DNA from: Octopus vulgaris
Lineage: Eukaryota
Direction: 5' to 3'
Length of the DNA: 64,000 bases
NCBI GenBank assembly: GCA_951406725.2
Contig: OX597832.1
Location: 6,510,001 to 6,574,000 of the forward strand
Part shown: positions 1-64,000 of the stretch, in pieces
Layout of the letters: each line of letters opens with the position of its first letter
Position numbering within the stretch: position 1 is the stretch's first letter
Notes under the pieces: model-generated
Databases searched by the model: none
Seen by the model: the letters and a program-made list of their open reading frames with translations, nothing else
Told to the model about the DNA's origin: nothing
Position numbers and translations under genes: made by a program

Positions 1-129
1 ATATCTATCATAATTTTTTTAAATACTGTTATTAAAGAAAGGCAATACATCCTTCTTTCGTTACAGCTTTTGTGTAGAACTCTTTGCCTATGTTATCATT
101 ACTAAGCTGTATTGGTATCTTTCAAATAT

Positions 130-345
130 ATGTTCTAGGATTTTGACAAGACCATTGACAAAGCTATTCTACTTCTCATTGGCATCTTTTTAAAGGATGT
201 GCTAAATATTTTCTTGAAATCAATAAAGATGTAGTACAGATTTTCTTTACTGTGTCACTGAATTTGTAAGTACATGTTAACATATTCAACTTTATTTGAA
301 TGAATTTATAATTGAGGAGATTCCAAATTTGGCATTTGCAAATGA
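130..345 (-). pseudogene. Decayed non-LTR (RTE-like) reverse transcriptase fragment
   Basis: Minus strand reads KENLYYIFIDFKKIFS, resembling the LINE RT motif (L)Y.(V)FIDFKKAFD; the flanks are broken by stops. Confidence 0.5.
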
Positions 346-821
346 AATGACGAACTTGTATTTATCAACATCAGGTTGCATTTTGATGGATGACTATTAA
401 AGGTGGTTCATGAACTGTTCAGATGAGCTGCTAGGTAGGAGGTTGACAGCTTCTATTAATTAGGTGATCTAATTGAAGGCAGCTGTAGGAATATTATAGC
501 AGCTTCAGGAAGGGAGAAAAAAGGTAGTTCAAGCAGCATTGGCAAGAAAGGTCTTCCTTGTATGTATGAAAGGCAAATTGTGTAATGCATATATTATAAA
601 CACAACTCATGCACATGTATATATGTTGGGGACTAATACAATATTAATTGAAGAATACATTTCATATCTGTGTGTGTGTGTGTGTGTATATATATGGGTG
701 CTGGCATGGCTCGAAGTTAAGTTTCCTTTCTAACTACGTGATTCCAGACTTCAGTCCCATTCCATTGCAGCTAGGGCAAGTGTCTTCTGCTATAGCCCTG
801 GGCCATCCACAGCTTTGTGGA

Positions 822-875
<54 letters not shown>

Positions 876-877
<2 letters not shown>

Positions 878-1268
878 CTCTCTTTTACTCTTTTACTTGT
901 TTCAGTCATTTGACTGCGGCCATGCTGGAGCACCGCCTTTAATCAAGCAACTCAACCCCGGGACTTATTCTTTTGTAAGCCCAGTACTTATTCTATCAGT
1001 CTCTTTTGCCGAACCGCTAAGTGACGGGGACATAAACACACCAGCATCGGTTGTCAAGCAATGCTAGGGGACAAACATACACACGCATATATATATATAT
1101 ACATACATATATACGACGGGCTTCTTTCAGTTTCCGTCTACCAAATCCACTTTGGTCGGCCCGAGGCTATAGTAGAAGACACTTACCCAAGGTGCCATGC
1201 AGTGGGACTGAACCCGGAACCATGTGGTTGGTAGACAAGCTACTTACCACACAGCCACTCCTGCGCCT
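876..1268 (-). mobile_element. SINE family A (tRNA-like head, CORE-like body, internal microsatellite, AAAAGAGT tail), near full length
   Basis: Minus strand has an A-box-like TGGCTGTGTGGT, a B-box-like GGTTCAGTCCC, then GCACCTTGGGTAAGTGTCTT (CORE-like), an internal TA/TG tract and the tail ...GAAACAAGTAAAAGAGTAAAAGAG. More than 10 homologous copies occur in the window. Confidence 0.85.
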
Positions 1269-1284
1269 ATATATATATATATAT

Positions 1285-2047
1285 ATATATGCATACATAC
1301 AAACATATATGTACGTACCTACATCTACATGTATATATACATGCATATATAAATATATATACGTGTGTATAGGACACCAAATAGACGTAGAACTCAACGA
1401 GAAACGAAAACGTAAAAACAGCATGGAACGGACCATTCCTTTAACAACGGAAAAACAGTACAAGACAACTACACAAGGAAAAATCCCCTTCATCAGCCGT
1501 CCCTAGTTCAACTCCAGCGTGTTTCGAAGGTGAGGACAGAACATGTCTCATCGAACTAGTCCAAAAAAAAAATTTTTCCTCGTCTAGGCTTATAGGCCCT
1601 CTTTATTTGTTTTCCTGTCCTGTTTCTATTCCTTCTTGTAATTGTATTTTTATTTTGTATTTGTTTTTAATTGTATTGTTTTTACGTCCTGTTTTTGTCA
1701 CTTCCCCCCCCTTTTTTTTTCCTTGTTTTTACCCCTCTGCAAAGGAATTTTATTTAATTCTTTCGCTGGAAGGACTAGTTCGACGAGACATGTTCTGTCC
1801 TCACCTTCGAAACATGCTGGAGTTGAACTAGGGACGGCTGATGAAGGGGATTTTTCCTTGTGTAGTTGTCTTGTACTCTGTTTTTTCGTTGTTAAAGGAA
1901 TGGTCCGTTCCATGCTGTTTATTCGTTTCTCGTTGAGTTCTACGTCTATTTGTGGTGTCCTGTACACACGTATATATATTTATATATGCACGTATATATA
2001 CATATAGATGTAGGTACGTACATATATGTTTGTATGTATGCATATAT
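1285..2047. repeat. Inverted repeat with ~275 bp arms (1285-1562 and 1772-2047), probable Penelope-like terminus with inverted copy
   Basis: The arms are near-perfect reverse complements with a few substitutions and indels, separated by a ~210 bp spacer. They contain CTGATGA followed by a hairpin. A diverged relative lies at 51278-51505. Confidence 0.8.
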
Positions 2048-2164
2048 TTTATTTATTACACTATTGTATGACTGAGTGCCTTCGCGTCGATTAGTTTGGT
2101 TTGGTTTCGTTTCTTCTTCTCTAAGCTGGTTTTTATATATATATATATATATGTATGTATATAA

Positions 2165-2325
2165 ACACAGGAGCGGGTGTGTGGTTAGAAGCTTGCTGCC
2201 CAACCACATGGTTCCGGGTTCAGTCCCATTGTGTGTAGCCTTGGATAAGTATCTTCTGTTATAGCCTCAGGCCAACCAAAGCCTTCTGAGTGCATTTCAT
2301 AGATGGAAACTGAAAGAATCCCATC

Positions 2326-2330
<5 letters not shown>
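2165..2330 (+). mobile_element. SINE A/B shared 5' half
   Basis: GGGTGTGTGGTTAGAAGC...GGTTCCGGGTTCAGTCCC...GGAAACTGAAAGAATCCCATCG, ending in (TA)n. Confidence 0.8.
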
Positions 2331-2360
<30 letters not shown>

Positions 2361-2403
2361 GGGAAGCTTTATGAAAATAAACAAAAGATGAAGGCAGGTG
2401 GAG

Positions 2404-2453
<50 letters not shown>

Positions 2454-2767
2454 ACATGCATATATACATGTGTGTATATAAGTATGTATACATATCTATG
2501 TGTATATGCATATATATATATATTTGTATATGTATGTATGTGTATATGTTTTCATATATATATATATTCATATATGTCTGTATATATATATGTGTATATG
2601 TATGTATATATACATATGTATATGTATATATACGTATATGTATATATATGGTTCCCAAATGGTGCAGCGGAAGAGCATTGCAGGTGTGGTGGAATAATTG
2701 AGGGACAATAAAAGATTTCAAAACAGTTTTTGTGATAGTTGCATTGTGCTTCTAAGTTCGGTATCCT

Positions 2768-3268
2768 GACCCGGCAGAACAAGTGAGACCATAACCCGTG
2801 GACTCTACCAGGGATGTAGCCAGTTCACTTATGCATACCTTTCCTTCTTGTGACACAAACCCTACTTGTGAAGACTTGTTGAGGCAAGTGAAAATCAAAA
2901 TCAAAATCGATCAACATCAATGGAATTTGTAGTTTGTGGTACCAGTGCAGGTAGTACGTAAGACAACCATCCGAACATGGCCGTTGCCAGCGCCGCCCCG
3001 ACTGGCCTTGTGCCGGTGGCACGTATAAAGCACCATCCGATCGTGGCCGTTTGCCAGCCTCGTCTGGAACCTGTGCCGGTGGCACGTAAAAAGCACCCAC
3101 TACACTCACGGAGTGGTTGGCGTTAGGAAGGGCATCCAGCTGTAGAAACATTGCCAGATCAGACTGGTCCTGGTGCAGCTTTCTGGCTCCCCAGACCCCA
3201 GTTGAACCGTCCAACCCATGCTAGCATGGAAAGCGGACGCTAAACGAAGATGATGATGATGATGATGA
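2768..3268 (+). mobile_element. 5'-truncated RTE LINE 3' UTR with tandem hairpin units and (ATG)n tail
   Basis: Colinear with 36533-37160 and 45928-46852. Has TGGCGTTAGGAAGGGCATCCAGC, CCAACCCATGCTAGCATGGAAAGCGGACG and a (GAT)n tail. Confidence 0.8.
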
Positions 3269-3314
3269 TATATATATAGATATATATATATTGTGTGTGT
3301 GTATATGTATGTGC

Positions 3315-3359
<45 letters not shown>

Positions 3360-3361
<2 letters not shown>

Positions 3362-3678
3362 ATGCGCATCACTTAGTGGTCAGGGCATTTGGCTCACAAT
3401 CGCTACGTTGTGATTTCAACTGCCAGCAACACATGTTCTTGAAGATGACATTTTATTACATTGTTCTCCCGTCTACTCAGCTGGCAAAAATGAGTAGTAC
3501 CTCTATTTCAAATTCGGCCAGCCTTGTCACATCCTGTGTCATTTTAAAGTTCCCAGTGAACTATGTTCACGGCATGCATGTCTGTAGAGTGCTCCGCCAT
3601 TTGCACATTATTTTCATGAGCAAGCCAATTCGTGGATCAGATCAACTGGAATCCTCATCGTCGTAAGCGGAGTTCCAG
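3360..3678 (+). mobile_element. Diverged tRNA-derived SINE (third family)
   Basis: Degenerate A-box (CACTTAGTGGTCAGGGC) and body TGTTCTTGAAGATGACATTTTATTACA...ACTCAGCTG, similar to 61822-62060. Confidence 0.55.
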
Positions 3679-3686
3679 TATATATA

Positions 3687-3921
3687 ATCATCATCATCAT
3701 ATGTCCGTTTTCCATGCTAGCATGGGTTGGACGGTTCAACCGGGGTCTGGGAAGCCAGGAGGTTGCACCAGGCTCCAGTCTGATCTGGCAGTGTTTCTAC
3801 AGCTGGATGCCCTTCCTAATGCCAACTACTCCGTGAGTGTAGTGGGTGCTTTTTACGTGCCAGGCAAGGCTGGCAATAGCCACTATTGGTTGGTGCTTTC
3901 TACGTGCCACCAGCATGGAAG

Positions 3922-3922
<1 letters not shown>
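3687..3922 (-). mobile_element. RTE LINE 3' end fragment
   Basis: (CAT)n, then TCCGTTTTCCATGCTAGCATGGGTTGGACGG...CAGCTGGATGCCCTTCCTAATGCC. Confidence 0.8.
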
Positions 3923-3971
<49 letters not shown>

Positions 3972-4029
3972 ATACATGTATATATACTTTTATATATGTA
4001 TGTGTATTTGTAAATGTGTATATATGTGT

Positions 4030-4415
4030 GTGTGGTAAGTAGCTTGCTTACCAACCACACAGTTTTGGGATCAGTCCCACTGTGTGGCACCTTGGGCAAG
4101 TGTCTTCTACCATAGCCTCAGGCTGATGAACGCCTTGTGAGATTTGGAAGATGGTAACTGAAAGAAGTCCATCATTATATATATACATATATATGTATGT
4201 GTGTGTGTTTGTGTGTCTGTATTTGTCCCCCCAACATTGCTTGACAACTGATGCTGAAGTGTTTACTTCCCCGTAACTTAGTGTTTCGGCAAAAGAGACT
4301 GATAGAATAAGTACTAGGCTTACCAAGAATAAGTCCTGAGGTTGATTTGCCTGACTAAAGATGATGCTCCAGCAGGGCCACAGTCAAGTGTCTGAAACAA
4401 ATAAAAGAATAAAAT
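4030..4415 (+). mobile_element. SINE family A
   Basis: Colinear with the reverse complement of 876-1268 from head to AAAAGAATAAAA tail. Confidence 0.8.
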
Positions 4416-4591
4416 AATACATATATGTATATATCATTAAAAATAGGATAAAATCTTTATAAGAAATATTCAATTAGTCAGCGATGTACATATCTATATG
4501 TATATGTATACATGTATATGTGTGTGTGTATATATGAATATGTATGGATATATATATATATATATATATATGTGTGTATGTGTATATATGA

Positions 4592-4626
<35 letters not shown>

Positions 4627-4728
4627 TATACATATATCTATATGTGTGTATGTGTATATATGAATATGTGTATATATATATATATATCTATATATATATG
4701 TATACATATAGATATATGTATACATATA

Positions 4729-4775
<47 letters not shown>

Positions 4776-6784
4776 ATGTGTATATATGTAACCCATAAGA
4801 CCATAATTTAACCAAGAAGGTGTCTCTGCAGATGTCTAGTGCAACAATATTACTTTCCTCATAATCCTCAAGAGTACACAATAACTGGTGAGATCTGGAG
4901 TCAAGGAAGATATACTGGTGTGAAATAAGTCGCAGCTTTTCCATTATCTTTTAGGTGTTTGAAGTATGGAAAATTGGATGCTAGCTGTGTGAAGGAGATT
5001 GCTCTTCTTAGAGATGAAAAATACCCAGACATGTTTCTTAAGACTGGAATAAAACTCTGTAGATGACAAGGATTAGAGTTTGACAAGGACATGAGCTAGT
5101 TGAGTGTGAAATATTAACTACACCTTATGAGTTGTTTCATTATTAGATCACTAAAGTTATTGTTAGTCTTCTAAAGCAGCTACTTGGTACTTCGTATTTA
5201 AAATTCAAATGATCTTTGTTTCTAAATAAGATTAGTGTAAAAGGTGCAGAATGTATCCCTGTTGAAAGCTTATTTTGTGAGAAGGACAAATTTTAAAACA
5301 ATAGTTAGACATTTTGCCAAACCTGTAGTGTGCGTGTTGGTGTTGGGGGGTGAATGTACTTGCATGTGTGTACGTATTTGTTCACAAAGCTTCTTTTATG
5401 TATCTGCCAACTAATGAAAGAAAAAAATAAGGTCAATTTCTCCAATCTTTATCTTACATTTCATTAAGCTTTAATCTTTTTTGTGAGTAAATATCTGTTA
5501 CTTAGTGTGAGTTGATGAAAGATAATTGGGCTCATGTACTGATACCACCTTTTGAATCACTTTCTCTATTGTTTAGTTCTATTGTAATGTACTACTGTCG
5601 GTACTGTATTTGCTTGACTAACATTTATTTCAAGGTTTCTCTTTAGTTCATCTAACTTCTTTGTTACCAATTGTCATCAGAACCAAAAAGTTAGATGAAC
5701 TGAAGAGAAACTTTGGAATAAATTATTATATTACTCTCACAGTTGAGTAAGTCAGTTTGAGTCATCATGTTCTTCCTCTTTCTGATTTTTAATGCATGAG
5801 GTATATAGTGACTACTTATTGATTTCTTACATTGGAATCAGGCCACAGCTTTATAAGGTGGAAAATAGTTAATTCAGTTAACCTCAGTACATGCCTGCTA
5901 CCTAGTTTATCAACTATGTAAAGAACAATGGGGAAAAAAATCAACTTTCAGAACAAAGAAATTGAACTGAATACTGAAATATATTATTTGTTGTTGATTA
6001 GCCCTGTGTTTTCTATAATTGAGCAGGACTGTGATCAAAGGTATTACAGCCATGGCCATCCTCTCAGTTTTACATTTAAGACCACATTATATTGTGTGTC
6101 CTTTCTTATAAACATTGTGGAGTATAATTTGTAAGAATTTGGCATCTATTTCTAGCATGTCATGCAACCTCATGGAGACTCCTTTATCACCTCAGAAATG
6201 CATTTAATCTAATGCACCGGTGTTTCTACCCTTCCTTTATCTTATACTTAACATATTATCATTCCCTTATCAATAAGCTGGCTCCCCTTCCCCCAAACAA
6301 AAATGTAAACCTTCTAAAAGCTAAGGCCACAATCTAGTGTTGAATTTTCAATGTAGCCATTATCACTTGTCTCACGGTAAAAGGTATGAATGTTGAGCAC
6401 ACACCTATACTAATTTTTCTTTTTACCTATAAACCTTAGATCATGCCAAGAATTTGTTATCATTCTTGACACCCATGCTCAACTTGGTATTTTTAATGTT
6501 ATATTTCTGCAACATTATCATTCTGTTATTAACCAAAACCTTGTACTTTCCACAGTTTTTTGGTTTAACTTACATGCTCTAGTATTTGTTATGTTACCAT
6601 TCTAACCTTTTGTCTGCAACTCTATTGTAAAGATCATTTTTGTTTTCTAATACAGAAGTCTGAGCACCCAATAATACAATAGTTGCTTCTGTGAAGTGCC
6701 TATTTAGTCACTTTCTTTTTTTTCTGGTTTCAAATCCTACTGAGATAAAATTGGCAATTTCGTACCATCAGGATTAGTAAAATT

Positions 6785-6990
6785 GGTTTCAAATTTTGTT
6801 GCAAGGCCAGCAGTTTCAAGGAGAAACATTGACTATAGATTTTAACTGGTGCGTTTTTTATCGACCTCAAAAGATAAAGATAAAAGATAAAGTCAATCTC
6901 AGCAGAATTTAAACTCAGAAAGTAAAAATGGACGAAATGCCATTAAGCATTTGCTTGCTGTGCTAATGATTCTACTAGTTTGCCACTTTC
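6785..6990 (-). mobile_element. Meta-domain-like SINE
   Basis: Homologous to 20168-20382 and 58208-58420. Confidence 0.6.
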
Positions 6991-7007
6991 AGGATTAGTA
7001 AATTTTG

Positions 7008-7355
7008 TTGTTGTTTAGCTCCAAGTGTCAACCCTAATCAAGTAAACATTTCAATCATGACCATCCCATCTTTTTTTTTTTTAACATAATGGACTACTAT
7101 ATTATACAATGTGTTCTGCCTTCATCTAAGGCATTAAGAATGTGATTTGAGGTACTGTTTCTAGCAAGTTGGGTGAACTTAAAGAAGCTTCTCTGTTAGC
7201 CATGATCCAGCAAAACCTCTGGTCCCTTTTGTATGCCAATGACTAGAACATTGTCCATTGTGTTCTTCCTGCTTTGAAAATAGTAGGGGTGTGATTTGAG
7301 GGAGATGTGGCTGCTATTTGTTGCAAGTTAAGCTATCAAGTAAAGGCTCCCTCAA
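7008..7355 (+). repeat. Two tandem copies of an unclassified ~170-200 bp dispersed repeat
   Basis: Shared motif GTGTGATTTGAGGGAGATGTGGCTGCTATTT..GCAAG. Relatives at about 5990-6190, 20845-21045, 59630-59820 and 20560-20735 (-). Confidence 0.55.
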
Positions 7356-7418
7356 ATATAAAGATTTTGCTTTGCAATAAAAATTAGGGGTTTATTGTAG
7401 TGAAGTAGACTGATTGAC

Positions 7419-7451
<33 letters not shown>

Positions 7452-7853
7452 TTCTTTTACTTGTTTCAGTATTCAGTCATTTGACTGCAGTCATGCTGGA
7501 GCACCATCTTTAGTCGAATAAATCGACCCCAGGACTTATTCTTTGTAAGCCTAGTAATTATTCTATTGATATCTTTTGCTGAACTGCTAAGTAACAGGGA
7601 TGTAAACATACCATCATCGGTTGTCAAGTAATGGTGGGGGTGACAAACACAGACATAAACAACAAACACATACATATATACAGATATATATATACGATAG
7701 GCTTCTTTCAGTTTCCATCTACCAAATCCACTCACAAGGCTTTAGTCAGCCCAAGGCTATAGTAGAAGACACTTGCCCAAGGTGCCATGTAGTAGGACTG
7801 AACCTGGAACTATATGGTTAGGAAGCAAGCTTCTACACAGCCACTCCTGCACC
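7452..7853 (-). mobile_element. SINE family A, full length
   Basis: Colinear with 876-1268. Confidence 0.85.
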
Positions 7854-7998
7854 TATAACATAATATATATATATATATTAAAGAACCCGAGTGTTGACCA
7901 CCCAGACTGCAAAATGGAGGCATCGCAGCATGTTAAACGGGGTCCTGCCCATAGGGGACAGTAGCAGGATGGGTCAGAACGACTGTTCTACAAAATAA

Positions 7999-8034
<36 letters not shown>

Positions 8035-8074
8035 CAAATCTATCTCCTGCTTACTTAAGAAATTATTATAAAAT

Positions 8075-8676
8075 CTTTGCTTGCGAAGACCTGTTGAGGC
8101 AAGTGAAATCAATCAAAATCAAATTCGATGACTGGTGTCCGTGCTAGCAGGGTGTAAAGAGCACCATAAGAGTGTGATCATTGACAGAGTGGCTAACCAG
8201 CATCCGTGCCAGTGGCACTTAAAGGGCACCATTCAAGCATGATCCTTACCAGCGTCGCCTTACTGGCACTTGTGCCCGTGCAAGTAGGGTGCCAAGAGCA
8301 CCATCCGAGCGTGATCGTTGCCAGAGCAGCCAGCTGGCTTCCATGCCAGTGGCACATAAAAGGGCACCATTCGAGCGTGATCATTACCAACATCGCCTTA
8401 CTGGCACCTGTGCTGGTGGCATGTGTAAAAGGATTCGAGTGAGGTCGTTGCCAGTACCGCCTGACTGGCCCCCGTGCCAGTGGCATGTAAAAAGCACCCA
8501 CTACACTCTCGGAGTGGTTGGCATTAGGAAGGGCATCCAGCTGTAGAAAATCTGCCAAATCAAGATTGGAGCCTGGTGCAGCCATCTGGTTCGCCAGCCC
8601 TCAGTCAAAATCGTCCAACCCATGCTAGCAGGGAAAGCGGATGTTAAACGACGACAACGATTATGATGATGATGAT
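8075..8676 (+). mobile_element. RTE LINE 3' UTR with 5-6 tandem hairpin units
   Basis: GAAGACCTGTTGAGGCAAGTGAAATC, repeated GTGCCAGTGGCAC...GCACCAT.CGAGCGTGATC units, GGAAGGGCATCCAGC and an (ATG)n tail. Confidence 0.8.
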
Positions 8677-10687
8677 ATATATATATATATATACTAACTT
8701 TTTCAAAAAACTTTTGTGTCTCAGGACAATATTGCTGTTACTGTAATTTGATTCTATATATCACACTATTGTTGTAGTATTATAGTTATTCTTAACAATT
8801 TGATATTGCGTGGGTTGACATAAAAGCTAGAGTACTGGCTTTCTAAATATTTGAGGCAAAGCTTTACTATTAAAATCCTGCTGATGTTGCCCTCATTTTC
8901 CACTTTTGCAAGATTAACAATTAACATATCAGTTTTATATTAGACTTAATTAAGTTGGCTGCACCCTGTTACATTTGCTTTATCAAGAGAACTAATTATT
9001 TTTGCCCTTCAGAAGGGAGTATAATTATTGCCTAAGTGTGCACATTCAATTGTAATGTTGATCAAGATTCTTTACTATTTCTATCTTACAAAAGTGTATA
9101 CTTAATTACGAAATCATTATTTTAACATTTTATGTGATCAAGTATTCTCAGTAAATGGAATTCATGAGCTACTTTTGATTTTTGACTGAACAGCTTTACT
9201 TATGGAACCAGTTCTTTTGAGAAATACACGATGGCTGCTTATTTTGTTTAATTATGTTCCAGTCATTATTTAATTAGCCTTAGAGCCTGATTAAATAATG
9301 ACTTTCAGCTCATTTTTCCACTGTTGTACTATTTGGTACTTTCATCAATCTATCTTCATTTCTGAATTTCTTTTTTTATCTTTTATTAGATTCATCTAGT
9401 TAATTTTAAACCTTTTAATACCAATAAACCATCTGTATTAAAGTGTTCAAATTTTCGAAATTTCATAGTTGTGTAAGATAATGGTCAATTTCAGTTGGTA
9501 TATTAGTCTTTTATTAAGTTGAAAGTTAGTTATTTCACTAAGTCTCGTGTGATTCTTGATCATTTCAATAATTAAAACATGAAACAGCATTTATTGTTAT
9601 ATATATATGGCCACAAAATTGCTTTAAATATATATTTGTTATATCCCAGCTTTGTTTTTAATGCTGAAGTTGAAGCTATTTACACATTTCTTTCACTCAA
9701 AACTGTTGCCAACTAAACCCAGTCTATTATTTGAGAATGACTGCTCTAAATATTTTTAAGTGGTGAATGTACAAGGTTAGTGAATTTTCAACAGGATTTA
9801 TAACTTATCTGTGTTCTCAACTGGACAAAGTATCTCATTTGTGAGACATTAGATCAATTACAGGAAAATAGTTGTTTGTTTCTTGGAAGGCTATACAATT
9901 ATAAGTCATATATCCTGTTTATCTAACCTACTTTTTTGTTAAAAATTTGTTTCATGTCAAGAGAAATTTCCTTTTGCATGAAACCAGTGGTTGCCTTGTT
10001 AACCCATAAAGAAAGAATATTTATCCACCAATGTAGTCTTGTGCAGTTATGCTCACTGTTCAATACTAGAGTATGTGTGTGTGTGTGCATATATATATAT
10101 ATATGTATATAGGTACAAAAAATTCAGGGTGAATACTTGATAACTGTAAGCACCTGTATATGCCAGTTAGTGGTGTAGGTGATAGGGTATATTTATCAAA
10201 GGAAAACAGGATGCAAAGGATTTAGCGGTACATATGTTTCTGGCTTTATTGGACAGTTTATATCAATGCATAATTGATGTAACATGTATGTCAATAGCCT
10301 TCTTCAGCCGTGCACAATTACCACACCAAAGACATGTATTACATTATTGCAGGTTTGAGAAGAAGTTTTGGAAAAAGATGAGTTTCGTTGGGAATGCAAA
10401 TCCTCATAGTCATATATGGCAAAGCGAGACAACAAAACAAAACGTCCATACCATATATATATATATATATATCGTTGTCATCATTGTTTAACATCTATTT
10501 TCCAATATTTGCATATATAAAAAAACAATGTTCAGGAACAATGATAATTTACAATAAATTGTATGCCCATATGCAATCTATGTGAGAGTCTTTTCAAAAC
10601 ATTGTCTGGTTTAAAAAGCCATATCAGAGGCCATGATGGATTCTAAGTTGTAGGTACAAGAGGTGGTCAAACTCTGCATATTCACAC

Positions 10688-10865
10688 ATAAGGTGCTGTA
10701 AAGTTCCTGGATTTGGGTAAATGAAAATACAGGAGAATCAGTTAATTATGATTTTATTCAACATATTCTCCTCTCAGGTTCACACACTTATTGCAGCAAT
10801 CCTTCAGTTTTTCTTAGCCCTGTAAAAGTATTCAGAAGGTTAGTCTTCCCACCAGGCCTTTTCAC
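10688..10865 (-). mobile_element. Mariner (Tc1/mariner) 3' end fragment
   Basis: Minus strand translates KLKDCCNKCVNLRGEYVE*, matching the mariner transposase C-terminus (KL..RW.KC....G.Y.E). A TIR-like GGTGCTGTAAAGTTCC is adjacent. Confidence 0.7.
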
Positions 10866-11322
10866 TATATATATATTGATTATTTGTATCAATTATTGTC
10901 TTTCTTGTTATACTGCTTGTTCATTCCACTTGAATGAAAGTGTACATAGATTGGACTAACTTGGAGATTGAACTCACTCCCATCAGGAAAACTACAACAC
11001 TTAACATGCAATCATTGCTTATGATCACCATCTCATTCTACTGACTCGAAATCCCAAGAACAATACATTACGGAACATAACAGTCATCTGATGAAGCACC
11101 AGAGAATGATAAAATGGTTGTGACATTGTGGTTAACAACAAGGAGGGGTTCAAATGTGTCAGTGTACAATAAATTGAAATGCCCTAGTGTATAATAAAAT
11201 ACTTTCAGCACGTACCAAAATATGGTATGTGTGTATATAGTTACACACACACATACACACACACAAATACTTACATACAAATATGTATATACATATTTAT
11301 ACACATATGCTTACATATATAT

Positions 11323-11354
<32 letters not shown>

Positions 11355-11360
<6 letters not shown>

Positions 11361-11485
11361 TTTATAGAAGGAGCTTCTACAGGACTAGAACTGTTTCATT
11401 CAAATGAAATCATCAGGAGTTTCCTGATGATTTCATTTGAATGAAACAGTTCTAGTCCTGTAGAAGCTCCTTCTATAAAATAAAT
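11355..11485. repeat. Perfect palindrome: 64-bp arms (11355-11418 and 11422-11485), 3-nt loop
   Basis: Checked base by base: 64 of 64 pairs are complementary, loop GTT. Confidence 0.97.
11415..11471 (+). ncRNA. Type I hammerhead ribozyme motif (Penelope-type)
   Basis: Stem I AGGAGUUUC/GAAGCUCCU (9 bp, one GU), core CUGAUGA at 11424-11430, stem II UUC-AUUU-GAA with a U.U at its base, GAAA at 11443-11446, stem III ACAG/CUGU, cleavage triplet GUA at 11460-11462. Confidence 0.7.
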
Positions 11486-11553
11486 TAATTTACTCTGCTA
11501 TGTATTGAGTACCTTATTTACTGTGGTTAACCTCGACTCAACCCGGGACCTAC

Positions 11554-11590
<37 letters not shown>

Positions 11591-11724
11591 TGTATTTACA
11601 CAGAAATATATCACATACATATATATACATACATATACACACACACACATAACGTATGAACACATACACGCACACATTCGCACAGAAGGAAATTCATAAA
11701 TCTATCCTCATTTAAGGTCAGACA

Positions 11725-12232
11725 AAATTTTCTACATTCCTGTTGTCAACCCGAATCCAGTGCTCCGCAATCGATATGCCGTGACACATTAGTGTGCCAT
11801 GAGATGATGCAAGGTGTGCCTCATTGTAATTTGAATATAATTTTTTTCTTCCCTATACTTTTAATTATATTTTTAGTTCAGGTGTGCTCTCGAATTGCAA
11901 ATTGAAAAAAGTTGTGAAGCACTGCCCTAACCTGTTCCCAGGCAATGTAATATTTCCCATAGCCAGATATGCTTTACCACAAAAGATTTGGAAATGATGA
12001 ACATTGTAGGACGTTAATACTCATTTACAACCATCACAAGATGTCAAGACTAGGTCACACACACCATCTACATGATGGGCTTCTTTCAGTTTCCAACTTT
12101 CAAATCCATACATAAGGATTTGGTTGGCTTGGAGCTGTAGCAGAAGACACTTGACCAAGGTACCATTTGGTGGTACTAACCCGAGATAACATTGTTGAGA
12201 AGCAAGTTCTTTTTACCACTCGACCATGCTTA
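11725..12232 (-). mobile_element. SINE family B (shared head, RTE-like tail) interrupted by a hAT MITE
   Basis: Homologous to the reverse complement of 13960-14375; split at 11758-11924. Confidence 0.65.
11758..11924. mobile_element. hAT-like MITE
   Basis: TIRs CAGTGCTCCGCAA / TTGTGAAGCACTG; 8-bp flanks CCCGAATC and CCCTAACC match at 6 of 8 positions (putative TSD). Confidence 0.65.
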
Positions 12233-12341
12233 TGTGTGTGTGTGTGTCATTGACTTCATACAATTATATATGTTTGTTTGTGTGTGTTTACATATATAAT
12301 GTCCAATCCATACTAGGATGGAAGGCAGACATTTAATGATG

Positions 12342-12378
<37 letters not shown>

Positions 12379-12699
12379 TATATATGTGTATGAAGTTAGT
12401 GATTCACTCCCAGGTTACTAGTTTCTATGAAAGGTATTCATTCTGGCGAAATAAAACACATTGTGTGAAACTGTAAGTTGTGTGGGAATGAATCATCAAC
12501 TTTCATCAAACAAATAAGTTCTACATGTATTGAGTACTCATTGTCACATTTACAATTCTACCCCCCCCCCCCACACACACACGTGCACATTTCTTCATTA
12601 AACATTTTAAAGGGCATCTTTTATTGCTGAAGTAGTGGTTAACTTTGCAGGCCCCTTGACAGTCTGAGTTGTATTCGTTATTGTTTCATTTTTGAGACA

Positions 12700-13760
12700 G
12701 TATTTTTCTGGCTGGATATCTTTTCTGAATACCAAAATCACAAATGACACTTTGTTATTGATTTCTCAGCCATTATTAACATTCATACAAATCTTGATGC
12801 TTTTCTAGTGCCAATCATTTTTGACTAAATGTATACTGTGTTGCAGCCTCTATATTTTATCAAAATTGATATGAAACCTGCCTGTAATGAACTACAACTG
12901 GTGATTAAAGACCAAACTTCAACTACTTTTCAAGCCTTGGGACTTTTGTATTAATATATATATAAGATTTCCATTTGGCTTCATGTACACTGGCAGGTTT
13001 TCAACGTGCAATGAACTTAGTTATGTTGCAGAAACATCTGCCTATTTGTATTTAGATGGCATTATTGTATGCACCAACTCCATGTAAGATCATGACAGAA
13101 ACCCCCAGGCATTTCTATTACTTGTGAAAGATGTCACAAGTTCTTGCTGGTAAAACACACACACAAAAAAAAAGAAAAGAAAAATATAACTCAATTATCA
13201 ATTTTCTTTGGGTATTGTATCTACAACTACAAAATAACACCTGATTCTGAAAGATTGCTTCTTCTTAAATGCCTTGAAGATCCTACTTCTGGGTTGCTTG
13301 TTTATTAAGCAAATGGGTGGCATATTTTTCCGATAAAATATTTTAATGAAATGCTTCAATTTACCTATTCTTCAAGAAAATATTACTGTATTAAAAAATA
13401 TTCAGCTCAACATAGGAAATGCTAGCTTTCATGCTATTGACAATTCCATTCCATTTACTGTTAGACTTACACATCAGACTCGATCATAGCTGCAACATTA
13501 TCACCAAGAAGGGGCCCTATTGCTTTTTTATCTTTTGCATCCTTTCCAAAGTGAATTCTGCATTATGAAGGAAGCTATCACATTTGTGGGAGCATTGTCT
13601 GCTTCACAATTCTTTGCATTCAGTTCTTCATGATATCAAACATTTTCTCTTGAATGTACTATACCTGTTTTACAGCTATAGGTTTTAACTGACAAACATG
13701 TACACATAAAACTGTTAGCATGTAACCCATGATTATATGAGATGTATTGTTCCATGAAAA
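12700..13760 (+). pseudogene. Decayed Ty3/Gypsy pol (RT and RNase H)
   Basis: Ordered remnants with frameshifts and stops: VIDFSAIINIHTNLDAF, KIDMKPA, RFPFG..GFQRAMN, YLDGIIVC, (F)LGYCI...ITPDSERL, and an IPFTV..D..IAATLS...PIAF RNase H-like block. Confidence 0.75.
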
Positions 13761-13959
13761 ATGCTCTGTGTAGAAAAGAGTATCATAACTATTCCTTAAA
13801 TTTTAACATATCTCAACTAAAGATCGAAATAGTTAAACTCATATTTTGTGTAAGAAACTTACGCTAAACCTGTAGTTTCCAACCTGGGATCTGCAGGCCC
13901 CTCAGGGACCTCAAAGGAAGTACTGAGGGTTTGTGAGCTGAATTCAAAATTTGTTGATT

Positions 13960-14375
13960 CAGCACAGTTGTGACTCTGTGAAAATTTTGCTTGATAACCA
14001 TATGGTTTCAGGTTCAGTTCCACTGTATGGCACCTTGGGCAAGTGTCTTCTACTATAGTCCCAGACTGACCAGAGCCTTGTGAGTGGGTTTGACAAATAG
14101 GAACTGATAGAAATCCATCATGTGTGTGTGTGTGTTTTGTGTCTCCCTTGTCTTGACATGACATGACAGTTGTAAATGAGTGTCACTGTCACATAAGCAA
14201 TGTCATTCATTTCCAATATTCTGCAAAAACCTGTCTAACTATGGGGAAATATTACTTTGCTTAGAAACAAGTGGAAGGTGGTGACAGGAAGGTCATCTAG
14301 CTGTAGAAAATCTGCTTTAATAAACTTTATATTACCCATGTTAGCATTGTAAAGAATACATTAAAATGACTGATG
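13960..14375 (+). mobile_element. SINE family B
   Basis: Same head as family A, a (TG)n tract, a different body (TTGTCTTGACAT...ATGGGGAAATATTACTTTGCTT), then the RTE-like GACAGGAAGGTCATCTAGCTGTAGAAAATCTGC...ACCCATG tail. Confidence 0.75.
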
Positions 14376-16224
14376 GCAGACTTTTTGATTGCCTATGCTA
14401 GGTCTGTGTGCAAATTGATGTAAATAAAGAAGTCCTCGATAATGAAATGGTTGGGGATCATTGTTTTAAACCAGTGATAAAAATGAAGCAGTTAAGATTG
14501 CTAATTTGTCTGTTATATGCAATAGAAGCAGTATTAGATTAAAGTAACCATCTTTGTATGATACTTAATGTAAATACATTGTTGAAAGGCAATTTACTGT
14601 GGTATTCATCCTAAGATAACATCTTTTATGAATGTGCTGTGTTTAAAAACACGGTATATATCAGAAGAGGATGGAAATCATGCTAGCAGTGGCTAGCAAG
14701 AATGTCAGATGCTGAAATACATCATTGGCCCTTGTTAATGACGTGTACTCACAGCCAACCATATGCTTAGACAAAATCTTGTTACCTTCAGTGATATTGA
14801 AAATACCTACCTGGCTGAATAAAAATTCATTATATTCTGTCTGACCCCAGTCAAACCATCCAACCCATGCCAGCATGGAAAACAAACATTAAACTATGAT
14901 GATGATGATGATGCAATAGAAGCAGCATTAAATTATGTATGAGTACATGCCTATGATATGGCCAAGCTAGGTCAAAATGCATTTGGCATTCTTGTAAGTC
15001 AGTACTGGATGATTTTCATGATGTATTTACATTAAGTATGATACCTAGATGATGATTTTGTTAATTTTGTTAATATGATTTCATATACATTAATAACTGA
15101 AGTCTATTTTGATTCCAGTAAAGTATTTGAATGTGATAAAAATTCTGATTGGTCAAGTTGGTTGGCCAACTGGCCAAAGAGTCAATGGTTTACATCCTAT
15201 CACCAGGACTTGGCTATATCATTGAGCAAAATACTTAAAATGATAGCTATGGAGTAATAGGTTATGCAAGGAATACCCACTGTAAAAATCAAGATTAGTG
15301 AGATAGTAGTGCTCACTACAAATACTTGTGACAAACCAAATGCTGTTCTAGTGCAGAGATGCTCTTAAGCTTCTTAATGCTTTGAAACTGGAATAATTTC
15401 CAATATACTGACAACTTTTGGTAATAGAAGGGAGAATTAAATAAACATGCCGAACCTGGTAAAGATGTTAAAACCTGAACTAAAAAATTATATTCTTATT
15501 GGCATTAATGGTTACTTTTAACGTTAATTTACAAATAAAAAAAATTTTTTAATGTTAATTAACCAATTGCAAATATTGAGGTTGCACATACTAGTTTAAC
15601 TCTTTACAATAATAATTAGTTAATATTTGGCTAAGGAGTCACTATATGGAATAGTTGTTGAAGTTGCTACCTACTGTTAAGTGCCTTGGCAGTAATGAGT
15701 TTTATTTTTCCATGTGTAGAGTTCATTAAAGTTAAATGACACAAAAAGTCAATACCTTCACTTAACAACAATATTGAAATTGTAGATGACTTCTTATAGT
15801 GATTGTCTTTTTCTCATTAAGGATCTACTTCTTATATTTTTTCTTTCACATCTTGTATAGATGAAGAGTTTGAAGTACAGTTTCATGTTAATGTGTGAGA
15901 AAATATTTCAATGGTATTTTCTTTGCATTTAGCTTCTTAAAATCTTTTGAAGTAGATTACTCATGGGCTTTTTGTTTTTGCTCCTCCCATCTCTTCCCAA
16001 CTTGATGAACTTTCATGAGCCATGTATTTTTCTCTCATAGCACTTATTACTCATTACTGTATTGAATCATGCTTTCTGTTGTGTACATATATTATAAAAT
16101 AAATTTTGGCAAAAAGGAAATTTGATACTTTAGCAACTTCATTCAAGTTAGACTCCATCATCTTCACTTGTTGGTATTTCCAGATCTCAATAGTTGCCAT
16201 GATTGACCACTAAATCGACAAATT

Positions 16225-16388
16225 TTTTATTCTCTCTCTGTTTATTTTCTCATGTTCCCTTCTGTTGAAGAGTGTAGGCTCGAAACGTAAAAGACTTTCT
16301 CACCTTCCCAAGTGTCAAACTAATACACCTGCTTGTTGTTTATACACTTGTCTTTGTTTTTTGTTTTCCTGTAAATTTCAAGATTACA
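16225..16388 (+). mobile_element. Penelope-like terminus with a degenerate minimal hammerhead motif (about 16257-16295)
   Basis: CTGTTGA-A-GAG-tgtagg-CTC-GAAA-CG-TA. Related to 35390-35570 and to a tail fragment at 2360-2405 (-). Confidence 0.55.
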
Positions 16389-16786
16389 TTTAGTTGCATT
16401 TGAAACTGGTTCCATACAGTCTTGAATATATTGGAGGATACACAAACGTCACAGACAAAATAAGCATGCCACCAGAGATGTACATTATTAAAGACCACAA
16501 TACACATCTGATGACAGGGAACTCTTCATGGATAAATTCTGGCAGTAAAGTCTGCATAAACAAAATCCACTTATGACAAAAAGGGACTGAACAGAAACCC
16601 ACACCACTCCATATCCTGAAGACAAGGCTGAAATAGTCTGCAAACACTGATAAGAACTGAATTTAGAAATTTTATTATTCCAAACAAAAACTACAAGTGT
16701 TTGAGATGCGGATATGAGAAAAGCACTCATATACATATGTTTGCAATATATGTCAAGGCAAAAAGCTTATGTGTGTGTGTGTATAT

Positions 16787-17180
16787 CATCATCATCATCA
16801 TCATCATTTAATATCTACTGTTCTCTGCCCACATAGATCAGAGATGGAATTTATTGAGGCAGATTTTCTGTAGCCCAATGTCCTTCCTTGTTGCCGACTC
16901 TCGCCTGTTTCCAAAGTAAAATTTCCCATGTCCAGGGGTGTTTTCATGGAGGATTGGAAATGAAAGACACCGCTTGCATGATGGTTATGCTTGTTTACAG
17001 CTATCACACATGGCAGTGCAAGGAAACAGTAACACACACACACAAATAAGACAGGCTTCTTTCAGTTTTTGTATACCAGGTCTACTCACAGGGCTTTGGT
17101 TAGCCCAATGCTGTAGTAGAAGACCTCTTGCAGCACCATGCAATGGAGAAGCAAACTTCTTAACACACAGCAGTGCCTGT
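16787..17180 (-). mobile_element. SINE family B
   Basis: (CAT)n tail, body and shared head in reverse orientation. Confidence 0.7.
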
Positions 17181-17185
17181 GTGTG

Positions 17186-17237
<52 letters not shown>

Positions 17238-17265
17238 TGTATATGTGTGTATTTATGTATATATC

Positions 17266-17640
17266 ATTTTACTTGTTTCAGTCATTTTGACTGCAGCCAT
17301 GTTGGAGCACCACCTTTAGTAGAACAAATTGACCCCAGGACTTACTCTTTGTAAGCCTACTACTTATTCTATTGTTCTCTTGTGCTGAATTGGCAAGTTG
17401 TGGGAATGTAAACACACCAACATTGGTTGTCAAACGATGGTGGGGAGACAAACACAGACACACAAATACACATACACAATGGGCTTCTTTCAGTCTCCAT
17501 CTACCAGATTCACTCACAAGTCTTTGATCGGCCTGAGGCTATAGTAGAAGACACTTGCCCAAGATACCACACAGTGGGACTGAACCCGGAACCATGTGGT
17601 TAGGAAGCAAGCTACTTACCACACAGCCACTCCTACACTC
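17266..17640 (-). mobile_element. SINE family A, full length
   Basis: Colinear with 876-1268. Confidence 0.85.
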
Positions 17641-18429
17641 ATTGCATATATATTTTTTGTGTATGTGAAAGTGTGTGCATGTGTGTATACTATCATATGT
17701 ATATACATGTGTATGTTTAGATATACATGTTTATGAAAATATATATGTATACATGTATCAATGTGTATAGAAGGTGAAGCATCAAATAGTATAGCTACTT
17801 CAAAAAAAAAAAAGATGTCTATTATTACAATATAAGGTCCATGTTTGATAACGTTGTAGTAGGACTTTTTTGTCATTTCTTTTTCTCTTTCCACTAATTT
17901 TCAACAGTCAGACTCAGTGTTTCATAGACAAACCATCAATTAATTTACAGAATTAGATTCGCCTAAAATATTATGCTTGTTTGAGCTCTGGAAAATGTTT
18001 CAAGATCAATATAATGATCATTTATAGTACCCTGATCTTAATGCACATTGAGTATGCTTCACTACTTAAGAACAAACAAAACTAAAAGTTCATTTAATTT
18101 TTCTTGGTATCTTTTATTTTCACATGTTTATGAATTTATTTTGAAATATATAAGAACATAGTGCAAGACATGTTCCAAAATTTGGATTTCTCTTTGTGGG
18201 GCCAAAGAGTACTGTGTGTATGATGTTTTAATGCAGTATTTTAGAGAAATAGTTTCTGCTTCTATTTCTTGAAATTAGTGGCAAATTACATTTGACCCCT
18301 TAATTTTTTATAATTTTTGTATAATCAAAACTCCTTGTCTCTGTCTCATTCTGCCCTTCCCTTCAGTGTGATATATTTTTTTGTTTAGTGAAATCATTTG
18401 AGTTGGTAGCTATCAGTCTATGCCATTTT

Positions 18430-19060
18430 GTCATGTGCTGATGGAGCTCTCTCCTACACATATTCTATTGGTTTTGTTACACTCTTCCTATACAGTGACA
18501 ATATTTCTTCCTACAATACCTAACTCTCATGCAAATGATACTACCCATCATTTTCCTTAACTTTCTGCACCCAAGCACCATCCACGTGTGACCCAGACAT
18601 CTTGAACCAGATCTGGCTGACTCTATGAATAGAGATCTCAAAAACATTCTTTAACTGAGCCATACTAATATTGTCTCCTTCAATAGCACATGAAGACAAT
18701 CACTGGGCATATCAAGAAAGCATTATTCAATATAAAAACTGCATGCAACTAGAACCCCCAGACTTACTACAAATGAGAGGTATTGTCATCACGGAAGATT
18801 TCTCCTGATAAATGTAGATACTCATCATGGCAAACACTGTATCATAAAGCCTGGCTTTCCTCTTCAAAACCAGAAAATACTTCAGCTACCAACAACGACT
18901 ATTCTACAAAGCTTAGGTAAGATCCATAATGGAGTACTACTCTTACGTCTAGCATAGTGTTGCTGTTATCCAAAAGCAAAAATTTGTACACTGAATAGTG
19001 TAGAAGGATTAAAAAATAGCGAGAAGTCAAAAGTGAAACATAGTAATTGGTGTCTTCTTC
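18430..19060 (+). pseudogene. Decayed CR1-group LINE RT/thumb fragment
   Basis: 18850-18950 translates LAFLFKTRKYFSYQQRLFYKA*VRSIMEYYSYV*, matching the LYKAQVRP.MEYCSHVW motif. Confidence 0.65.
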
Positions 19061-20167
19061 AGACTTGCATTCTAAGCTACATTTGATACGAATATATCTT
19101 GGTATGAACAATGTGTGATGTGCATTTCAGTTGATAATTGCTTTCTTACTTTACACTTCATATTCTACACCATAATTCTAGCTTTCTATTTCATAAGACT
19201 GAACCTTAATTTGGACACTCTAAACAATAATTTAGAGTTCCTAAACCATAACTAGACATTTCAAAAGTATAATATGGGTTTAAGTGTAGCATTTACTTAT
19301 GGAATTTGAATCATTAAGTAAATTAAATAAAAGGTTACATTAGACAGAGAATATCAATTTATTACGAAAATCATTATTTGAAAATTTACTCATTTCTCTC
19401 TGCTAGGCTAACTGAAGCATATTCTAAACCACTTTTTCATAGATTATTCACAAAACAAGTTTTCTTTAATAATATTTGGGAGAAAATTTTACTTAACTTT
19501 TATTTTCAATTTTCATTTAAAAAGCAAATCTTTTGCAGAAGTTTAATGTATTATAGACATTTATTTCTTAACTCCATTGTTGTATATTTCTGTTAAAATA
19601 TAATTACTTTGTTTCAATTAATTTTGAAAGTAATGAAGAATTGAACCAAACATTAATTAACATGAAATCTTAATAGAAAGTTTTAATTTAGAAATTTTAA
19701 ACTGGAAGGTTGTATCATTGGACAACATTCATTGAACAACCTTCACTTGAGCTCATTGAGTTGTTAGAGGATCACCAAAATTTAATGTCACATTAATTCA
19801 GTACCAAAAACAAGGAAACAAACTTTAAATCTTGTAAAGTTGTAAAATGGTACCTCATAACTTAAACAATTGTAATTTTTCTAGAATTATTTAAATGATT
19901 TTGGCTTTTAAAGCAGTGAATATAAGGCATGCTGGTAGCATTTTAATTTAAACTTAGTTTATCATACAAAACAACTGAGTATTTTGTGCTCATCATTATC
20001 ATTGTGCTTCAATGTATCTCCATTTGACTTGGTCATACTTCATTTGATCTGTGAAAGCTAATGTTCTCAAGTCTAAAATATTTCTTGCTTAATTTTTTTC
20101 AGTCTACTATCACTGTAATAACATTCATTTTGCACTAAGCATGCACCATACACATGACTTACATATT

Positions 20168-20382
20168 AGTTTCAAAGTTTGGTACAAGGCCAGCAATTTT
20201 TGGGGAGAGACTAAGTCAATTAGATTGACTCCAGTGTTCAACTGGTACTTATTTTATCAACCCTGAAAGGATGAAAGGCAAAGTCGACCTTGATGGAATT
20301 TGAACTCGGAATGTAAAGACAGATGAAATGCTGCTAAGCATTTTTCCTGGCTTGTTAACAGTTCTGCCAGCTTGCCACCTTA
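20168..20382 (-). mobile_element. Meta-domain-like tRNA SINE
   Basis: Minus strand GAGTTCAAATTCC (B-box), then GACTTTGCCTTTCATCCTTTCAGGGTTGATAAAATAAGTACCAG, resembling the MetaSINE/Sauria central domain. Confidence 0.7.
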
Positions 20383-21389
20383 CACATGACTTCCATATTA
20401 CCAACATGGCCATCTCTTTTGTAGACATTGGCTTGTGCACTTTTCATATAAGTTTTAAAATAATTTTGCCATGTGTTTATTTAGTCTAATGAGGGGGTGA
20501 GTGAGGTCAGTGTTATTGATGTTTGACTTAAACTGCTATACTTGATGCCAATAAAGAAAACATTGCTCAACCTAGAAATAGAAACTAAATATTCTTCACT
20601 TTAGCATTTTAAAGGAAGAACACAATGGATAATGTTGCTCTATATATACTGTCTGTAAAAAAAGTCATGATGGTCAAAGCTAGAACGTCTTTGACCACAG
20701 ATCTGTTGTCAGAGCTAACAAATGACTAAATAACCTGTGCAGGGAGAAATTTACAGAGGATGTGACATAGGTATTGAAATGGTGAGGAATAGTTAATAAC
20801 TTGCTAATTCACAGTAATAGAAGGAAGCTATTGTAGAGATTTCTAGTGATTGTTTAGATCCTGGCTGGTTCTGATCAAGTGGATCTGTGATCAAAGACAT
20901 TCCAGCTGCAACCATCCAACCTTTTCTGTATGTGTAGGAAAGCCAGGATTACATTATCCAGTGTGTCCTTTCTGAAGACAGTTGAATGTTATTTGAGAAA
21001 GAGTTCACTGCTATTTCTAGCTGGTCAGGAACCATGTAGAAAACTTTGGCTCATTAGTATGCTACTAGTTTTAGAATGTTGGTAGGTGGAGGATGTTTTG
21101 GATGGGAACTTGTGCACTTGTATGCATAGCAGCAGCTCTTCAAGATATGTAACACTTTGCTTTACTGTACTACAGAGTACATCTTTGTATAGACATAAAT
21201 AAATGCCTTGTCTATAATTACTGGTGCATTAGTAGTGTTTTGTTTCTTTGCTGTAGTTAATAGCTGTGGACCGTTAAAAAGGGCAACTACTCAGAAATAG
21301 CTATATATGCAAATCAGTCTACTTCTAGTAATAGTGGATTCTATAACAGTCTGTCCCGAGTAATAGTTGTGATTCTGTGGTTAGTTAAT

Positions 21390-22230
21390 GGGGATATTCA
21401 ACCACTTATGAAATCAAATATAGAATTGAAACTCATCCACCTGATCCTACTCTTTCTGTCCAAAAAATATATAAAAAGACAGGGTTTACATCAGTCACTA
21501 CATTAAGTGTTGGCTAAAAGTATAGCATTGGAACAAAACTGTTAATGCACTGGTATGACTTTACAAAAGCCATATTCGTGGTTAGTAAGAAGAGAAAAAC
21601 TTCCTACAATTATGAAGGAAGTAATTGTTTTCATCGCCTTTGAAAATATTGGAAGTGAAGGCAATAAACTTATAATTGGTATAGTTTGGGCTAGATACAT
21701 ATACGGAGAGGTTGGGTGAATAGTTTGATCTAGGTAGGGACCAGTTTGGGAACACATCTCTTGAGGGTGAAAGCAGGAACACAAACAGCACAATTCATCT
21801 TGTTGGGTTGGAGTGATCCAAAAGTTTTTGCATTTGTCAACTGTTTATATATGATGGCGAGTGAGACTACTTAGAGTAGAGAAGGAGAATTTGAGAGGGG
21901 TTTTGAGATGAGTGTTGTGAGGGAAATTAGAAACCAAAAGCATTACATTTATCTCCAAGAGTACTGTTGCAAGTAGGAAGATTCTGTTGGTTTGTCAAGA
22001 TGTTTTTGAGAGGAGACTGAAAGCTTCAGTTGTATTTTGGAAGAGGACAAGTTATATAGGTCTCCAGCTTTTGTAATAGAACGTGAATACCTCTCAAATA
22101 GTGATGATGGGTGATTCATTAATGCTCTTTGTTTGTACAGCTGCAGCATAGATGTGTATGAACCACTTTGGAGTTGTTGATTTTGTTGTGGAGGGACATC
22201 TCTATATATTAATTTTGGTCCCCCTTCTTA
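21390..22230 (-). pseudogene. Decayed CR1/L2-group LINE ORF2 fragment
   Basis: Minus strand SSPNYTNYKFIAFTSNIF(S)KAMKTI...LLTNHEYGFCK, resembling NYRPISLTSIFSKVME...HQYGFR. Confidence 0.6.
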
Positions 22231-24399
22231 ACTGTCTCAGATGTGTCAGGTGTGATAGTTCAAGAGAGTAAGTTTGTCTAGTTGAGAAACTTAGAAATTG
22301 CATTTGCAATTTCATTTGAACTTTTTTTATGTGTGCTTGGATTTTCCAAGTGAAATTATTTGCAGTTGATAATAAACCAGTAGTTTAAGTTATGAGACCT
22401 GCAACATAGGAACTTCAGCTGATAAGCAGTGATTCTAAAATATTTCGTATTTACATTTAAACATTGCTTAGTTACAAGTTTAAATGGGCCAGACTGCAAT
22501 ATATGGCAATGAATGAGAAGTAAGTGTTAGAAAAGTAAGGAAAATCAAACACAATATAACCAGGATTAATAGTATATTTTTTAATTAAATAAAAATTTTA
22601 AGTGAAATATTTCATGTATATAAGAAATCTTTGAATATTTATTAGAATGACAGTTATTACTATAGCTATTACATCACCAAAACAAGGAAACAAAATAAAC
22701 CTGCAATTTCAGAGGGCCTTTCCCTTTTCAGTTATGCATTTTCTCTTAATTTTTCTGGAAGTTAAGAATAACTGTCACTTGCTAAAAAAAAAAAACTTTA
22801 TAACTTTCCAAAAGCTTAATGAGAAAGAAACTTGTCTGAACTGTTCTAGTATAATGTCAGCTACTCATATTTTTTTGTGCCTCATACTGCTCTCTAGCTC
22901 AATTTATAATTTTCCATTTTTCCAGATTCTAGCTCATGTAGTCTGGCAGTCTGCAGAATAAAAGCTTTGCATAAAAATGTTGTCATGTTCACACATACAT
23001 GCATGCAAAAACACACACACAGAGGAAAGGCAAAGATTAACAGCTTCTCTATTACATATTTAGTTGCTGATACAATCAATAGTATATTAATAGATTGATG
23101 AAAGGTTATTGTAGGGCCACTAGAATTCACCCCACTCTTATCTTTGAATAGATAATAGACCTAGATCTCTACATAAACTGGAAGTAGGAGACTAGTACTA
23201 ATGAAAAGAGCTCAGAATAAAAGTCTAAATTTTTCTGCTTTCTATCTCAGTACTGACTAGAATAAAACAATTTTGAAAACCAGGCATAATATAATTAAAC
23301 TATTGTTGTTTTGTATGTAGGTCTTTCTTTCTTTCAATTAAATATTTTATTTTATATGCAAAGGATATTCTAAAAGAGTAACAAATTTTCATTTATCAAT
23401 AAGATTTCAAAGCTTTGTTTCATGACAGATAGATTTTACAGATTTAAGATTATTTTACATTTACTTTGATTATTTCACCTGTATCAAATATAGGCCACCA
23501 AATATTGATGTTTTTATTAGTCGCAAAACCATTTTTTGCAAGGATGATATGTAGCTCATTGATTTGATTCCACTGATATTTGATAGACTCTGGATGGTGA
23601 GAAAATTCATACAACTCTGGCAGAATTTGAATTCAGTTTGATAGGAGATAATATAAAGCATTTGTCGTATGAGGTGACTAAAACGTTCGTAAGAGGAAGG
23701 GCATCCAGCCATAAAACACTATCTCAGAAAAGCTAACCAAATCATGCTAGCATGTTACTGCTGCTAATGATTTAGACTGATACTATTTCTATCAACTTTC
23801 TCTCTTTAACCAAATAATAGCTGTTTTTTTTAAAAGTATTTCATTATCTCCTATAGAAATCTCTCTTCAATTATCTTAAATGTATGTAATGTGTTTCATC
23901 TTCCCCCCTTCCCACTCACCTCCTTGCTACATTGAGTTTTCTTCCTCTTTAATGTCTTGCTGCTTTGTACATGCACCAGTTGAGAACTCAGATGGAAACA
24001 ACATTGTTGCCCTGACATCAGCAAAGCTGGTTTTGACTATGATTAGCCATGTGAACTCACCTATGAGTTCACATATTTAGTTACTCACCTGTGAGCTGTA
24101 TCTGAGTCTCATTTCTTGGATCATTAATGTTCTGTTAAATTGCTCCATTTCTGTGAATATTAACAGATTGTTTCCTATACTGTACTGTGTGTACAATATT
24201 AATAATAATCTTCCTGTCACATTTAGCAACATATACTCCTATGCAGATAACACAAGGCTTCATCCCTCCTTACCCTTCAGCACATAGGCTTATCTGCATA
24301 CATAGTAGAGTCAACACTCAAGACATGCACAATTTTTCTGAACAAAAACTTGGAAGCATCCTCATGAGAGGCATGACAGCCTAGACTCCTAAACAGCAG

Positions 24400-25050
24400 T
24401 ATGACAAAGTTGCTATAGATATGGAAACTGTGTTGGTGCATATCCTTTCTTCACACAGACAATTAAAACCTTCAAATGCATTACAAATGTGGGATCCTCT
24501 CAATATTTAATCTCTCATGGTATCCTTAGACTTTACCAAAACTGTATCCCAAAGACAAGGCTTCCTCTTTAGAGCCAGTGGATACTTAAACTCAGATCAG
24601 TTGTTGACCTTTTACAAAGCTCAAGTAAGATCCAAATTACTATTCACATATTTGGGACAGTTCTTTTGATACAGATTAAATACCTTAGATTGCATCCCCC
24701 ACCTCCACTAAAGGTCATGCAGTTAACTAAAAGATACACTTGCCAATATTCTACAATCACTAAGTCACAAGCATGCTATTTTTCCTGTCTCTTCTAACCT
24801 CACTACATACAATAGGCTCTACTTCTGAATTAGCTAACTTCATACTTCACCACACAGGCAAACCATCGTATCCATCTGTCCCTGATTTTTACTACTCGTG
24901 TCTCATCCTCAAGATCCTGTGCTGAAGACTTGCCCATTCTTTCTACTGTCAAAATTGAAAATCTCTTAAAATTCCTTCCTTCCTCACAATTTTTCTGCAG
25001 ATATCCACCTTTAGATGTTCATTAACCACAACAGTTTCACCAGTCTAGGA
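24400..25050 (+). pseudogene. Decayed CR1-group LINE 3' region
   Basis: GFLFRASGYLNSDQLLTFYKAQVRSK at about 24559-24636; same family as 18430-19060. Confidence 0.65.
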
Positions 25051-28000
25051 TGGACTGCAAAAATCCTGGGCTTTGTTCTTCTTTCCATTGACTAACTTAT
25101 AATAAAACTATAAAATAAAAACAGTCTCCCTTTCTTTCTCTGCTATATTGACCCTAAATTTACCAATGTGCAGAAGATGTCCAAATGTATATATTTTACT
25201 GTTATTTCCAAATAATAATGCCTATCAGTCATTTGTGCTCTATATAATTAACTGTTTGAGAGATGCCCCTTGTTCTTTTTATATTTCAGAAGTAGTCTAA
25301 AGATAAAGTATTTATTTTTGTCTCCTTCTTTCTTTCATTTTTATATCTTACATCTTTTCCCTGCAGCTCATGCCTTCATTTCTTTCTCATTAGATATTTC
25401 TTTATTAGTGATATTTCTCTACCAAGACTGGATCTTTTTTTTTTCTTTTACTCTTTTTGTAATTAAAAAAATATCCCAAATGCTATAAACAGCAGACACA
25501 TTTAGCATTTAAGATATCTTTCTGCAATTTCAGATGCATTACATACTTAGATATCACCTTTATAGCATTTATAATGAAGGTCAAATTTCTTTTTATTGCC
25601 TCTCCTCTCATTTTTTAAGCGTCTGTAATATATGGAAGTCATATGAGAAGATATTGGCAATTTAATTCATAGTGAATGCTTACTATTCTCTACAAAAAAT
25701 AAATAGATGATGAAATAAATTATAAGTTCTTGTTTTATTCTGTTTGTGTACTCTATGTGAACTGTTTGTGATTCAATGATATCCAAAGTAGATTATAGAT
25801 TATCTTTTTTTTTTCTGACACAAGAATATGTAGAACTAAGATAAAGAGATGCACTACAAGAATAGCAATTGCTAGGGCAACAGCAAGTTATGAAAGATTA
25901 CATGTAGGTTATAGTTAAATTTTTATCTTATTTTCACATTTGTTTTGGAAATTTACATAATGTTAAAGTCTCAGCTGAAAACCTTTTCAAATGCACTCAA
26001 TTTGGTTAATTGCTTAACTTTTCAAAACACTGAACTGTTTCATGTCAAGTATTTGTAAAATTGATAGGTAAATTGCTTATGCAAATAACATCAATTTTGG
26101 TTAATTGCCCAAATGTTTTTCTGATTTCAAGCAAAAACTTGATGCAGTGTAGCATAAAATTGAACATTTATTTAATTCAGTTTGAATAAAGTGATTTTAG
26201 AAGTCTCCTTTTTTATGAGTTAAGATGACACTTTACAAACAGGCGATGTCAAGAGTCAAATGAATTCAAGTTATTTTTACCATTTCAATGAATTAAAAAC
26301 TATAGCACTTCAGATTTTGGTAAATTTTTATCTTCTTTATTATGAAATGAAATTTTTCAATAAACAGGTCTTCATTGGAGATAATATTTGTGAAAGGAGT
26401 TTTGAATCAAGTGGTCAATGTATGCTTTTTTCATTGTTTTCATTATCAACTGCATTTTTTCTCAATCTGCATGTTAAGGAAGAATTTAATTATGTAGCTA
26501 GACTTGTGTAATTAAAGAATATCAAAGAGAAGAGAAAAAATGGTCACTGTCTTACAGTTGTGGAATACATGTATTTATCGCTTCCACTTGAAATCTTAAC
26601 CCACGTGGGAAGGCTTCTGGTACAGAACTTATCCCATGTAGGAAGCTTTCCTCTAGAAAACTTGGCCTGTGTGTGGGGAGGTGGGGAGAAGCCTTACTGC
26701 TCTCCAAGATGAGTAACCTGCAATGCAGCTTGCAAAGTTCACAACTGACATGTACATCCCATGATTTTGATATGGTTTCTATCTGAATGCCTTTCCTATC
26801 ACCAACTAAAAGTTCTGTACAGAAGGACTGTAATTAAAAATACTTCTTATCCTTGGTATATTACATTATCTATATGTGTGTAACATAGCTACAATACCTG
26901 ATTACTTGCTATATAAATTTCGCTGTACACTCCAGTTAATTTTATCAGAATTTCATTCATGAGGCTATACAATTATATAGAATTGATTGTATATAGAAAA
27001 TATGAGGTAAAGAGGAAATCTATGAGATTAATTACTCATCTGGGATGTATTATCATAAAACCACCTTATTAAGAGAGTTGAGCAAGCAAACACTATATGA
27101 AGTTCTGAATATATTTGAAGATCATCAGTTTAAATGTCGAATGTTTTGTTAAATAAAACTTAATGTGACATTTTCACCACCAGTTACACCCTAATTAACA
27201 TTAATAAAACAACAAGGGTGTAGTCTATATAAAGGGAAATTCAGAATTTTTATTAATGTATTTTAGTTGCATTTTGTCCCATTATATTTAAAAATATCTT
27301 ATTCATATAAACTTGAACTCCATCTCAGGCAGTGGGGAGATACTTTAAGCTTTCTCTTCTAGTAAACTATTTTTCAGCTTTGTTTTAATATTAGTTCTTC
27401 TCTCATAGCAAGAGTAACATACTTCTATATAAATAGTTTAATCATATTTCATGTTTAGTTGTTTTCTTGTGTCTAGCACAGCTTTTCTTTCAAATCAACA
27501 CTGTACTTTGAAAGACTACATTCTATTTACCCTTATTCATCGTATTCGTTTAGTGTACATGTTGCACTGCTTGATGACTTCATAAACCTTGCGTCATTTA
27601 CTATTTGCATTTTTATAGTTTCCTTTTTATCAGTGTCAAAATATAATAAATTAGCTCTTTCTCTAATGAGTGCTATATATTTTCATATGTAGTAACATTT
27701 GCCTTCACATATGAAGTGGATTGGCATTTAATTCTATCCACCAGAATTAACAGCTATTACTCCAAATGTGTAATTCAAACAAGGACTTTATGGTTGAATA
27801 TATTTTGCATTACTAAGCATTGTTTTTCAACATAACTTTGAATTTCATTTTTGGATTTGGTTTGCAAGATTCTTTATGTGAGTTCATGTGTTGAAGCATA
27901 TTCTGTTGTGTCTGGGGAGAGTCATTCTCTTTTAGTACCTTATAATTTAACACACTCATCGGTGAAATTTCCACTCATTTTCTTCATTTATTTTTCTAAA

Positions 28001-29105
28001 AAACTTTTTGTATCTTGCAACCTTTTCAATAGTTGTTGGCTCGGTCCGTTATTCAAGCTGCATTCTTTTTATTTGTTTTTGCGCATATGTGGGCACATAC
28101 ACGTGTATGTATATATGTATGCATGCATGCAAGTGTGTGTATGCGTGTGGGTTTAAACTTTAAAGGCTAATACTGACTAAATTCTTAAATTCACTCCCTG
28201 CCTGATATCTGCTTTAAATCTCACACAGCAGATACTAATCTGTAAATTGAGTTAAAATTTGAAATATTTCATAATTAAAAATGACTGCATCTATTATCAT
28301 CATAGCAACATACTCTAAATAATTAGGTTAAATCTATGTTTCCTACATATGACAGATTTACTGTCACAAAATAATATTGTAACTAAATTTTATTTGGACT
28401 GAATTATACATGTATATTAACATAAGGTAATTTTACTTGTTAAGATATCATTAGCAAATATGCTGCTTTGACTGCATAATTCATGAGGACTATACCAGCT
28501 TGCCCTGTTAATTGGGATTCTTTAGTGATTAAAGCCTGTAAATAAATTGATGTACATTTATACGAATGAAGAAAATAGTGCGAAATTGTTCAACAATGTT
28601 TTAGTCTCTTCACATATTTCTGTAGTCTGCTTGTCTGACTTGTTACTGCTTTCTGTGGTGTTGAGTAGATGAGACAAATCTTTCCTTGAATATGACTTGA
28701 TTCTGTCGCAATGAATCATTCGTCAGTCTTACAGCAGTGCTGTATTGTGGCATCCACCCAAAGTTAGGGAGCTCAGTAATGAACAACACATTCAAAAGGT
28801 ATCCCAAAATAGGCCATCTGACTGCCTGGCAAACCTTCCAATGCTTCCTGTTCTTCTAAACTTGAAAGATGAGTACCACATTTATCCTAGCTGACTCAAT
28901 GCCTTTATTTTTCATTGTTCTTTATGTTTCATCCTACAAACACTTTCTCCCCTACATCCTTACAGAAGTTTGAGCTGATTTTCAACTATGTCAACCTCAC
29001 TAGTCTAAGAGAGCTTGTATTAAGCATTAACCTCCTCAGGCTAAAATATTATAAAGACAAGCTGTTAGTTTATCTAATCAGATGTTTGTTGTTTAATGTT
29101 TCTTT

Positions 29106-29421
29106 TATAATGTGATTTCTGTATATCACTTTTGTATCCTACACTATAACTGTGATAAACAATACTGCGGAACGGAGCAAACACCAACTGTCTCCACTTG
29201 ATGTATTCCTAAATACTCTGACATAGCTGTAACCAATCCCAAACAACTCTCAATGAACTATAACAACCTCTCAACAATTTTCTGCAACTCCATGAACTCG
29301 CAAATGACACCTTTCAACTTCCTGCGATTTCTCATCTCTTGCTCTCAGTCAAACACGCTGCTACTTATATGAGTTTGGCTAGTCCATTCTCACATGGGGT
29401 GTCATGATTCTCGCCATAACA
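29106..29421 (-). repeat. 3' LTR
   Basis: Direct repeat of 31177-31495; begins TGTTATGG on the minus strand right after the PPT. Confidence 0.9.
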
Positions 29422-29535
29422 TCTCCCCTTTTCAAATTTGACTTCTGTAGGAAGTGCAAATTGTTTTATTAATTTTCTTTTTTTTTTTCCATCATAACCT
29501 CTCCCTTTTTTGAGATTTTAATTTCCTCAGAAGTT

Positions 29536-30360
29536 TTAATTCTTCTTTTGCTTAGGGACTATTTCTAGTTCAATTTGTTTATGTTTTCTATTGCTGATCT
29601 GCCTATATTCAATGCCTTTTGGCGTTGGGACATTGAACAAGTCATAAACATCCATTGGTATTTCTTCTCTTTCTTCTGTATGTCTACTCTTCAACTGGTT
29701 CAAATGTCGTTTGTGCTCTCCTGTTTGACCTTTTATTATATACATCATACTGCCTATTCTTTTCGTCACTATACTGTCCTCCCAAACTTGTCTTCCCCAC
29801 ATTAAAATACTTTATGTATCTTGAGTTTTCCCTATAAGTTTTTTTTTAAGGTAACAATTTATCAAAAATTGATTTTTATCTTCAAGGCAAACATTAGCTC
29901 TGCAGGTGATTGTCTGAACAGGTGTTTGGGTTAGGTGTTAACCTGTAAACCCTTGAGTTAAAGCTGCATCATTGCCTAATTCATTTCCTGTTTTTTTTAG
30001 TTCTTGTTAAAATGTGTGTACAAACCTTTCTGCTTGCCCATTTGATCTCAGGTGGTATTGCAGAGTAGAGATGTAATTGATAGCTTGTGAAGGAACCTTA
30101 TTGTTACCTTCAAGGTTGGTTGACTGCATTTACATATCTCCGGCTACTTGGTATAAATGTTTACTATGATCAGATAATATGTGCTGTTTACTGGTCCAAC
30201 AAAATCTTTATGTAGCCTGGACCACAGACTGTCTATTTTAGACCATAATTGGAATTTCACTGGTGGTGACTTTGCTGTGAGAGCACGCAAGATTTCACCA
30301 ATTGCTCGATGTCACGGTCCATAGTAGGCCAATACATGTAGACCTTCACACTCATAGCAT
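29536..30360 (-). pseudogene. Gypsy integrase remnant
   Basis: YMYWPTMDRDIEQ, WSRLHKDFVGPVNSTYYLIIVNIYTK*PEI, HLRSNGQAERFVH, then VTKRIGSMMYII...HKRHLNQLKSR. Contains stops and frameshifts. Confidence 0.8.
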
Positions 30361-30435
30361 GGATTTGGTCATAACATTCGTTTCTCTTTATTTATTCCTG
30401 GTCGACATGTCTGTACTTGAGAGAAATTTTTTTCT

Positions 30436-31105
30436 TCAATTTTCTTTGTCCTGTTGCAAGTTGATAATTCTTTGACACTCCTCTGCCACTACCTGCAGGG
30501 TTAAATTCTGGTCCTTCTGTTCTAGTTTTGTAAGAATCTGTGCACGTATTTCTGCATCTTTGTTTGCTGTCAAATCTTGCACAAAGATGAGGCATTTAAA
30601 CATGTCCAGAGATAATTCCTTCAGTTTAAATTTTTCGCACATTTTATTTACAATTCTAGCATAACTGACAAAATCTTCATCCTCTTCTTTTACTAAGTTC
30701 AAACACTCCCAGCTAGTGTTAACCAAGGAACTCTTATTGCTGAAGATTTTGGATAGCAATTCAATTGTTTCCTCAAAACAAATTTCACTTGTTTTTTTTA
30801 GGCAAGATAAAAATTGCAGTATTTTTCATGTTCTGAAGGACCTAGTTTCCATAACAGTAATCTCACTTTTTCATTGTCTGTCCAACACTTGCATTCTTCC
30901 TTGAAAATTTCTTCATATTTTCTGATGTATGCTGAAAAAGTTATACTCTCTTCTGGGTTATAGCGCTGTCTGGCAAAAATGAACTTGTAGTGTTTTCCAA
31001 CTTCAACATCAGTTCCAGCAACTGATTGTGTTGTAGTTGTTGCTGCAACTCCTGTTGTTGCCGTTACTGTTGCAACTGTAATATGTCAGCTAATAGGTTT
31101 TCCAT
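30436..31105 (-). pseudogene. Gypsy gag remnant with a Q-rich N-terminus
   Basis: MENLLADILQLQQ...; LVNTSWECLNLVKEEDEDFVSYARIVNKMCEKFKLKELSLDMFKCLIFVQDL...LTLQVVAEECQRIINL, typical of Mag-lineage gag. Confidence 0.8.
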
Positions 31106-31176
31106 AAAGAAATTTTTTGTATCATAAAAAATTGTTAATGACCAACTTAAGCTTTGAATCAACTCATCGTCACTTT

Positions 31177-31495
31177 TGTAATGTGATTTCTGTATATCAC
31201 TTTTGTATCTTACACTTTAACAATGTGATATACAATACCATGGAACAAGGTAGACACCAACTGTCCCCACTTGACGTATTCCCAAATACTCTGCCAACAA
31301 TTGTAACCAATCCCAAACAACTCTCAACAAACTATAACAACTTCTGAACAATTTCCTCTGACTCCACAAACTCACAAACGACACCTTTCAACTTCCTGTG
31401 ATTTCTCATCTCTCGCTCTCAGTCAAACACACTGTTACTTATACAACTTCGGCTAGTCCATTCTCACAGGGGGTGTCATGATTCTCACCATAACG
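31177..31495 (-). repeat. 5' LTR
   Basis: Direct repeat of 29106-29421; ends ...CATTACA on the minus strand before the PBS. Confidence 0.9.
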
Positions 31496-32395
31496 GCATC
31501 TTCTTCTCAGCATCTTGGTCATAAACTCAATGCTATGCGCATCACTCACCCTTGAGTATGAGTTGATTGCTATGGCTGCCTTATTGATTTTAGTCACCAT
31601 ACTTTCCTGATTACTGCAAGTAGAAATAGGATGTTATTTTGGGTCTGTTCTAAAACAGTAGAATAGCTGAAATAAAGTGACCTCCAATGGGAATCAAGAT
31701 CTTGGCTTGCAAGGTGAGTAACAACAAAAACAAAAAAGCTTGTAAAAGACTGTTGTATTTGAGGAAAGCAACAGTAGAGACAGCTGCTGCAACAGCAGCA
31801 GACTTCCACTATTATACATGCTTACATATTTGATACACATTTAATAGTTAAAGAAGTGGTAGTTTACCATGTTCACATTGCCCAAATACTTGACATACAT
31901 ACTGCAAAAGTAGTATGAAAAATTTTCAGGACATGCACTAGTTCTGTTACTCAAAAAATTCTGAAATACTAACTTCTGTAACTCAGTAATCTGAATTTGA
32001 TAGATAAATAATTAGATAGTATGACTTCTATTTAATTTGCTCAAGACAGAAGCTTTAGTGGTTAACAAAAGTAAGTAAATAAATAAAAAAGCAAATCTGT
32101 TAAAGGTTGGTACTTGAAGATGAAAATTACCTCAGGCTTTGCAGAACTTGCACTTGTTCTGCCTGATATGCAGGAAGTAACCTCTTGCTTTATTAGAGCT
32201 GTAACGTGTTAGCTGATCATCTCTATAAATAGATATACAGGTGCAAGAAGAGAAGTCAGCATCTATTTGATTCTTCTTTACTCACAGACACTTTGCAACT
32301 TCATTTCTTTTTATTCAATATGGAGTTAGATGAGAGATGCTGAGGTTTAGCCAGATATTGATCTTAGCTGTACTGGTCATGTGATTTAAAAATCA

Positions 32396-34190
<1,795 letters not shown>

Positions 34191-35067
34191 TTCATGCTAA
34201 ATAAACAATGAGAATATTCTTTTTTGGACTGAAGAATTTACTGATTACTTGGAATTTTGGTTCTTGTTTTTCTTATGACGATATCTGAGTCTTATTGATA
34301 AAATCTATTCTTGTATCAACTAAAGAATAACTTCTTTTTTTTACCTTTCCACACAATTGTACCATTAGTGAATTTTCTTTCCAATCTCTTTCACACAATT
34401 ACAATCACTTTTCTTCATGATATTTATTTTATACATGCATGCATACACCCATACATGCACATTCCCTCAAAGAGCATATTTATTTTTTCCTATTTTTTTC
34501 TTTCTTTTTCAACAAATTAAATTGCTTCTCATAAGTTACTTTTTTGTTGGTTCAATGCACACGTTTGTTTTGGGAAGTTGTCAACCAACCAAGGTCTATG
34601 ACCTAATTTCCTTTCTTAAAAATTGCATCAGTTGTATCATTTGTCAGTCTTTCTCAGTGTTTTTTATTCTCTTTCATTCCTGTAGAAAGCAATCGGCATC
34701 CTCATCACCATTGTTATATCATGAATATTGCATTTATCAGAATTAGAAACATTTCTAAGAGAACTTACTGAATAGCTATTGCTTACCTTTCTATCTCAGT
34801 TGACAGCTTGTCAATATGAAAGTGGTGCTGATTTATGGTAATGGTTAATGCACAGCTGGGAAACCTTAAACAGTTCCTGATTAAATAACTGATTGTTTAT
34901 TAAAGGCCTAAATTAATGCCAGTCGAAAAATTCATTTATATCTATGATTCTAAAGACATTTCAGATTCAGTGAATCGAACAGAATCAAGATAAGGAATCA
35001 GTATCTTATATATTATATGACTATTTTGCCATTGTTGCATAAGAAAGACAGTTCAGATATCTTCTAT

Positions 35068-35375
35068 TTTTTGCATCTTTCAGTCATTGGACTGCGGACT
35101 TGCTGGGACATGACTTAGAAGAGTTTAGCTAAACAAATCGTGACTAATATTTATTTTTTAAGTGTGGTACTTATTGGTCTCTTTTGCCAAACTGCTAAAC
35201 TGCAGCCACATAAACAAACCAACAACATTGTCAAGCAGTATGGGGAGGGGATCAAACATACACACATTATATATATAGAACAGGTTTCCATATGGTTTCC
35301 ACCTGCCAAATTCCCTCACAAAGCATTGCTCAGTTTGGAGCTATAGTAGAAGACGCTTACCCAAGATGCCATACA
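35068..35375 (-). mobile_element. Diverged SINE family A copy
   Basis: TTCAGTCATTGGACTGCGG...GCTATAGTAGAAGACGCTTACCCAAG. Confidence 0.65.
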
Positions 35376-35389
35376 TGAAAGCTGAGCTG

Positions 35390-35562
35390 GTTTGTGTGTG
35401 CTTATCCTCTGTCTTCCCTTCTCGGGATCTTTCCTTCTCCTATGTTTCCGACGAAGAGCTCTGCTCGAAACATTAAAGCCTCCTTCTTCCCTGAGCGTCC
35501 AATAATACTTTATTTGTTCCACGTCCTTGCGTTGTTGTTTTTTTGTTTTCTTGTTTGGATTA

Positions 35563-35570
<8 letters not shown>
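35390..35570 (+). mobile_element. Penelope-like terminus with a minimal hammerhead-like motif (35444-35478)
   Basis: TTT-CCGACGA-A-GAGC-tct-GCTC-GAAA-CA-TT-AAA; ends in (TA)n. Confidence 0.6.
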
Positions 35571-35602
<32 letters not shown>

Positions 35603-36033
35603 CAAGATGATATCCTTTTAGGAAATAATCTTTCAAATACCAGTACATTAGTATTTGTTTTCAGGCAAGTTTTTGTTGCCTAGCACCATATCAGCATTGA
35701 TTGACCAGAAGTTGAACTCATTGCTGAGCCCATGGACCAATATCTTAACCATTCAAATATATTGTCACTTACCAAGATAAAAATTCTCTTTATTAATCTG
35801 ATGCATTCTCACATGACCCTTTGGTTTAATTGTTAACCAAGTCCTAGAAACCCTTATTAATTCACTCTATATAAAGCAACAATCTCTTTGATTTGAAGTA
35901 AGTTTGTTAAATGTAATATACAAAACTTTCAGAGTTTGAGTCACTTTCCACCAATTAATAATAATAAGAAAATGTATATACTCATATATTGAGCTCTATT
36001 TCTCCTGTTCTTTCAAACTAACATATGTATATA

Positions 36034-36237
36034 CAGTAATCCCTCAACTATTGCAGGTGTTACGTACCAAAACCTCCCACAGAAATAATTAAAATCTAAA
36101 GCAATATAAATACCTATTGGCTGTAGAAACCCATGATATACTGAAGTTTTCCAATATAAAATTATATATATATTAGCCAGAAAAATCCATGATGTACTGA
36201 ATGCATGATAGGTGAACTACGATATGGCAAGGGATTA

Positions 36238-36240
<3 letters not shown>
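36034..36240. mobile_element. Tigger/pogo-like MITE
   Basis: TIR CAGTAATCCCT / AGGGATTACTG (11 bp perfect), flanked by TA on both sides. Confidence 0.75.
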
Positions 36241-36287
<47 letters not shown>

Positions 36288-36532
36288 GCACACACATAAA
36301 GCCATAAATGATAGCACATAAATATGGGGTCAAAAAATCTACTATTATTTACTGCTTTATGTGTGTGCATTGAGATATTTCAAGAGAATTTGTTCATGGT
36401 CTCTTGAAAGTTCATAAATTTTTTATGACATCACCTGTATATATATATAAATAATATGCATACACACATACATATATATAGATACACACACACACACACA
36501 TATATATATATAAATATACACACATACACATA

Positions 36533-37400
36533 TCATCATCATCATCATCATCATCATTTAACGTCCGCTTTCCATGCTAGCATGGGTTGGACGGTTCAAC
36601 TGGGGTCTGGGGAGCCCGAAAGCTGCACCAGTCCAGTCAGATCTGGCAGTGTTTCTACAGCTGGATGCCCTTCCTAACGCCAACTACTCCGAGAGTGTAG
36701 TGGGTGATTTTATGTGCCACCGACACAGGTGCCAGACGAGGCTGGCAAACGGCCACGCTCGGATGGTGTTTTTTATGTGCCACCGACACAGGTGCCAGAC
36801 GAGGCTGGCAGACGGCCACGCTCGGATGGTGTTTTTATGTGCCACCGACACAGGTGCCAGATGAGGCTGGCAAACGGCCACGATCGGATGGTGTTTGTTA
36901 CGTGCCCACAGCACGGAGGCCAGTCGATGCGGTACTGGCTACGGCCACGTTCGGATGGTTTTCTTGTGTGCCACGTGCCACCGGCACTGGTACCACAAAG
37001 ATACAAATTCCATTGATGTTCATCTATTTTGATTTGTTTTGATTTTCACTTGCCTCAACAGGTCTTCACAAGTGTCACAAGAAGGAAGGTATGCACAGGT
37101 GGACTGACTACGTCCCAGGTAGGGGCCACAGGTTATGGCCTGACTAGTCTTGCCGGGTCTTCAGATGGTGTTTTTATGTGCCACCGACACAGGTGCCAGA
37201 TGAGGCTGGCGAACGGCCACGATCGGATGGTGTTTGTTACGTGCCCACAGCACGAAGGCCAGTCGGTGCGGTACTGGCTACGGCCACGTTCGGATGGTTT
37301 TCTTGTGTGCCACCGGCACTGGTACCACAAAGATACAATTCCATTAATGTTCATCTATTTTGATTTGTTTTGATTTGATTTGATTTGATTTGTTTTGATT
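36533..37400 (-). mobile_element. Young RTE LINE 3' UTR with a 62-66 bp tandem array plus a duplicated internal segment
   Basis: Units start at about 36711, 36774, 36836, 36899 and 36965. 37161-37375 duplicates about 36823-37045. CpG-rich. Confidence 0.85.
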
Positions 37401-37414
37401 TATATATATATATG

Positions 37415-37446
<32 letters not shown>

Positions 37447-37517
37447 CACACACATATATAAACACACACATATACATTTATATATATATACATACATATA
37501 TATATATATACATATAT

Positions 37518-37548
<31 letters not shown>

Positions 37549-38108
37549 TACATACATATATATATATACATACACACATATACATATATATACGTACATA
37601 TACACACACACATGTACAACTTACCAAACTGTCATGCATATGTATGTAGATATGTGTGCACACATGTCTAATCATTATCTGTTAGAATATACTAGACATT
37701 AATTGTATATTTTATATATGTATATATTTTTGCTCCTGTTTATCTGACACACATATATCTACACATATGTGTATTTATGAGTGCATGTGTGTGTGTAAGT
37801 ACTTTGTGTATATATAGCCATATATGTGCAAACTATGTATGTGTGTATGGTCTGTAAATTGGTTAACACTAGGAAGGGCATCCAGTTGTAAAAACCATGT
37901 TGAAACATACAGTGGAGTTTGGTACGGTCTTCTGGTTTACCAACTCCTATCAAAACCATCCAATAATGCCAGCATGGCAGATGAATGTTAAATGATGAAG
38001 ATAATGATAATATCTATGCACATGTATGTGTGTATGTTTGTGTGTGTTTATATGTATACATGTGTATACATATATGTATACATGTGTGTGTGTATTTATA
38101 TGTATGTA

Positions 38109-38150
<42 letters not shown>

Positions 38151-38204
38151 CATGTGTGCATATGTGGGGACACATGTATGCATACTAATGTACATACTGT
38201 ATGT

Positions 38205-38375
38205 ACATTAGTATGTGTATAAGTAGGTACATTAGTATATGCATAAGTATGTGCATTAGTATGTGCATAAGTATGTACATTAGTATGTGCATAAGTATGT
38301 ATATTAGTATGTGCATAAGTATGTATATTAGTATGTGCATAAGTATGTATATTAGTATATGCATAAGTATGTATA
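38205..38375. repeat. Minisatellite, mostly 24-bp period (dimer of 12-mers)
   Basis: TAGTATGTGCATAAGTATGTATAT repeated about 6-7 times. Confidence 0.85.
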
Positions 38376-38652
38376 TATATATATATTTACACACACACAC
38401 ATCTTTTATTTAGTTTTCCTTGTTTATTTATTTATTTAATGGCATAAAGGGCAAACCATTTGAAAAATATGCATTATCCACGTGACTTTGCAATTGTTTC
38501 TATACTTTGTTCCAGAACAATCCAGGGAAATACCATTATCACCACTATTCGTGACCCATTGATTTAAAACCAGTTTGATAAGTGCCAATGCACTAAACTT
38601 TTGGCCCTTGAGACACTCTGTAGCTTCTGCCAGTTATTAATAAAGTAACATG

Positions 38653-38705
<53 letters not shown>

Positions 38706-38727
38706 TGTACATATATATTTGTTTGTG

Positions 38728-38802
<75 letters not shown>

Positions 38803-39166
38803 TTGTCTGTGTATACACACACACTCACACATGCATGCACACGCACATGGTGATGTTAGTTCTGCCTACTCCTTATTCTAAATATTTCAAATTCTTTCTT
38901 AACATTGTATAACACTGATAAACTGTTTCCTACCATTCATCACATGATTTCATTCTAATGGAAAACATATTGCTATGCTTCAAATTCCTAGAGATTTTGT
39001 TTATGTAAACTAATGCCAGGATTGTAATTTTTAACCACAAATGATTTTTTGCTGTTAACAAGAAATTTGAAGATATTTTCTTTTATCAGGTGCACTATGA
39101 CAATAGAAATTACAATGCAACACGTATATGAATGTGTGTGTGTATGTATAGACACAGGCATTCATA

Positions 39167-39577
39167 TACTCTTTTACTCTTTTACTTGTTTCAGTCATTT
39201 GACTGCGGCCATGCTGGAGCACCACCTTTAGTCAAGCAAATCGACCCCAGGACTTATTCTTTGCAAGCCCAGTACTTATTCTATCAGTCTCTTTTGCCGA
39301 ACTGCTAAGTGACGGCGACGTAAACACACCAGCATCAGTTGTCAAGCAATGCGAGGGGGACAAACACAGACACACAAACATACACACACACATATACATA
39401 TATATACATATATACGACGGGCTTCTTTCAGTTTCCGTCTACCAAATCCACTCACAAGGCTTTGGTCGACCCAAGGCTATAGTAGAAGACACTTGCCCAA
39501 CATGCCACGCAGTGGGACTGAACCCAGAACCATGTGGTTGGTAAGCAAGCTACTTACCACACAGCCACTCCTGCGCC
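39167..39577 (-). mobile_element. SINE family A, full length and young
   Basis: Highly similar to 876-1268, including the GGCGCAGGAGTGGCTGTGTGG head. Confidence 0.9.
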
Positions 39578-39579
39578 TA

Positions 39580-40040
39580 TGGGTAGTTAAAAAGTTCCCT
39601 TCCCAACTAAATGGTTTCTAGTTCAGTTTCACTGTGTGGCACCTTGGGCAAGTGTCTTCTGCTTTAGCCTCAGGGCTGACAAAAGCCTTGTGAGTGGATT
39701 TAGTTAACAGAAGCTGAAAAGATTTTTTAGTGTATCTCTATATGTGTAGAGAGAGATGTATATAGAAGTATGTATGTTTGTTTATGTGTATGTGTGTGTG
39801 TGTGTGATTCTGTGTATGCTGTTTCCTTGTCTTGGCATCACATGATAATTGTTACTGAGTCACTGTGATACAAGCAGTCTCTCTTCATTTCCAATGTTCT
39901 GTGAAAGCATGTCTGGCCATGGGGAAATATTACTTTTTTTCTGAAACTGATAAACGTTGATGACAGGAAGGGGATCCAGCCATAGAGTATCTATCTACCT
40001 CAACCCATGGAAGCTTGGAAAATTGGATGTTAAAACAATT
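39580..40040 (+). mobile_element. SINE family B
   Basis: Head-to-head with the preceding family A copy; RTE-like tail. Confidence 0.75.
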
Positions 40041-40051
40041 ATAAATATGTA

Positions 40052-40428
40052 GCTTTTATCTTTTGTTTGAGTCCGACTGTGGCCATGGTGGAGCACTGCC
40101 TTGGAGAATTTTAGGTCAAACAAATCAAGCTTGGTACTTATTCTATCAGTCTTGTTTTGCTGAGCCACTAAGTTACGGGGATATAAACACATCAGTGCTA
40201 GTTGTCAAGCAGTGGTGTTGGGGACACACACACACAGACACAGATAGATAAATAGATAGAAAGACAACTGGCTTCTTTCAGTTTCTGTCTACCAAATCCA
40301 CTCAAGGCCTTGGATGACCTGAGGCTATAGAAAAAGACATGTACCCAAAGTACCATACAGTGGGACTGATCCTAGAATCATGTGGTCAGGAAGCAAACTT
40401 CTTATCACCACACAGCCATGTCTGCACT
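40052..40428 (-). mobile_element. SINE family A (diverged)
   Basis: Colinear with 876-1268. Confidence 0.75.
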
Positions 40429-41187
40429 CTATTTATATTTGTGTGTGTGGGGGTGGGGGGCTATGCATGCATGTGCTTAGGGTGTTCTGCAATTACATTC
40501 TGGACCATGGTTTATTTTTGTTTGACTGATCTTCAATACACTGTATACACCCTATCTTTGATAAGAAATGACATAATGATGTACTAGTTGTAAATTACGA
40601 ACTGTGTCTTTAACCATAATTTAAATTGTATCGGGGCCTGTACACTTCCAACACAAATTTGACTTACCTCTACTGTAATGGAGAGGATCAGTTTTATTTT
40701 TGTTGAAGCAACTGCTTTTGTTGTTGAATATTTTTTTTATTGCTAACCATTCAAACATGAAGTAGTAGTAGTAATTGGTCCATTAGGTAAACTACTCAAA
40801 GTAGAGTTATGAATCCTCCTCAAGGCAACACATTAATTGTTATAAGATTTGAACTTATGACCATACATCAATAGTCAGCACTTAACCTCCTACTCAAATG
40901 TGTGTGTATGTGTGTGTGGAAATGAACAACATTGCTTGTATGATGGTGATTCATGTGTACAACCATCATGTATCAGTACAAGTGCACACACACACTGAAT
41001 CTTCTTCCTACAAACCCACTCACAAGGCTTTGGTTGGCCTGAGGCTGTAGTAGAAGATACTTGCCTCACGGTGAGATCGAACCCAAGACCACATGGTTTG
41101 GAAGAAAGCTTCTTAACCACACGCACACACACACATGTACTTGTATATAAATACACACATACATATGCACATACATATATTGTTAAC

Positions 41188-41642
41188 ATCATAAGAATTT
41201 AGGAACTTTGAGGGAATGTAAAATAATTCCTTTTTGGAATGGTGAAACTCAAAGCAGATAAAGCTATAAGTAACAGCCTGTAAATATTGGGTTAAAAAAC
41301 TTTCTGGATAGAAGTTGAAGGCTAGCCACATCCTTTATGAACATGACAGATATTCTACCATTGTACCGAAGCAGTCTTTTGAATTTCTCTAGCTATTTTA
41401 GAAACTTTATTCTTAGCAAGAATTGTATAGTGCTGATGCCATAAGAATTTAGAAACTTCAAGAGAACATGAAATAATTCTTATTGAGAATGGTGAAACTC
41501 AAAGCAGACAAAACTATAAATAATAGCTTGTAAATATTCGGTTAAAAACTCCTTTTGGATGAAAAATGTTGAAGGTTGTCCATGGGATTTGAAACCATAT
41601 CTCCTGTAAACAGGACAGACACTCTACCATTGGAACCATATT
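41188..41642 (-). repeat. Tandem dimer (about 250 bp period) of a tRNA-like-headed unit
   Basis: CATAAGAATTTAG.AACTT...GAATGGTGAAACTCAAAGCAGA at 41189 and 41440. The minus strand of 41575-41640 has A-box-like and B-box-like motifs. Confidence 0.65.
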
Positions 41643-42563
41643 TATTTTTAGCTTTTAATCTGGAGAGAAGTCACTATGCATAACCCATTATAGGTCATCT
41701 GAGCCTGATAAAAAGATATCTTCAAACTATAAAAGTGGCCTGAATGTTTTGAGCAGGTGAGGTCTGCTGAAGGCATACAAGGTGCTGGGTGGATTAAGTC
41801 TACCACTCAGGTAGACCATGGCAAGATTTGAACTCAGAACACAAAGAGTTGGAACAAACAGTGCAAAGCATCTGGTTTGACATTCTCTGTTCCACCATTC
41901 TGCCACCTTGGATTGGTTATTTTTCATCGATCTTGAAAGGAGGAAAATTAAAGATGAACTCAAAAGTTCATGCTGAGCAAGACATGGAAAACTATCAGGT
42001 GATTTCCTAGCTCTTCTGATTTGAATGCATTGGATTGCTGCAGCTGATCCATGGTCAATGACTTGACCATGCAAAGGTTGTGCTGGATTACACATCACCA
42101 TTAGTAGTGAGCAATCTGGCATAAGTATAAGTGTGTGTGTATTTATTTATTTATGTTACATCTCCCCTTCCTCAGTTGAGGGGTTTTGCATTGCATCTAA
42201 CTTGGAGACCTCACTACTGCCAGTACCATGTAAAAAGCACTCAGTACTTTCTGTGACATAAGTGGTTGGCATTTGTAAGTGCATTCACCCATAGAAATCA
42301 TGTCAAAGATGACATTTTAGCTTAGCACAATCCACTGGCTCATCAGCTCCTGTCAAACTACCCAACCTATGCCAATATGTAAAATGGATGTTAAACAATG
42401 GTGGCGGTGAAGAGGAACATATGCATGTACACACTCATAGATTTAAACATCCCTGCTCCCAAAGAAAGGATATGGAAACAGGAAAGAAGCCCATGTGTTT
42501 TTTTTTTGTTTGTTTGTTATTGTTAACTGCATGGCAACTGATCATTTTATTGTTTCCCTGTTT

Positions 42564-42599
<36 letters not shown>

Positions 42600-44569
42600 G
42601 ATATTGTACACCATTTACAGTAGCATTTACTTTTTTTTACTTCCTTCATATTAGCTAATCATATTCATTTTAACCGCTAAATTAACCTCTGATTCTTGCC
42701 AGGCCAATAATTAGATGAATTTTATCAAGGTCAGTATAACATTGTTTTCCAGGGTGATTGACAAAATCTTAGATAAATCAAAAATATTGCTCATATATTT
42801 GGTGCAGTTTCATTTTCATATTTCCAATAAAATACAATACTTTAATTAATTTTGAAAATAATCAAGAACTTGGATGGATTTAATAAACAGCTTATTTTTC
42901 TTCATTATTAACTTGATATTTAGAACATAGGTTAAGAAAATGTTCCTTCATAAAACTATAATGGAATGTTCTAATTTGAATATAGGCTTTTTAAACAAGA
43001 GGTTTTGTATCATCAAATTAGGTTGGTATCAAAACAGTCTGAAAAGAAACCAATTACTTAGGGTTTCCTAAGAGAATCTAACAAACACTATCACTTCCAA
43101 AACTTCTAATTTTAAAATGAATAGCATTTATGCTGACATTTCGAAAGTACCATTTAATATATCAGATGAACTTAAGCTGTACATAGAAATCTAAATAACT
43201 TCTAACCAACTTACTTTGTATATGATTTTTATGATGTGAACAATTAACATAAAATACCTTAGTAAAGTAAGCAAACACAGTCAGCTCAGTATGATGATTT
43301 TACTTCATTCAGGCCATAACCATATCAATGAGAGGTAAACATTGTGGAAGAATGCTTATTACGTCTGTTTTAGAAAGAGATGGTTGATATTCCTTTTTAA
43401 TTAGTTTTATATTATTCATAAATTGCAACAAATAATTTGTTGGTGAGAAATAATAATTTAACAGCTAGCATCTGTTCTGAACTTGATTATGGTTTAGATC
43501 TCAGTAAATGTGTCATTTGTTTTATTCATTCATAATTTTGATAAAAAAATTCACAATGATTAAATTGTTTTTCATTCATTCATTTGTTTGTTTTAAGTCC
43601 TTTTTTCCCAAGCTAGTATGAGTTCAACAAATATGTTATTAAGGCATAGTTTTAGCCAGATACTTGAGACCAAATGGCAGCAAGAAACATCTGGTCATAG
43701 AAAATCTGCCATCTTAAACTTTGTCCAACCCACGCAAGCATGGAAAAGTGAACATTAAAATCAATGATAATGATGCCCCTGCTGCTGTTAACACTTTTGT
43801 GTGTATGGGATCTTACATCCCATACAGCTTCGACATGTATTTAAGCAGCCTAACTTATATTTCCCTAATAGAACTTTGTTTTCCACAACCTTTCTATGAT
43901 TAATTATTATTTCACAATGATATATAAAGTAACTGCTCTTTCCCTTTGCCAGTTCTTGGTTGATTTCTATATTACCCACACATGCTATCAACAACTGCTA
44001 TTTATTGTGGGTTTAACGAGTAAATGTGTTTAATTCAAAAGTGCTTGGTGAAGTAAATACTTACTTAGCTTGTAATTGTTCTGTAAGGTAACTTATGGTA
44101 AATATTTCATATTGTCTTTGTGTGGTATATTTGTCAAACAGGAGGTTGAATTGGCATAAATATAGTGTCATAGCTCTTACTACCACTGCACTCTCAGTGA
44201 TTAAATCTCATTAAGATGAACTAAGGTTTTACTACCAAGTTTTATGTACATCTCTCTATTTCATGCCAATGTGTAGTCACCAAGGTTAGTAAAATTGCTA
44301 CTTGGAGTTTCACTAATGATGTCATCAGTGTTGGAGATAAAATCAAGGAAAGGGTACTTTCTCTTTGTGTAATGTAATTTCTATTATAGTATCTCTCTCT
44401 GTCTATGCATGACCCTGTGTGTTTGTGTGAGAGAGAGAGAGAGAAAAAGAACTGAATTTTTCTCAAACTGAACTTCTGTTAACTTTATCAGAACAATACT
44501 TTCAGGCAGAGAATGTCTGAAAATCCTTAATCTTTTTATTACTATCTTTCTGATGTAATACCCTGCTTT

Positions 44570-44742
44570 CATTTCAATTATTTTTGAAAATTATGAAAAA
44601 TTTAGTAAAATAACTGGTACTTAGAACATAAATTAGCAGGAGTTTTTCGTGGAAGGTTTCCATTTAGATAATTTTAAAACAGGAAATTTGTATCATATAG
44701 AACCAGGGCACTCTTAAGCAGGTGGATACCAAAAGGATTAAC
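44570..44742. mobile_element. Non-autonomous DNA transposon end, possibly piggyBac-like (TTAA)
   Basis: Shared block TTCAATTA.TTTTGAAAA...TTTTAAAACAGGAA.TTTGTATCAT also at 19610-19720 and 42840-43040; this copy ends GGATACCAAAAGGATTAA. Confidence 0.45.
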
Positions 44743-45927
44743 CAGCCTCTAAACTATTTTCCAACTCATAAGTTATATTTTGAAGAAATGTAACAGCTAA
44801 GTGGATACTGGCTCCTGGGTCCTTGAGATTGTAAACTTGCTTTTAGTGTGTGTTAGTTTTTATCTTTTATTAAATTAGTATTGATTTTATGTGTAGTCAA
44901 CTTCTAAATGATTGTTTATATCATTTTTATATGTACATGAGTTCTTACAGGAAGATATGGCCTCAGATTTGATCAAAGATGAAGAAAATGTTGAGATATT
45001 CATATTTGTTTCAAAAAGATTAGCTATATAAATAAAGTCAACTGACTTTATCTATATATACAGCTGTGTTGTCAACTTGATTTATCATTTCATTGCCAAG
45101 TTGAAAATCTGAAGTGTTCTCACATTCAGAGAGGATGAATGAATTTCAATCTGTCTTTAAGAAAGTTCGTATGTCCACTTTCTCAACTTTGCTTGTTTTG
45201 TATGTAGCTATCATCATCATCTCCATTACCACTAAAGTGTTGAGTATTTATGTTTTAGTGGTCTATCTCTCTTTCTACTTCTCATTAAAAGTTTTGCTGT
45301 CTTGAGTCTTCTGAGATTTTTCATTCCAGCTTGCTTTCTATTTCTTTTTCTTTCTTGCTATCATGCACTCTCTCTTTTTCTCTCCCCCCCCCTCTCTCTC
45401 TCTCTCACACACACGCATTAAATTAAAGGATTTTATTTAAAGTGGGAAATCAAATTTTGTGGATATGATTTCAAATTACAATCATTATCAAATGTAGACT
45501 TTTATGCTACACTTTGCTATACATTGTTTCAGTTACTAATGCCATGAAGTCAGAGCACTTGCCATATGTACAAATTTTGATCTTGTTAACAAATGAAATT
45601 CGCTCCAATCAAATTGACTCTATTGCATCTATAAAGTGTCTATAGAAACTTGCAGAGAGAGAGAAAGAGTTCTTCACTATAGTGTGTGTGTATATACGTG
45701 TGAATATTTACAAGGAAAACATTCACAATGACTTGAAAGTTTCAGCTTGCTAGCCATCATCAAAGAGTTTGAATGTGTGTGCAAGCTAAAACATGGAGGT
45801 CAGTCAACTTACCCTTGTAAACTGCTCTATTAAAAAACTATTGAGTAATCCTTCAGCTTCATCTTAAATTGTATTTAAATCTAACCTGACACAAAAACAA
45901 TCATTAATAAATATCTGTCTGTATATA

Positions 45928-46852
45928 TCATCATCATCATCGTCATTTAACATCCGCTTTCCATGCTGGCATGGGTTGGACAGTTTGACTTAGGACTGGT
46001 GAGCCAGAAGGCTGCACCAGGATCAATCTGATCTGGCAAAGTTTCTACAGCTGGGTGCCTTTCCTAACATCAATCACTCCAAAAGTGTAGTGGGTACTTT
46101 TAAGTTCCACTGGCACGAGGGCCAGTCAGGCAGTTCTGGCAGTGACCACGCTCAAAAGGTGTTTTTTATGTGCTACCTGCATGTGAGCCAGTCTGGCAGC
46201 ACTGGCAATGACCATGCTCGAATGTTGTTTTTAACATGCTACCAGCACATGTGCCAGTAAGGTGATGCTGGCAACGATCACACTTGAATGGTGCTTTTTA
46301 CATGCCACCGGCATGGGAGCCAATCCGTAGCCCTGGCAACGCTCATGCTCAGATGTGCTTTTAATGTTCCACTGGCACAAGTGCCAATCAGGCAGTACTG
46401 TCATTGGCCACATCAGCAATTTTGATTTGATTTCACTTGCCTCAATAGGTCTTCGCAAGCAAAGTTTATTGTCCAATGAATGAGGGGTACTCATAAGTGG
46501 GCTGGTTACACCCACTGGCATAGGCCACGAGCTATGTCTCATTTGGTTGGTCAGCTCTTCTCAAGCACAGCATATCTCCAAAGGTCTTGGTTACTAGTCA
46601 TTGCCTCGGTAAGGCCCAATGTTCAAAGGTCATGCTTTCTCCACCTCATCCCAAGTCTCCATGGGTCTACCTCTTCCACTGGTTCCCTCAACTACTAGTT
46701 GTGACACTTTCTCACACAGCTGTCCTCATTCGTTCACAACACATGAGCATACCAGTGCAGTCATCTCTCTTGCACACCACATTGGATGCTTCTTAAATCC
46801 AACTTTTCTTTGAGGGCACTTACACTCTGTCGAGTATTCACACTGACATTAC
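45928..46852 (-). mobile_element. 5'-truncated RTE LINE: ORF C-terminus plus 3' UTR array and (ATG)n tail
   Basis: Minus strand 46852-46545: ALKEKLDLRSIQCGVQER*LHWYAHVL..EDSCVRKC..VVEGTSGRGRPMETWDEV...GLTEAMTSNQDLWRYAVLEK, the RTE RLRW.GHV.R...GRPR..W..DR..WR motifs. Confidence 0.88.
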
Positions 46853-47182
46853 CTCATTACAGTGTTTCCATGGCAAGGATCTATTAGTAGCCCTTATTTT
46901 AATACTGTGTACATTAAATGGTGTGTGTGTGTGAGTGTGTAAGAGAGAGAGATAGACTGTCTATGCGTGTGTCCCTTTCTCTTTACACCACAGGATAGCT
47001 GTAAAATGATTGTCTCTGTCATATAAGCAATTCATTTCCAGTATTCTGTGAAAACATGTCTAGCCATGGGGACATGTTACCTTGCAGGTGCAGGTTGGCA
47101 ACAGGAAGAGCATCTGGCCATAGAAAATCTGCCTCAGTGAATTCCATCAAACTCATACAAACATGAAAAAGTAAACAATTTA

Positions 47183-47390
47183 TACTTTTAACTTTTACTT
47201 GTTTCAGTCGTTTGACTGTGGTGGAGCAAATCGACCCAAGGACTTATTCTTTGTAAGCCTAGTACTTATTCTATCGCTCTCTTTTTCTCTTTTGCCAAAC
47301 CGCTAAGTTATGGGATGTAAATGCGCCAGCATCGGTTGTCAAACAATGTTGGGGGGGGGGACAAACATATATACACACATTCATTCATAC

Positions 47391-47440
<50 letters not shown>

Positions 47441-47598
47441 CGGGCTTCTTTCAGTTTCCATTTACCAAATCCACTCACAAAGCTTTGGTTGGCCCAAGGC
47501 TGTAGTAGAAGACACCTGCCCAAGGTGCTACACAGTGGGACTAAACCTGGGACCATGTGGCTGGTAAGCAAGGTACTTACCACACAGTCACTCCAGCG
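47183..47598 (-). mobile_element. SINE family A
   Basis: Colinear with 876-1268, with a small internal deletion. Confidence 0.85.
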
Positions 47599-47731
47599 TA
47601 TATATATATATATATATATTTATATAATTGAAAAAATATATAGAAATGAACAATTGCAGTGTGGAAGGTGTTTGTAAGCCATTTAAGAAACACACAAAAG
47701 CCGTTCGATTCACTTCAACATTTAAGTTTAA

Positions 47732-47781
47732 TTTGTCAAAATATTTTCGTTGCTAAAATCCGCGACCTGTTCACTGACAAA
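47732..47781 (-). ncRNA. Minimal type I hammerhead-like motif with a G3-C8 core variant
   Basis: Minus strand UUUGUCA-GUGAACA-G-GUCGC-ggauuuua-GCAAC-GAA-A-AUAU-U-U-UGACAAA: perfect 7-bp stem I, stem II with 4 of 5 pairs, palindromic stem III region. Confidence 0.55.
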
Positions 47782-47990
47782 AATCCGTATATATAGAAAT
47801 GGCTTTTCTGGTAATTTTTCTGCTTTAATAATTGGATGTTTATAAAAGGTGACTCTGGTCAGGGTTTCTCACTTAAAAGTGGTCTTCAAATTGATAATTT
47901 AGAGTTTATTATCTACTTAATTAGTGTTTCATTACAAGCATGCACGTTTATATATATATATGTATGTGTATATATATATGTATATATATA

Positions 47991-48021
<31 letters not shown>

Positions 48022-48028
48022 GTATATA

Positions 48029-48850
48029 CTAGCTGACATACCTGGTAATTCCCGGGGAAAGCACAGCTTATCCCTTGGTTCCATTCTCATAATTGTTTCG
48101 CTAACCCAATAACAACAATGCAAAGTACGTAGCCCTTAAAATGGTTTTTGTGCATTTACAGGGAATACCGACCTGTCTTACACAGGATCTTGTTTTTAGG
48201 AATTCCCAATAAGTTATGTATACCCAAATTGTGAAGTCGGTTATGTGATAACATGAAATTAGTCACCCGATAATAAGAATTCAAATAAAGTACCCCTGAA
48301 AAGGGCTTTAATGCATTCCCAGAGTATATAGAACTTAGAAGGAAACACTAATAAGGTATGTATACAAAAATCATGAAGCATGTTACATAATAACAGGCTA
48401 ATCACATGAGATAATAACTCTGAAAAAGGCTTTTGTGCATTCACAAAATATTACCCTCAGAAGCACGAGTGTTGGTATATTCGTGAATAAGTCACTAACC
48501 GAAATAAGTGGATCTATTGTTTAGGAAAATACTATTTACTTCTTTAAGAGTTGTACTGGATAATTTGTGTAAATATACCGTTCCCAGAGTATATAGAACT
48601 TAGGAGGAAATACTAACAAGATATGTATACTAAAATCACGAAGCATGTTATGTAATAACAGGCTATTCACATATGAGATAATAGCAATTCAAAGTAAATA
48701 ACTGTAGGTGGTGTGGAAGTTTGTTTTCATTTTTTAGTAATTTTATGCATTCAAAGTATGAATTCATTGTATTGGAAGACACTTGTTAAATAAGTTCTGG
48801 AATCAAAAATTTATCTACTATCATCGAAAAATTTTAACTGGAAAAATGCC
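48029..48850 (-). mobile_element. Non-autonomous Helitron-like element (3' end at 48029)
   Basis: Minus strand hairpin CCCGG-ggaatta-CCAGG lies 8 nt before the terminal CTAG|T. Internal ~105-bp direct repeat (48316-48420 and 48581-48685). The 5' boundary is uncertain. Confidence 0.55.
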
Positions 48851-48859
48851 ATTTTGCTA

Positions 48860-49490
48860 CACTGTTATTACTGAGAGCCTCCTCTAATATATGGCACTTG
48901 GTGAAGAATGGAGTTTGATGTTGCTACCCTCATTTACACCTCTTGCTGTGAAGTAGGTTCATCTGGGACTCTCGACAGGAAGAAGTCCAGTTTTGATTTC
49001 AAAACACATACATCCACTTTGTGTAGGTCCCTCAGGCTCTTTGGAAAATATTACAAAGCTGTGGGCTCCTGAAACCCAGGCTGTTGCAGTAACTGGTCCT
49101 GAAGCATGATGGCATTGCTGGGATCTTTGGCACTCTGCAGTGTCGACCCGTTCTGGCATTGGTGTAGTTTTCAATGCCAGAATTTGGCACAATTCCTTCC
49201 AGGATCTTCCAGTTGTATATTACTGCATACCTCTCCTGCCTTTGCTCCAGGGAGTAGAGTCTTAGCTGTTTCACCCTTTCCCAGTAGCTGAGCTGTTGCA
49301 ATGAGATGATCTTCTTTGTGAAGCTTCGCTGGATAGCTTCAAGGTCAGCTGTTGGGTGACCGTAGCTGGACCATCATAGTTTCCTTTTCTCTGGTTCTGA
49401 ATGTTCTCAGGATCTATCCAGCCAGTCGTCTGCACTTTGTTGCCATGCTGGTAATGTGCACTTGGAAAGAGATATCATCACATGTCAATA
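48860..49490 (-). pseudogene. CR1-group LINE ORF2 C-terminal remnant
   Basis: [27 protein letters not shown]...LEAIQRSFTKKI..LSYWERVKQLRLYSLEQRQERYAVIYNWKILEGIVPN. Confidence 0.85.
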
Positions 49491-49508
49491 CCCAGGTATA
49501 TGTATATA

Positions 49509-49608
<100 letters not shown>

Positions 49609-50485
49609 ATGTATATGTGTATATATATGTGTATATATGTGTGTGTATATGTATATATATATATGTATATATATATATGTGTATATATATGTATATATAT
49701 ATGTGTATATATATATATATATGTATGTATACATATATCTGTGTATATATGTGTGTGTGTATATGTTTTGTCTTTTACTTGTTCTAGTCAGTGTTTTGCA
49801 CTTCATCAGCAACTGGTATCTGTCAATATTGCATGCTGACCATATCCTTTTTCCACCAATGTGGAGAGAAACAGCAACTAGTCACCCATTGCCATTGCTA
49901 ACAGCCAACAGGTCAATTGAAAATTAGATATTTATAATGGAGGCTTCTTCAAGTTTCTTTGTACCAAATACACTGAAAAGGCTTTGGCTAGCCTAAAACT
50001 ATAGCTGAAGATACATGCCCCAAATGGCATGCAGTGGGACTGAACTAGGAACCATATGTTTAGGAAGCAAGTTTCTTACCACCCAGCCATGTGTGTGTGT
50101 ATATATATGTGTATGTATGTATATATATGCATATATGTGTGCATATGTGTTTATATGCATGTATATATACATATGCATAGGTGTGTGTCTGTGTGTGTAG
50201 TTATATATATGTGTATATTTATATGTGTGCGTATATGCACATATATGAGTGAAATTAAATAAATGACAAGGGAACAGGGATTATGTAATCAACTTCATGA
50301 TCTTCGTTATAGCCTCCATTTCAGAAGCTCTGAGGAAGCTATAAGTTGATGCAGAATCACTCAGCTCTGAACAGCTAATGATGTTGATTGCATATTTTTA
50401 AAGACAAGGTAAAAAAAAAAATGAATATATTATGTTTACACTCAGAAAAAAATAGAAGTAAATGTCTTTTAAGTTTCAAGCATAA

Positions 50486-50547
<62 letters not shown>

Positions 50548-51277
50548 CATGGATATGTATGTGCATGTTTGTGTGTGTATTTATGCATATATATGTATGT
50601 GTGTGTGTATATATAAATTTATGTGTGTGTATATATTTATATAAATTATACAGATATCAATATGCACGTGTGTGTGTGTGTGTGTATATATGTATTTATA
50701 CATAGATATCTATGTGTGTTCATGTACATGAGTGCATACACATATACACACACATATACATCTGTACATATGTGTATATATATGCATTTATGTGTAGATA
50801 AGCCATTGTTAGCTTGCTGACATATAGTTCTTATTTTCAATGTAGCTGATAGGGTAATGCTTAGTGATAGAACAAGAGCAAAATTTTGTATAAAAATTAA
50901 CTGTTCAGTGTATGTCAGTGCTTGCAACTGGTTCAATGGAACCCAACTCTTCTTGCTACACAGTTGCCACTGCTGCTTTTCACAGTGACTCATGCTCTTA
51001 ATCATTAATCTATACTAGGGTAAGGTATAAACAAAAAAAAAGAAATAAAAAAAAGAAAAGCAATGACATAGCATTAAACAGAAGAAAAAAAGGCTGTTAC
51101 TATTGCTGCTGCTACTGATGCCTGTTATTCATTTGGAGGGATAGTGATAGTGAAGGGTGTGATACAGCTGGTAGTTGTGAAACCACCCCTATAAAATGTT
51201 GTGATGAAGATTGCCAAGCACTCTTGTTTCACCACACATGCTTTAATATAAAACTCAAATTCAGCATTCATATATCT

Positions 51278-51505
51278 ATGGCAACTGAAGAAGGGGAATT
51301 TTCCTTGTTTGTATATCCTGTACTCTATTTTTTCGTTGTTTAAGAAAAATGTCCAGTTCCTTGGTTTTGTGTTTATGTTTTCGTTTCTCATTGTGTTTGA
51401 CGTTTTTGTGGTGTCCTGTACCCATATATGCATGTATATATACATGTAGATGTAGGTACATACATATATGTATGTATATATGCATATGTTTTATTTATTA
51501 ATTTG
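51278..51505 (+). mobile_element. Relative of the 1772-2047 terminus
   Basis: CTGAAGAAGGGGAATTTTCCTTG...TTTGTGGTGTCCTGTAC...ATGTAGGTACATACATATATG...TTTTATTTATTA. Confidence 0.7.
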
Positions 51506-51506
51506 G

Positions 51507-51544
<38 letters not shown>

Positions 51545-51546
<2 letters not shown>

Positions 51547-51704
51547 GAGGCATGGCTGTGTGGTAAGAAACCTGCTTCCCAGCCACATGGTTCCAGGTTC
51601 AGTCCCACTTTGTGGCACGTTGGGCAACTGTCTTCTTTGATAGATTTGGGATGACCAAATCCATGTGAGTGGATTTCGTAAACAGAAACTGAAAGAAGCC
51701 CACC

Positions 51705-51705
<1 letters not shown>
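51545..51705 (+). mobile_element. SINE A/B shared 5' half
   Basis: TGGCTGTGTGGTAAG...GGTTCAGTCCCACT...GAAACTGAAAGAAGCCC, then (TA)n. Confidence 0.8.
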
Positions 51706-51778
<73 letters not shown>

Positions 51779-52100
51779 TATGTCTATAAATATATGTGAC
51801 AATTAGTTGATTGTCATAATAAAACTCAGTTTCAGATGCCAATGCTGAAGACAAAACTGCTATATATGTATGTATATATAGCATTTTTGTCTTAATAACT
51901 AATGAGATGCCGGAGCAGGCTTCAGCCCCAGGATCTGAATATCTGAGTTTTATTATGACAACCAAACTAATTGTCACATATTATATTAATAGGTAATTCC
52001 TCTATTTTACATAATATCGAGGTCTCATTCATTCTTTTGTTATCATATTATTATTATTGATATATATATATATATATGTATGTATATGTATATACATATA

Positions 52101-52213
52101 CGACACGGGAATGGCCATAGCCAATCTGAAAAAGCGACCCAGGATAGAACTTGCTGGAGAACACTGATCCATCGAGTAACCGAGAGTCGACTTTGATTGA
52201 GCGGATAGATAGA
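52101..52213 (+). mobile_element. RTE (BovB-like) extreme 3' end
   Basis: [34 protein letters not shown], resembling the BovB-type terminus DREAWRAAVHGVAKSRTRLSD*; short (GATA)n tail. Confidence 0.7.
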
Positions 52214-52601
52214 TATATTTATATGTATACATATGTATATATTTATATGTATATATATGTATATATTTATATGTATAGATATGTATATGTGTATATATGT
52301 ATATGTGTGTATATATGTATGTATATGTGTGTATATATGTATGTATATGTGTGTATATATGTATGTATATGTGTGTATATATGTATGTATATGTGTGTAT
52401 ATATGTATGTATATGTGTGTATATATGTATGTATATGTGTGTATATATGTATGTATATGTGTGTATATATGTATGTATATAGGTGTATATATATGTATGT
52501 ATATAGGTGTATATATATGTCTGCATGTATATGTATATATATATATGTATGTATATGTGTATATATATGTATGTATATAGGTGTATATATATGTCTGCAT
52601 G

Positions 52602-52632
<31 letters not shown>

Positions 52633-52679
52633 GTGTATATATATGTATATCTGTGTATTATATATAGATGTATATATGT

Positions 52680-53190
52680 ATTTAAGGATGGCATAAAGAC
52701 TACTATGAAGTCACTTGGAATGGATCTACATGTCAGATACCTTTGCTTTGGATTGAGTTGGATGGCAAGCAAAAGTGTGGGGTGGGGTGAAAGCATTTAA
52801 AGAGGCCAGGATAATGCATGTAAGACTCAAAAGCGATCTAAGGAAGAATGTAATGATCAAGAAGGTGAATGACAATGACCTTTTTGTGTGCACATTTGTG
52901 ACACACCATATCTGTCTTTTACTGGGCTCAAATCCCATCTGTGAACACATGCAAAACGAACCTTCACCAGCTATTCAGCCTATATGTCAGTGCACACCTT
53001 TGAATGCGTGTATGCCAGAAGGTTTGCAAATCCAACGGAGGCCTCACAAGACATTTTAAGATCCACAAAGATCAGAACTTATCTGCAGCTCTTGATGGTC
53101 CAAATCGGATGTGCAATCTATGTAGGTGTTTTCAGAACATTGTTTGGTTTAAAAAGCCACATCAGATGCCATAATGGTGTTGAGGTGTAG
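52680..53190 (+). pseudogene. RTE-clade LINE ORF C-terminus with C2H2-like motifs
   Basis: FKDGIKTTMKSLGMDL...GVKAFKEARIMHVRLK..., then C..C...GLKSHL and C..C...GLKSHIRCH remnants across frameshifts. Confidence 0.6.
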
Positions 53191-54700
53191 GTGTTTTTGT
53201 GTCTGTGTTTGTCCCCTCCAACTGATGTTAGTGTGTTTACATCCACGTAATGTAGCAGTTCGGCAAAAGAGACTGATAGAATAAGAGCTAGGCTTCAAAA
53301 GAATAAGACCCAGGGTCGATTTCTTCAACTAAAAAACCCTGTATGACAATGTTCCAGCATTGCCACAGTCAAATGACTGAAACAAGTATAAGATTAAAAG
53401 AATATATATATATACACACACACACACTCTGTATGTATTTTTCAGTTTATTAGTATACAGAAATTGATTATGCTACTTTGCATTATTATATGGAGTGGAG
53501 ATACATATATATATAAGCTGTCTGTAGGTAAGATAAGTGTCACAATAAGTTTTGTATATACAAGGAGTATATGCAAGGATAGTTGTTGTACAAAACTCTT
53601 GCAAGAGCTACCTCAAAAGTTGCTATCAGAGAGGTCACAATGTAGAGGATTGTAATAGTCTTGTTGGAAATATCAGTATACTTTTCATGAAAGCTATGAT
53701 TATAACTTTAAAACTGATGAGAACCCAAGACTTCTGTGATATGAATCAAGTTGCCATCTATAGCACAAATATCAGGAAACCTGCCAAGCAACTAGTTATC
53801 CATCATTCAGGTGGTATACTACCAGATTGATTTTATTCTGATACAAAGGAAGGTAAACTTTTCTCTTACATAGATTTATTGGTTTGTGGAAGCAGAGGGA
53901 AAGAATGTTAAGTCAGAGTAGGATAGTATGACAGGTAAAAGATTCTATGTTAAGGTAGTAGATTCTTTATCTACAGACAAGCAAAAGTTGGTTTGTTATA
54001 AGTCTTAGGTTTATGAGTGAAGTAATGCAGTTTGTTAGTGATTACCTGGATGCAATACATCTCTAGCTTTTTCTTTTTCCCCCTCTTTTTTTTTTTTTTT
54101 TTTTCCCCTAACCAAAATAAGACCTACTGTCTTGTTATTTTAAGCCATATTTTGCCATTTAGTTAATGATTGTTCTCATCACTTAATGTAATTTTAATAA
54201 ATTTCTCGCATTACAACAAGAAATGCTCCTTCACTATTAAGTTTCCTTGCAGCAATCCTTCATGAGTATTCCATATTTTCCGTTATTCTAAGTTATACTA
54301 CCATATTGTGTTTATTCACAAAACCCTACACACTTCCCTTCTTTCCCTAAGGAGTTCACCAAAGTTTAATCCTTAGTCCTCTCCTATTCATCATAGTCTT
54401 ACAACTCATCACATAAGATCTTAAGACTGACTCCTATATACTGATGATCTAGCTGAATCTATAGGGGAATTAGAATAGAAATTTCAGGCATAGAAACTAA
54501 ACCAAGGATTGAGAGGTCTTGAGGCAAACATATATATATATATATATATATATGCGCACACACACACACACGTATAAATGTATGTGTGCATATATATGTG
54601 TTCATATATGCATATATAAATGTATATGAGTCTATATGTGTGTGTGTGTGTCTGTATATATATCACAGTCCTAGCAAGTTTTCTTGCTGGTTGCCTCTAG

Positions 54701-54772
54701 ATTCTAAACGATATTATTGATAATGGCATGAAATTACGTTTGACATCCTGGCCAATAACTGATGAGGAATTG
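54701..54772 (+). CDS. Candidate 72-nt internal host exon (phase 0/0), ILNDIIDNGMKLRLTSWPITDEEL; gene not recognised
   Basis: Pyrimidine-rich acceptor TTTTCTTGCTGGTTGCCTCTAG|, open frame, donor TTG|GTGACT and a repeat-free downstream flank. Confidence 0.45.
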
Positions 54773-56199
54773 GTGACTTTCTGTGTTTGTTTTCCATTCA
54801 TCTGTGCATTTAGTATGTTTTTGAACTTGGACATTCTGTGTTTTTCTTTTTTTTTTCCATTTGTTTGTTTATTATTATATGTAATTTGACTTCTGAAAGT
54901 ATTATTCACACAATGCAACACACTCCTTATTTTTTTACCTGTATATGTTTTTTTTTTCATGTAGGAAAGTGTGTTTTGTATATGCATGTGTAAGTGGTGT
55001 GTCATGTCTGTGCGTATCCTCTCCACAGTTATCTCTCTGATAGTCACTTTTGACCTAATTTTGAGAAGATTTTTGTACAAATTAGTCCTGCATACAATCC
55101 TTGTGGTGTACATTAAAATATTATTGTGACAGTTGTCTAACCTACCGGTAACACATACATTATCATTTGTGTATGGGTGTATATCTATGTCTGTGCATGC
55201 ATATGTGTGCATATGCTTGTTTTCCTATATATCTATATATTTCCATTTCACTGTTATGTTTTCCCTGCAATGTTTCCTTTAATTATTCAAGAGATTATAT
55301 TTCATCACAGATACAGAGTAATAGGGTGATGTTTCACTCAGTCTCTATAGATGACTAATACACTTTCCTAATAGAATACCAGCACTGGTAATATATTTCT
55401 TTCAGCTTTGTTGAAATGACTCTCTCTGCTTACCAATGCTGATTGTAACAAGCAGTAGCACATTGGAAGCTGTTCATTCATTTAGTTTTTAATGATTTTT
55501 TTTTGTGCTTTTACATACAAATGGCACAATATATTTATACAATATATATAATCCATAGAATTATGGAAAGCATGGTAGAGAAAGAACAAAGTTCTCAGCA
55601 AGTGAAATCCACAGCCAAATTTCAATTCCCTGTGAGGATAATGCTGGTGCTACATTGTAGTCCTACTTGACTTCTATGGTTACATCAAACTGTGTAAAAC
55701 TAGAGTTCATTTATATTACTAGCATTCAGAAGGTTGAAAGAGTGACTGTGAAACAACAAGCAAGTGAAGTGCAAAGTATACAGAGCAACAGTATTATACC
55801 TCCTATTATGCAGACCAGAGTTATGCAGATACTTTCAGAAATTATTTGCATTAATGATGAGATACTGAGAGCATGAACATTACAGTGAAAAATCAATGTC
55901 AAAAACACTTGCATCTAGACAATGTTAAGCTCCCTTGGAAATGATACTGGTTCATTGAAAATTCAGCTAGCTTGGGTATGTCCAAAGAAATTCAATTGTC
56001 AAGTCAAATACTTTACTCTCAGTTATATGAAAAACTGGGAAAGACCTCACCTGTCACCATGAGACTGAACACTGATAACTGCAACTGAACCAAACATCTA
56101 ATGACAGAAACCAATGGAACAGATCAATCCATTTCTGATATAACTTAAGACATTTCATAAAAGCAGTTGTACATTGATTACCCTTGAAAATAGTTGTGC

Positions 56200-56610
56200 T
56201 TCCAAGGCAGCAAACTGACCGATACCAACTGTCTAGGTATAATTGTCTGCATCTCACAGACAATAAAATCTCTGAGTGGTTTGCCAGCTGCTACACTACA
56301 TCTTTACAGGTGAAGATTACAGCTTCTATGACCCATGCCAGTATCTCAAGAGTTGATGGAAACAATCATAAGCAATTATCTGCTCCATTACTTTCAGCCT
56401 CTCTCCCTTCTCACAAGTACATTTTTTGATGAAGTCAGATCTTCAAGAGATTTGTGCATCCTTCTACTTCCTATGATCTCATTTTTGAGAACTTTTGTGA
56501 AAGCAATACTGTTAATTTCGATATTAGTATCTCCTTCAACTATGTCTGGCATGTGACCCTCTGCTTTCTTATAAGACTGAAAGTTTTCTCTCAGACTGCT
56601 ACATGCAACC
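56200..56610 (+). pseudogene. Decayed CR1-group RT fragment
   Basis: LMETIISNYLLHYF...VNFDISISFNYVWH, resembling LDISKAFDRVWH. Confidence 0.55.
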
Positions 56611-56689
56611 TACACCTTATATGTATGTGTGTGTGTATGAACACACACACACACACACACACACACAGGTATGGCTGGAAGTCTACAGT

Positions 56690-56728
56690 CCAAAGCGGAT
56701 TTGGTAGAAGGAACCAAAAGAAGCCCAT

Positions 56729-56767
<39 letters not shown>

Positions 56768-57032
56768 AAATTGTGTGTCTATGTTTGTGTTTACCCTTGT
56801 CGTGACATAATATGATTGTTATAAACGAGCATCGCCATCATACAAGCAATGTTGTCTTGCTTTTGGTTTTCTGTGGAAACATCTCTGCCCAAGAAGAAAT
56901 ATTATCTTGCTTAGAAACAAGTGAGGGTTGGTGACATGAAGGACATTCTGATCATAGAAAATGTGCCTCAAACTCCATTTGATCCATTGCAAGCATGGAA
57001 AAGTTGGCATTAAAATGATGATGTTGATGATC
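56690..57032 (+). mobile_element. SINE family B (5'-truncated)
   Basis: GGATTTGGTAGAAGG...AAGAAGCCC, TA tract, body, GCAAGCATGGAAAAG...(ATG)n. Confidence 0.7.
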
Positions 57033-58207
57033 CCATAATTGCGGGCATATTTGTCAAATTCTGTTCTTTATAATATTTATTGCCTTTATACTCTACTAAT
57101 CTCTCCTTTTCTTTCTTTCTTTCTCTCTCTCTCTCTCTCTCTCATACACACACATACATGTCTTTGTGTATGGGAGTACATGTATGACTATATATGTATG
57201 CATGAATACATACATATGTATGCAAACATACATATCTGTATGTATAAATAAATAGATAGATAGATAGATAGATAACAGCATCAATCAATATATAAATGTT
57301 TGAGTATATATGTGCATATATATCCATCTATATGTATTTCAAAATTCACATGTATGCATAAATGCATGTATGTATAAATGTATACTTATGTGTTAGGAAA
57401 TGCATGTTTATATATTTATATATATATATATATATGTGTGTATCTCCCTATGTATGTAATGTATGTATACATCAAAAGTGTGTGTGTATGTATGTATATA
57501 TATATATATATATATATTGCTAGCATGGAAAACGGACGCTAAACGATGATGATGATGATGATGATGATATATATATACATATATATATATATTTTCACAG
57601 CTTCTACTGTCATCATGGTGTTGTATAAAATTACCAATTTTAATATTTAACATGGGTTTTGGTTTATTTAATTCTTCCCTATTTAGTTATGACAATTACT
57701 ACCTCTCTATTATGTAGTGTTTATATCATGTAATTTTCACTCCTGAAATCGTAAGAGTTTGTTGCGATGGAAAACTACTGCTGCTGGTAGGCTTCCATCA
57801 ATCGATTTTTCTCTTGGTTTCTGAGGGACAGTTTCTCTCTTCTCCCTATTTCCACCTTCCCTGTGTTTCCATGTTGAATAATATAGCTGACTGCTTTTAC
57901 TCCATAATTGATCATGCCTGTATCTCTTGCCATGACTGCATTCTGTCATCCTATGAATGTGCCTTTAAATCTTCTCCCATCCAATTTTTCTGTTTATATG
58001 TAATCCTTCAAGGAAGAATTGCCTTACAATACTCTATTCCTCCCTTGTTTTATAATTATAATTTTTGTCCTGTGTTTGTTCTTGCAATTTACTAAAATTT
58101 TATATATAATGTACATCTAGTGCATTTCACCAAATGTATTTTGCATGTACATAATAAAACCCCATGTTGTTTTGGTGTTGTTTATCTCCTATTATTGTTA
58201 TTATTAA

Positions 58208-58420
58208 ACTGGCAAGAGTCATTAGTGTGCTGGGAAAAATGCTTAGTGGCATTTTCTCCATTTTTACATTCTGAGTTCAAATTCCACTTAAGTCAGCTTT
58301 GCCTTTCATCCTTTCAGGGTCGATAGAATAAGAACCAGTTGAATACTGGGGTCGATGTAATCAACTTATCCCCTCCTCTGAAATTGCTGACCTTGTGCCA
58401 AAATTTGAAACCATTATTAT
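58208..58420 (+). mobile_element. Meta-domain-like tRNA SINE with (ATT)n tail
   Basis: GAGTTCAAATTCC B-box; GCCTTTCATCCTTTCAGGGTCGATAGAATAAGAACCAG. Confidence 0.72.
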
Positions 58421-60423
58421 TATTGTTGGTATTGCTGTCAGTTTCATAAAATTAAAAATATTGTGAATTGAGTGTTACAGGAAACCTTTTAATTCTAATT
58501 TTTATTTCTGTCTGTAAGCTGTTGAAAATTCAAAATGTTGAAGTTGGTATTTCATAAAGTAAGGAAAGATTAAAATAATCTCTGTAAAATAGAAATTCAG
58601 ACCTAATGTAGTATTTGATAATACCTCTAGCAGTCAATGAAATATATTTATTCAAAATAGGGGTAACTTCACTTTTCTGTCTTCACATGCCAACAATGCA
58701 CTTCAGTTTTATTTTCTAACAGTAGTTGTTTTGAGGTTGAACATGCTCAGTAGGGATGGAGAATCAACCATGTGCTTACTACTACTGCTGCTACTACTAC
58801 TTGTGGTGCATAACTGCTGAACCTTATACAAAATAAAACCAAGTATATGATGTTTTGCTTCCACATGTAACTTTATTGATTGGAAAATTTGCAGCCATAT
58901 TATGTGCAAAGGAAATATAAATAAGCAAAGTTTCATAGGCAAAATACTCAATTATATTTTATAATCAAATGAGTAGAAATTAACATGACTGAGAAATTAG
59001 CTGAAGTAGGCTGAATGACAATAACTCTATTGATAAAACTAAAAAGATATCCTATATTTCAGTTTGTTAGAGAACTAACTAATGTCTTAGCAACAACACA
59101 AGTGCCATACTCAGCACATGGTGTGTGTTGTTGTATTCGTTCATTCTTATTGAAATTCCCTCATCCTCTGAAACTCACTGGACAATATCTCTATCTGTGT
59201 TATCACACAGCTACTTGTTGGCAATTTTTCACAGGAATTCCACTTTCTTAACTAAGGTTTTTTCTGTTTGCCTCCTTCCACCACCTCAATTTATTCCTTC
59301 TTATCTAAAAATATAGGATGTGTAGCATGTACTAGGTTTGTGGGTTAGCTGTTGTGATATCTATAAGACAGAGCTTTGTTCATCGCAGAAAATAAACCAT
59401 ATTAGATGAAAAAGTGCAAATAGACCCCCAAAACATGAAATTTATATACATATATGTAGTATTAAGATTATTTCTTTTAATTAGGGGCAAGAGTAATTTA
59501 AAGGTGAAAGGATTGAATCTGGAAATTTACATTGTTCATTTTGATATATTGATAAAATTAAAATATTTTTATGAAATTCTAAATAGAAACTAATACAGGC
59601 TTTGTATGAATATATACAACTTAGCATGTTGTTGTTTCTCTCTAAGACAATCCTGATTGAGCACACCTGATTAAAAGCATTTCAGCCATGCCCATCTAGC
59701 CTTCCTTTCAGGCATAGTGTATTCAATGTGTGTTTCCTTTTTAAAAATAGGGAGTGATTTGAGTGAGGTTTGGCTGCTGTTCATAGCAAGTCAAACAAAA
59801 TAAATGTTCCTTTGCTGGTTTATACAACCAAGGTTGTTACTGAAAAATGGTTGTAAAATCCAGCCCTGATATTATTAATATAACCAGTATTTTTCTATTT
59901 CATAACTGCTTTAAGCAACTATATTAAAAGAAAGGAAATGGTGTTGTGAAAATCTTTGGTTGAGGTAACTATTCATTGGGCAAATAGTCTCCAACTACTA
60001 CAAATGGCAAGATGATTAAGGCACAGTGCTAGAAATGTAGAGGAACTATGGTATTGGTAGTAGTTTCCTATAACAAAATTGTAAACAGTAATGGATTTCT
60101 GACATGCACTTGCACATACTAATAATCCCATGTTCACAAATAGTGCATTTTTATCTCTCTCCCTACCTCTCTCTGATGCACACACACACATGCAATCTAT
60201 GTGTATATTTTATAAACATTTAATATACTTTATTTGTGTTAGGTTACATAGATTAAAATATCATATTTGAACAGAAATGCAAAGTTTTAACAACGCAGAA
60301 ATTATAATTTTCTATTTATTTAACTTGCATTACATTATTATTTAATAATAATTTGACTGTATCAAATTATTATTTGGTTATTATTCTTGTCTGCATTATG
60401 ATTCCTGTCTTAAAACACTTCAG

Positions 60424-60539
60424 TTGGGTGGGTTGTGTCATATCAGATCGAAGTCAAGTGCATAATAGAAATATGCAGCAGATCATGTATTGCTATGCAT
60501 GCTGCGATGCAACTAGTGTTGATTACTTTAGCCATAGAG
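60424..60539 (+). CDS. Candidate 116-nt internal host exon; frame and gene uncertain
   Basis: Acceptor CACTTCAG|, donor GAG|GTTTGG. Two frames are open (GWVVSYQIEVKCIIEICSRSCIAMHAAMQLVLITLAIE or WVGCVISDRSQVHNRNMQQIMYCYACCDATSVDYFSHR). Higher GC and CpG than the flanks. Confidence 0.35.
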
Positions 60540-60954
60540 GTTTGGATGCTTGTGTGCGCTACTGCCTCCCCTTTTTGTATGTTGTACAAACTGCCTGCTG
60601 TTTTATAAATATTGTTTCCCTTAACACTGCACTATTTCATTCATATATTTTAACCTTGGAGGCACTGCTTAAACTATAGAAAATGTAAATACTGTGAAAT
60701 TTGAATGATTGACGTTTTAAGAAAAACCTCTTAAAAGTTTCCTTTTTTTACTTGTATGTGTGCATTCTTTTTTCTATTTTATTAGTGTATATTATTGATT
60801 TTCTTTAGATTTAGGGATTTAGATTTTCTCTGTTAGAAGCAGTGAAATACATTTGTAAATCATGCTCAAGTCTTAAAGCAATATCTAGGATAAATTGTAA
60901 ATTACTAAATGAGGGACGTTAAAAATTTCCACAAAAATTTTGGATTAGTTCAAT

Positions 60955-61372
60955 AGGCACAAACGTGGCTGTGTGGTAAGTAGCTTACTTACCAACCACA
61001 TGGTTCTGGGTTCAGTCCCACCGCATGGTACCTTGGGCATCTTCTGCTGTAGCCTCGGGCCAACCAAAGCCTTGTGAGTGGATTTGGAAGACAGAAACTG
61101 AAAGAAGCCCACCATAAAGGCGGTGCTCCAGCATGGCCGCAGTCAAATGACTGAAACAAGTAAAAGAGAGTATATGTATATGTTTGTGTGTCTACATTTG
61201 TCCCCCCACCATCGCTTGACAACTATTGTTGGTGTGTTTACTTCTCCATACATTAGCAGTTCAGCAAAAGAGACCAAAGAATAAGTCCTGGGGTCGATTT
61301 GTTCAACTAAAGGTGGTGCTCCAGCATGGCTGCTGTCAAATGACTGAAACAAATAAAGGAGTAAAAGAATAA
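60955..61372 (+). mobile_element. SINE family A with an internal deletion, followed by a second 3' half
   Basis: The head joins directly to TAAAGGCGGTGCTCCAGC at about 61115; the complete 3' half repeats at 61171-61372. Confidence 0.8.
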
Positions 61373-61821
61373 CAATTGTCATTGATATCTAATAGTGTTA
61401 CTTATTTTCTGGTATAAACAAATAAGCTCAGGGAAAAACAGAAAATCTATGAATAAAATAGGTGTGGCTGTATGATAAGAAGTTTGCTTCCCAACCACTT
61501 GGTTCTGGGTTCAGTTCCACTGCATGACACATTGGGCAAGTGTTTTCTACTTTAGTTCCAGATGACCAAAGCCTTGTAAGTGTGTGTAACCTATGGAGTA
61601 CATATATAAACAAGGCATATTTAACTAATTTCTCCATAGACTGAAAAAGTGATTCACAGCCTTAATTGGTTCTCAAAACTTATTGGGTTTTCATCAAAAG
61701 TATCTAAATCAATTTGATCAATCACAGGTAAACAAGCAGTCAATTTGTTTATATACTCAACAAATCCAGTAGCTACAGAGAACTGGAGCTACTAATTAGA
61801 ATATTGTATGTGTTAAGTATT

Positions 61822-62060
61822 GGCACATGGCTCAGTGGTTAGAGCATCATGAGATAGTGAATTTGATTTCCAGTCCGAGCTGTGTGTTGTGTTCTTGAGC
61901 AAGATACTTTATTACACATTGCTCCGGTTTACTCAGCTGTAGAAATGAGTTCTGATGTTACTGGTGCCAAGCTGTATCAGCCTTTGTCTTTCCCTTGGAT
62001 AACATCGGTAGCATGAAGAGGAGAGGCTGGTATGCATGGGTGACTGCTGATCTTCCATAA
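61822..62060 (+). mobile_element. tRNA-derived SINE (third family)
   Basis: A-box TGGCTCAGTGGTTAGAGC, then TTGTGTTCTTGAGCAAGATACTTTATTACACATTGCTCC. Confidence 0.65.
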
Positions 62061-62097
62061 GTCCCTTGGAGGGTACTTTCTATGACATAATGTAAAC

Positions 62098-62429
62098 CAG
62101 CGATTCTCGACCATTTTTTTCTATGGACCCCCTTTGATTACTATTTTAGTTTGGTGGACCTCCATTACCATTAAATGTTTAAAAACTAGTTTTGTAGATA
62201 CTTCTTTTGAAAATTCCTATTTTGTTTTCTATGCATTAACTTGTGTAGGTTGAATTATGTAAAATGTTTGAGAAAGAAACCTACCTGTTTCTTGCAATAC
62301 AAACCAATACATACATCTGAAGCAATATTTTTTCAGGGACCCTTAAAATACTATTGTGGATACCTAATTTACTATTTTGTTGAATGGACCCCCCAAAAAT
62401 CTTATATGGACCTCAGTTGAGAACCACTG
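62098..62429. mobile_element. hAT (Charlie-like) MITE
   Basis: TIRs CAGCGATTCTCGAC / GTTGAGAACCACTG; 8-bp flanks ATGTAAAC and ATGTAAAA match at 7 of 8 positions; subterminal GGACCCC repeats. Confidence 0.8.
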
Positions 62430-62502
62430 ATGTAAAATATGTAGTAGATATATAACAGTGAATTTAGTTAATTTCTCTGTAGATTGAAAAGATACTCATC
62501 AG

Positions 62503-62543
62503 CCTTAATTGATTTTCAAACCTTATCAGATTCTCATCAGAGG
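62503..62543 (-). ncRNA. Minimal type I hammerhead motif overlapping a 41-bp inverted repeat
   Basis: Minus strand CCU-CUGAUGA-GAAUCU-gaua-AGGUUU-GAA-A-AUCAAU-U-A-AGG. The inverted arm preserves the palindrome AATCGATT in stem III. Confidence 0.6.
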
Positions 62544-62711
62544 TGTCGACATTGAATTTGGTTTGAAAATCGATTTAGGCTGATGAGTATATTTTCAATC
62601 CTAGTTGTTCCCCACCATCATTTGACAATCAGCATTGATCTGTTTACAGCTCTTTCACTTAGCTGTTCCGTGTAGGAGACTGATAGAATAAGTACCAGGC
62701 TTTAGCAAAAA

Positions 62712-62742
<31 letters not shown>

Positions 62743-63228
62743 TAGTAAGTACTGGGATTAATTCAATCAAAACTCTTCAAGGTGGTGTCCCATCATAGCT
62801 GCAATCCAGTGCCTGAGACATGTTAAAAAAAAAAGAACCAATTGTCATTGGCCTTTAAGAGAGTTGGATATTTTCTGATATAGCAAAATAAACTTAGGAA
62901 GAAAGAAAAAAAAAAGAGTAAAAAACCATCAGTAAAATAGAGAGACTACTCAATTACACTCTATCAGAGAGAGCTGCCTTGTCTGTCTTCTCTTCATTGC
63001 TTACTGGTTGAATACCCATGGCTGAATCTTTTGTCTCTGAATGAGATTATTATTAAATGCTCAAATGCCAGCCAAGAAAAGAGCATCAACAACAAATACT
63101 TTTTGTGTTTTTTACAAGTTCTCAAACTTAGATTGTTCAAATATGAAATTGTGACTGTGTAAGTTTCACTAGTACTAGACTTGAAATGAGATTTTACACA
63201 TACACGCATGTGTGGGTATGTAGGTATG

Positions 63229-63265
<37 letters not shown>

Positions 63266-63529
63266 ATTAAGGCTACCATTGGCTTCATGTTAGGATAAAT
63301 TTCTTGATATTTTGATAATTTTTTACATGAAACCAATGGTAACCTTAATACACAGATAAAGAAATTCTATCCACCAATGCAATGTTGAGCACCCATTCTT
63401 TTTGTTTGACATTTACACACACACACATTCTATATATCTTATACCTTTCTGAATTTCAAACTTCTAATTCTGCCAAATATTATCTCCCTTGTATTATCTG
63501 TTTGCTGGGGACCACCATTTGTGGATGTC

Positions 63530-63825
63530 ATAATCATCATTTAATGTTTTTCCTGCTGGCATGGGTTAAATGGTCTGATAAAAGCTGGCATGCCAGAGAG
63601 CTGCAGCAGGTTCCGATTGTCTGTTTTGGCATGGTTTCTATGGTTGGATGCTCTTCCTAATGCCAGCCACTTTACAAAATGTACTGGGTGCTTTTTATGT
63701 GGCAACCGCACAGGAGTTTATTATGTGATATCTGCACAGGCACTTTTTACCTGGCACCAGCATGGATGCCTTTTATATGTGACCAGCATGGGTGCTTTTT
63801 ACCTGGCACCAGCACCCGTGTTTTA
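63530..63825 (-). mobile_element. Diverged RTE-like 3' end
   Basis: CATCATTTAATG...GCTGGCATGGGTT...GGATGCTCTTCCTAATGCC, then short TGGCACCAGCA repeats. Confidence 0.6.
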
Positions 63826-64000
63826 CACACACACACACACACACGCGTGCGCGCACAGACAAAATGTTTGAGTTCTTTTGAGTTTAAAATAAACTGAAAA
63901 ATGTGTATGTAAAAGTGAGCTAGAATCTGTGATATGGTTTTGTATAGAGAGATGGTATAAGAGTAATTATCTAACACAATGAAAGAGGAGAAAATTGTGT

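Follow-up and report, generated by a model that had tools for sequence, protein, structure and literature searches.

The closest described relatives of the insert analyzed here are the Penelope-like elements (PLEs) of the Hydra clade, a group of C-terminal EN+ PLEs (Craig et al. 2021; PMC8557442), for which that paper leaves open how PLEs make their inverted ends and what their hammerheads do. The head-to-head architecture itself has already been published (legend of fig. 2 in PMC8557442; Arkhipova et al. 2013, PMC3846280; Cervera and de la Pena 2014, PMC4209133). In vitro, the PLE protein PAc cuts and extends both target strands; synthesis begins at two internal positions matching the tail and does not depend on hammerhead cleavage (Frangieh et al. 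2024; PMC11167929). In L1, an extra G marks capped full-length insertions (PMC11702581).

The window, a stretch of 64,000 nucleotides of the Octopus vulgaris genome, contains a perfect 64-bp inverted repeat (arms 11355–11418 and 11422–11485, loop GTT), the only one above 30 bp in these 64 kb when A/T-only arms are excluded. The initial annotation had described it as a flawless hairpin between (TA)n tracts, and the sequence indeed has (TA)n on both sides. We identify the insert, almost certainly, as the stump of a PLE, and specifically as a promoterless, head-to-head piece of the 5' end of a Hydra-clade element (table 1); the stump is devoid of the TATA box, which stands upstream in intact copies. 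Over 11418–11557 (140 bases), the window copy is 97.9% identical to the long copy L112, and long direct copies, too, have their 3' end at the 11476–11485 site. The base G11417 is compatible either with the inverted arm or with a cap-derived base, and the same junction class is found in seven arms among those scored in a 90-locus sample described below. Long non-repetitive ORFs were not seen anywhere in the 64-kb window, and the copy is most likely inert. The window also holds other repeats: high-copy ones, judged by contig depth, just downstream of the insert (11800–12100), a strongly GC-skewed array of TATA/TGTA microsatellite, 1.75 kb long (32401–34167), and two GC-richer dispersed repeats, one with a 63-bp tandem unit in 3.2 copies (36708–36906), the unit of which also occurs in L114, and one with a 66-bp unit in 2.2 copies (46121–46262).

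Table 1. Parts of the insert and of its target, in window coordinates.
Feature	Positions	Strand	Basis
Left (TA)n target microsatellite	11327–11354	.	Sequence
Inverted arm without tail, element ~+5 to ~+68; mirror hammerhead with broken stem I	11355–11417	-	Inverted-repeat analysis
Head-to-head junction; A11418 is the putative +1; C>T variant at 11420	11417–11421	.	Junction comparisons
Type I hammerhead motif, predicted cut after A11462	11418–11468	+	Descriptor, folding, File S2 layout
Predicted competing hairpin across the cut site	11461–11475	+	Folding prediction
Short-end site, AT-rich, including AATAAA 11479–11484; putative second RT start	11476–11485	+	End positions across copies
One-sided tail of ~67–70 bp; its end is the putative first RT start	11486–11557	+	End positions across copies
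Right (TA)n target microsatellite; 2–4 nt of common AT blur its boundary	11558–11576	.	Sequence

The perfection of the palindrome had been read as the mark of a very recent insertion, a view that our data do not support. The two arms are identical in 34 of the 54 comparable short-palindrome loci, where arm-to-arm divergence amounts to 25 of 2,882 bases, and because similar short palindromes occur in 54 of 90 consecutive copies, perfection does not date the window copy. The family is young, and there is no sign that this copy is newer than the others.

Exact matches in the genome numbered 5,759 for the core, 3,807 for the tail and 5,995 for the start of stem I, with none for the reversed-pattern controls; an initial search had yielded 40 near-identical copies, and 29 of these, counting the window copy, carry a partial arm in inverted orientation. 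The tail is joined to the ORF in just 110 matches, many of which lie within three tandem arrays. The proposal of a hammerhead-bearing PLE terminal repeat with an inverted partial copy holds, as RT–GIY-YIG copies exist: the genome-wide look for arm copies adjoining RT/GIY-YIG ORFs found full-length copies that bear the terminal unit at both ends. In L112, which spans ~5.6 kb, the unit stands at 5914–5786 and 434–306 and flanks an RT–GIY-YIG ORF with one frameshift. The pseudo-LTRs (pLTRs) overlap the ORF start, with an inverted 5' copy and a one-sided tail, the hammerhead is sense to the ORF, and the tail runs on into the ORF in L112 and L117. Walking upstream, we crossed ~2.9 kb of low-complexity sequence, then a GIY-YIG domain and then an RT, that is, a single ORF with RT and C-terminal GIY-YIG, whose motifs were recognized in L112, L117, and L120. 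The low-complexity 3' region also aligned to window positions 32650–34167, which we set aside as a simple-repeat match. The degenerate TA/TG sequence between ORF and 3' pLTR (~2.4–2.9 kb; L061:1330–3700, L112:636–3600) aligns between distant loci at ~77–86%, and part of what is called simple repeat in this genome may have been spread by the PLE.

Protein motifs, together with the (TA)n target, would place the element among the EN+ PLEs of the Hydra clade. The DKT motif reads SDKTK in L112 and L117; the linker CxCX5C is CNCPDKTTC, and in several copies CxxC (CDLC) and CxH (CMH) surround the E and N residues. RWR stands where the Hydra clade has RWK and aligns to the RWK of a second family of the same genome, to whose intact 717-aa ORF the ORF of the element is 39–40% identical. 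A Pfam search of the ORF gave no RT or GIY-YIG match for the element family, and a profile search gave a weak match to a retron RT (E 0.005). The linker, being CxCX5C, excludes the Neptune clade (CX2-5CxxC linker, CCHH); CCHH is absent, a single Cys standing between the GIY-like and the YIG-like word. The C-terminal position of the endonuclease excludes Naiad/Chlamys, in which it is N-terminal, and a non-LTR retrozyme, made of head-to-tail tandem hammerhead units, does not match the single head-to-head pair of the window copy. TA tracts adjoin the element ends, with few exceptions, in 30 inspected loci and in the 90-locus sample. The AATAAA of the short-end site is at most a putative polyadenylation signal; the insertion ends carry no poly(A).

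Several other sequences of this kind were encountered. The second Hydra-type family (L283–L312; e.g., L287:763–2913 and G000:C21:8155821–8162384) has intact 717-aa ORFs, some of them in tandem at ~2.59-kb spacing, and its hammerhead escaped the descriptor used. Further families of type I hammerheads, whose stems II are longer and one of which occurs in head-to-head copies, are present at L277:2115 and 8013–8602, L275:8398, and L279:2479. Unrelated PLE-like RT/GIY-YIG remnants lie beside copies of the element family (L119:1157–3498, L113:8619–9794, L122:1116–2141), and the one in L119 does give a Pfam GIY-YIG match. The three tandem arrays, made of pLTR and ORF start of the element family, have units of 271 bp (L280, G000:C8:91474800–91484000; 31 hammerhead matches), 333 bp (L281, G000:C5:37481000–37490500; 21 matches), and 277 bp (L282, G000:C2:64628000–64632800; 14 matches); each contains a head-to-head switch, and they are retrozyme-like derivatives.

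We compared ends and junctions in a sample consisting of the first 90 of 100 listed exact tail matches, consecutive on one contig. The tailed 3' end fell at 11552–11556 in 88 of the 90 loci. After filtering of ~12 low-complexity false matches, an adjacent inverted arm was present in 57, its distal end lying at 11479–11493 in all but one of these (56/57), and short palindromes resembling that of the window were found at 54 loci. Among 12 long loci checked, a pattern of one long and one short end is common, albeit not strict: L115 has two long ends, and three loci were missed by the motif search. Tailed arms started at +1 in 26 of the 90 loci (including six called at 11413, which are palindromic overlaps), between +2 and +32 in 35, up to 90 nt upstream in five, further upstream in 19, and at 11478–11500 in five, with none at 11450–11477; starts thus peak at A11418 and thin out downstream to 11449. 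Outer ends are fixed at +68 and ~+137, junctions vary and pile up at +1, and targets are (TA)n. Independent short-read assemblies show the same classes, runs X16, X17, and X20 having loose ends at 11485 that lead into (TA)n, and the contigs of run X16 another 24 loose ends at the A11418 base. None of the 90 tailed arms begins at the hammerhead cut site, which indicates that the RNAs that were copied were uncut, although the ribozyme may still be alive. Tandem copies in L005 looked as if they began at the cut site, but a purine run common to both fuses them with another repeat, and they thus provide no evidence of cleavage; this locus (L005:1700–2030) is a three-unit chimera of the post-cut part of the element and another (TA)n-associated repeat.

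The inversion point, at A11418, is likely the transcription start, a coincidence that the initial annotation had missed. The distance from the TATA box to the A11418 equivalent is 29 nt in all 92 intact copies matched, while the 29-nt spacers themselves are only 66–83% identical between subfamilies. The base at -1 is A, T, or C in these intact copies (G in 0/92); G occupies this position in 971 of 5,995 arms, and in 17 of 23 non-overlap junctions of the sample, one templated variant having been dropped. Both arms extend to +1 with a spacer of 1–8 nt in 278 matches (~139 junctions), and the base beyond +1 in the first 100 of these 278 listed rows is C in 80, T in 10, A in six, and G in four (hand count). 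Such an extra C at arm ends would be expected from copying of a cap. As the arms served as template for most of the spacers, the signature is strong but indirect, and the choice of filler could account for part of the C excess. The position of +1 is read from genomic fossils, and the start is a putative one. In L216, L225, L227, and L228, short head-to-tail units arise where the template switches from +1 to another copy, in its tail or ORF start; +1 is thus the landing point of head-to-tail jumps as well, and some of these (L225, L227) show an extra G. The AGCT palindrome alone was discarded as a cause of the pile-up at +1, as a second AGCT, at 11465–11468, has no tailed-arm starts and a single inverted-arm call (L197), which resembles a deletion. 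No report of a cap signature was found in the PLE literature, in searches that reached few subscription papers.

The plus strand carries the words of a type I hammerhead (CUGAUGA at 11424–11430, GAAA at 11443–11446, GUA at 11460–11462), a 4-bp stem III (ACAG/CUGU, 11446–11449 with 11458–11461, around an 8-nt loop) and the AATAAA at 11479–11484, all where they had first been noticed, and stem II consists of 3 bp on a U.U. The core CUGANGA, GAAA, and NUH and the three stems are thus all there, and a strict descriptor gave one match in the window and none in any of 100 simulated windows of equal dinucleotide frequencies. An Rfam Hammerhead match, which had been named as a check, was not obtained: no hammerhead family was returned at gathering score for the window, nor at E≤10 for 11200–11700. 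Rfam miRNA matches, below their own cut-offs, were set aside as generic hairpins. Of the 9-bp stem I initially described, 9 bp are present in the window if G.U pairing is included, but only 6 bp are native (11418–11423 with 11463–11468); these begin at +1, and the outer AGG is supplied by the inverted arm. The broken stem I of the minus-strand mirror copy is confirmed by the sequence. The U.U below stem II, taken to be a possible defect of this copy, is invariant in the 85 arms scored, and by our count it occurs in 14 of the 25 Hydra-clade families in File S2 of PMC8557442, where the Hydra-clade rows have a motif layout like the one found here.

Folding, with energies computed without magnesium or protein, predicts that the ribozyme is mostly folded off. 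In a natural copy, the predicted probability of stem I pairing is 0.75–0.99 at 52 nt, ~0.06 at 68 nt, and 0 at 136 nt, as the hairpin at 11461–11475, which covers the cut site, would displace stem I once the RNA exceeds ~55 nt; an alternative register of stem II is also predicted. The C>T change at 11420 lowers predicted stem I pairing to ~0.18 in the window copy, and the predicted fold of 11412–11480, a construct that had been proposed for in vitro cleavage, has neither stem I nor stem III. In the 85 arms, whose core words are fixed by the way arms were selected, subfamily variation is limited to N7 and loop II, and no compensatory stem changes were seen among them, the family being too young. 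As the tail (93–98%) is about as conserved as the hammerhead (96–98%), and compensatory change is missing, conservation gives no sign of selection on catalysis. Stem III is self-complementary, with a predicted energy of -12.8 kcal/mol for the duplex and -1.4 kcal/mol for the hairpin. One might imagine that the hammerhead serves during retrotransposition not as a cutter but as a cap-proximal switch and dimerization signal, which would be turned off by the downstream hairpin while stem III pairs two transcripts, an RT dimer then copying the paired RNAs onto the target at its two cut ends. We regard this as a long shot; if true, it would explain mirror insertions and why PLEs keep weak ribozymes.

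As to how the stump arose, we think it probable that an uncut, capped RNA was copied into DNA twice and that the two copies were put together at the insertion site. Transcription would begin at the A11418 equivalent, 29 nt below the TATA box, so that the hammerhead would form the first 51 nt of the RNA. The RT–GIY-YIG protein would nick both strands of a (TA)n tract, and each 3'-OH would prime a cDNA at one of the two internal sites, probably aided by pairing of 2–4 nt of AT. Both cDNAs would run off the 5' end of the RNA, often copying the cap as an extra C, and their ends would be joined via the self-complementary AGCT, microhomology of 1–2 nt, or short templated filler. The ribozyme, mostly folded off, would leave the copied RNAs uncut.

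The main competing explanation is fold-back, or self-priming, in which a micro-palindrome lets a single cDNA, or else an antisense RNA with its end at +1, bend back and serve as its own template before being attached to the target at the AT-rich +68 site. For head-to-head PLE palindromes, an antisense template that primes itself has been proposed (PMC3846280), and the junction of the window, compatible with the joining of two cDNAs, equally permits a 2-bp stem with a 3-nt loop. Arm composition is in line with it as well: the two arms agree in subfamily variants at 26 of 27 loci, against 31% expected, and at N7 in 44 of 45 pairs (hand count). Such agreement suggests a single template, a single source locus, or conversion, and speaks against a version of our scheme with two RNAs; a template read twice would account for it, as would fold-back or gene conversion. 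What makes fold-back unlikely is the geometry of the arms. At 15 of the 57 inverted loci, the tail-less arm extends further 5' than the tailed arm, so that each arm holds unique sequence and neither can copy the other without later deletion, and in L117 the same inequality reaches the kilobase scale (tail-less arm 4.8 kb, tailed arm <1 kb). Some of the 15 unequal loci could result from deletion after synthesis. A tail-less first strand, moreover, cannot yield a tailed arm, the loopless AGCT centers seen in 1,372 matches require two molecules, and an extra C on both arms implies two run-offs. Unequal arms, loopless centers, and varied junctions fit the in vitro behavior of PAc (PMC11167929) better than the antisense self-priming of PMC3846280, and they favor the copying of two cDNAs from capped RNA.

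The thousands of similar short copies, and the tandem arrays (271, 277, and 333 bp), most units of which carry a hammerhead, might suggest that a ready-made palindromic mini-element propagates as a whole from a master copy, in the manner of a MITE or retrozyme. This is very improbable and largely refuted: the 57 loci display 41 junction geometries, which argue for independent formation, and represent several subfamilies; arm lengths grade up to full-length elements; and the outer ends are unequal, unlike terminal inverted repeats. We give similarly little credit to a locus-specific regulatory device, whether as an active ribozyme that the long hairpin gates or as dsRNA exploited by the host. 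Every core base of the hammerhead is intact, and a read-through transcript, if one is made, would plausibly form a very stable hairpin (predicted -106 kcal/mol), a substrate for ADAR or Dicer as a dsRNA. However, the layout is common to ~60% of sampled copies (54/90), the stump has no TATA box, the C>T change weakens predicted stem I pairing, and the window shows no long non-repetitive ORF. An assembly artefact is scarcely credible, for although long palindromes in microsatellites are hard to assemble and no independent contig bridges the locus, the ends are asymmetric, the junctions varied, and identical end classes and junction variants recur, at the family level, in independent short-read assemblies.

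The locus itself is an ordinary one. The family, apparently a new one among PLEs of a described type, matters somewhat more, and its junctions preserve a useful trace of the mechanism. We estimate that ~2,300 natural junctions (54/90 of 3,807) are available, giving predictions at the base level: transcripts that are capped and begin at +1, reverse transcription from +68 and ~+137, two cDNAs joined end to end, and templates left uncut. These predictions favor double priming on sense RNA over the published antisense self-priming, and existing in vitro assays are suited to them, so that mirror-insertion junctions offer a testable clue to how such insertions form. In addition, thousands of perfect 60-bp hairpins in the genome are possible sources of dsRNA.

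The octopus element shares with the Hydra-clade PLEs of PMC8557442 the order RT then GIY-YIG, the DKT motif, CxCX5C, CxxC/CxH around E and N, the (TA)n target, and the inverted 5' copy with a one-sided tail, as well as the type I hammerhead, the U.U under stem II, and, with several families, the ACAG/CUGU stem III. It differs from the features given there in its length (~5.6 kb, where the clade is generally <3 kb, a typical rather than defining trait), which is due to the ~2.9 kb of low-complexity 3' sequence, in RWR for RWK, in a tail of ~67–70 bp for 30–40, and in a loop III of 8 nt for 0–3. Its hammerhead also differs from the Hydra-1_Obim row of that paper and thus belongs to another family. 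The EN+ PLEs of Arkhipova et al. (PMC3846280) have likewise head-to-head inverted pLTRs, a palindromic junction, an optional tail, and a TATA box with initiator in the pLTR; the self-priming proposed there uses an antisense template, whereas the octopus junctions map to a likely capped sense start, and target-site duplication is unreadable inside the octopus (TA)n. As described for the Poseidon element PAc (PMC11167929), two internal RT starts bound the tail, both strands are cut and extended, and uncut RNA is used, with no reads at the hammerhead cut site; PAc belongs to a different clade and its starts lack target homology, whereas the octopus ends share 2–4 nt of AT with (TA)n, and inverted products and caps lie outside the account of PAc in the sections of that report drawn on here. 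The PLE hammerheads of Cervera and de la Pena (PMC4209133) are also of type I, located in pLTRs, and mostly scattered in truncated copies, with some close pairs on opposite strands, a palindromic helix III, and low predicted activity as monomers; the octopus motif departs from them in a stem II of just 3 bp on U.U instead of G10.1–C11.1, and in a stem III that can close as a 4-bp monomer hairpin. Finally, twin priming of L1 (PMC11702581) is similar in that a second target end primes a second cDNA and that complete 5' ends carry an extra G, but L1 inversions consist of adjacent, largely non-overlapping halves, whereas the octopus halves duplicate one 5' segment and start at fixed sites.
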